Shown: one piece after another, positions 1 to 64,000 of the stretch | How the letters are laid out: the number at the start of each line of letters is the position of its first letter | How positions within the stretch are numbered: position 1 is the first letter of the stretch | From: Piromyces finnis finn | Taxonomy: Eukaryota > Fungi > Neocallimastigomycota | Assembly (NCBI GenBank): GCA_002104945.1 | Contig: MCFH01000008.1 | Coordinates: 1-64,000, forward strand | Length of the DNA stretch: 64,000 nucleotides | Reading direction: 5' to 3' | The notes under the pieces: model-generated | The model's database searches: none | Told to the model about the DNA's origin: nothing | Seen by the model: only the letters and a program-made list of their open reading frames with translations | Program-made: the position numbers and the translations under genes

Positions 1-1803
1 TGTTTTAATCCAATGAAGATATTCTTGCTTCCTAAATTCATTACATCTTTTGTGGATGTAATCAATGAGCTTACGGTAGATTTTAATTCTTTTAATAAAT
101 TCATCTATATCATAAATTCTTTCTTTTTTAAATCTCTTATACAACTTCATTTTGATTTTTTGAAGATTAAAAATTTGTTGTGAAATATGAAATGAAGACT
201 TTATAACATTATTTGCTGAGGTAATACTGAGCTCGTCTGCAATTGAAAAAGCAGTTGAAGTAAACTCTTTGGAAAGTTCATCTGTAGAAATATTAGGATC
301 GTTGAATTTTGCTGAAAGTATTTGGAATTTATTATGACTGAGAATAGATTCCTTTTCCTCAATACATTTTAATCTATTCCATTTCAGAATTTTCTTAGGA
401 ACATTAAAGTCATTAGAAAAATCTTCCATAGGAATAATTTTACCATTAATAAGAAGTGGCTTATGGTCTGATACAGGATAAAAATTATTTATAAATGATC
501 CTGAGTGAATAAGATCTTTCATCTTCGAATTGATAAGAGCATGGTCAATGTCGGAAGATTGATCACCTCGAGTCCAAGAGATAGTAGACCCTCTAAGCGG
601 AAGAATTTCTCAATCTCCTAATCCATTAGTTGATAACCAGTTGGATAATTTTACTTTAGACATATTAAAATCACCAACGAGAATTGATGGATGGGATGAA
701 TGAGTTTGTAACCACAAGCGAACTTCTAACTTTGCATGATCAACATAGTTGTTGTGATGACTATGAGGCATATAAACATTTCCAATCGAGCATTTGAATC
801 TATTCCAGAGACTAAAAGTATAAATAGAAATAATATACTTTCCAGAGAAGTTTTCAAGTGAGGCTTGACATGAATTGTGAAAACCTAAATATAAACCTCT
901 CATTCCCGGAACTGATTCGTCAGCTTTCTTGAAAAAGTGTCTATAGTTTCGCAAAGTAACACGACAAGGATAATCTGTATTCGATCCAGAACCATTACCA
1001 GTTTCTTGGAAACATAAAAATAATGGTTTGAAAATAGCTGTGAAATAGCTAATACTATCTCTCTTTTCGTGATTCCACCCATTGGTGTTCCAACTAAGAC
1101 AAAAAGAAAAGTTATCAGGCTTGTTGGATGAGGAAGAATCGTTGCTATTATTATTATTATTAAAGTCATCGTTATTAATGGATAATGCATCAGAGGAATA
1201 AGTAGAACTATTACTAGATGGCTGTGAAACTGAAGAACTATCAACTATTGAACTGTTATCAGAGTTGATAGAACTATTAGAATTAATTGTTGAATGTTGA
1301 GATTGAAATTGTGTTTGCTGTAGATCTGGAATATTTTCATGATGGGAAACTTGTTGAAGATCTTGTTGAAGATCGGATTGTTGATGAGATTGTTGAACTG
1401 ATTGTTGAAATGATTGTTGAATAGAATGTTGATGTTTATTAGAAACTAAAATTTTACGTTTGAGTGTGGAAAAAGTGTATTTGTGATTCCTTCTACTACG
1501 AGCTGAAAAGGAAATTGAGGTAACTGAAAGTTTCTTCTTTAACATGTGTATGATTTTAATACAATCTTTCGATGAACCATGAACCTTGACTAAGAAAAAG
1601 TGATCATTGAAAGTCTGAAAATATTTAACACTAATAACTGAATTAAATTTATCTTCTAGAATAAACTCGAGTTTTTCCTATAGCATATTTACTGACCATG
1701 ATCGAATACCACGGATAAAGGAGCGAATATCATCTAAGGGGATACCATAAGACCGGGTACTACGTCTGATATAATTCTTATCTTTAATATAAAGGACTGA
1801 CAT
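1..1803 (-). mobile_element. LINE-A: 5' part of an APE-endonuclease non-LTR retrotransposon ORF with two in-frame stops, continuing off the left edge
   Basis: Manual translation from ATG 1803 stays in one frame to position 1, apart from TAG (1678-1680) and TGA (610-612). APE motifs: SWNTNG, FQETG, GNVYMP, LVGDFN, and after the TGA, WTRG..SDIDH and SDHKPL. Confidence 0.9.
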
Positions 1804-2405
1804 GATAATTAATTCTAATTAAAAAATATTGAATATAAAATAAATACTAATAAAAATTATAAATATAACGTATATGGAAAAAAATCTGTCTCTCTCTCTC
1901 TTCTTAAAAGTACTGGATAGTACAAAAATTGTTACGATGCTTTGTTTAAAGTTTCTTTTTTTTATGAATTCTAGTTGTAAATTTTCTTTAAAAATTCTAG
2001 TTTTGGTTTGTTGTTAGTAAATTCGATTCGCTTTTTGACACTAAAATTGTTTGACTTTACTTTTCATTAAATATTTAAATTGGTAAAAAAATTTGAATCA
2101 AGAATGTCGACACCAGAAAGCTTGTGAATAGTATTTTTACATGATGTAGAGTGAATCAGTCTCTTACAAGAAACAATACAACAATAGCTACATAAATATA
2201 AAAATACAATGCAAATGCTAAAGTTGACTACATTGGATTCTTACAAGAGAAGAGTAGTACTACATGAATACATGAATAAAAGAAAAAATACAACAACAAA
2301 ATGTATTACTCTTCTAATTAAATACTATACAAACTTACCTGAAAAATCAAACATTCACTTATTCATCAAATACTTAAATTTGATGAATAAAATGTTTTTT
2401 AATCG

Positions 2406-2726
2406 CTCAGTACCATGAGCTTAGTCCTAATAATTTTCCCTTAAAGACTAACCAAGCATCCATTGCGCAATACTTGGATTTAATTCTTTCTACTCTCTCA
2501 GTACCATGAGCATGAGTAGACCCCCTTGAGAAACTCTATTTATTAAATAAATGAAGGCACGTTCCCAAGAGGGGAGTACCATGAGCTTAGTCCTAATAAA
2601 TTTCCCTTAAAGACTAACCAAGCATCCATTGCGCAATACTTGGATTTAATTCTTTCTACTCTCTCAGTACCATGAGCATGAGTAGACCCCCTTGAGAAAC
2701 TCCATTTATTAAATAACTGAAGGCAC

Positions 2727-2729
<3 letters not shown>
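2406..2729 (-). repeat. Tandem 166-bp structured repeat, units 1-2
   Basis: GTACCATGAGCTTAGTCC starts at 2410 and again at 2576 (period 166). The units differ by only a few substitutions and each contains four inverted repeats. Confidence 0.95.
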
Positions 2730-2770
<41 letters not shown>

Positions 2771-5668
2771 GGCATCAAATATTTTAAACTTTATTATTAA
2801 TTTAATTAAAATTATAATACATGTAATGAAAAAATTAAAAATAAAAATAAAAATAAAAAAAAATATGTTTAATTAAACACAAATGAATAAAAATTGGGTA
2901 TAATGTATTCTAGTAATTTTAATTAAAGTAAGAAAGCCACTATCATACTAAAGTATAATAATTGTATTTGACTTCCAATGGGACACCGAGCCAAAGATCG
3001 AAATTTTATCATGGAACAAAATTATGATCTCCATTGGTTGCGCTGGCCCTCCTGGCCTGTCTTACTGTTTCTTCAGCATTGACGCTCTTGGATGTTGCTT
3101 CAAACCTTTTGAACATTGACCATTGCTGGCCAATAGCAAAAGGCATGATTTTGGTTAGAAGTTCCGCGGTTACCGTCAAGAATGGTGTTCCTTCGTTAGT
3201 ACCAGATTGAATCTGACGCTTACAAAGTTCTTTCCATTCCCTTGAATTGTAATTGATATTGTTAAAACTTCTTCCCCCAAGAAGGAATTTAAATATTTTA
3301 CTGCACACACTAGAATAATCATACACATTAATATTCACCGGATTATTAGAACTATTACTATCATTAACTAAATTACTATCTAAATTAGAATTATTATCTT
3401 CACTATTGCTATCATTACTAATATTATTATTTCTATTACTACTATTGTTATTATTACTATTGTTACTATTACTATTGTTATTACTACTATTGTTACTATT
3501 ACTATTAATATTATTACTATCTCTACTGATATTATCAATTTCATTATTATTGATAGGACTATTGGAATTACGTTGACTGAAAAAATTTAATAGCTGGACT
3601 ATGGAATCATAATGTTTAATACGGATATCTCTAAATGTTGGACAATCTAATAACCAATGTTTAATACTTTGATCTCCACACTTGCAACATGGACAGTAGT
3701 TAGGACAAACTGGATCAACAAATTTGGCAGCTTTGGCAACTCTAGCATCCAACTTGTATCCGCTTCTTGCTTTCAATAGCCAGTAGAAGCCATAGGCAAA
3801 CTCTGGGTACTCATAACATAATTTAATAAAATCTTTAGTTTCAATAAATTTATTATCATCATAATATTGCGCTTTGATTGAATTCCTTTTGAGATCTTTC
3901 CAATAAAAGTTTTTAACTGCTTTAACATCTCCATGTTTCTTTAGTTTTTTATCAAGTGTCCTACTTGATTTGAACCACGTGTATTTTCTAAATTTAGGAA
4001 TGTAATTGACAAGGTGTGAGATAATACAATTTGAGTTTTTCCATTTGTTAAAACATCTAACCTGAGCTAATGCACATTTGGCTGACAATGGAGGAATATT
4101 CAAATCTTTTGAGATAGAGTATAAAGATATAAACGATACAGCTTTATGAACTCCGGCAACCCATCGTAATCCTTTGTTAACATGCTTCTGAGCAATCCTA
4201 GACTTAGCTTTGTTGGATCCAAGTAATGGTGCAAAGTATGAAACTCTGCTAATCACTTGTGAGTTAAGTACTAGTTTTTTGAAAGGAATAGGAATATTAG
4301 GATTTCTTAAGAATTTACTGACTGAAAAAAGTCCTTTCAAAACTTTGTTATTAAGAGCTTTAATAACTGGTTTAAGGGACAGATTCTTATCAAATGGAAC
4401 ACCAAGATAAGTATAGCAATCAGTAGTTGGAATGGGTTGTCCTGCTAAGTAAAATGTTGGATCTCTCTTGTTCTGATTTTCTATTGATTCAGGACGAATC
4501 ACCATCGTTGAACATTTCTGGATACCAAATTCCATTTCATTATACAAGGCCCATTCATTAACTCTTCTAAGCATCTTTTTTAAGCATCCTCTTGTTGGAG
4601 CACAAATAACTATATCATCTGCAAAAAGTCCACCACAGCATCGAGTGTCACCTAAACTGACTCCTAGATCTTCGCACTCTCTAAATATATCATTAATAAA
4701 GAGATTAAAGAGAATAGGAGAAAGAGGGCAACCTTGACGGACTCCTTTCTTCACATCAAAAGATTTCGAGAATTGTCCATCTAATTTGACATTAGCCTTA
4801 GATGTTAAATATAAATTTTTGATGAATTGTAAACTCTTACCTCGGATTCCTAAACAATCTAATTTATGGAGAATATTACCGATTGGGACTGAATCGTATG
4901 CTTTCCTGAGATCTAAAAAGGCCAAATATGTCTCTTTATTATCTAATTGACGTCTACGGCATATTTCTTGGATTGAAATGAAAAGACTAATACTTTCTTC
5001 CTTTTTTCGAAAACCAAATTGTTCAGGTCTAATGAAATTATTCTTTAAACCATATTCTGAGATTCTAGTGGTGACAATTTTGGAAATCAACTTAATACCA
5101 TTATTGATAAGTGATATACCTCGATAGTTATCACAATCTGTCAAATCTCCCTTCTTAGGAATAGAAACAATACTGGATTCATTCCATGAGTTGGGGAAGT
5201 CTCCATCCCAAATACGGTTAAATAATTTAAGAATAAAATTTAAACCATGAGCATCATTATCTGAAGTGGTATTACCAGAAGAATTATTATCTGTAGCATT
5301 ATTAGAATCATTACTTGATGGAATTAATGCTTTGTAAAATTCAATTGGAATACCATCCGGACCTGATGCTTTATAATTTGGAGTAGAGAGGATAGCTGAC
5401 TTGACTTCATCAATACTAATATCTTGGTTGATATCCCACTCATCAAGCATAGGAAGTGAAAAACGTTTATTCGTTGGTTCTTCATACCAATGCTCCAAAT
5501 CAAGACTTACACCACTTGGATCTGATGCAAGGTTTTCGAAATGATCATGCCACACATCTAGTTGTTCTTCCGTAGCAACAACTAATTCTCCATTTTTATT
5601 TTTAATTGGTTGAGCAATAAAGAAAGAATCTTTTCCAATTTTTGCAGTTTTCTTGATCCATTTCCAGG
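2728..5668 (-). mobile_element. LINE-B: 5'-truncated non-LTR retrotransposon (RT plus C-terminal CCHC zinc finger, no endonuclease), with poly(A) tail and TSD
   Basis: Uninterrupted ORF with GPDG, YRGISL, FLDLRKAYDSV, GVRQGCPLSPILFN, FADD, YLGV and CPCC..HWLLDC. 40-T tract at 2728-2767. Direct repeat CTGAAGGCACGTT at 2717-2729 and 5669-5681. Confidence 0.95.
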
Positions 5669-5812
5669 CTGAAGGCACGTTCTCAAGAGGGTACCAAGCA
5701 TCCATTGCGCAATACTTGGATTTAATTCTTTCTACTCTCTCAGTACCATGAGCATGAGTAGACCCCCTTGAGAAACTACATTTATTAAATAAATGAAGGC
5801 ACGTTCCCAAGA
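5669..5812 (-). repeat. Remainder of unit 2 and a third, internally deleted unit of the 166-bp repeat
   Basis: CCAAGCATCCATTGCGCAATACTTGG...GAAGGCACGTTCCCAAGAG matches 2452-2571. 39 nt are missing between ACC microhomologies. Confidence 0.9.
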
Positions 5813-5814
5813 GA

Positions 5815-5880
5815 GAATTAGCCTTAGATATTAAATATAAATTTTTTGATAAATTGTAAACTCTTTCCTCTAATTCCAAA
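5815..5880 (-). mobile_element. Short degenerate LINE RT fragment
   Basis: TTAGCCTTAGATATTAAATATAAATTTTTTGATAAATTGTAAACTCTT aligns with LINE-B 4794-4853 (KNLYLTSKAN region), with several mismatches and an indel. Confidence 0.75.
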
Positions 5881-6997
5881 TTTTTTTTTTTTTTAGTATT
5901 TTCTTTTACTATATTCTTTACAACTAATAGTAGAATTTTATTTTTCCTTCTTCATAAAAGCTAAAACTAGTAGTAATAAACCTTTTGAAATAATCCAACC
6001 ACTTTTTTTTTTTTTTAAAAAATTAATTTTATAAAACACACCACTTTTTTTTTTTATAAAGAAAAGACACACTTTTTTTTAAATTTTAATTTTATTAAAT
6101 TTATTTTTTTTTTATAAAAAAGAACAATATTAATTTTTATTAAAATACAAAATAAAACAGTAAACTTTTGAAAATATAAAAAAAACTTGAAAATAAAAAA
6201 TAGCAGCTTAATTGTTTATTAAAAAAAAAATTCTATATAAATTTAAAAATGATAAATAATTTGTTATTATTTACCAAAAATGTAAAAAAAAAAAAAACTA
6301 CAAGTTGAAGTCACTCTTTCAATAATAACAATAAAAAAAAAAGTAGGACTAGAATGTAAATTTTTAAGAATTTTTCTTTTATAAGAGACTATTAAAGATT
6401 CTTTATCTTATTATCTTTTTTATATCTTTTAATAAAAATTATCAATCATTCTTTAAATCATTATCTCATTATAAAAACTATCGTTTTCGTGGACATTTCT
6501 TTCTTGCCTAGTAGAAAAAATTACTACTATGTACGATCATTGGCAAAAAATATTTTTAGACGGAAATGCAAACTGATTATAAAATAAGAACTTTATGTTG
6601 AATAAATTCTTATTTTAAAAAATTATATTTACTTTATAATTTAGTAAAATATTCCCCCTTTCTCTATTTCATTGGGATATTAAACTTTAATATTTAAATT
6701 TATATATATTAATATTAAATAGTTTACTTGCCTTTCCTCATAGATATAATATATGTCTATGTATATATATATTATGTGCCTATTTATTTTACATCATTTA
6801 AAGAGGATTAAATTGATTTGAAAAAATACATCTATTTATTTCTCTTTTATTAAAGAGAAACTAAATATCTTTGGTTTTGACATATTCTTTCTCTGGTATC
6901 ATTTAATCCAATTTATATGATTGAGCCACATTAATTGCTTTATGTATTATTAACAATTTATTAAATACTTCTGTGTTGAACATTTTCTTTATAAATT

Positions 6998-7519
6998 TTA
7001 ATACACAATTAATGGTTTATCCTGACTCTTCTCGGCACCATTATTTACAATTCTAGTTAAATAATTTGAGTGACTTACCATATTTCTCTTGAGACCTTGA
7101 GATAACTTTGAAATTCCCATAGCAGCATTAATTCTACTTCTTTTTGGTTCCTTGGATTTTTGATTAAAGTAATCAACAGCAGAAAGAGCATTGATGGCTC
7201 TAAATGTAGAGTATTGGTTATTTATTCTTTGGCGGCTTCTAAAAGAAAGTCTTTGAGGAATACTTTGACAAGCACCAAAAGGAGTTATGGTACTCTTTTT
7301 TGTGGATATTCTTGATATTTTTTGAACAGGCTTTGATTTTTCTTCAATTTTTTGTTTTTCATATTCAGTATCTATTGGTCCATTTTGATATAAATCATCG
7401 TAACATCCTTTTCTATTTAAACTTGGATATTGTTCTAAGAAATGGCATATGTCTGAGCAATACATATCATTTTCACGGGCTTGTTTACCACATGGACACC
7501 ATTGTAAATCAACGTTCAT
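6998..7519 (-). CDS. Ecl1-like zinc-binding protein
   Basis: N-terminal WCPCGKQ...MYCSDIC motif resembles the fungal Ecl1 C..C-K/YCS..C pattern. Intronless, 173 aa. Confidence 0.5.
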   Translation of the reverse strand: MNVDLQWCPCGKQARENDMYCSDICHFLEQYPSLNRKGCYDDLYQNGPIDTEYEKQKIEEKSKPVQKISRISTKKSTITPFGACQSIPQRLSFRSRQRINNQYSTFRAINALSAVDYFNQKSKEPKRSRINAAMGISKLSQGLKRNMVSHSNYLTRIVNNGAEKSQDKPLIVY

Positions 7520-8680
7520 TTTATTTTTTTTTTGTCGATTAATTAAAATAACTTTTTAAAAAAAATTATAATTTTTTTTTTTTTTTTTTGAACTTTTGTT
7601 TAATAAAAATTCTAAAAATAATAATGCAAATTTTTTTTTTTTGTTGCAATTTTGTTCTTTTTATACTTTTTTTTTATTTATTAATTCTAATTTCTTCCAG
7701 TTTTTTCTATTTTTTTTTTACTATTTATTTCTATTATTTACTATATATTAATAACATAATACAATATAAAAGTAATATAATATAAATGATAAATTATTGC
7801 GCAATTTAATTAAATTTAAAAAAAATTTTTTTTGAAATTATTTAATTTTATTGGTTGAATTTTTATTTTTTATTAGCCATCCATTGGTAAGAAATTTCGA
7901 TCCTTTAATGAATCATTTTAATTATAAAAGATAAGATAGCCATAAAATCCAGCCAAAGAAATTTAAGATTTACCAGCCATTTACCACCAAACAATATTAA
8001 GAAAAGTAAAGAAAAAAAAAATTGGAAGAATACTACTAGTTATTAATAAATATAGATACATTATCTTTCTTTATAATAAAAGTAATAAAGGTAGTAGTAG
8101 TAGTAGTAATGTGGTGGTTGTAGTAAAGTAATAAAATACATAAATTATTAAATAAAAAACTTTTTTTAACTTTTTTCATCAATTTTCTTTTATACCACAT
8201 ATTTTACTTTGTGGTGGTAGATACATTTAAAAGAAAATTTTTATTAAGTAAATTCTAACCAATAAATCAAAAAAAAAAAAATATTAATTAGTGAATAAAG
8301 AGGAGAGGGTACGAATAAAGATATTGAATATAGCTTTATTTTTTTTATAGGAATTTAAAATAAGTAAAACTATAATTTTTTTAAAAAAAATACATAATAA
8401 TCATAAATAATAATAATGTTAATATATATATATATATATACTAGTATTAATAACAAAAAAATAAAGGACTATTTTTATTTTAATTATTTTTATTATTATT
8501 ACTGTTACAAATTGGTATATTGAAACATTATATGTAAAAAAGGGGTATATTTTATTATTAAAACAACAACAACAACAAAAAAAAAAAAAATAAATAAAAA
8601 ACATTAAGAAAATATTATATAGTATTATTAAACTTTAATATTTAATATATATATATATATAGGAGTTCGTTTTTTTTTTT

Positions 8681-9171
8681 TTAATTATTATTATGATCAT
8701 TGTTGTCGTTATTGGAAGAGTCTTCCTTTTTTTCAAAATTTTTATTGTAAACAGAAGGGATTGATCGTAGTTTGAAAAAAGAACCATCATAGTTTAGAGA
8801 TCCTGAAAGATAATCTATATTTTCTTTTTTCATGATACTGCTATTACTAAATGAATCATATTCATAAAGTGAGGTACGTGAACGTTTATAGGAGGGACGA
8901 TCATACTTTAAAAGAAAAGTATCACTACTACGTTTTCTATTGTACCCGCTTTTTTCATTGATATTCATACTGTTCACATTACCACCCTTATTTGTATTAC
9001 TATTTTTGTTATCGGAATTTTGAGTTTTAGTATCACTATTTATATCTCTGTAGTTATCTATTTTTTTATTAACTGTTTCAAAGGTCTTATTATTACCATC
9101 ATTATTATTATTGACCGCCAATATTATGGAGTTATTATTATTACTACTATTGACCGCCGATATTATAGAAC

Positions 9172-9207
<36 letters not shown>

Positions 9208-12142
9208 CAATAGCTTTATTAATATCTTTTTCAGTACTATTTTGATTAATATTATTATCCTTTTTAAAATATTTATTATTAATTGATTCATTAATAGTTT
9301 TGGCTTCTTCTTTATTAGCTGCTGAATCATTAGGTATACACTTTTCTTTATTGACGCTTTTTTTACTTTTTCGGATTTCCTTTTCATCAATTTGAGTGGT
9401 GGTAGTAGTGGTGGTAGTGGTCATTATTGTGGTATTCATGGTTGTAGTGGTTTTTATTTTAACAATATTAGAAGAGGAGGTTATCTTATCTACAATGTGT
9501 TCCCTTTCTGTATTGGTGGATTGAATATTACTATTTGTAAAAGGTTCAAAAGCAATTTCTGAAGGTGTATTTGATATTTTATCGAAAGAAGAATTAGGAA
9601 TATGGTTTTCTTTAGAGTGATTTAAATGTTGATGCGTATTATTTTTATTGTTGATCAATTTTTCAGATTCTACTTGGATATCCATCCTATCATCTTTTGT
9701 TTTTTCTTTGCTTTCTTCATAATCTTTATCCTTTTTCATTTGATCTATATCAACTTTTTCATTAATATCATTCTTGTCTAGTTGATTTGAATTTGTTTTC
9801 TTAAAATCTTTATTATTACTATTTTTATCTGTTTTTTCTTTTTCATTTGCATCCTTCTCGCTATTTCTGTCCAAATCTATTCTTTCGTTTGCATCACTTT
9901 CGCTATTTCTGTCCAACTTTACTTTTTTATTGACATCCTTTTCGTTATTTCTTTCCAAGTCTATTTTTTCATTTGCATCCTTCTCGTTATTCCTTTCCAA
10001 GCCTATTCTTTCATTTGCATCACTTTCGCTATTTCTGTCCAAGTCTATTTTTTCCTTTATATCCTTCTTATTAGGTTGATCTATTGTTACCTTTTTATTT
10101 ATAGCACATTCGTTTTGGCATTCACTAGAATTATTTATAATTTCAATTTTAGATTCAATTTTGCTTGATGATAAATTTACCAGAGAGGAATCCGTATTAT
10201 TTTTATTTTTTAAAATTTGGGTATTTATTGACGCTTCCATAATTGAAGCGTCTAATACGGTTTTATTATTTTTTTGCTGTTGTTGTTGTATTGAACCTTC
10301 AAATTTAGTTGGCGTTTCGGTTGGATTTTTAACTTGATATTTAAAATCAATATCCATACTTTTGTTGAATGATTTGGTATCGGATGATTCAATAAAACTA
10401 CTGGATCGATTTTTACTAAAAGAATAATGTTTTTCATTTCTATTTAAAAAAGTTTTACTCTTGTGGTCATGATAAAGTGGTATATTTATTAAATTTTTAT
10501 TTTTTAATGGTAAAAGTTCATTCTTTTCTCTAATAATATTAATAAAATTGGTTAATTCTTTATTCTTATCATGACCTTCTTTACTTGTCTTTTTATAGAG
10601 AGCAGAAAATGGTGTAATAATTTTTTCTGGAAGGGTAACAACTGTTTGTGTTTCTACCGATATCATTTCTGGTGGGGAATCCTTATTTAAAGTAATGCCA
10701 TGTTGAACTGATTCAGTTTGAATGCTTCTATCTGTTTTAATGATATTTCTTTTATTGAAAAATTCTTTCAAAATAGTAGATTTTATAGTTTTAAAAATTT
10801 CTAAAGTGGTATCAGGAATATCAACTTGACCTTTTAAATCCATATCTAGTTTTTGATGATGTATTTCTTTTCCATCTGAAAGGTTTAGTTCCTTTTTCAC
10901 ATTTTCTAATTTTAATTCAGGTTCAAATTTATGAATAAGAAATATTAGTTCATCAGCATATTGCGCATTTTTAATTTGAAGTGCTGACATCCCTTTTTTA
11001 TATTTATTAAGCTTCGTTTCTAAGTCTTCTATTTTTTCATTATTGGTCTGTCGTATTAATTGTGCCGCCTTTAACTCACTTTGAAGCTTTGCATTTTTTG
11101 CTTTGAGTTTATTTATTTGGATTTGTTGATGTTCATGGTCGTTCATGAATTGTTCCTGATTATTCATGGTATTTGCGTCATACTGACCTTTCCCCTTTTC
11201 TATAATATTATTGGAAATGGTTGAATTTTCATGAACATTAATATTATTTTGACTATGCTCCTTAAATTTCTGAATAATATCATCTCGTTTTTCTGGAATA
11301 TTTAATTCTTTAGTTATTTCGGTGATTTCATCTATTTTCATATTATATATTTGTTTGTATTTTTGTGAAATGACTTGACATTCATTTTTATACTTTGAAA
11401 TTTCTTCTTCATAAAAAGCTTTACTATTCGCAAGCTGCAGTTGATAAACTCGAATTTCTTCTTTTAATTTTTCAATTTTATTATAATTTTTGGTATTAAC
11501 TGTATCCAGTTCTTTTATAACTGCTTTTAAATCATCCTGACTAACATTTTGCTTTAAAAGTTGACTATATTGTTGACTATGCCTATAATTACTGTTATCT
11601 TCTAGTTCATTTAAAGAATTACTATTTTCTCTGCTCAATTCTTTTATTTTTTCAAGAGCATTTTGATATAAATTTTCAATTTTTATTTTTTCATTTAATA
11701 ATTGATTTCCAATTTCAGCTGCTAATTTCAAATCTAAAAAAAAAAAAAAAAAAAAAAAAATAATAATAAATAAAAATAAAATAAATAAATATTCAAAAAA
11801 AAAAAAAAAAAAAAAAGTTAATCATAGAATGAAATAAATGTACCATATTTATTATTCATTTGTTTGACTTTTGTGAACATATATATATATATATAAAATA
11901 ATATTTTTTTTTCCCCTTTTCAATAAAATACTATTTCAAATTGACATAAAATAATGTTTAAACATACTTTCTGAACATTCATTTAATTCCTTATAGGCTT
12001 CCTTTAATCTTATTTTAGCTTCTCTTTCTGAGAGTTCATTTATAAGTGGCGTTGAAAATGGTGAATCTTTTTTTGCTATAGAAACTTTATTGGAAGGTGT
12101 TTTAATTTTTTCATTATTTTTTGATTGATTATTTCTATTCAT
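8681..12142 (-). CDS. Two-exon coiled-coil/low-complexity protein (HAP1_N/BICD-like start)
   Basis: Exon 12142-11968 (donor GTATGT) joins exon 11733-8681 (acceptor TAG) to read ...SENLKLAAEIGNQLL, an LAAEIG.LL coiled-coil motif. The C-terminal part is N/K/T-rich. Confidence 0.75.
9838..10052 (-). repeat. Coding 42-bp (14-aa) tandem repeat, about 5 copies
   Basis: KIDLDRNSESDANE / RIGLERNNEKDANE / KIDLERNNEKDVNK / KVKLDRNSESDANE / RIDLDRNSEKDANE. Confidence 0.85.
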
Positions 12143-14190
12143 TATTACTTTAATTTATTATATTGTATTAAACCATATGAATAAGAATAGATATTGCTTT
12201 ATGCTATTGAATATATTCCTTTTATTATTATATATTTAAAAATTAAAAACCTTTCCAATAAATTCAAAAAAAAAAACTATGCTTCAATTTCAATTGAACT
12301 TGAATAATTAATAATTGTCTTTGTTTTGCAATTAATCTATTTCTATGCAAAGGTACATAAATATATTATATTTTCAATAAATATGTAACATATCACGTGG
12401 ATGCATATGTTTGATGAAAATTGAATTAAAGAAATAATAAAAATAAAGTTTTTATAGCAAAATAATATTTATACATTTAAAACCCTTTTCATTTTGTTGT
12501 AAATGTATAAATATTATTTTATATCTTTTATAAAAACTAAGACTTTACTATAGTTTAGTCTTCCTTATAATTTATGAGAGAGAATCTATAGTTTGGCTAT
12601 GATTCATCATATTTATTAAAGTATTTATATATGGAGGAGATAAGATTTTGTTAGTTTTAATAACTCAACCCTTTTCAATAATACTCAAAGTTAAAATATT
12701 AAAAAAAGAAAACTTTTTTTATATAATGAATGGTGTTTTTTAACTATTATTAGTTTGTTTCTTGCTATTTAATTTATAAAATTAAGCAAGTTAAAATATT
12801 TTTTTTTTTTTGTTAATTTTATTGTTGATAAGCACTCAATACTTTCCAATAATTTTAAAATATAAGATTGGAAGAGAGGAAAAAAAAAAGTACAAGTTAA
12901 TTATTTAGTAGTTTTATTAATATTACTATTATTAGTTACTCTATATTTTTTAATAATTTAAATATAAAAAAAAATATTATAAAAAGTATAGATTACTGTC
13001 ATTAAACAGTTTATTTAATCTTATTTTGTTGAATGAATAAACACAAATATATTTGAATTATTATTTTTTTTTAACAATATTTCTTTTTCTTAATTTACAT
13101 ATTTGGTTGTATTGTTAACTTTACCAAGAAAAAAAAAAAAAAAAAAAGAAAAATAACAATTTTTTTTAATTAAATAACGGAAATGAAATATCTAGGTTTT
13201 ATGGAATATACATTAATATAATAGACAATAGCAAAAATAAAGCTATTTTATTTTATTTTTTTTAAAAGTTGAATCATATTTCTAAAAAAAGTAGAATGAC
13301 TTTTACAATATATTTTCAATATAAAAGATATTTGATAAAATATTTAATTCATTAATTTTAATATGAATAGGTAATTTTTAATAATAATAAAAATGATATA
13401 CCACCCTTTCCCACAGCAACAATTTATTAATAATAAAAATGATGTATTACTCTTTCCTACAACCACAACAATCCAATAAATATTATCATTAATAAAGTGT
13501 AGAGATATTTATACATAGCATATCCTCACACATTCAACAACAAGGATTAATGTATTATGGACAACTGTTATTAATTAATAAATGTAATTAAAGCTATTTG
13601 ATGATTGGATATTTTTTAAAATTGTATTAATACATTACAATAGTATCATTTTATTAAAATTGCTTTAAAATATTTTTTTGTTATGCTTTACTACTGCTAA
13701 TATTGTATGTGCGTGTCATTGTAATATTAGAAGAAAAAAAAAAAGTATTATTTTACTTTTTTTATTTTGGATATTTGCTTTGATGTTGATTAGAAAGTTT
13801 CCAATTGTATATATAAAGTAAATTGAAATAGAAAATATTTTCTGTTTATTATCCTATTTAATTATTTTTAATTTTGATGGTTTTTACATTAAGTGTATAA
13901 TAATATTATTATTATCTTCAATTTACCAAATTATGCATTCATGAAAAATAGTATTATTTTAATAAAACGTTTCACTTTCAACCATTTAATATAGAAAAAG
14001 AGAGAGAGAGAGAGAGAGAAAAAAAAAAGAAAATTAATTTAATACAAATATAAAAGTTGTTATTAAACTTGTTACATGGAATAATAACGAATTTACAAAG
14101 AATTTATTTTTTATCAATCAATCAATAAATTAAAAAATAAATAAAAAAGGGCATATAATTATATATACATTAAAAAAAAAAAAAAATACA

Positions 14191-15573
14191 ATGTTAGATA
14201 TTATGGAAACAAAACAATCTCATGTTGGAAATTCAATAATGGAAATAGAAATATCATCAAATAGTTCACACATATTTTCAGATTCTTCTTTGACTGAACA
14301 TTTTTTCAGTGATTCCTCACTTTCAGAATACTCATTTTCAGAATTATCAGAAATAGATCAGGATTTACTCGAAAAACCAAAATCAGTGTCAACCAATTTT
14401 TCAGTGAAAGAATCAACTGAATCTCCAACAATTCTTTTATCAGTTGAAACTACAGATTCCGAATTCAAACATTCAACCTCGAATCCCCAAAAAATTCCAT
14501 TGGAATCATATACTGAACAATTAACAAATGAACAGCAGTATAACACAAATTCAAACCATTTAAAATCAACAAAAAACTCTTTAACGAAAGAACAGCTAGA
14601 TAAATTAAAATTCATAGAATCAACCATTCAACCATCCTCTAGAAATCCTTTAAAACATGCTAGACAGGAATTACCAAAACAATCACTACCAACTCAAATT
14701 CAAGATTTATCTCTACAAAATAAATCAAAAAGAATGTCATTAGAATCCTCAGAAGTTGAAATTATTTCCATATCAGGAAAATCAAATATACCCAAGTCAG
14801 ATGTTGTGAAATCATCTCAACTAAAACCTAAATCAGTTGACCCCACTTTTTCAATACAAAACGTAACCAATATTTTATCCACTAGTCCTATTCCTTTACT
14901 AAGCTTATATGGAAGAAATGCGAAAGTACTCAATCCAATGATGAATAATACTTCTTACCCATTTGTAAATACTAAGAATTTTTATGTTTCAGGAGTAAGC
15001 GTTACCAATACATCAATAGCCAATTGTAATGATAATATGATTAATACCATTCCACAAACTATGATAGATCTAAACAAAAGTGCAGATTGTATGAATGATT
15101 CAAGCATCCTGACAGGTCAGACAGATGATGATAAGGATAATAATAATCATGGTAGCTTTAATAAAGGAAAAAATAATGTAGGGAATTATAATATAGGTAA
15201 TAATAATACTGGTAACAACAATATTGGTAATAATAATGTTGGAAATAATAATATTGGCGATAATAATGCAGGTGACAATAATAAAGGTTCAAATAATAAT
15301 GGAAATAATAATTTTGGTCATAGTAATGATGGAAACTACAATACTGGAAGTAATAATATCGGTAACAATAATTTTGGTAATCGTAATAAAGGAAATGGAA
15401 ATAGTGGCAATAGTAATTTTGGTAACAATAACATTGGTGATATTAATATTGGTGATTGTAATCAAGGCAATGGTAATATTGGAAGTTATAATCATGGAAA
15501 TGGCAATACTGGAAACAACAATGATGGAAATAATAATTTAGGGGATAATCATAGAGGAAACTTAAATATATGA
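14191..15573 (+). CDS. Ser-rich protein with C-terminal GxxNx pentapeptide repeats
   Basis: Intronless 460-aa ORF. The last ~135 aa keep a strict 5-residue period (GNNNV GNNNI GDNNA...). Confidence 0.8.
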   Translation: MLDIMETKQSHVGNSIMEIEISSNSSHIFSDSSLTEHFFSDSSLSEYSFSELSEIDQDLLEKPKSVSTNFSVKESTESPTILLSVETTDSEFKHSTSNPQKIPLESYTEQLTNEQQYNTNSNHLKSTKNSLTKEQLDKLKFIESTIQPSSRNPLKHARQELPKQSLPTQIQDLSLQNKSKRMSLESSEVEIISISGKSNIPKSDVVKSSQLKPKSVDPTFSIQNVTNILSTSPIPLLSLYGRNAKVLNPMMNNTSYPFVNTKNFYVSGVSVTNTSIANCNDNMINTIPQTMIDLNKSADCMNDSSILTGQTDDDKDNNNHGSFNKGKNNVGNYNIGNNNTGNNNIGNNNVGNNNIGDNNAGDNNKGSNNNGNNNFGHSNDGNYNTGSNNIGNNNFGNRNKGNGNSGNSNFGNNNIGDINIGDCNQGNGNIGSYNHGNGNTGNNNDGNNNLGDNHRGNLNI

Positions 15574-16962
15574 AATCACTAAAGTAGTTTAGTGATTTAA
15601 ATATTCTCCGATAAAGTATAGTAAATGTAAATATTTAAATACTATCACTACCGTAAAAATAATTGTAGTAATAATAATAATAATGATGATTTTATAATAG
15701 ATGATAGAATACGACATTATTATTTTAATTAAAAAAATAGAATAGTTTTTTTAATATTTTTTTTTTTTTTTTAGAAATATCCTATAATGATAACATTAAT
15801 TTCAATAAGGTTTATTATTGTTATATTATATATATTAAAATATATTATCCCAATTTTTTTTTTTTACCTTTATTATTCTCGCTTTTTTTTTTTTTTTTTT
15901 TTTTTTTATCATTGTAAACTTAAACATATTATTTAAGAATTCATAATAACAATAGAATTACCTTGAAGAATAGAATAGAAATTTATAATAGAATACATAT
16001 ATAATAAATCTGATTTTCAATGTAATGTAAAATAGAAACATTGATTATTAGATATTCAATATTTAATTGAATTATAAAGCAAATATAATCAAAATATTTT
16101 GTTAAAAAAAAAAAAAAGAACTATTTTTTTTTTTCATTGTTTATATATATAAAGAGTAATTTGAATAAATAAATCTCATCTTTATCATTTGATTTCTGAT
16201 CTTTTATAAGCAAATACAAAATAGGATAGAGATTTCTTTATTTTTGTATTAGTAAATATATTTATTCTTTTTTTTTTTTTTGTATTTTTTTAAAAAAAAA
16301 TAGTAATCTATTAGTAGTTGTTAAAATTAAAATACTCATAAATAATATTTTACATAAATATAATTTATGTAAAATATTTATGTTATCATTAGTTATGCAT
16401 AATATACTTTTATAAATAAATAATGATAATAATAATAATAATAAAAAAAATACCATCCACTACCTTTTCTTTTTCTTTTTTTTTTTTTTTTTAAACCTTT
16501 CAAGATGAATATATATTCATAATTAATAGTATAAGATTAAATAGATCCACTTTATAAAATTGTAGTTTTTTTTTTAATAATAAAAAGTAAAATATAAAAT
16601 TATATTATTATTTTGCCATATTAATAATTATTATAGTGAATATAAATACATTTACAAGTAAATGGTTGATTAATCTTTATATTAATTTTATTAATTGGTA
16701 TTTTTAATTTTTTAAACAGAACATTATAGAAAAAAAAAATTTTTTTTAAAACAAAAAGAAATATTGACAGAAAGTTAAAAACATATTATAAAAAAAAAAA
16801 AAGCATAAAGAAATTAATATACTACAAATAATTATATATATATAGGCTGTATGATAAATAATGATAATATATACATATATTTGACATTTTTATTTACAGT
16901 AGTTTAAATTTTATTCACCAAGTATATATATATTATTGCCTCTATTTATACAAATAATTTAT

Positions 16963-18408
16963 TTATATGTATGGTGAAAATGTGTATAATTTACTAACGA
17001 AATGTTTATAGTCGTAATCATCACAAACACAATAGCTACCTAAATCATTGTTTTGGAGATCAGTATTTTTATTTCTGATCACAAATTCACGGTCACTTTT
17101 GTAACCGTCAGAAGCAAGGTCTGAAAATTGAACAACAAGACGAACACTATAAGCTACAGCTTTACAAGCAAATAAAGTTTTTGGTCTTGGAATAACCGAA
17201 TAACCTTTATTACATAAAGTGTACATATTATCTTGAAAAGCTTTATCGCATTCATTTTTATTTGGATTACAATGATAGCAGGAGTCATGACCGTTACATG
17301 CAGGTGTAAAAAAGTAAACAAAATCATCAAGTAATTTATAATGAGCGGAACAACCGTCAACTCTACCACCAGTTTTACGGATAAAAATACTACCATCATT
17401 ACTATTGTAAACCGGTAAATCTTTATCATTATTAATAAAGTGATCAACAGTAATGTAAGAATCCTTAACCTTACAATCATACTTATTTCTCTTACTTAAA
17501 CCATTATTATAACTATTAGATATTTCTTCTAATTCTCGAGTTTCTTCTTTAATTAATTTAACAGATTCATCAATTTTGGCATTGTTGTAAATTTCCTTAA
17601 ATTCATCGATGAGTAAACATTGATTAATACAAATATTGTAATAGTAATCATTGTCAATCGTTCCTTGGCCTGACTCATGTAATACCTTGTTATACGTTTC
17701 TAAGTTGAAATTATTTTTTGGATCATTTATAATAGTTTTAAATTGAATATTAGCATCGGTACATTTAGCCCTACATTGTTCACTACTAACATATTGTAAA
17801 TCAATTCCATCTAAAGTTTCGGTGAAATTCATAGCATTTTCAAAACCAACTAAAGCAAATTCACTAAAAGATTTGAATTCAGCAGCTTCAGCCGGATCAG
17901 GTAGGACAAGCTTCATAGCTTTATTAACTTTTTCTTTGGTATCATTGTAAGTATTTGCAAGTTTGAGATTACCTTCTTTTCCTTCATAAATGTTATTTCT
18001 TTTGGTTATGATGGTGGTACCATGGATGAAACATTCACCATATTGATTTTGACAACCAATACTACAATATTCGCTACCAGTACCGCAATAACCATTACTG
18101 TTACAACATTCACCAGAAGGACATCTACCAAAATCCTCACCACACCTTCCATCCATACTAATAAAATCATAATAATGAGAATAGTTTAATTGTGCCTTTA
18201 AACAAATAGAGGAACCTTTTATTAAATTATTGCAATCGATGCCGGGATTTAAGATTTTTAATTTAGTTAAAGAAATTTCATTTTGAGAAGAAATACTATA
18301 ACAATAGTCATCTTTTTGAATAGTGTAATAATGTTCACAAACTATACTAGATGCAATGGTAACTGGAATTAAAGAGAATAAGAATTGTATAATTTTGAGA
18401 TTTTTCAT
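16963..18408 (-). CDS. Secreted LysM + CBM18 + phospholipase A2-like precursor
   Basis: Signal peptide; LysM (YTIQKDDYCYSIS...LNPGIDCNNL); CBM18 (GRCG..FGRCPSGECCNSNGYCG...C); C-terminal DGCS...FTPACNGHDSCY...CDKAFQDNM..LC, typical of fungal/prokaryotic sPLA2. Confidence 0.8.
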   Translation of the reverse strand: MKNLKIIQFLFSLIPVTIASSIVCEHYYTIQKDDYCYSISSQNEISLTKLKILNPGIDCNNLIKGSSICLKAQLNYSHYYDFISMDGRCGEDFGRCPSGECCNSNGYCGTGSEYCSIGCQNQYGECFIHGTTIITKRNNIYEGKEGNLKLANTYNDTKEKVNKAMKLVLPDPAEAAEFKSFSEFALVGFENAMNFTETLDGIDLQYVSSEQCRAKCTDANIQFKTIINDPKNNFNLETYNKVLHESGQGTIDNDYYYNICINQCLLIDEFKEIYNNAKIDESVKLIKEETRELEEISNSYNNGLSKRNKYDCKVKDSYITVDHFINNDKDLPVYNSNDGSIFIRKTGGRVDGCSAHYKLLDDFVYFFTPACNGHDSCYHCNPNKNECDKAFQDNMYTLCNKGYSVIPRPKTLFACKAVAYSVRLVVQFSDLASDGYKSDREFVIRNKNTDLQNNDLGSYCVCDDYDYKHFVSKLYTFSPYI

Positions 18409-18844
18409 GTTTATTTTTTTATAATTGAAATTTAAAAAAAAAAAAAGATAGTAACATTTAATTCAAGAGATGTATTGTATTATCCTATAAAAAATATATA
18501 AAATATAAAATTGACGTATTATTTACTATTATTATTTTCTTTATTTCCTTTTCCTTTTTTATTTTTTAACCAAAAAACTACCAAATGATTGTTAAAGAGA
18601 AAGTAAAAAAAAAAAGTGCCGTTTTTTTTTTTTAATTTTTAATTTTTATATGAATGAACCGCTTTTTTTTTATTAATTAATTTGAGCCTCTTTTTTAATT
18701 TAAATTTTATTTCCTATTTTTGATGTTCTTTTTTATTTTTATTAATTAAAATTTTATGAATTTTCATTGGCTATTTTTTAATTAAAAACTAATTAAAAAT
18801 TTAAAAAAAAAAAAAGTCAAAAAAGGTTGGAAAAGAAAGAAAAG

Positions 18845-18877
<33 letters not shown>

Positions 18878-19092
18878 TGTTTGTAATACTTGATATGTAT
18901 ATTCTTATAGCATATAACTTATAGCATATTCTTATTGCATATTCTTATTGCATAATGTTGTAGGTAGAAGGAAAAAAAAAACATTTAAATGATTTTAATA
19001 GTAAAGTGAATTTTGATTTATTTACTTTTTTTTTTTTACCAAAAAAGGAAATAAAAAAACAAGAAATAATAATAATGTTGACCATGAGGTTA

Positions 19093-19127
<35 letters not shown>

Positions 19128-19128
19128 A

Positions 19129-19176
<48 letters not shown>

Positions 19177-19939
19177 ATACATCTTTTGGGTCTTTGAAAT
19201 AATATTTATAAGTTTGATATTTTTAAAAAGCCATTGAAGTAATTAAAAATGTACTTTAGCTATTGCTACTATAGAGGCTTTTGCATCTTTCTATGTAATA
19301 TTTATTATATTTCACCTATTAGAAATGCATTAATACAAATAATTATTAAATTATTATTATTATCATTTTATTTTATTACTATTATTATTTTATTATGGTT
19401 ATTGCTTTATTATTGTTATTATACTTTTTTTTTTAATATTACAATAGGATAATAGATAGAAAAGACGTAAATCGACTTAATATTGAATAAAAAATATAAA
19501 AAAATAAATCAATAATAAAAGTAAAAAAAAAAACTTCATTATATACTTTTATTTTCAATTTATGCTTTATATTATTATTTTTTAAAATAAATAGAAAGAA
19601 AAAATATTTTTTTTTTTTTTTTTTTTTTTTCGCTCTTATAAAAACTGATATGGATTATTGTGATATAAAAAATATACAATCAACTATTTGACTTATATCT
19701 TTTTTTTTCTCCTCGTATAATACGCATAATACTAATTAAAAAATATTTTTATCTTGTGAAAATCGCTTTTTGGTTTAAATAAGAATTTAAATAGTAAATT
19801 ATCATAATAAATTGATGAATTTTAATTTTGTTAATAAATATTGCTATTTTTTTTTCTTTTCTTTTATATATATAAATATTTATATATATATTTTACTTAA
19901 TAATTATCTTTTAATTTATTCGATTATGATGATAGGTTA

Positions 19940-22900
19940 TCAATTTTTTTTTTTATTTTCCAAGGAAAATAAATTCAAGTATACTTGTAAATTATGTTGT
20001 TGCTGTGAATGAAGTTCATTTTGTATTCTTATCTGGTCTTGTTGTTGAAGATAGAGTTGTTTCTTTATTTTTTCAAGTTGTTCATAGGATTGACGATGTT
20101 CATTGATTTGCTTAAGTAAATCTTGATATTGACAATAATGATTAAAGGAAAGGGAAATGCGTTGTGAGAGTTGTTGATATTGAAGTTTTTGATTCATTTG
20201 TTTGCTATATTCCTGGAATTGCATTTCTGTCATTTTATTATATGCCGACAATTTTGGTTCATTTGAATATAATGAAGAATTTATCAAATTCTGAATTTGA
20301 TTGTTTTCATCATTTTGTAAGTATTGTTTTTCAAAATATTCATTCCTATTGATATCATTTTCATTTTCTTTTTCTTTCTCTTTCCGGTTTTTTCTAACAT
20401 CTTTAAACGTATTAACGTCCATTATTTCCGATGCTTTTCTTTTCTTTTGCCTATTTTTAACAGCTTTTTCTGAAAATGGTTCACTACTAACAGCAATACA
20501 ACTATTATTAATTTGACGATTTGATTGTACATATTGTATATTCTTTGCGTTTATACCATCTAAATTTAAATTTATTATTTAGAGAAAAAAAATTAGCATC
20601 ATTATAAATATAATTAACTATATTAATAATTTATTAAAATCATTTAAATTTTAATGTAGAACAAAAAAGAATTTTTTTTAGACATATTTAATATACCATT
20701 ATTTTTAGGGAAATCTGGTGTGCTAGTACTAGGATAGAAACTATTATTTGTTCTATTTTCTTTCTCAAGAATTGGATCAATTTGAATTTTTTCTAGTTTT
20801 AGGTTCAATTTACTTTCTTCCATTTTGTCCGTGTTACTATTTTGATGGATTTCTACTTTATCAGGTGTATTTAAATATAAATAAGGCTCTATAATTTTAT
20901 TGAGAGTACTAGAAGAATCACTTGTCATAAGTGAATTATTTTCATTATAACTATTTTGTTCCGTGGTATCTTTGATAGAAGGTATTATGATATTGGATGC
21001 TTTAATTCCTACATTCTTTTGAATATTATTTTTGGGTTGAGGTTCTTTCATTGTATTAGTAATATCTGTGAAGGGTTGATAATATTTATTTTTTTGGATT
21101 CCTTTTTTCTCTTTATTATTTTCCATAGTAGTATTTACCTTTATTAAGTTATTTTCATTAATACTATTGCTTTTCTTTCTTTTTAAAGTATTATTACTGA
21201 TACTACTTTCCTTTCTTCTTACAATACTTTTATTGATAATGTTATCATTCCTTCCAACAATATTATTACTCTCCTTTCTTCTTACAATACTTTTATTGAT
21301 AATGTTATCATTCCTTCCAACAATGTTATTACTGATGCTACTCCTCTTTCTTCTTACAATACTGTTATTGATACTATAATCGTTATTTCTAACAATGCTG
21401 TTGCTAATACTACTCTCTTTTTTTCTTAAGATTTTAGTACTAATATTACTTATTTCTCTTTTTAAACCCCTACTACTGATTTTACTTTCCTTTCTTTTTA
21501 AATTTCTTTTCGTGGTATTACTAGGAGACTTTGAAATAATAGTTGTAATAACGATATCTGTCATGGTATCATCTGTAGATTCTATACTTTTTTCCTTTTT
21601 TAATGTTGGTTTTGTCTTATTTTTTTTCTTTTCCATTTTAGAGGTTTTTTTTGATCCTTTGATATGGAAAATATTTTTAAAGAAATTTTTAGAGCGCTTA
21701 TTTGGACTAGAATATTCTTCGGAGGCTAGTATTGATGTAGTATCTGTTAATAGTATATCAGATTGTATATCCTTATCATCAATAATAATCATATTCTTTT
21801 TATATTTCGTATTCATTTTACGAAGGAAAGCTTTTTCCTTCGAGGTCATATCATTTATAGAAATATTACTATTTTCTTGATTTAATGATTGAATTTGTGA
21901 AATATTCATATCTGAGACAATATCATCTTGTTCTGAAGATGTCATTATAGAAAAAGATGTATCATTATTTTGGTTAGATGAAATATTATAATCTGACGGT
22001 CTTTTATTATTGTAGGTATTGCGAGTAATATGATACGATCTTGGTATACTATTATTGTTCCTGTTAAAACTTATATTATTATTATAAACCGTTGATAAAG
22101 GTAAGGGGGAATTGGTATTAGTAGAATTTATGAGTATGGTACTAATATTTGATTCGTTAGATGAAGAAGCTTTTCGATGTTTTAAAGTGGAAGAAGTATT
22201 ATATTCAGAAGAGGAGGATGGGGAAGATAAATTTTGAATTGGAATAGACGATTTTTCTTTGGAAATAGTTTTTCTCGGTAAGGAATTATTCCGGTAATAA
22301 AGTCTTTTTTCTTCATTATTATAAGTAGGAAGCGTATTTTTATGTATTGATTTATTTCTTTCTAATTTTGCATTATTAATAGAATTAGAACGTTGAATAA
22401 CTTTTAATGATTTAGTTAATGGTTGTCTATTTTGCTTATTATTCAAATAAACAGAATAAGAAAAAGATTTATTCCCAATATCTAATAAAATTTGAAAGGA
22501 TACATATATTATATTTTATTTTTTTAAAAAAAAAAAATAATAAAATTTTATTAAATTTGTTTTCGAATAATTTAATTCATTTTATTACTACTACTACTAC
22601 TACTACTACTATTATTATTATTATTAATAAAGTACTGATGTTATATTTATATATTTCAATCTATTATATTTCCAATTTTTTTATCTTTTTTTTTTTTATT
22701 TAAATTTTTTATAATATTCTACCTTCTCTACTTTTTGATGGATGAATATAATAAGAATTATTATACTTTTCATCAAAACAAGATTCATTATCCTTTGAAT
22801 TTTCATCTTCCATATCTTCATATAATACCCGATTATTGTAATCTTCTTCTTCTTTTTTAAATTCATTTATTTCATTATCGCAATAACTTACATTGGTAAC

Positions 22901-24019
22901 TGATCTGGGTATAATCATTGGTGGTTGTATTGATGTATTATTATTAGTAACCATGGGAAGTCTTTTTGAATCAAAAGATTTACTTGCTTTAAGACAGATT
23001 AGTTTTGAAAATGAAAGTGGATCTTGTGATTCACTAAAATTAATAGAAAGAAAGAGGAGGAAAAGATAATTATTATTATTATTATTTTTTTTAAAAAAAA
23101 AGTTATATTACGCTTTTTAATTAAAAAAAAAACAACATATATATAAAATTATAAAAAATATTTTGTAAATATTAATTATTTTTATACCTTTTTTGAACGG
23201 AATCATCGGATAATAATTCTGAAATGTCCAAATTATCATTCTTTTAAAATTTTTATTATTATTATTTTAAGAGAAATAGCAAAATCAGATAGAATTGTTA
23301 AAAAACAATAAATAATTAGTATAATAGTTTCCCTATAAATAAAAATAATAATATTTATTAGAGGGAAGGGAAAAAAATACTTTTATTTTTTCAAGAGAGA
23401 AGAATTTTATATCTAGTAGGATTTCTCTAAATTTATTTAATAAATAATAAAGAAGAAAAGAAAAAAAAAAGTTAATAAGGATGTATTATGAAAATGATGG
23501 TAATATATTCATATTAAATATTTTATATTTTATATTTTACCCTCTACAAACGAACTTATCTATTTTTTTTTTTTTTAAAAAAGAAAGTAAGTAAAACTAA
23601 AAAATTAAAATAATAAAATAAAAAAAATTTATTAATTTTACATTTCTGCCTATTTCTTTCCTTTAGATATATAGGATACCATTGTTTAAAGTTTTCTATT
23701 AGAAATTAAAGATTATTATAATTAACAATAAATTATTTCTACATATTAAATATATATATATATATAAATACCATTTTCAATAGCCATAATTAATGGAATA
23801 CGAGTTTCCCCTAAAAGATTATAACTATCTTCTGTATTATTATTAAAACATTGCATAAAGAAGGATGTTTTATTTTTAATAGCTTCAAAACTTAGTTTAC
23901 AATTCCATTCTTTTTTTTTTTTTTTTATTTTTTATTTTATATATATTTAAATAATAAAATTTATATATAAAAAAAAGATATTATTAATATATTAATAATT
24001 GGATATCTGCATATTTTAA

Positions 24020-24073
<54 letters not shown>

Positions 24074-24480
24074 TACTATTATTGTTATTATATATATATA
24101 TATTTATAAGCAACAACAACAACTATTATATTATAATTCTATTCTACATGATAAAAAGTACCAAATTCATCTCCTTGACCTTCAGCTGTTGTGGAAACTT
24201 TTGTTCCTGAAACATAATCAATTTTTATTATTGGATTTTTTATGGCCACATTTTCTTTTTTTTTTTTTTTAGGAGGACAAGGATAATATATTCATAAAAA
24301 AAAAAAGAAAAAAAATTATTTATTATTTATTATAATAATTTTGAATAATGAAAAAAAAAATACTTTTATAATACTTACGTTTAGTACTATTTTCAATTTT
24401 TTGAAGGCCTTTTGATTTAAGAACTTTTAGATATATTTTGGTGGTGGTAGAGAATGTAAAGGATATACATTATACATCAT
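19940..24480 (-). CDS. Multi-exon protein with an N-terminal C2-like domain and a long low-complexity region (ends approximate)
   Basis: Exons read by eye: KIYLKVLKSKGL, NPIIKIDY, WNCKLSFE...LLGETRIPL (C2-like). These are followed by ORFs 22709-22954, 20644-22446 and 19940-20422, with GT-AG junctions where checked. Confidence 0.55.
21150..21430 (-). repeat. Coding ~24-aa tandem repeats (RRKESSISNNIVGRNDNIINKSIV)
   Basis: About four imperfect units are visible in the 600-aa ORF translation. Confidence 0.7.
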
Positions 24481-25672
24481 ATTCATAGATTATAGGATTA
24501 TATGTATGATTATATGTATGATTATATGTATATTTTTTAATATCAAAATTATGTCAAAATCAAAAGTAAATTATTGAATGAGTCATGTCATATCATAGGT
24601 AAATTAAAACTTTAATTTTTTTTAATTAAAAAATTAACAACAACAATACTTACTTTCAACGCTTAAAATGCCTAGTGTTAAATTGGACATTGACAGCTTT
24701 ATTTTTGAATAAAATTTTTATTATTTTTTATTATTACTTTCTTTTTTTTTTTTTTTTTAGTAATGAAGATTTTTTTTATTTTTTTGTATATTAAAAATAA
24801 AGTTTAACAGAAAAATATAATATTTTTAAATATTTAAAATAATGAATACTTTTTTTTTTAGGTGTGGTATCTCGTTATAATATTAATATTATAAATAATT
24901 ATTGTTAGCTATTAGAATTAAATCAATTATTTCTTAATACTAATAGATGACGAATGACGAATTTAAGTATTTAGTATGATTTAGACGTTATAATTCTTTT
25001 GTTTTACAATTTTTATATATATAAATTAGAAGGATGAGGTTTTTTTTTTTATATATATTTGCTAAAAGTTTCAATATTAAACTATTATTAATATTTATTT
25101 CTTTATATTAGAAAAGTATATATATTAACTTGAATTTCCTTAAAACAAATAATTATTATTTTAATTTTTTAGTTTTTTCGTAAATATATATGTGCTATGA
25201 TATACTATGAGAGAGAAAAAAAAGGTTATAGTTTTTTTTTCTTTCTTTTATAGGTACAAAATTAAAATTTATTATTATGATAATATTATATTTTTTCTTT
25301 TTAGATGAATAATAGAATTCATATATTGCTTATTATGCAATATATTTATTCAATATACTATTCTTTTTATCATATTTTTTTTTACTTTTTTCTTTATTTT
25401 CTTTATTTTTTTTTTTACTTTTCTTTATTTTTTTTTTTTTAAAGAATAAGAAAAGGTAGAAAAAAAAATATTTTAAAATTTATTTTTTTTTAAAAAAAAT
25501 TTTATTTTAAAAATTTTAATATAATTTAAAAATCTTTATATTTGAAAAAAAAAGTATTTTAATTAAAAAAAAAAAAAAAAGCTTCAAGTGTTTATTTTAT
25601 TTTATTACAAAAAAATAAAGAATAGGCACAGCAAATGAAAGAGGAAAATATATTTTAAAATAAAAATATTAA

Positions 25673-26146
25673 TTTTTTTTTTAACGGCGGCATCAACTAT
25701 TACTAAACTTTATTATTAATTTAATTAAAGTTATAATACATGTAATATAAAAAAATAAAAATAAAAATAAAAATAAAAATTAAAAAAAAATATGTTTTAA
25801 CACAAATGAATAAAAATTGGGTATAATATATTAAAGTAAGAAAGCCACTATCATACTAAAGTATAATAATCGTATTTGACTTTCAATGGGACACCGAGTC
25901 AAAGATCAAAGTTTTGTTATGGGTCAAAATTATGATTTTCATTGGTTGCGCTGGCCCCTCTTGGCCTGTCTTACTGTTTCTTTGATGCTCTTGGTTATTG
26001 CTTCAAACCTTTTGAACATTGACCATTGCTGGCCAATAACAAAAGGCATGATTTTGGTTAGAAGTTCCTATGTTACCGTCAAGAATGGTGTTCCTTCGTT
26101 AGAGCCCAATTGAATCTGACATTTGCAAAGTTCTTTCCATTCCCTT
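25673..26146 (-). mobile_element. LINE-C: short 5'-truncated 3'-end copy of the LINE-B family
   Basis: Aligns along its length with 2758-3242 (AACGGC..CATCAA, 3' UTR, TTCCATTCCCTT), with substitutions and small deletions. 10-T tail. Confidence 0.9.
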
Positions 26147-27065
26147 AATAATTTCTTTTTTTTAAAAAAAGAGTATTTAAAAAAAAAAAGAAATTTATAT
26201 AATATAAAGGGAAAGAAAAAATTGCTGAAAAGTCAAAGTTATCAACTATTTATCATTCAAAGTATTGTCAAGAAGTTTCACGAAAATAATGTTTTTTTTT
26301 TTTTCTTTTTTTTTTTTTTTAATTATCAAAAAAGTTTGTTTATTATACTGTGTAACTAAATTTTTTAAATTATAATTCATTTTATTTTATATATATTTTA
26401 AACCTCTTATTGAAATTAGTTTAATATGAATAAATATAATATTATTATAATTATATCCTATATAAAAATTAAATATTAAAATGTGACGTTGAGGACGTCT
26501 TTTTTTTTTTTTTTTTTATTACTTTTATAATTTTAATTATTTTATATTAATTAATAGTTTATGTTGATGTAGGATTAATAATATTTTTGAGAAGATATAG
26601 AATTCATACATTATGTAAAGTAATACCACACTTTTTTCAATTATTACTATTTTTTTTTTAGTCGTATAAACCTAGAGTGTTTGGTATTATTAAGAAAAAA
26701 TTTTTTTTATATAAAGTATTTTTTTGATAAATTTATTTATAGCATTCATTAATTAATTATAATATACAAAAAAAAAAAAAAAAAACATTTTAAAAGATTT
26801 CATTGAAAATATAATTCAATTTTTTTGTTTTGTTTTTAAATTAACATCATATACACAACTATTTATAAAATGATTATTGTTTATACTTTTAATATCTTAA
26901 AAGTATAAATTTTAAAAAGAAAAGAAAAAAAAAAGATATTAAATAATTATAAATATGTCATTTTTTATATATATATATATAGAGTTGTTTGCGTGTGTGT
27001 GTGTGTTTTACTTTTTTAGTATATCTTTTTTTTTTTTCTCTTTTAGAATTAAATATTTTCATTAT

Positions 27066-28297
27066 TTATGCTTTACAGAAACCATAATTTGGTTGACATC
27101 CACTCTTAACTTTACAGAAAATATCTTCAGTACCACACCAACCGTATTTACTACAGCAAGTACCTGGGGCACATCTTCCAAAACCTTCACCACAACGACC
27201 ATCATCACGAATAATAGTATCATTATTGGTTACAGTAGTGTTTGAACATTTACCGTATTGTGATTGACATTTATTAGCAGCACAGTAACTTTCGGAAGTA
27301 CCACACCAACCATACTTACTACAACATTGACCGGAAGGACACTTACCATAAGATTTACCACAACGTCCTTGTGTATTTTTGTTTTTGTTAGAGGCTGGAT
27401 CCTTTGCCCAACAGACACCATATTCATTTTGACAGGTTGAAACACTACAGAATTCTTCGGTAGTACCACACCAACCATATCTACTACAGCAAAGACCACG
27501 ACCACAAGCACCATAACCCTTACCACATCTGTTACTTTGATGAGTAGTTGAAGTTGGTTTTGATTCTTCTTTAGTTGTAGTAGCAACTGGTTTAGCAGTG
27601 GTAGTAGTAGTTGTGGCTGGTTTTTCTTCAACATCAGGTTCAATTTTATTACCTTCTTTATCAATACAGAGGCCGTATTCTGGTTGACATTTATTTTCAA
27701 TTTTACAGTGAGCATCAGAGAAACCGCAGTAACCGTATTTACTACAACATTCACCAGCTGGACAGGATGTACCGAATTCTTTACCACATCTAATATCTTT
27801 TTCAGCATCATTATCATCAACAGTATTAATATTATTAATGACAGCAAATTTATTATTAACACTTGTTCCCATATTTACTGGTGAAATATTAACTTTTTTT
27901 TATGTGTATTTATGGAATAATGAAAAAGTTGTTTTATAAAATTTTAAAAGTTTGATATTAATTTTTTTTTATTAATATTATTTTATTTTAGGAATTATTA
28001 TTTTCAATTTAAATATAATATATCTATTTTTTTTTTCTTTTTACCTTTTTCACAGAAAATATCAGCTGGAATAGCCCATTTATTTGGATATTCTTCGTAT
28101 TGGTAGTGACAAAGATTAGTACCAGAATAATCACAAATAACATTTTCTGGAAGATCTGGAACTTTACCATATAAATTTTTACATGAAGAGAAATTACTAT
28201 TTTTTTTTTTTTTTTGATAAAAACGAAATGAAGAAAAAAAAAAAGTTAATTTGAATGAAAGAGGCATATATTATAAAAATAAAATGGAATAATACCA

Positions 28298-28354
<57 letters not shown>

Positions 28355-28781
28355 GCCATTATTTAATACACCACTGAATATTTATGTAATACATACACAA
28401 TAACCAAGTTTGATAAATTAACAATAGTAACTGGAAGAATTTCTAAACCAGAAGAAATGGCATAAAGTTGATTTAAGTTTGAAAGGTTACCAATATTAAC
28501 TGGTAATTGTTTTAATGAGATATCATTATTTAACATTCTATTTTTAATGGAATAGTGTTAAGAATAATTTAAAAATTAATAAAATATAAATATATATATA
28601 TATATTATAACATATACGTATATAAATTTTTATAGTTATAATAAAACTATAAAAGATAAAAAAAAATTAAAACTTACAAAATACTTAAATTCTTAAGTAA
28701 GGTAGTTGTATTTGGTAATTCAGTTAAATTTGGTAAATCAGACAAATTTCTAAAAAATTTAAATTTTTTTTTGAAAGGTAA

Positions 28782-28825
<44 letters not shown>

Positions 28826-28850
28826 AAATAAATAATAAATAAATAAATAA

Positions 28851-28885
<35 letters not shown>

Positions 28886-29527
28886 ATATTAAAAAAAAAA
28901 AAGGTATTTCTATTCTTACAAAATTTCTAAACGGGCTAAATCGTTTATATTGCTTGGAAGTTTTTTTATGCCTTTGTTACCAGAAAGATCTCTATAGAAT
29001 TATTTTTTATATATAGTATATATATATTGTTTGAGTGAATAATTTTGTAATGTCATTATATATAAATAATACAATTTTTTTTTTGAAAGGAAATGGTATT
29101 TACAAGGCAACTAAAGGTAATTTAGTAATATCTTCATCTACAGTAGTAAGGCCTAAATCACTGAAATCCCTATTTTTCATTTAATCATATTTATTATAAA
29201 AAGTATTATAATTTAAAAAATAAATATATATATACAAATATATTTATTTGTTAATATATATATTTAATCATAATTAATTGATTATTCAAATATAAATAGA
29301 TAAGGAGATATATTTTTTTAAAAAATCATATATATTTACAATTGAATAATATTTTTCATATCATCACTACAAACAACTCTATCGTTAAAACAACAAGATT
29401 CCATAGATTCTTTTATTCCTAAGATATTATTTACTATTTGACATTGTTCCTTAATACTTATTAAAGCATGTACAGATTGACTTGCTAAGGTGGTTAAAGC
29501 AAGAATATTAAATATTTTTTTAAACAT
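27066..29527 (-). CDS. Secreted leucine-rich-repeat protein with four C-terminal CBM18 (hevein) domains, 7 exons
   Basis: Exons 29527-29340, 29169-29104, 28991-28920, 28749-28678, 28537-28397, 28196-28045 and 27877-27066, all GT-AG and in frame. Signal peptide; LRRs (LDLSGNKGIKKLPSNINDLARLEIL); four RCG..CCS.YG.CG modules. Confidence 0.85.
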
Positions 29528-30771
29528 TTTTTTTTAAAAACAATAATGTATGTGTATATATAGTTTTAAGTTATTTCTATCTACAAATTTAAAAATTCTT
29601 TTAATGTAAATGATACAATGAATTGAATTTTTTTTTTTTATTTCTGAAAAAAATAAAAGAAAAAAAAAAATAAAATAAAAAATTAATATTGATTCATTTA
29701 TTTTTATTTTTTTTTTCTTTTTTAAAAAAAAATCTTGTTTCCTTTTTTAAAAATAAGTATCAAAAAGGTAAAAATATATATAATAAAAGAAAAGTTATTT
29801 TTAATTAACTTATGAATCCTAATTTTTTTTTTTTTTTTTTTAATAAATAAAATTTTGTCTTATTTTTATAATTATATTTCCAAATTTTCTATTTTTTTTT
29901 TTCTTTCTCTCCAATACTCTATTTTTTTTTTTTTTACTATATAATGTTCTAAAGGTAAAAAAAAAAAATAATTTTAAAGTTCTATATCTGTCAATACAAT
30001 AAGTATTAAATATCCTTTTTATTTTTTTTTTTTTATTTTTTTTTTAAAAAAATAAAAAAAAAAATAAAGTTGGTCAATGATATGAAAATAAAAATATTAT
30101 ATTAATAACTTTTTTTTTTGAAGGCTAAAATAATAATATTATACTTTAAATATATTTATTGATTAGAATGTATTCTAAAAATATGATATTAAGAATGAAA
30201 GAAATGCATTCTATTTATATATATATATATATGAAATTATTTAAAGTAAAAAGAGGGATAAAAAAAATATATTTATTATAAGACAAGAATAAAAGAAAAT
30301 CTTTTAAACTATTATCCTATTTATTATTTGTTTTTAATACTTAGAAAAAAAAATATTTTTTCAAAAAAAAAAAAAAAAAGAATATGACTTTATGATTATA
30401 TAAAAGATAGTTATAGAGATATTATCAAATTAAAAAATACATATATATATATATACTTATATGATGATTCATCCGTAATTAATATCATCATAATGGTTTA
30501 AAGAAAGTTTTTTGTACTTTTGTGATATATAAAAGTTTACAATTAATACAAAATACAAACCAGATTTTATTTTATTTTTTATTTTTATAATTTATTTATT
30601 TATAACTTCTTTTATATATATATATATATATATTTACTAATTTTTTAAAATGTATTACTTTTTAAAAATTAGTAAAAAAAAAAAAAAAAAGTGTATTTTC
30701 GATTTTTATATAAATATATATTATAATCATTTATTTTAATATTAACATAAATAGTATTATTATTTTATTTT

Positions 30772-30816
<45 letters not shown>

Positions 30817-31090
30817 TGTATTTATATTTCTATTATATTAGAAAAATCAGATTTGATTATTTATTTATTTTTATTTTACTAAATTTACTGTTTATCGTTT
30901 TTTTTTTTAAATAATTATTATTATTATACGAAGAATAAAAAAAATATTATTTTTTTTTCCTTAATTTACTAATTATTTTTTTTTTTTTAAAAAAAAAGAA
31001 TATAAAAGATTTTTTTTTTTCTTAATTTATTTGGGAAATAATATTTTGTTATATAGGATTGTATATATATATTTTTTAATTTCTATTTAT

Positions 31091-34647
<3,557 letters not shown>

Positions 34648-34866
34648 TTTTAATATCTTTAAAAATATTTGTAATGATAATTTAATATAAAATTATATAT
34701 ATAAATAGTGTATTAATATCAATAATGATAATATATTTATAAAAAGGTTATTTTATACAAAATAGAAATTCAATATCCATTTTTAAATGTTGAATTTCCA
34801 CACCGAAAAGATAATTCGATTATATATATATGTTTTTTTTTTTTTTTTAAAAAAATAATAATAATA

Positions 34867-34921
<55 letters not shown>

Positions 34922-37640
34922 TACCTTTTTAAACATTTTGACTAATGTTTTTCTATAAACAAATAAGAATATTAAAAATAAATAATATTTTTTGTTGCTT
35001 TATTAAATTATTAATTTTACACAACAATCCTATAGGTTAAAATTATTAAATAAATATTAACAATTCTTTTTGAGTATGTATTGAATAGTGAATGAATAGA
35101 TTATATATTTGAATTAAATAACAACAAAATAGATAGATAATGATATATTAATTTATAATAATTTATAATATATAAAAGTATAATAAATAGAGAATTATTA
35201 ATTAGTAATGGTCTTTTTTTTTTTTTATAGGCTATAATAATAAATGACTATAAAATTTTAATTTTTCATTTTTTTTTAAAAAATGTATTTTTTTCTGTTT
35301 CTATAATAATAATTGTATTATCCTTTTTTTTTCTTTCATTCTTATTTTTGTTATATATAACTAATTTACTTATTCCTTTTTTTTTTTTTACAATATATAT
35401 AAAGTTTATAAATTATATTGAAAATATATTATTTTTAAAATTAATGTAAATTGATATATTCAAAGGTTTTTTTTTTATCTAAATATATATTTCATTTAAA
35501 GTAACCTCTTTTTAATTTTTCTAAAGTTTAAAGTCTTTTACATTATTATTTTTTGCAAAGCATTTTTTTTTTTTTTTTTTTTTTTTTTGAAATTATAAAA
35601 ATCGTTTATATTTAATTGAAATTTTTATTTTTATTTTATAATTTAATTTTTTAATATTTTCCACTGTTTTCACTTTTCCACTGTTTCCGCAATTATTTAA
35701 AAGACATTTTATTTCATTATTCAAGATTGACTTTTTTTTTTATACCGAATTTTATAAAATGGTGGGATTGAACAATTTTTAATTTCAATTTTTTTTTTTA
35801 TATTTATATTTCAATAATATTTTATTTTATTTTTTTTGGTGTTTATACTGGACGTTTACTATTTAAAAAGAGAAATGTTTAAATATTTACTTTTTTTTAC
35901 TTTTTTTTTTTTTTTTTTTTCTTTTATTTTTTGTGTGAATTTTATAAATAAAAGAAAAGAAAAAAAAAATATTTTTTTTTAATTTCAATTTTTTTTTTTT
36001 TTTTTAAATTTTCTTTTTTCTTTTTTTTTTTTTCTTTTTAAAAAATAATAATAAAAAAAAAAACAAAAAAAAAAGTTTCTTTTTTTCTTTTTTTTTTTTT
36101 TTTTTTAAATTGTTTTTGTGGTGAGTTGAAAGAAAAGAAAAAAAAAAAAAGTTTTTTTTTTGTTTTTTATTAATTTTTTATTAATAAATTTTAATTATTA
36201 TTAAATAGAAAAAAAAAAATTTTAAAAAATAAAATTATTATTTGAATATTTAATAATATTTGAATATTTATTATTATTATTATTTGAATATTATTACTAG
36301 TTAGAAATATACTTATACCTACTACTATAATTACTATTAGTAGTACACATATTACTATTGCTATTAATTTGATTTTATTATTTCTATTACTACTACTATT
36401 ACTATTATGATTACTACTACTACTACCTACTACTACACTATTATTACTATTTTAATCACCATCACCATCACCATCACCATCACTTGCTTTTCTACTACTA
36501 TTATTAACGTAATTTTGTGGTTAGCGGCTTTTTTTGATCTGGTAAGATTTCTGGTTAAATTTTTTTTTTTTGTATTATCCAAATCTTTAAAAGTTTTAAA
36601 TTTGTATTTAATTTTTAATATATTATAATATATTATGAACTATATATTGTGAATAGTATTTTATGATGTTTATATTTAACTTTTATTAAATTTGTTTTTA
36701 AATAAATTACACCTATATATTAGAATATAATTCATTAAATTTATATATATTATTTATTATTGTTTTTTTATTAACCAATATAATTTTTTAATTTATTTTG
36801 GTATCTTTCAATATATTACCATTATATTATATATATATATTTATTTATAAATTTATCTTTTAATAATTTTGAAATTAAATTTCAACGAATCATATTTCTA
36901 GATGATTTTAAAATTTGTATTATTTATATTTAAAATAAATTAAATTAATTTATTGAGATAATATATTATTGTATTAAAAATCTATTTTAAAATGTTGTAC
37001 AGAAACATTTTTACAGATGAATTTATAGTGAATATATGGTGAATAGCTAAAAATATATTGAATATATTAAATAATATATAACAACTATTTATTTGCAATC
37101 AATTCAAATTAAATTAAAATTTGTGGTGGTGCGAAAAATTTATTGTTGTAGGCAAAGGAAACTTTTAATGCTAGTAATCAGCGTAGATAGTATTAATAAT
37201 AGTAGGATATTGTAATAGTCATTGTAATAGTCATTGAAATATAGTAGTATATATATTGTGATAAAATGTAATAAAAGTAGTAGTAGTGGTGGTGGTGGTA
37301 ATAGTAGTGGTAGTAATACTATATAGTAATGCTAATAATATCATTTATTTAATGATAATATTTATGGTATTTATGGTAATACTAACAATATCATTTATTA
37401 CAATTTAATGATAAAGACTTTACTAGAAATGAATCAATGAATTCCTTTTTTTTTTTTTGTATCGTTACTTTAAAGGATTCTTAAAAATGTTCAATATATG
37501 TTCAAGGTTAAAAATTGACAATAAAAGAAAATCTCAATTATTTTTTTACAACAATAAAAATTGACAATTTTTTGGAAATGTATCCACTTTTTTTAAAGGG
37601 ATTTAATTATATATACTATTATCCTTACCATTATTATTAC

Positions 37641-37828
37641 TATTAATACTATTATTATTACTATTATTATTACAACGATCTATCTACCTATCTATTAATA
37701 CTATTATTATTACTATTATTATTACAACGATCTATCTATCTATCTATTAATACTATTATTATTACTATTATTATTACAACGATCTATCTATCTATCTATT
37801 AATACTATTATTATTACTATTATTATTA
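37641..37828. repeat. 52-bp tandem repeat, about 3.6 copies
   Basis: TATTAATACTATTATTATTACTATTATTATTACAACGATCTATCTA(C/T)CTATC at 37641, 37693, 37745 and 37797. Confidence 0.9.
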
Positions 37829-40049
37829 TGACTGTTATATAACTATCTATGATATTTAAATAATATATACATATATACTACCTTTCACAACAACTTTATT
37901 TTGGGTATTTTTAAAAATTTGTTTTTGTTGTATATATAAAAAATTATAACTTTTTTTTTTTTATTGAAAAAAAGTAATAGAATTGAAATGTAGGTATGAA
38001 TATATATATGTATGAATATTTCAATTATAATAAAAAGAGGATTAGCTGTCTTTTTATTGTTTAGTAATAAAAATTATTTATTTGTTGAGATGAAATGAAA
38101 ACTTTATCAAAAGTAATAATTTTTAAAATTTGTTTCTTTTTTTTTTTTTTAAAAACAAAAACAATAAATACTTTATATATGTTTTTTTTTTAAACAGTAT
38201 ATAACATAACAAATAATACACTTTTTTTTTTTTTTTTTTAGAAAGAAATGATACTAATAAACAATATAATTATTCTTTATTAATATAGAATCATTTATTC
38301 TTTTTTATTTTATAAATTTAATTAATAATATTAATATCATTTATCATTTATTTATTTTAATAAGCATCGGATGACCCAAACCTACTTTATAAATTATATA
38401 AATTAAAATATATAAATTTATTCATGGAACGGTTACCGATGGCATTAGAGAACTTATAATTTGAAAAATATTAAACTTTTTTTTTTTTTTTTTAATTATA
38501 CAAGATTTTAATTATTAATAATTATAAAAATTATCATTAGGTTAACCTAGAAAAATATTGGATTTTAGCCATCCAATATGATTATAGAAATATATAGGTA
38601 TATTTTTTGTTTTTATATATATGTTTGGATTTTTTTTTCTTAAATATTCAGTAATGAATTTATATATATATATATTAATAATATTGATCATGAGTTTAAA
38701 ATGTAATAGCTTAATGATAGTTACTAAAAATAAAAATAACATTAAAATAAGGAATTATCTATTACCTACACACTACAATTACCTCTACAAAAGAAAATGA
38801 ATACTATATATGGATTAAAAGTTTTATATAAAATATAAATCATATTTATTCTTTTTAATAATAGTTTAAAAGTATACGATGATGTATAATAGCAATAAAG
38901 TAAAATATAATTAAAATATAATTGCCTTTTTTTTTTTTTTTTATAAAGTTTCCTTCAAATTATCTTTTAAAAGTTTAATTTTTTTTTTAAAGTCTAACTC
39001 TATTTATAATGAAAAAAAAAAAAAAAACTATAATTTTAATAATTATTACCATTCATTTCATTATAAAAGTCATTTGATAAAAGATGAATTTAAAAATAAC
39101 TTTTTATTTTATTTGTTACATTTCACTGAGAAACACTTTTTTTTTTTTTTTTTTTAACCCTATAAACTTATAAATTTTGAATGAAAAAAGTCACATTCAA
39201 TTATGTCATCATGCAATAATCTTGTGATTTCAGATGATTTTTTTTTCATTTTTTAATATCTATTGATTATCCAATAAAAATTCAATACAATGAAACTATG
39301 GATCATACATTTACATTCATTCGATGTCAACATTTATCATTAATCGTGTTAATGATAGCATAATTGAATCATTAAAAAAAAAAACAGCTGTTAATTTCAT
39401 CCCATTGGTATGTCTAATACTAAATAGTGACAATAGTATCTATCTTTTTTTTTTTTTAATTCCTAAACATATTAAAATTTAGTTAATTTATTTTTATGAA
39501 AATAAAAATAGATTTGAAAAGTTTACAAGTTTTATTAATTCTTACTTAATACTTTTCTACTTTTTTTTTTTTTATGTTTACCCTTAATATAAAAAAGGGG
39601 AGTAAAGGAAAGAAAAGAGTATACATATATATATACATAAAATTTTTTAATTTTTAAATTGTTTTATTTTATTTTATTTTTTTTATTGTTATTATTTATT
39701 GTTATTTATTTTTTTTTTTTTTTTTTTTTTTTTTGTTGTTGAATCTATACTCAAAGGTATACAATTTTATAAAAGATGTATATATATAAATCAAATCAAA
39801 TGAGAGAAAAAAAAAAGATTAAAATTTTAGTCAAAAGAAGAAAAGGTGGAATGAATGTTTTTTTTTTTTTTTTTTCATGATAATATTAATAATGAAAAGA
39901 ATAATGGTGTTTTTTCCTTTTTTGTAAAAAGGAATGAATGGATGAAAAAAAAAAAAAAAAAAGATGATAGTACATAGAAATAGATAAATTATTTATTTGT
40001 TGTTATTATTTATTACTGAGGGGATTTTCTTTTTTGGCTTAAATTACAT

Positions 40050-43000
40050 TTAAACTCTTTCCATTTCTAAATACATTTGATCAATGGCTTTTCTGTATTT
40101 CTTGATAGCAACATTACGTTTAAGTTTAAATACAGGTGTTCTATATTTTTTTTTTTTTTTTTTTAAAAAAAAGAAAATGTATTAGTAAAATACAGATATA
40201 TATTTTTAATAATTTTGTAGATATTGTATATATATATATATTTTCTTTATTTATCCTGTTCTATTCTATTTTATCCTATCCTATTCTATCCTACTCTATT
40301 CTATTCTATTTTATCCTATTCTTCCTATCCTTTCCTATCCTATTCTATTCTATTTTATCCTATTCTATCCTATTCTATCCTACTCTACTCTATTCTATTT
40401 TATCCTATTCTATTCTATCCTATCCTATCCTATCCTCCTATAGGTATGCATTTTTTTTTTTAAAAAAAAGAAAAAAAACTTACAATAAATTATTTTCGGT
40501 GGAGAAGGGTTCAGTTTCAAAAACAATGTTACGAAGACATTCAAATCCTTTGAGATCATTGGCACGACAGTGCTTGTCAAGTTCTGTGAGCATTGCTTTC
40601 TTTAATTCTGGGTTGGAATAAAGATCCTTTAATGGCATGGTATCGGCTTCGGCTACTTGAAGGGTATTTAAGGCATATTGACGAATTTCTGGTTCATCCG
40701 GAACAATAACACCAACAAGGGAATTTTGAAGGGATTCACCGTGAACAAAGGCTTGCTCTACCAATTCATGGTTAATTAAAACATTTTCAATCTTTTCCGG
40801 GGCAACATATTCTCCTTGGGCTAACTTGAAAATATTTTTAACACGATCGATAATCTTTAAACGTCCCTTTTCATCCCACATACCAATATCACCGGTATGA
40901 CACCAACCTTCTTCATCCTTGGTATCTGCCGTAACCTCTGGCATTTTATAATATTCTTTAAAGACATTAGGTCCTTTGACCATAATTTCACCTCTTGGGA
41001 ATGGTTTATCTTCAGAGGTGTAGTTCATTTCTGGTATATCACGAAGTTTAATTTCACAACATGGCCATGGTACACCATTATTACCGGCTTCTGTTTCATT
41101 ACGACGAGTAAGTGAGATACATCCGACGGTTTCGGTAGAACCATAGCCTTCAAAAATTTCACAAGAAAAGGAAATACGCATAAAGTCCATAACATCTGAA
41201 GAAAGTGGCGCTGAACCCACTAACATGACCTTAATTTCCCCTCCTAATTTTTCACGAATAGATTTAAAAACAAGACCATCCCAAAGCCAATGGGTTAATT
41301 TACCCTTGGTTAATCCTCTCATTTTTGATTTACAGGCCCAGTTAAAGAGGAAACGAACAATGGCAGGTTTGGTGGCAATAGTTTTATTAACAACACCATA
41401 AACACGATTTAAAAGACGTGGAACGGTAATGAAACAGGTTGGCTTCAATGCATTAATATCACTCATGACATTCTTGACACTTCCGGTGTAAAAACCAATT
41501 CTAGCACTAAGGAAAACAAAACTATGAAAGATGGCTTGTTCAAAGACATGTGCCAATGGTAAATAAGAGATATAACAGTCGGTTTCATCAAATTGATAGA
41601 GTTGTTTACTAAGAATAACAAGATAGACACTACCTACAAAACATAACATATTACGGTGAGTGAGAACAACACCTTTTGGTTTACCAGTTGTACCAGAGGT
41701 ATAACAAATTAATGCAGTATCTTCTAATTCTGGTTCAATTGGATCTGTTTTGAAGGATGCGTCCGCTTCAACCTCCTTTTCTATATCTTCTAGGGTAATA
41801 ACATTTACACCTAATTCTTTTAAAATGGACATATCTTCATCAGAAGGTTGGGTAAATGCAATTAAAGTTTTAATATTAGTTTTGAAATTTGGAATTGAAG
41901 CTAAAAGTTTAATTTTTTCTGCGCTTGAAGCAATCATGTTCATTTCAGTTTGTTCAATAATCATTTCTAATGAGGTGATACCAAGAGTATCGTATAATGG
42001 AACAATAGTACCATTATTATAAAAAGTACCAAACATAGTATAGGCCTAGTAAAGTTGATATTAATATATTTTATAAATTAAAAGGATCATAAATTTTAAT
42101 TTCGTATAGCGTATAACCGCCGTATCGTTATATCATGATATTTAATTATTCATTCATTATTGTAACAAATATATAGAATATAATAAATATTATTTTATTA
42201 TTTAGTATTTTGTTTTATAAAATAAAAAAAAAAAAAAAAAAGATAAAGTTTAAATAGAAAATAACATTTATTAGTAAATAAATAAAAATATATTTACCCA
42301 TTGTAAAGAATTTATACCAATGATACCAATAAAAGAACCCTTTTGAATATTTAATTTTTTGTTGAAATAGGCCCTATTATCGTCATAGTCATGAATATTC
42401 ATATTATTTGTTAAATGATATTTAAAACAGGTCATTAATCCATTAATGTATATAAATATATATTAATATGGTGAAATTAGTATTATGCTTGTTTTGCTTT
42501 TTTTTTTTTTTTTTTTTTTGTATGATTTGTTCAATTTTATTTTATTTTATTTTATTTTATTTTTAGAAAATTAAATAATTTTAATGTATTTTTTTTTTCA
42601 ATTTACCCATAACGTTTAACATGTTCGTAAAATTCACTATATGTTTGCCATTCATATTCACCAAAAGTTCCGTCTTCATTCTTTTGTCTACTACCTAAGA
42701 ATCTATTGTTTGCTACATTATTTTTTTTTTTTAAAAAAAAAAAAAGAAAGAAATTATTAACGAAATGCATTTTAAAATCAAATTTTCAAGAAAATAATAA
42801 ACACTACTGCTAATGGCAATAATAGTAACAATAATAATAGTATGTGTTCAATAAAAAGGGGTTTTTTTTTTTTTGATGCTTACGACTTTTTTTAACGGTA
42901 AGTTCTAAATTATCTAAAAGAGAATTTACACCTATTGGTTCACCATATAAAGTATCCCAATCTTCACTAACAAAAATTCTTCTTGGCTATAATATAAATT

Positions 43001-43408
43001 AGTTATTTATTTAATAGGGAAATAATATTTTAAATTGATGAATATTTTTTAGTTGGTAAAACTTTTTTTTATTTTTTATTGGAATTAATATTAATATTAT
43101 TATTATTATTATTATTATTTTTAAAAAAATAAAAATTTCTTATTGAACCTATTAAACATGCTGTGTACATGTTTATTTTATATATTATTTTTTATTTAAT
43201 ATGTATATATATATATACAAGAATTTACCTTTCCTTCACCATCCTTTTTTGGGTACTTTGTCATTTCAATAGCACCTGGTGGATTCTTTACATTTTCTTC
43301 GTTAATTGGTCTAGAAAATTCTGGGTAAAGGTTAGCACCATAACCTCTATTGCTAATGTCGTCCTTATCGACGTTAACTGGGTTATTGTTATTTGTATTT
43401 TCTGTCAT
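40050..43408 (-). CDS. Long-chain acyl-CoA synthetase (AMP-binding), multi-exon
   Basis: YTSGTTGKPKG, SYLPLAH, EGYGSTE, GEIMVKGPNVFKEY, HTGDIG, IIDRVKNIFKLAQGEYVAPEKIE. Last exon TPVFKLKR ends at TAA 40050-40052. Confidence 0.9.
40252..40441. repeat. Intronic (CTATT/CTATC)n pentanucleotide microsatellite
   Basis: Visible directly, in the last intron of the acyl-CoA synthetase gene. Confidence 0.9.
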
Positions 43409-43586
43409 TTTTTTTTTTTTTATTTTATTATTTTTTATTACTCTTTTTTTTTTTTTTTTTTTTTTTTCTAATATTATTATTAATTTACAATTTTCAAAAT
43501 ATATTATATATAGAAAGAGTAAAGAAATAGATTTTATTATTAATAATGTTTTTTTTATAGTCTTTTTTTTTTTAACTTAAATAAAA

Positions 43587-43713
<127 letters not shown>

Positions 43714-45551
43714 TATAATAATAATAATAATATATATATATATATTTTAACTATATATACATATATACCACAACACGTTGGTTGTGTTTTATTATTATTT
43801 TTTGTATATAATTTAATAAAAATGGTTTGAAATTTTTTTTAATTTAAAATCAGTATTTTGTGTTAATAAACAAATTTATATTTTACTTTTTAAGAATTAA
43901 AAGAGTTTAAACCCTATTATTTTGAATTTTACTATTTACAATTGGAAAAAGCTTTTGTAATAATAATAAAATATTAAATTTTTTAATTCTTTCTTTTTAA
44001 GATATTTTCAGAAAAAAAAGCATTATCTATTCATTTCTTTTAATGTTTATTTCTGATTTAAGAATGGGTCAATAGTTTTTATTCACCAGTATTTCTTTAC
44101 AATTCTTTAACTATTTCTATAGAGTTTTACCATTGGAATTGGTTAGGGTGTTATTTTACACTACTATTCCATTGGTATGTATTGTTATAAAATAACTGTT
44201 TGAATCTATTATTATTTTTCTATAGTTTTCTCCCCTCTTTCTATATTAAGTCATAGTATTATAAATGTTTTTTTTTTTTCATAATGTTTAATTTTTTTTT
44301 GATTCTTTTTCCTTTTTCCATTTTGAACATTTATTATTACTAAAAAATAACTTTTTTTTTATAAAGTATATATGTAATATTCATTTATATTAAAATAATA
44401 ATAATAAAGAAAAACCCTTCATACCTTTTACTTTATTAAAAAAAAAAAGAAATAAAATTTAGATTTTCTATTAGAAAAATGTTCTTTTTTTTTTTAAAAG
44501 TCAAAGTCAGTCATTTTCTTTTTTAAAATAAAAAATTTATATTAATTCTATTTAAATAAATAAATATATAATACAATATATTGTAATATATTATTTAATT
44601 TAATTTCATATTGACATTATTAGTGAGGTGCTTTTCGACATTTTTTTTTTTTTATTTCAAACAATTATTAGCGAGGTACTTTTCAAACGATTAAAGGCAT
44701 TACTCTATAAAATCCAATTATAACAACATAAAAAACCTTTTTATAAGGATTTTTTTTTACTAATAGCCTATTAAAACTAGGATTATTTTTATTTAAAAAA
44801 AAAACAACAATTTTAATAAATTGATTTATTCTTTTCTTGTACTTCTTTTTACCAAAATTTTCTTTGTCAAAAAAAAAAAAAGATTAACTAAAATATCAAT
44901 TTTTAATTGTTATTCAATGTTTCTTTCTATTATTTATATGCATGTAATGATGTTTATTTAATAAATTCGTTATTTCTCCTCATTCCTTTAGGGTAAGGCA
45001 GGCAGAGAGTAAGTGACAGTAACAACTAACCTCTTTGACTTTTTTTAAAGTTTTTAAAAATGTTGACAAAATAATTTACAATATATTACAATATACTGTA
45101 ATATATTATCAATAAAACTAAATTAGTTTTAAAAGGAAAAAATGTCAAAAAACAAAAATAAAAAAAGGTTGAATGTATAAAAAAAGTAAAGAAAAAAAAA
45201 AGTAAACTTTATAATAAAGATTTAAAGGTGAAGAAGAAAATGGAAGGAACATTATTTATGATTTTCTATTCCTTTTAATATTCATTTTTAACATTCATTT
45301 CTATTATAATCCATCATTGAAAAATTCCCGTGATTCTCATATGACTTTCATATGTTTTCTATTATTGAAATACATAAATTTTTTTAATCATTTAAAAATA
45401 TATTCATGGATGGCCTAAAAAAAAAAAAAAAAAAAAAAAACTAAGAGCTATTTAAACGAAAAAGAATATTTTATTATGCCAGTTCAAGTGGTAAAAGAAA
45501 AACTACCATTTCATCATTATAAAAAAGAAATTTGAAATTACCATCACTGCC

Positions 45552-45589
<38 letters not shown>

Positions 45590-46119
45590 AAATTATCATA
45601 TGAAATAAAAAGAATAAGATTTTCAATAAATTATTTTTCATATGAAAAATTCCTTTATTTAATAAATGTACGAAAATGCAAAATTACGTACATTATTAGA
45701 GAAAATGTATACAAAAAACCTTTTTTTTTTAAAAAAGACACAGCATCAGCATGAGGTCATGACAGTGCGACTTGGCCAAAGTTATTTTGAATGGGTTTAT
45801 TTTATTATAATTATAATTATGAGGGATAATTTTAATTTTTAATTATTTTATACAAGATTGACTTTTACTATTGATTATATATATATTTTTATTTTTAATA
45901 ATTCGTATGAATTAAAAATGTAAAACTACACAAGTTTATATATATATAAAATGATTACTTTATATCTTTTTTTTTTTTTTTTTTAATAGCAAACAGATAA
46001 ATTTATGTTTATATAGACTGTTTTAATTTTTTTATTTTTCTCTTTTCAAATTGAATCGTATTTCAATAGCAGAATTATTGTATAATAAATTATTATACAA
46101 AGGTTTAAATCTAGATGAT

Positions 46120-47106
46120 TTATTGAAGATATGGACCTTTTTTTTTTTTTTAAAAGAATAAAGAAATTAAAAAAAAAAAATTAATACTATTGTTATAAAT
46201 AAAAGGTAAAAAAAAAAAAATTATAATTCATGTCTTTGGAATACTTTACTATTTAAACAACCGTATCCTGAGGCAACACCTCCTTCATTAGATTTGTTAC
46301 TCTTTGTTCTTAATAAGTAGCCTCCTTGTTCATTTATAACTGGTTTATCTTCAGAATTACTATGAATCGATGAAAAAAAAAATTTTTTTTTTTTTTTTAA
46401 AAATAATTCATTATTACTCTTTTAACATTTATTATAAATGAATAAAAAAAATTAAATAAATCTCTAGTACCTACCTTAAATAAATACCGTAAATACCTAA
46501 TTCGCTAATCACCTTGAAATCTTCAGCATTACCATCACGTACAATTGTACTGTCTTGAACTTCTGGACGAATTAAATCCATTAAAATATAACCTTCCTTT
46601 TCTTTATCCGATAATTTAGCAAGGAATGGTGGAATATCCTTACCATAAATATTATTACCTCCACCTTCACGTTGTGGTTTCATAACAAAATCATCTGGAT
46701 TTTTAGTTAAACGAGTTAAAGCTTCTTTTGAAGCTTCTGATTGATCAAAAGCATAAAGACCTGTGAATGAGGAACGAATAAAGTTGACTTTTTCTTGATC
46801 CTTAATAAATCTATAATTTTTAAAATGTAAAATAATTTTAAAAATTGATTTAAAAAAAAAAATAATTTAATTATATAGAACTTTTTTTTTTTTTTGAGTA
46901 GCTATTATGTATAAATGCATATATATATTACCTTTCAAGATTGCCTGGAATAGCTAACATTTGTTGAATTTTTTTGGTACCAGAAAGGTGATAACCAATA
47001 TTTGGACATTTTACAGCTTTAGATCTTTCAATCTTTAAACGTGCTTGCCACTTTAATAAAAGGGATTGCAATTATTAAATAAAATAAATGTTTTATTAGT
47101 TTGATG

Positions 47107-47137
<31 letters not shown>

Positions 47138-48870
47138 AAAGAATTTAAATTGACTCTAAATGAATGTAAAATAATCTAATATATATAAAATATATTCTCA
47201 ACATACTTCAATATCACTTGGGTAATCATTTGGGGTATAACCAGCTCTAAAGTAAGCAACTGAAATTTCTTGTCCATCAATCATCAATTTCTTATCAGGT
47301 CCTTCCAAGGTAGCTTCCTTTTCAATTTCTGCTAAAGATTTTCTTATTAATTTAATACCATGTCTATTATTTTTAATAAAAATAAAAAAATAGTTAGTAA
47401 TTTAAAAATTTAAAATTGTTTTAAATATGAGATGGTCGTAGTGTTGACTGGGGGTTTTTTTTTTTCCTTACTTTTCAAAAAGATTATATTCAATCCAACG
47501 TTGATCAAAAGCATTTCTTTCCATTGGTTGAACAATCATTAATACAATGGCACTAATTTTAATACATAAATGATATATATATATTTTTTTAAAAAAAAAA
47601 GATATTAAAAAGTATTCTTTTTTTTTTTTAAGTATATGATCAATAGATTATTACTTTTTAACACCATATAATTCATGAGCTTTAGCAATACCATTTGCAA
47701 GGGATAAGAATGAATCATTGAAAGGTATATTCTTTTCATCAATATTACAACTTTCTGGATAAATTTGACGTTTTGCCAAGTATCTATTTTATTTTATAGA
47801 TTTAAATAATAATAATAATAATAAAATTGATTTATATTATTAATACTCTCTTTCAAAAATACTATATAATATTATTTGATATATATATATATATTTTGGG
47901 GGGTTTCCTTATGTACCTGTGAAGTTCTGAAGTAAGATAGGATAAACTTGAAAAGGAAGAAGCAATAGTATTGAATTCAACTTGTTGAAGAGTTTGTTCA
48001 TTATTTTTGTTATGAATCATGTAATCGGAACGATGAATACCAAGAGTAATATTCTATAATTTTATCATTTCCAATTTATTATTATAAAAAATAAATATAT
48101 GTAAAAAAAAAAAAAAAAAAGTATTAATTACCACTTTCTGATTAAATGGAATAAATTTATATTTATTAAATTAGGATAGATTATTATTAATATTTGTTTT
48201 TTTTTATTCTATCAGTTTTTAATAGTGCCTTTTTTTTTTTTTTTTTTTTTTTTGAAAAAAGAAATAAAAAAAAAATAACAATTATGATTTTAAATAATAA
48301 CCTGAGCTGTTCCTTCCTTTTGAACTTTTTGATAAATATCGTACAAGTTGGTGATGAAATTGTCAGAATTTCCTAAGCTGTAATATTTAATTTTAAATAA
48401 TAATAAGTTTAATTTTCACAAAGAATTTAAAGTTAAACAGTTATTATACAAATAACAACGACAACGACAACAACAATAATATATATTTGTTATCCTATTA
48501 GCATTACTTGTAATATTAATATTATGGATAATTTCAAAAATTAAATTTTTGAAAAACCAAAAAAAAAAGTATTTCTTTGGTAGTATAAATAATACCTTTT
48601 GACAGCAGTGTCAATAAATTCTTTATCCTTTGAAATAGAATGGAAAAGTTCGTTGTAAATTGGTTGAAGTTCTCTAGCTTTTTGGAAACAAGTTTTTGAG
48701 AATGGTGCTGGGGTAAGAGCAAATGGAGCATGAGTAGCTGCATATTTTATTGGTTCTGGTATAGCTTGGGTTGAGCAAGAAAAAGTTAAAGGAACTCTAT
48801 AGTTGAGACCATGAGCAAGAGCCCAATCGATAGCATGTCTAATAACGACACCTTTTGTAGTGTTATTCAT
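46120..48870 (-). CDS. GSH2: Eukaryotic-type glutathione synthetase, multi-exon
   Basis: [65 protein letters not shown]. Last exon SPYLQ* ends at 46120. Confidence 0.9.
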
Positions 48871-50288
48871 TTTATTATCTTTTTATTATTATTATTATTA
48901 TTATTTTAATTTTTAATGTTGTTAATAAAAAAATTATTAATAATAATTAATTTAGTTTTAATTGAAATTTAAGTCATTTCGGATAGATTTGAAATTTGAA
49001 ATGTCATTGATTTTTTTTAAAGTAAAAAATTAAAGAAGAAGAAGAAGAAGAAGAAGAAAAAGATGGTTAGACAACATTTTATATCCAACACATAATATTA
49101 AAAAAAAAAAAATAAGTAAATTTCCATAGTTTACTTACTACTATCTAATATACAATTAGGAGTAGACATTGGATATTGTAATAAATATAATAATAAATAT
49201 TTATTTTTATTGATAGATTTGAATAAATAATATTAAAAAAAAAAAAAAAAAAAAAAAAAGGAAAAATGTATAAAAAAAAAATAAAAAAGTGGAAATTTAA
49301 TACCTTTTTATTTTAAACAAGTTTTTTTTTTTTTATTTTATTATACCGCACACACACCACTTTTAAACTATTTATTAATAGATAAAAAAATAAAAAATTT
49401 TTTTTTAAAAGTGGATTATTAATATTAATAAAAAAAAATTTTTTTTAATTAATTATCGGATTAAAGATCCACCATTTTTTAAGGAAAAAAAAAAAAAAGA
49501 TGCTTATTAGAAAAAGAGATAAAAGGAACTTTTTTTTTTTTTTTAGTAATTAATGAATTTTATTTTATTTTAAATATAAAAGTTAAAAGTAAATAATAAT
49601 CATAACACTAATAGTAATAATAAAATAATATATAAATATATATATTATTTAAATAAATAAAAAAATTATTATTAAAAAAAAAAAAAGAACATGAAATATT
49701 GAATTTTTTTTTTATTTTATTTTAAAAAGAACAAACCATTATTACATTTAATTACCCTTTTATTGTGCAGGTAAAGAATAAATAAATAAATAAATAAATA
49801 ATTATTAAATCATTCAATAATTCAATAATAATAGTAAAAAAAAAATATTTATTATTAATTTGGTTTAAATTTACCAAAGTGAGAGTGAGGGTAATATATA
49901 TATTAAAAAATAAAGAAAAAAGAAAATGAAAAAAAAAAAAAAAAAGATATAAAAATCTATCATTTATATATTTTGATAGGTAATAATTACTCTTATTTTA
50001 AACCATTTTCTTATTAGGAATAAATAGATACTGTATCTGAAATAATTGAAAAGGTATTTCAATATTTTTTCTATATGTTTTTTTTTTTTAAATTACATTT
50101 TAATAGGGGGTTTTAATAAAATAAAAATAGGTAGTGGAAAAATCTCTAATACTATAATACATGTTTCTATTCTTGTGTTTTTTTTAATATTATTCTATTT
50201 TTGTGTTTATTAACAACTACTATTATTGCTACTATTGATATCACTGTTATCTTGACTATTTAAAGTTAAAAAAAAGTATAAAAGGTTG

Positions 50289-50319
<31 letters not shown>

Positions 50320-50752
50320 GGGGGGGGGAGGGTGTGAAGAAAGGGTTAATATTACATTATAGAATTATGTTTTTCACGTTTTGAATTTGTATTTTCATTA
50401 CCCTATTACAATTAAAAATAAAAAATCAAATAAAATCAAAATATATAAAATATATAAAATATATAAAATATATAAAATATATAAAATATGTCGGTAGATA
50501 TCATTAGCAATAATAATAAAAGAGTTAGGGTGAATATATTTAATAGAATAATTATTTTTCATATATATATATATAATATCAATCAATAATATATAAAGGG
50601 TATTAGATTAAAATCATAATAAAAATAAAATCTTTAAAAAAAAAAAAACAGAGATAGGTAAAAAAAATTAAAATTTACGATATAAAAAAAAAATTGATCC
50701 TCTAAAATAATTGTAGGTAAAAACTATATAGAGATATTGATTTTTAAACTCC

Positions 50753-52178
50753 TCACAAATCATTCTTTATTATTTTGGATAAACTTTTATTTACCTTATG
50801 CTTACTATTAGAAAAGATAGATTTAAAACGAGTAATGGTAACTTTATAACTGTTATATCTTGGTAATGATTGGAATTTCTTTTTTGGTTGTTCTGCACTT
50901 TTTGAAGTTCTTGGTAAAGTCTTGTTTCTTTCTTCGTATTGACGATTGAATCGGGTGGAAGAGGTGGAAGAAGAAGGTGAAGATGGTAAGGATGGTGATT
51001 GTTGATGTGTATCTGGATATTTTGGTATTGTTTTTGGTGTATTTGTATTTGTGGTGTTGATTTCCAATTGATTTAGATTTGGAACTGAATTGGCATAATT
51101 ATTTTTATTTCCAGAGGATTGTTTATAAAATAAGGATGATCTTGGTAAGGTATGTGGTGAAGATAATTCAATTTGTTTTGATCCATTTGGTTTATTCAAA
51201 TTAGTTGGACTGGAAGGGATACTTGAATTATAAAATGCTGGTATTCTAGGTAAAGTATGTGGACTGATTAAATTGGTACCCTTTTTATTATATAAGGCAT
51301 TATTAATATCATTATAGACATTGGCATCAGAAGTGGGTGATGGATTATAGAAAACAGGTTGTCTTGTGAGTTCATTTTGACTTGAAATTTGATTAGTGGT
51401 GGTGGATTGAGAGGAAATTTGAACCGGTGGAACGATTGGGAGCGAATTAGGGTTAGTGATAGAACTATTATTATTAACAAGGGTACTTGAGGAATCAGCG
51501 GGTTGAATAGAGGAATAATGAATTCCTTGGGGTGAATTAAAGGTATTGCTTGTTGTTGGATTCAAAAGTGAATTAAAACCAGGAATACTAGGGTTAATAA
51601 CATTAATATTATTATTAATAATTGGTTGATTCATAACACTGATTTTATGATGACTATTCATAGTGCCATAATTGACCGGGGTAATATCACTTAATCCAGT
51701 AACCTTATTATTGGGAAGAGATGAAATTGGATTGGTATTACCATGATTACTGTCTTGATTTATTCTTGTAATGTCGTCCGTACTAGGATTAAAAGATTGA
51801 GTTATTTTATCATCTTTTAAATCGTCTAAAAGAGTTTTGGAACTTTCTTTATTATCCAATGAGCTTAATTTTGATTCATTTTCCTTTTCTTTATTATAAT
51901 TTTCAATATATTTTTCAGAACATAAATAGTTATAATTAAAAGAATCATCTGGATTATTACTTAGAGAAAATACTGGTGGATTTGGTTTTGGAATATTTTC
52001 AATGGATTCAATATAATTTTCTTTTTTCAAACAATTCTGTATTCTTTTAACCGTTGGTAAATTTTCATTTTTAATTAACTTGACGTTGTTTTTATTGTTA
52101 AATTCTTTATTGAAAAGAATACTACAAAATCTTAATTTTCTTCCAAGTTCACCCTTTGTACTTTTATTTCCAATATTT

Positions 52179-52234
<56 letters not shown>

Positions 52235-53284
52235 GTTGTTGTTGTTGTTGTTGTTGTTATTGTTGTGTTATTATTATTATTATTATTATTGTTGTTGTTG
52301 TTGTTGTTGTTGTAAAATATATATATGAAAAATAAAATTTTAAAGCAAAAAAATTATAAAAAAAAAAATATTGATAATTAAAATACAGTTTTTAATAGTG
52401 AAATATATTGTAAATATATATATTTTAACAATTACATCCTAAAAGCCTGATTAATACAATGAAGCCATTTATCATATTCAGCACCACCATTACATGAAAA
52501 TTCATAGCTTTGTTGGGGATGGTCTGAATTAATTTTTATAGAATATTTTCTGTCATTACTTGAAATATATGAAACATCTTTTTTTGAAATAAAGATTTCA
52601 ATAGATTAAAATATGAAAAATAAAATAAATAAAATAATAATAAAAAAAAAAAAAGCAATTAATATTTATTTTATAATTGTAATGTAATTAATAAATGAAA
52701 AGGAAAATCATTTTATTTATATGTAAAATCAAGTGGATAATTTACTTGAAAAGTGAATAAATAAAGGATTTGAAAGATCTGCATTTGAATTTAATACTAT
52801 TAATACAGCTTCACCTAAAATTTATGTATTTTTTTTATGAATAATATGTAAATATGGTGAAAAAAAGTATTGGGATTGACATTTAATTATTTTTTTTATT
52901 ATTTTAAAATATATATACCATTTATTGCAGCAATGGTAAGATGCCCTAAATAAAGAGGTGCATTTGGATCCAATGAATAATTTACTATATTTGAAAGCTT
53001 TAATTGAATTAGAAATAAAAAAAAAAAAAAAAAAAATTACGAAATATTAATATTTTTATTTTATTTTTAAAAAATTTTTTTTAATAATACATAGTTAAAA
53101 CATTTACCTTATTATATATATAAAAACAATCATCGATAGATATTGGTAAACATAACATTAAATATGGTCTCGATTTTAAAATAGAATCTTTATGATATAT
53201 TTTCCCTCTAATTTTAAAAAATTGTATTTTTAAATTTAATAAATTAATAAATAAATTCGTTTTCAAGTTATTGTCATTATTCAT
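50753..53284 (-). CDS. Multi-exon protein with an N-terminal PH-like domain and an S/P/N-rich tail (3' end uncertain)
   Basis: Exon near 52430-52590 reads YSIKINSDHPQQSYEFSCNGGAEYDKWLHCINQA, a PH C-terminal helix pattern. It joins the 425-aa ORF. Confidence 0.5.
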
Positions 53285-53789
53285 TATTATTAATAAATCC
53301 TATTGAATAATAATATCAGTATTTCTTTATCAAAATTAAAAAATACAATTTTTTGTTGATGTTAATATTACTATTCATAATTTTATTTATAGTTTTATAA
53401 AATGTCTCGGTGAAAAAATGGTTTAAATATTAAAGTTGATATTCTTATATTCATCTTTATTAATTTTTTTGTTGTTGTTCTTTTTTGTTTTGCAGTAATA
53501 ATATTTTTTTTTTCAAATATATAAAGTAAAGGTATAATAAATTAAAAAAAAAAAGGTAGTAGTTACGTTAAAACAAGAGGTTCGTCTATACTAGAGTAAT
53601 TTATTTGATTCATCGTTTAATTCTATATAAATTATACTAAAAAAATAAAAAAAAATTATAGAATAATATTCTACAATATCTATTGTTGAATAATAAAAGT
53701 TACTTTTTATTATAATAAAGGTTTTAAAAGGTGTTTTTTAAAAAAGTTCATTTATCCTTTTTCTTTCTTTCTTTTTTATCTTTGTTAAA

Positions 53790-53827
<38 letters not shown>

Positions 53828-55495
53828 TTTTTTATATTTCTTTTTATGGTATTATTAATTATATACAAACTTTAATTAATATTATATTGTACAATATATT
53901 ATAATATATGTAGTAATAAGAAATTAATATATTAATAAACCATTTTAAATTATATAAAAATGCCCTTTTAGCGGGTTTTAGCGGGTAGTGCAATATAGGA
54001 TAGTACTTTTACATACCACTACTAAATATTATTACTATAAATATTAAATATTAAATATTATTATTATTGTCAATTTCATATATAATGGAAAGAAAAAAAA
54101 AGATAGTATCTTTTTATATTTTGATAATGATATGTTTTTTTTTTAATTGTCAACTCTATTTCATCAAAGTATTAATAATTTGAATCGTCTCAACTAATAC
54201 TAAAAGAATTATACAATGAAATACTTTTTCGTATTATACTTTTCATTAATACATATAAAATGTTTTCTTTTTTATTATTATTTAATCATTGTTATATACA
54301 ATATCAACTACTATAATACTATTCAAATATAAATTTTATTTTTTATTTTTATATAATCATTATATATACCATTATGCTATTATGTAATTTAAAAAATAGT
54401 TTTTATATAAAACAAGTGATAACTAGAAATATTGCAATTTTAATTATAATAGTAATACTTAATGATCATGAATATTAATAATTAATTGTTACAGCAATAT
54501 AAATGAAGAATTATTAAAGATTTTTAATAATTAACAATTATTTAAATTAAAAAAAAGTATTATTTATATTATTTATAGGGAAATGAGTGTGTTTCCATTG
54601 TTTTACTAGTTTTAATAATCGTTTTTTTTTTACTTTCCTTCTTGGTTCTGGTTGAATTCTTTCACTTCTTCCTTTATTCTTTTTTTTTAATTAATAAAAT
54701 TATTTTTTTTTAATTTAGTTTGTTTCATTTAAAATTATATAATTTAAAGTTTATAAATTGATAAATTAAAAATTAATTTATTACCATCAATTTAAGTTAA
54801 TTTTATTGGTTGGTTTTATTTATAATAATATTCAAAAATATAAACATTTAATATACGAGTGACAGGTAGAATTTTGAAAAGAGGAAAGAAATAACAAAAG
54901 AAAGAAAAGAAAAGGAGGGAAAAAATGGCTTTAAATAAACCAAAAACAAGAATAACAATTAATAGTTTATAATATATATAAAACATTTTTAATTTTAAAT
55001 ATAAAAAAAATAAATTAATAATGATTATTTAATATAAATAAAAAAAAAAGTTATCTTCAAATTTAATTATTAATTATTATTACTTGTATTGTTATTATGA
55101 TGATAAGGATTATGATTATTTATGATTATGATTATGTTTATTATTGTTATTGTTGTTATTATTGTTGTTCTTATTAATAGTATTATTATTATGATTATAA
55201 CTATTTTTTATTTTTCAAAATTACTATTAAACCATCAATTAGGATTAGAATGGGTCAAAATAGTTTTAAAATATTATAAATTTAGGTATATTTAAATAAT
55301 GTATACATTTTGTATTTTATGGATGATTTTTATTTTTTATCTGTACTTACAAGAGTAATATAAAGTGTCATTCCATAGTTTTAAAAAGTATAGATAATTA
55401 CTTTTTTTTTTTTAAATAAAGTATAATAAAATGACTAAATTTACTTTTCATTTATTTAAAAAAAAATATTTTGATCATTAATTAGTGATTAAAAT

Positions 55496-56202
55496 AAAAG
55501 TAATTGCCCAACCTATCTTGAGCAATATAAAATAATTTCAAATATGAATGGAGAATATGTCAAATTAACAAATGAACTTTTAGGTACTTCCAAAGTACCA
55601 GACAATATAATCGAATGTTTAGAAGAAATTGGAGTTTCATGGAAAGTAACACATCTTCATAAAAAGAAAAGAAAATATTCAACAGGTTCAGAACATATTC
55701 ATTAATTGAAAGAAAAAAAGAAAGCAGCATGTTACCTTATTAGAATAATACTAAAAGTTAATATAAAAAATCGTGATATTAATGATGATTATAATTATAG
55801 TTTTATGGATTTCCAAAATAATCAAAGAGTTATTTTCAATTTATATAAAATATTTAAAAATTCTTCGTTGAATAGTTGTGAAATAAAAAGAAATGATAAA
55901 AATGAGGGAATATGGAAGTATTCAAACAAATATATATATAAAGAAATCAAAGAAATTATTGAATCAAAGAATACCATTAGCAATTTATTCATTTATATAG
56001 GAGAAAGTGAAGAGGAAACATTGAAATATTTAAAATGTTTCATTAATTTTACAAACGAAGGAAAAATTATTCCAAACCAAAATAACGAATTTTGTAAAAT
56101 TTCATATTTATATAATGATGGTTCATTTGAAAAAGATGAAACAGATAAAATAGATTATTATTAATTTAATAAAACAAAAAAAAAATTAGTAACAATTCCA
56201 AA
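55496..56202 (+). pseudogene. Diverged, internally deleted copy of the ATPase-DUF3883 gene
   Basis: Matches about 61110-61308 joined to about 61889-62395, with substitutions and frameshifts. Confidence 0.9.
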
Positions 56203-56489
56203 TATACTGATTATTGAAATCAATAATCAGGTACATGCTGAATGATAAAGTTAGTAAAACTAACTAGTTTAATTTTTCTAAATTATTGTCAATGATAAAT
56301 AAATAATCAAAGAATTCTTATTAATCATTATAATAATGATAGAAATGATAGAAGTATTAGTACTAAAAGAAATAATAAAGATAATAATTTTAATTCTTTT
56401 TAAAACTCGTATAATTATAATTTAGTGAATAATAATTACAATAATCAGTGAATATAATATAGGATTAAAACAATAAATATAATAAATAA

Positions 56490-57610
56490 AATGTTAGTTA
56501 TCAAGTTCAACTACCCAACTTTCTTTGTAGATGACTTCAATATGTCAGTTATTGTATCTGTGAATTTAAAAGGTCCAACGTTCCATTGTCCTCAATACAT
56601 CAAAAATTTTTCAAACGAAAAACACCTGACATACAAAAATATTAAGCCTCTCTTGGATTGTGCTGACATGGAAAATTCAATAGTTCTAATAATTCGATGA
56701 ATATTAATGTGTATGGTTATTCTAGTGTGTACAATTAAATATTTAAATTCCTTCTTGTGTGTGTGTGTGGGGTGGAAAGTTTTAACAATATCAATTCCAA
56801 TTCAAGGGAATGGAAAGAACTTTGCAGGTGTCAGATTTAATCAGGCACTTACGAAGGAAGACCATTTGTTGACGGTGACACCGGAACGTCTAACCAAAAT
56901 CATGCCTTTTGTTTATTGACCAGCAATAGTCAATGTTCAAAAGATTTGAAGTAACATCCGAGAGCGTCAATGCTGAAGAAGCAATGAGATAGATCAGGAG
57001 GGCCAGCGAAACTAATACCAAAATTTATGTAATATAACCAAAAAGGTTAAGAGTAAATTCAGATTCAATCTTTATAAAGCAAATATTGTCTCTATCGGTA
57101 AACACTTTATTGACAAAAGTTAAAGAAAAGGTTGGAAAGGCCTTAAAAAACATTGTACTCGATTCCAAAGGTTTCTTGCTATACCTATCTTGGAATTCTA
57201 TTTGATGAAGATCTTTCTCTGACACCTATTCTATCTAACAGATACAAAAAATTTCAAAGAAATTTTATTCTCTTTTGAGAACTTTCTTACCAAAAATTGT
57301 GTTCCTATTGGTTTAAAAAATGTAATCATTCATTCCTATATTCTAAGTAAAGTCTCATATTATGATCCATTACTTGGTTCTAACAAAAATAGAACTCGCA
57401 GAGTCCAATCTCTTATCAATACTGCTGTTTTATGGAGTGGCAATAGCTTTCTCAATAAAAGTCTTAATAACAATGACTTTGTTTTTGAACGAAATTCATT
57501 TATTAGTCTGTATGCTCTTACAATAGATTTGAGGAATCCAACCTTTTTAGGTATTTGTACTGCGCAACAAGTGAAATGCTTTGTAAAATGGAGAAAATCA
57601 AACTGTATAT
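56490..57610 (+). mobile_element. Highly degraded, internally deleted LINE remnant
   Basis: Fragments FVDDFNMS (cf. VGDFNMS), NIVSI and KVSYYDPLLGSNK (cf. LINE-B RVSYFAPLLGSNK) lie in broken frames. Confidence 0.65.
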
Positions 57611-58008
57611 AATTTTTATATTTTTATTTTATTTCATTATCTTTATTTATATATATTATTTTTTTATTTATTATTTATTTATTCTCATAATAACAAAGCA
57701 AAAAAAGGGAAATGGAAAAAAAAAAATTTAAATTCCAAAATAATTTGTATTTTAAAAAATTATAAATTATTATTGTATCCCATTTCTTTGTTCTTCGGTT
57801 ATTTTTTTAAAAAGATTTAAGAAATTTACAATATTTATAAAAAAAATAAATAAAATATTATTAAACCCAAATTATTTTGTTAATAAATCCAAGTGTAAAG
57901 TAAAATTATTTTGATAGAGAAAATCAATAGGGTACAGACATCTACAACAAGATCAAATTTTCTTCACTATTATTTTATATTCAAATATTTTATTGACTAT
58001 GATTAACA

Positions 58009-59174
58009 GACTATACTTTTCAATAAATTCTTTCTCTTCACTATATGGAATGTAATGAAGTACTTTTAAAATATTTTCCGACCATTCTCTACATCTATTT
58101 TGGATTTTAGAAATCGCATAATCTTGACTGTGTTCAGAACCTGTTGAATATTTTATTAACTTTTTATGAAGATGTATTACTTTCCATGAAACTCCAATTT
58201 CTTCTAAACATTCGATTATATTGTCTGGCACTTTGAAAGTACCTGAAAGTTCATTTGTTAATTTGACATATTCTCCATTCATATTGGGAATTATTTTATA
58301 TTGCTCAAGATAGGTTGGACAATTACTTTTAATATATGAAAGAAAATCGTCAATCCATTCCCATTCATTTTGGATATTACAATTTATTTTAAGAGAAGTC
58401 ATGTTTTTAAAACTCTCAACTCGTTTAACACTTTCTTCTATATCAACATATGATATTCTTTCATCCCCAAGCCAAATATATTTATTAAAATTAATAGATT
58501 CTTCATAAGTTGGGACAACATTATTATATATTTTTGATATATAACCATAAGCTTCTTTTCTGTTGGAATAAATATTGTTTGTTATAGGGAAATATACATT
58601 TGTTAATTCAATATATCTAATTCCATTCCATACAACTGGATATTTAATTAAAATATCTCTCATTGGTTTGATAAAGTTATCAGAATACCATTTTCGATTG
58701 AAAAATCTTGTAACAGATGGAATTGACTGAAGTCCCCTTGCTAATTAATAGCGATTTTTTATACCACTATCACATATATATTTTAATAATTTTTCATACA
58801 TATCTTGAACCCTTTCAAGAATCATCTTATTAACTCCTGGATCGGATATTTTACCAGTTTTATCATCGGTTTCACTACCGTCAAGAAGTAAAGCTTGTCT
58901 TTCAGCATCTGGTTCAAAATCTGGACTATTAATAATACATGGAAGTATATGGCTTTCCGATCCAACTAATGGAAGTGAACAAAATAAACAAGGTGAAGAT
59001 TCATCAACAACAATATTGTTATTTTCATCTAATTCAATGGCACAATTAATTCTAAGATTTCTTGATTTCTTGAATTTCTTGGTTAATAATTCATTGTGTT
59101 CATCTACATTATTATAAATAAATGTTTTTTTACCAGACTGGTTGTTGTCATTGACTTCAAAGATTGATTTATAA
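58009..59174 (-). pseudogene. Near-identical inverted partial copy of the ATPase gene (60266-61431)
   Basis: The reverse complement matches the main gene in every block compared, and ORF 57953-58663 translates identically up to KYSL. One TTA>TAA change near 58750. Confidence 0.95.
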
Positions 59175-59563
59175 ATAAAAAAAAAAGTTTTCTTTAAAAT
59201 ATGTCCGTAAAAAATTAAAATATACTTAAAATATAGTAATTAAACTTTTAAAGAAAACTTTTTTTTTTAATTAATTATAATTAAATTTTAAAATATGTCC
59301 ATTAAAATATACTTAAAATATAGTAATTAAACTTTTAAAGAAAACGTACATCTAATCATTATCATTTATCATTCAATTCAATTGGCAATATCATTTTAAC
59401 TTAATAAAAATTAAAAGTAATATACATAGAATGAACATAAAATGAAAATTTTAGTTTTAGTATAAATAGCAATGAATTTTTATTTATTTTTTTTATTTTT
59501 ATTTTTTAGATAAATAAAAAATATTTAAAAGATAATTTATATTTACTTATTTACTTATTCAAT

Positions 59564-62500
59564 ATGAATTCTTCAAGTAATCCATTTGATTCTGAAAGGA
59601 AAAAAATATTTGGAAAGATCTACTTAGCAAATGTAAGAAATAGATTAAGAGAATTGAAGAATCCAAATGATATTGATTGTCAACGTTCTTGTTGGGAATT
59701 GGTTCAAAATGCTAAAGATAGTATTGCAGGTACTGACCGAAAATCTGTAGATATTAAAATCCATGTTGATGAAAATACTTTTATTTTCAAGCATAACGGA
59801 TCTCCATTCGTTATAAGCACTCTCACAGCTTTAATCTATAAATATAGTGAAGGAAAAACAAATGATGGAGAAAGTACTGGTCGTTTCGGAACAGGTTTTC
59901 TTACCACTCATTGTTTATCTTTTAATGTTAAGATTACTAGTGATATTATCACGGATGGAAAGGTGAAAGGATTTGAGGTAACAATGTTTAGAGATGGCGA
60001 AGATGACGAACTTTTAGAAGGATTACAACGAACTGAAGATAGTTACAAAGAATATGAAAGTTGTAATGGATGGACTAGTTATGAATTCAAAATGACCACC
60101 AAGAGAAATAAAGAAGCCTGTAGATTAGCTATTGAAAATTTCAAAGATAATATTGCTAAGGTGATGTTATTCTGTCCAGAAATCAATAGTATTGAACTTG
60201 ATGATAATGGAAAAGTACTTTCTATTAATCGTTTAGATACTATTTACAATAGAAATTATTCATGCTATAAATCAATCTTTGAAGTCAATGACAACAACCA
60301 GTCTGGTAAAAAAACATTTATTTATAATAATGTAGATGAACACAATGAATTATTAACCAAGAAATTCAAGAAATCAAGAAATCTTAGAATTAATTGTGCC
60401 ATTGAATTAGATGAAAATAACAATATTGTTGTTGATGAATCTTCACCTTGTTTATTTTGTTCACTTCCATTAGTTGGATCGGAAAGCCATATACTTCCAT
60501 GTATTATTAATAGTCCAGATTTTGAACCAGATGCTGAAAGACAAGCTTTACTTCTTGACGGTAGTGAAACCGATGATAAAACTGGTAAAATATCCGATCC
60601 AGGAGTTAATAAGATGATTCTTGAAAGGGTTCAAGATATGTATGAAAAATTATTAAAATATATATGTGATAGTGGTATAAAAAATCGCTATTTATTAGCA
60701 AGGGGACTTCAGTCAATTCCATCTGTTACAAGATTTTTCAATCGAAAATGGTATTCTGATAACTTTATCAAACCAATGAGAGATATTTTAATTAAATATC
60801 CAGTTGTATGGAATGGAATTAGATATATTGAATTAACAAATGTATATTTCCCTATAACAAACAATATTTATTCCAACAGAAAAGAAGCTTATGGTTATAT
60901 ATCAAAAATATATAATAATGTTGTCCCAACTTATGAAGAATCTATTAATTTTAATAAATATATTTGGCTTGGGGATGAAAGAATATCATATGTTGATATA
61001 GAAGAAAGTGTTAAACGAGTTGAGAGTTTTAAAAACATGACTTCTCTTAAAATAAATTGTAATATCCAAAATGAATGGGAATGGATTGACGATTTTCTTT
61101 CATATATTAAAAGTAATTGTCCAACCTATCTTGAGCAATATAAAATAATTCCCAATATGAATGGAGAATATGTCAAATTAACAAATGAACTTTCAGGTAC
61201 TTTCAAAGTGCCAGACAATATAATCGAATGTTTAGAAGAAATTGGAGTTTCATGGAAAGTAATACATCTTCATAAAAAGTTAATAAAATATTCAACAGGT
61301 TCTGAACACAGTCAAGATTATGCGATTTCTAAAATCCAAAATAGATGTAGAGAATGGTCGGAAAATATTTTAAAAGTACTTCATTACATTCCATATAGTG
61401 AAGAGAAAGAATTTATTGAAAAGTATAGTCTAATATTTGACATTTGTTCAGTTATTTTTAAAAATGATATGAAAACAAAAAAAGATGGTACAGGATTTCC
61501 TAAATATTTATATGAAGGAATTGATAATATAGTATTTAAGAAGATTTGTACTGAAATTAAGAAAAATAGCAAAGTTGGAGGAATTTATACAATTGAATTT
61601 ATTAATAAAGTTTTAGGTTGTTTATCAATATATTATTCAAGTTATACAGAGTATGAAATCATTCCAAATCAAAATAATAAATTTTGTAAATATTATGATT
61701 TATCTAAAGATAATAATATTCCAGATTTGTTTAAAGAATGTTTAGTGAAATGTCTAGATAAAGATATAAAAAATAACTTAATGCATAAAGATATTACACC
61801 TATAAAACCATTTTATGAAAAGAATATATATAATTATGAGTATACCTTGAAAGAATTTTTTGAAAAGCCAGAAAAAGGATATGATAGGTATTCATTAATT
61901 GAAAGAAAAAAGAAAGCAGCATGTTACCTTATTAGAATAATACCAAAAGTTAATGTAAATAATCGTGATATTAATGATGATTATAATTATAATTTTATGG
62001 ATTTCCAAAATAATCAAAGAGTTCTTTTCAATTTATATAAAAAAATATTTAAAAATTTTTCGTTGAATAGTTGTGAAATAGAAAGAAATGATAAAAATGA
62101 GGGAATATGGAAGTATTCAAATAAATATATATATAAAGAAATCAAAGAAATTATTGAATCAAAGAATACCATTAGTAAATTATCCACTTATATAGGAGAA
62201 AGTGAAAAGGAAACATTGAAATATTTAAAATGTTTCATTAATTTTACAAACGAAGGAAAAATTATTCCAAACCAAAATAATGAATTTTGTAAAATTTCAG
62301 ATTTATGTAATGATGGTTCATTTGAAAAAGATGAAACAGATAAAACAGATTATTATTTTAATAAAACAAAAAAAAAATTAGTAACAATTCCAAATAAATT
62401 AAAAGAAATTTCTAAATTATTAGGTTATGATGTTAAAGAGAATCTTATTCATGGAGAATTTGAAAGACTATGTTTAAGAGATATTTCATATCAAGAAATT

Positions 62501-63448
62501 TGCACTAAAATTGATAACATGATGAAAGAAGAATATGTTCCCGAAAATTATTTTAATCAAAATTTTAAAAATGCTTGTAGATATCTAATTGAAGATTATT
62601 TCGATACTATTGATGAAAAATGTATTGAACAATACTTCCCAAATACATATAAAAACAAGGATAATATTGTATTAAGTGTTCTTTTTAATAAAGAAACAAG
62701 AAAACAATTAACAAACTTAAAATCACAATATAGTGAAGAAGAACTTAAAAAATTAAATAGTCCTGAAAAAGCTGAAATTGTAAAAATAGTATTAGAAAAT
62801 GAAATTACAATAGAACAAATAAATAAGACAATGTCAGAATCAAAAAGTAGTTTATTCTCTAATTCATCTACTTTTACATTTAGTAATACTAATGGAAATG
62901 GTTCCTATTTAATAAATAGTACTTTTGAAAGATGTGTAAATATCAAATTTAGTTCAAGCATTATAAATGACAAAGAATTGAATTCATTTTATACGGATAC
63001 TTTTAAAAATGTTATGAAATATGGTGATGATTTTGATTTTGGAAATCCAATTAATAAAAGAACAGGAAATTGTGGTGAAGCTTACATTTATGAATTACTT
63101 CTTAATTCAAATAAATTCAAAAAAGTAGAATGGAAGATGCTTTCTAAAAGTGTATATAGTGAAGTTTTAGAATATAGAGGAAAACGTTATAATATTGTCA
63201 ATGATGGATCACATTATGATATTTATGTTGAAACTTTTGATGGCAAGAAAATATATATTGAAGTTAAATCAACAACAGGCAGTTTTGGAAATAAAATTCC
63301 ATTCTATATTAGTAAATATCAAATAGATATGATGAGAGAAACACGATCACCAGATCAATATATATTAGCCCTTGTATTTGATGTTATGGGAAGAGAACCA
63401 AAACATTTCTTTATGAAATTAATTGATGATTTAATTGAAAATCATTAA
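59564..63448 (+). CDS. Intronless GHKL/sacsin-like ATPase with a C-terminal DUF3883 (NOV C-terminal, PD-(D/E)XK-like) domain
   Basis: WELVQNAKD, HNGSPF and GRFGTGF (GHKL boxes). C-terminal TGNCGEAYIYELL...YDIYV...IYIEVKST...FYIS.YQ. Confidence 0.85.
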   Translation: MNSSSNPFDSERKKIFGKIYLANVRNRLRELKNPNDIDCQRSCWELVQNAKDSIAGTDRKSVDIKIHVDENTFIFKHNGSPFVISTLTALIYKYSEGKTNDGESTGRFGTGFLTTHCLSFNVKITSDIITDGKVKGFEVTMFRDGEDDELLEGLQRTEDSYKEYESCNGWTSYEFKMTTKRNKEACRLAIENFKDNIAKVMLFCPEINSIELDDNGKVLSINRLDTIYNRNYSCYKSIFEVNDNNQSGKKTFIYNNVDEHNELLTKKFKKSRNLRINCAIELDENNNIVVDESSPCLFCSLPLVGSESHILPCIINSPDFEPDAERQALLLDGSETDDKTGKISDPGVNKMILERVQDMYEKLLKYICDSGIKNRYLLARGLQSIPSVTRFFNRKWYSDNFIKPMRDILIKYPVVWNGIRYIELTNVYFPITNNIYSNRKEAYGYISKIYNNVVPTYEESINFNKYIWLGDERISYVDIEESVKRVESFKNMTSLKINCNIQNEWEWIDDFLSYIKSNCPTYLEQYKIIPNMNGEYVKLTNELSGTFKVPDNIIECLEEIGVSWKVIHLHKKLIKYSTGSEHSQDYAISKIQNRCREWSENILKVLHYIPYSEEKEFIEKYSLIFDICSVIFKNDMKTKKDGTGFPKYLYEGIDNIVFKKICTEIKKNSKVGGIYTIEFINKVLGCLSIYYSSYTEYEIIPNQNNKFCKYYDLSKDNNIPDLFKECLVKCLDKDIKNNLMHKDITPIKPFYEKNIYNYEYTLKEFFEKPEKGYDRYSLIERKKKAACYLIRIIPKVNVNNRDINDDYNYNFMDFQNNQRVLFNLYKKIFKNFSLNSCEIERNDKNEGIWKYSNKYIYKEIKEIIESKNTISKLSTYIGESEKETLKYLKCFINFTNEGKIIPNQNNEFCKISDLCNDGSFEKDETDKTDYYFNKTKKKLVTIPNKLKEISKLLGYDVKENLIHGEFERLCLRDISYQEICTKIDNMMKEEYVPENYFNQNFKNACRYLIEDYFDTIDEKCIEQYFPNTYKNKDNIVLSVLFNKETRKQLTNLKSQYSEEELKKLNSPEKAEIVKIVLENEITIEQINKTMSESKSSLFSNSSTFTFSNTNGNGSYLINSTFERCVNIKFSSSIINDKELNSFYTDTFKNVMKYGDDFDFGNPINKRTGNCGEAYIYELLLNSNKFKKVEWKMLSKSVYSEVLEYRGKRYNIVNDGSHYDIYVETFDGKKIYIEVKSTTGSFGNKIPFYISKYQIDMMRETRSPDQYILALVFDVMGREPKHFFMKLIDDLIENH

Positions 63449-63953
63449 AGTGGTGTCATACATAATAATATAAAGTGTAATCATTTTTATTTTTTAAAAA
63501 AATATTATACAAAATATTATAAATGATATTTTCTATTTTAGTTTATTATATAGTTAATACTATGAAATGATTAAATATATATATATAATTACATTAAATA
63601 TAATTATTACTATAAAACCATCCTTTTAAATAAAATAAAGTAAAGTAAGATAAAATAAAAATTGAATATCTGTTAAATAAATAAATAAATAAATATTCTT
63701 TATTTTTAATAATTCTAACAATAACATTTTTTTATGATAGTGTTAATCATAGTCAGTAATATACTTGAATATAAAATAATAGTGAAGATTCAATTAATAA
63801 TTGAAATTATTTAAGGTATATTATAAATTTTATTTATTTTATTATATTATGTTGGAAATCTTTATAAAAATAATGCTCTAAAACACAATAATTACAATAA
63901 AATGAAATATATCTTTGAATACTATATTTTATTTTACAATATTTTTATTTTAA

Positions 63954-63991
<38 letters not shown>

Positions 63992-64000
63992 TATTATTAT

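Follow-up and report, generated by a model that had tools for sequence, protein, structure and literature searches.

The window analysed here, a stretch of 64,000 nucleotides of Piromyces finnis DNA, carries on its minus strand a complete, intronless coding sequence for a protein of 481 aa plus stop (16963..18408; all features described below lie on the same strand). The reading frame, taken from the ORF list and the sequence, has no internal stops, and its coding-level GC content (27-31 %) against AT-rich flanks (14-17 %), together with full-length orthologues, backs this coding sequence. The orthologues are from Piromyces sp. E2 and Anaeromyces, with 43-66 % identity. They support the full 481-aa reading rather than the public gene model P0001, which has 397 aa, starts at Met85 and appears to be missing both the signal peptide and the LysM domain, a practical point for users of the databases.

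From N to C terminus the protein consists of a signal peptide, a LysM domain, a hevein-type (CBM18) module, the dibasic pair K136-R137, a helical module, the site L-x-K306-R307 and a 174-aa domain of phospholipase A2 (PLA2) type. Its 26 cysteines are distributed 4/8/4/10 over the LysM region, CBM18, helical module and PLA2-type domain, and [KR]R dipeptides occur just twice along its 481 residues, each time at a module border. All 26 cysteines, K306-R307 and the residues of the catalytic motif are invariant in seven orthologues. Since such features are invariant across orthologues and paralogues, and since [KR]R occurs only at module borders, we do not regard them as products of chance. Each of the elements listed in the earlier note (signal peptide, LysM, CBM18, TKR, two CxxxC motifs, SKR, CNGHDSCY, CD..F and a Cys-rich domain of ~174 aa) was recovered in its place.

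The N-terminal 20 residues (18349..18408) have the basic n-region, hydrophobic core (residues 4-16 in the hydropathy profile) and I-A-S ahead of the predicted cut that are expected of a signal peptide, and A19 and S20 are kept in every orthologue of the seven-sequence alignment; from this pattern and its conservation the 481-aa protein is predicted to enter the secretory pathway. The LysM domain (residues 28-70; 18199..18327), with flanking cysteines C24, C36, C59 and C69, matches PF01476 at 31 bits, above the gathering cutoff of 20.9, and its matches in the PDB are the LysM domains of chitinase A (E 1e-6). The hevein-type module (residues 88-126; 18031..18147) scores 26.3 bits against PF00187, narrowly under the gathering cutoff of 27.8, and aligns with wheat-germ agglutinin and hevein-type chains in the PDB with E values down to 4e-8 and every cysteine in register; its eight cysteines are invariant in the orthologues. 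Judged by these similarities both modules are real, and the earlier proposal of two distinct chitin-binding modules stands. LysM and hevein modules recognize GlcNAc polymers in general, hevein modules doing so through sugar-binding aromatic residues, and in the Piromyces-type sequences the hevein module is without one of the three usual ones.

Evidence from three directions supports assignment of the C-terminal domain (residues 308-481; 16966..17487; 174 aa with 10 cysteines) to the secreted PLA2 (sPLA2) superfamily, as the earlier note had suggested: profile matches, the conserved catalytic residues and the predicted fold, which agree with one another. The best profile match is to PF06951, at 31.3 bits (E 2.4e-7) for the domain alone and 29.3 bits (E 1e-6) for the whole protein, both below the cutoff of 34; it covers profile positions 78-153 of 184, from the G-C loop through the C-D-x-x-F helix, and PF06951 is already listed for this protein in precomputed Pfam annotation. 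A single-sequence phmmer search of the PDB with this domain found nothing, and NCBIfam returned noise only. A profile built from the four P. finnis paralogues described below matched only three PDB sequences, all of them microbial sPLA2s (1faz, 7ygk and 4aup), with the H-D pair, the distal Asp and three cysteines aligned; the three cysteines of the matched stretch, out of ten in the domain, align with cysteines of 1faz. A profile search of a representative library yielded 2002 relatives with the signature C-N-x-H-D-x-C-Y...C-D-x-x-F, of which 149 were examined in detail, the remaining ~1850 being weaker matches; PF06951 matches 114 of the 149 (best E 1.5e-18) and PF09056 matches 74, both at E <=0.001.

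The catalytic motif, C371-N-G-H374-D375-S-C-Y378-H-C380 (17269..17298, with H374-D375 at 17284-17289), is preceded by Ala to give A-C-N-G-H-D-S-C-Y-H-C. It is invariant in the seven orthologues and, as C-N-x-H-D-x-C-Y-x-C, in the four paralogues, which are only 25-34 % identical and which also share G-C, a Lys, C-D-x-x-F and a later Cys without exception. H374-D375 aligns with the catalytic H-D of the Streptomyces and Tuber sPLA2s. Downstream, C387-D388-x-x-F391 (17236..17250) does not vary among the orthologues or the paralogues. Its D388 falls opposite the dyad Asp in the alignment with 1faz, 7ygk and 4aup, which makes it the candidate partner of the catalytic His in the His-Asp dyad as defined in PMC11525133. 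Upstream, D351-G352-C353-S354 (17347..17358) is invariant in the orthologues, its G-C also in the paralogues, and by analogy this loop may bind calcium. In the best 149 of the 2002 relatives, the H, D, C and Y of the motif, the G-C and C-D-x-x-F are each at least 90 % conserved. A catalytically dead PLA2-like domain acting as a lipid or receptor binder would fit the scores below the Pfam cutoffs, and inactive PLA2-like proteins are known, for example from snake venoms; with no change in the orthologues or paralogues at the His and the Asp next to it, the distal Asp, the G-C loop or the Tyr, and with these residues at least 90 % conserved in the 149 relatives, we consider this highly improbable.

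An AlphaFold model of the enzyme domain (pLDDT 81.7, pTM 0.82) has as its top structural matches 4aup (Z 7.9 over 101 aa, rmsd 3.0), 8k1w (Z 7.3) and 7ygk (Z 6.3), at 21-22 % identity, ahead of the next, unrelated chain at Z 5.2. Foldseek gives a probability of 0.98 but an E value of 0.5; because the latter is weak, and because Z scores under 8 can arise by chance among helical proteins, the fold assignment depends on its agreement with the sequence matches. Taken together with those, the model predicts a PLA2 helical core fold.

The closest PDB matches in both sequence and structure are thus the group XIV microbial sPLA2s, namely TbSP1 of the truffle Tuber borchii (4aup), Streptomyces violaceoruber PLA2 (1faz/1lwb), 8k1w and 7ygk. 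The P. finnis domain nevertheless differs from these in having C-N-x-H-D-x-C-Y, with a Cys after the Asp, in place of H-D-F-G-Y, in an additional C-terminal extension of ~50 residues, and in its failure to reach the gathering cutoff of the group XIV family PF09056 (9.1 against 29.4 bits). It also has ten cysteines, compared with four, forming two conserved disulfides, in group XIV (PMC11525133), and the known group XIV enzymes are without LysM, CBM18 or a module with twin CxxxC motifs. The solved group XIV enzymes lose residues from the N terminus as they mature or are activated (PMC11525133), to which the conserved L-x-K-R ahead of the P. finnis domain, with cleavage predicted there, may correspond.

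Among Pfam families, the group XII sPLA2s (PF06951, PLA2G12) are the best match, yet one below the cutoff. The spacing C-x-x-H-D-x-C-Y...C-D-x-x-F presumably resembles that of the animal group XII enzymes. In the latter a Cys-Cys doublet directly precedes x-x-H-D, whereas the P. finnis domain, like most of its relatives, has A-C there. To our knowledge each animal group XII enzyme consists of one domain and has no chitin modules, and we know of no solved group XII structure. In sequence, the family stands between animal group XII and microbial group XIV, and it may be of use in working out how the superfamily evolved.

The dibasic site preceding the enzyme, L304-S305-K306-R307 (17488..17499, with K306-R307 at 17488-17493), would on cleavage after R307 give a mature N terminus N-K-Y-D-C. 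L304, K306, R307 and D311, the P4' residue, are invariant in the seven orthologues, and the site forms a conserved island (0.82) in a variable tail (0.47). In the AlphaFold model K306-R307 lies in a low-confidence tail after the last helix and is probably exposed. The same L-x-K-R occurs in anaerobic-fungal relatives 49-74 residues upstream of the catalytic motif, whatever the type of propeptide, and in some of these a short acidic propeptide is the only sequence upstream. The other pair, within T135-K136-R137 (K136-R137 at 17998..18003) between CBM18 and the helical module, sits in a linker modelled with low confidence and occurs in the five Piromyces-type sequences of the alignment and not in the two of Anaeromyces type; of the two processing sites originally proposed, TKR and SKR, it is therefore the second that is conserved across orthologues.

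Three loci in the genome have a PF01483 (P-domain) match above cutoff, and in the L005 ORF it accompanies a Peptidase_S8 domain; by this domain content (subtilase S8 plus P-domain), P. finnis encodes a kexin-type convertase. Acidic residues on the primed side are favoured by Kex2, and Leu at P4 scores low in the Kex2 matrix as printed (both PMC2515848). We have accordingly dropped the P4 Leu as evidence for Kex2 cleavage, and since the printed matrix scores it low its conservation may reflect structure rather than protease preference; the kexin case then rests on K-R, the acidic P4' and conservation. These support the earlier reading of the KR before the enzyme as a kexin-type site, here a conserved and probably exposed one, at which cleavage is predicted.

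A different outcome would be that the KR is left uncut, or is cut only in part, and that an active PLA2 is held by its chitin modules in the wall of the producer, there to remodel membranes or lipids, for instance when zoospores are released. There is precedent in TbSP1, a cell-wall-resident sPLA2 that localizes to the inner wall layer (PMC10512230), and the chitin modules are kept in all seven aligned orthologues; structural constraints that leave some predicted Kex2 sites uncleaved are also described (PMC2515848). An invariant L-x-K-R island that recurs even above short acidic propeptides is, however, hard to explain without cleavage, and we think it decidedly unlikely that the enzyme stays tethered in this manner.

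Between the two dibasic sites lies the helical module (residues ~144-303; 17500..17979), modelled by AlphaFold as six helices with pLDDT 81.8 overall and about 95 in the core. It had no match in Pfam, NCBIfam (noise only) or the ESM Atlas, and two fold searches with the model gave generic helical bundles only (best Z 6.4) and no known fold. TIPE2 and pectin methylesterase inhibitor were considered as relatives and rejected (probability <=0.3, rmsd 7-12). Its four cysteines form two CxxxC motifs, C212-C216 (17761..17775) on predicted module helix 83-101 and C260-C264 (17617..17631) on predicted module helix 129-150; among 20 aligned family members the first is invariant and the second invariant or nearly so. 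In the P. finnis genome the module is found in all four PLA2 genes of this family and nowhere else. From this strict coupling and the conserved cysteines, the module is most likely a dedicated pro-segment of the PLA2 family that keeps the enzyme folded and/or inactive.

Three further paralogues are present in the genome, two of which (L002 and L003) are spliced and were searched and aligned exon by exon. PF06951 is matched by three of the four genes, and what all four have kept is a core of helical module, KR and PLA2. Chitin modules vary around this core: one paralogue has none, and L004 has four CBM18 modules on the mature side of the cut. Because the layouts differ in this way, the chitin modules are better seen as accessory than as the core delivery feature that the earlier note had made of them. 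The arrangement LysM-CBM18-helical-KR-PLA2 seems to be confined to the anaerobic gut fungi, in which the PLA2 family is expanded and fast-diverging, Anaeromyces having a tandem array of seven genes. The earlier remark that the architecture was unrecognized holds in part, in that neither the layout nor any fusion of LysM or CBM18 to a PLA2 was found described in the literature searched; the enzyme type is already known, PF06951 being precomputed for the protein and some relatives being named 'Phospholipase A2' automatically in UniProt. What is new is the layout and the helical pro-segment.

We consider it likely, with some reservation, that the gene encodes a secreted, disulfide-rich zymogen of a His-Asp sPLA2 that is processed by a kexin and has a helical pro-segment, association with chitin being accessory. 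The signal peptide would direct the precursor to the ER, where the 26 cysteines would form disulfides within each module, and the helical pro-segment would keep the enzyme folded and/or inactive during transit through the cell's own secretory membranes. A kexin-type convertase of the late Golgi would then cut after L-x-K306-R307 to free the 174-aa enzyme domain, and in the Piromyces lineage a second cut probably follows K136-R137. By homology, the freed enzyme should hydrolyse the sn-2 ester of phospholipids in a calcium-dependent manner, with His374 and Asp388 as the catalytic dyad and Asp375 and the D-G-C-S loop binding calcium. LysM and CBM18 may bind GlcNAc polymers and so localize to a chitin wall either the precursor or the pro-fragment, or else the mature enzyme in the case of one paralogue; the wall is most likely that of the fungus itself, by analogy with what is reported for TbSP1.

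The location of the predicted cut bears directly on the earlier proposal of an antifungal toxin, in which LysM and CBM18 bring the precursor to the walls of competitors and proteolysis there frees a membrane-lytic PLA2. Kexins act in the late Golgi, ahead of secretion. As both chitin modules are on the pro-side of the cut, and the even Cys count of every module gives no sign of a disulfide between the fragments (though parity is not proof against one), the enzyme would be freed without its chitin binders unless the pieces associate non-covalently, and delivery by chitin binding followed by proteolytic release loses much of its force for this protein. Moreover, chitin modules are entirely lacking in one paralogue, there is no evident immunity factor, and chitin binding cannot tell self from competitor because the producer's own wall is also chitinous. 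To be set against this are the presence of two modules that bind GlcNAc polymers, the retention by L004 of four CBM18 modules on its mature enzyme, and the frequent fusion of PLA2 domains in the superfamily to lectins or toxin scaffolds (ricin-B, F5/8-C, RHS and CDtoxinA); the fast divergence of the paralogues and the tandem arrays of Anaeromyces also look more like a family involved in antagonism than a housekeeping wall enzyme. On balance we view a chitin-targeted antifungal toxin as unlikely.

A role against rumen bacteria, with the modules binding the GlcNAc of peptidoglycan and the enzyme acting as does animal group IIA sPLA2 in killing Gram-positives, strikes us as very unlikely. The fungus does live amid dense bacterial populations, the breadth of GlcNAc-polymer recognition by LysM and hevein modules would allow such binding, and a GH25 lysozyme domain accompanies the PLA2 domain in one member of the superfamily. 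But bactericidal sPLA2s are marked above all by strong positive charge, and with a pI of 6.55 (about 4.5 for the paralogues) the mature domain here is no cationic protein; cleavage in the Golgi would again part the binders from the enzyme.

More speculatively, the module with twin CxxxC motifs could be a new pro-domain or built-in inhibitor which, with LysM and CBM18, keeps a store of latent enzyme on chitin walls that some particular event, such as opening of the sporangium, damage to the wall or an encounter with a competitor, would release or activate. We would give this extension little more than an outside chance; if true, it would amount to a lineage-specific, wall-armed phospholipase system in which paralogues are specialized by the position of the chitin binder relative to the cut.

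Whichever function applies, the protein adds to the phylum a conserved and expanded family of secreted PLA2 precursors with an undescribed pro-module and with GlcNAc-polymer binders in varying positions. The anaerobic gut fungi are important degraders of fibre in herbivores, and hardly any work exists on the proteins other than CAZymes that they secrete. If active and wall-associated, the enzymes bear on membrane remodelling at the wall, including zoospore release and the scavenging of lipids in an anoxic, sterol-poor setting; if active and antagonistic, they bear on the competition of anaerobic fungi in the rumen.

The precursor has points in common with other kexin-processed fungal proteins, such as alpha-factor, the killer toxins and the KEP repeat proteins, which likewise have a signal peptide and K-R at module borders; it shares the acidic P4' with Kex2-type precursors, and a kexin gene is present in the genome. 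Unlike the KEP proteins it contains no repeats. The analogy with yeast killer toxins that had been drawn earlier extends to Kex2-type processing only: there is no relation in sequence or fold, the Cys parity hints at no disulfide-linked subunits, and membership of that group was rejected. Fungal LysM effectors and CBM18 chitinases or deacetylases carry N-terminal modules of the same types, where the partner is a chitin-modifying enzyme or is lacking, rather than a phospholipase as here. Many further CBM18 proteins are encoded in the same genome, among them LRR-CBM18 proteins, one of which lies within the window.

The window gene at 16963-18408 (-) is one intronless open frame of 481 codons, with a GC content of 27-31% against 14-17% on either flank, the usual coding signature for a very AT-rich genome. 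A signal peptide-like N-terminus (residues 1-20, basic at first and then hydrophobic, with I-A-S ahead of the predicted cut) is followed on the same strand by a LysM that exceeds its Pfam cutoff (residues 28-70) and a hevein/CBM18 module with 8 Cys (residues 88-126); the latter narrowly misses its Pfam cutoff (26.3 bits, cutoff 27.8) and is matched by wheat-germ agglutinin domains at E 4e-8, with 8/8 Cys aligned. The remainder, also (-), comprises a helical segment (residues about 144-303) with the CxxxC motifs C212/C216 and C260/C264, and a C-terminal domain of 174 aa with 10 Cys, H374-D375 and C387-D388-x-x-F391. Both these motifs and the domain length are as the earlier note gave them, and its coordinates are all correct, K306-R307 lying at 17488-17493 and H374-D375 at 17284-17289. 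The Cys counts per module (4, 8, 4 and 10) are all even, and the only [KR]R dipeptides in the whole protein, K136-R137 and K306-R307, both fall at module borders. The public 397-aa model of this gene (P0001) begins at Met85, without the signal peptide and LysM (window 18157-18408 (-)); since these are conserved in all orthologues, the longer 481-aa reading is supported and P0001 looks N-terminally truncated.

Four independent lines of evidence agree in pointing to a secreted PLA2-type C-terminal domain, as the earlier note had claimed, with catalysis predicted from the conserved residues. The group XII family PF06951 is the domain's sole notable Pfam match (E 2.4e-7, 31.3 bits, cutoff 34) and is matched by three of the four paralogue domains of this genome. 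A profile of those four domains matches exactly three distinct sequences in the PDB, every one a microbial secreted PLA2: Streptomyces violaceoruber 1faz (E 7e-4), 7ygk and Tuber borchii 4aup, with the His-Asp pair, the downstream Asp and three Cys in register. Against 1.84 billion representative proteins the same profile finds 2002 with E no higher than 0.001, 78 of them at or below 1e-10; we inspected the best 150 of the 2002, and F-x-P-A-C-N-x-H-D-x-C-Y...C-D-x-x-F-x-x-N-M is present in nearly all 148 relatives among the matches listed. When these 148 are aligned with the window domain, G45, C46, F60, C64, H67, D68, C70, Y71, C80, D81, F84, C92 and C108 (domain numbering) show at least 90% conservation, and PF06951 is matched by 114 of the 149 sequences and the group XIV family PF09056 by 74 of 149.

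AlphaFold, to which the earlier note had looked for a PLA2 fold, gives from this 149-sequence alignment a model with mean pLDDT 81.7 (core about 90-97) and pTM 0.82, whose best structural matches are solved microbial sPLA2s. The Tuber PLA2 is top of an all-against-representatives search (Z 7.9, 101/123 residues aligned, rmsd 3.0; next chain 5.5), and re-scored Foldseek candidates give 7.9 for 4aup, 7.3 for 8k1w and 6.3 for 7ygk, with unrelated chains from 5.2 down. These Z values lie in the tool's warning range for helical proteins, and the Foldseek E is 0.5; the fold evidence carries weight because sequence and structure give the same family, at 21-22% identity. Group XIV enzymes are characterized by a His/Asp dyad, an Asp adjoining the His, a pair of disulfides and the loss of a sequence from the N-terminus (PMC11525133), and the window domain has both the dyad and the Asp beside the His. 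Since its scores fall short of the formal Pfam cutoffs for groups XII and XIV alike, we would place it within the secreted His-Asp PLA2 superfamily between the two, as a member of neither and a predicted catalyst.

The Kex2 site proposed in the earlier note is borne out as a predicted cleavage site. A word-based protein search gathered full-length relatives, 41-65% identical, in Piromyces sp. E2, Anaeromyces robustus and metagenomes of rumen type, and in an alignment of seven orthologues 26/26 Cys, the catalytic motif, D351-G-C-S-A, L304, K306, R307 and D311 are invariant, K136-R137 being present in the five Piromyces-type sequences only. The L-x-K-R stands out as a conserved island, with a mean column identity of 0.82 against 0.47 in the stretch preceding the enzyme domain. 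In anaerobic-fungal relatives it stands just ahead of the domain's first Cys, 49-74 residues before the catalytic motif, and is kept even where the propeptide is short and acidic and has no CxxxC motifs. In the middle-segment model the K-R falls in a low-confidence tail past the last helix, as expected of an accessible site. D311 is the P4' residue, and fungal Kex2 enzymes prefer acidic residues at P1', P2' and P4' (PMC2515848). We discounted the conserved L304 (P4) as protease evidence, the scoring matrix as printed in that paper giving Leu at P4 a low value. A proprotein-convertase P-domain exceeds its cutoff at at least three loci of the genome, and one ORF bears both subtilase S8 and P-domain; an enzyme for the K-R cut therefore exists.

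The helical module ahead of this site has no match in Pfam, NCBIfam or the ESM Atlas. Its confident model (20-sequence alignment; pLDDT 81.8, core about 95) has six helices, and one CxxxC motif sits on helix 83-101 and the other on helix 129-150 (module numbering), two helices so placed that two disulfides could staple them. Structure searches with this model return generic helical bundles only (best Z 6.4), and in the window's genome a profile of the module finds only the same four PLA2 genes. We read the module as a probable family-specific pro-segment, because it is found in this genome only ahead of this PLA2, because the conserved cut site parts it from the enzyme, and because known sPLA2s are made as precursors (PMC11525133).

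Searching the C-terminal domain against the window's own genome (56.46 Mb, 232 contigs) identified three paralogues, those split by introns being searched and aligned exon by exon; the starting residues of one match P. finnis protein ORX49645.1. L003 (contig C146, about 270.0 kb) shares the window gene's layout but is split by introns, one of which interrupts the second CxxxC motif. L002 (P. finnis protein P0016; same contig, about 293.4 kb) has a signal peptide, helical module, K-R and PLA2, and no chitin-binding module; only about 23 kb separates the two, and both bear introns, unlike the window gene. L004 (487-2541 (-) of its locus; contig C46, about 702.5-704.6 kb) encodes at most 684 aa, with an uncertain start and the signal-peptide Met at residue 20; its signal peptide, helical CxxxC module, S-K-R and PLA2 are followed by four CBM18 modules on long Thr/Lys-rich linkers, which places these chitin binders in the predicted mature part. 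From these layouts, the conserved core is helical module, K-R and PLA2, with chitin binders that change place around it.

Kexins act in the late Golgi. In the sequence of events with the best support, ER import and disulfide formation come first; a kexin would then cut past R307, and in the Piromyces lineage past R137 too, setting free a 174-aa His-Asp PLA2. The chitin-delivery picture of the earlier note fits this gene poorly: the LysM and CBM18 are real, but both lie on the pro-side of the K306-R307 cut, and the even Cys count of every module offers no sign that a disulfide links the fragments. Delivery would thus require non-covalent association of the fragments or delayed cleavage. L004, by contrast, would keep its four CBM18 after the cut, which makes it plausible that the active enzyme of at least one member of the family associates with chitin.

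The nearest characterized fungal enzyme, TbSP1 of Tuber borchii, lies within the wall of the fungus that makes it, in the inner layer (PMC10512230), and for this reason we prefer a role where the wall and membrane of the producing fungus meet. Antagonism is a serious rival, given that the family is expanded and divergent, with four genes here at 25-34% identity and a tandem array in Anaeromyces robustus of seven near-identical genes whose accessions run consecutively on one 202.6-kb contig (ORX83376-ORX83382, P0184-P0190; six of the seven auto-labelled 'Phospholipase A2' by UniProt), and that the wider superfamily is often joined to lectins and toxin scaffolds. Bacteria are less likely targets, since the mature domain, at pI 6.55 (about 4.5 in the paralogues), is not cationic.

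The enzyme class is already known: the precomputed Pfam list for the window protein carries PF06951, and UniProt's automatic names for several relatives are 'Phospholipase A2' or 'Phospholipase A2 domain-containing protein'. What appears to be new is the lineage-specific architecture and pro-module around a recognizable enzyme. The architecture was unfamiliar to the earlier note, and our literature search found no paper on this PLA2 family or its layout and a single mention, in another context, of Neocallimastigomycota together with PLA2. All named carriers of the pro-module or of a LysM/CBM18 fusion among the matches listed are Neocallimastigomycota; more distant matches include molluscs, a cerianthid (cnidarian) 'toxin candidate' and metagenomic proteins with bacterial-looking N-termini. 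Partners fused to the PLA2 signature (proteins P0016-P0163) include ricin-B lectins, F5/8 type C, RHS/YD-shell, CdtA/C-like, VWA and ice-binding-like domains and GH25 lysozyme, and the signature occurs as a tandem double domain in some proteins (e.g. P0028, P0046, P0141). The window CBM18 also matched LRR-plus-CBM18 proteins (P0009, P0010, P0013 and P0014) of the type encoded at window 27066-29527, and among these fungi CBM18 seems to have been shuffled widely. The neighbouring 460-aa ORF at window 14191-15573 (+) has at its end a long Asn/Gly-rich run of short G-N-N-N-x-type repeats, low-complexity coding of a kind common in this genome.
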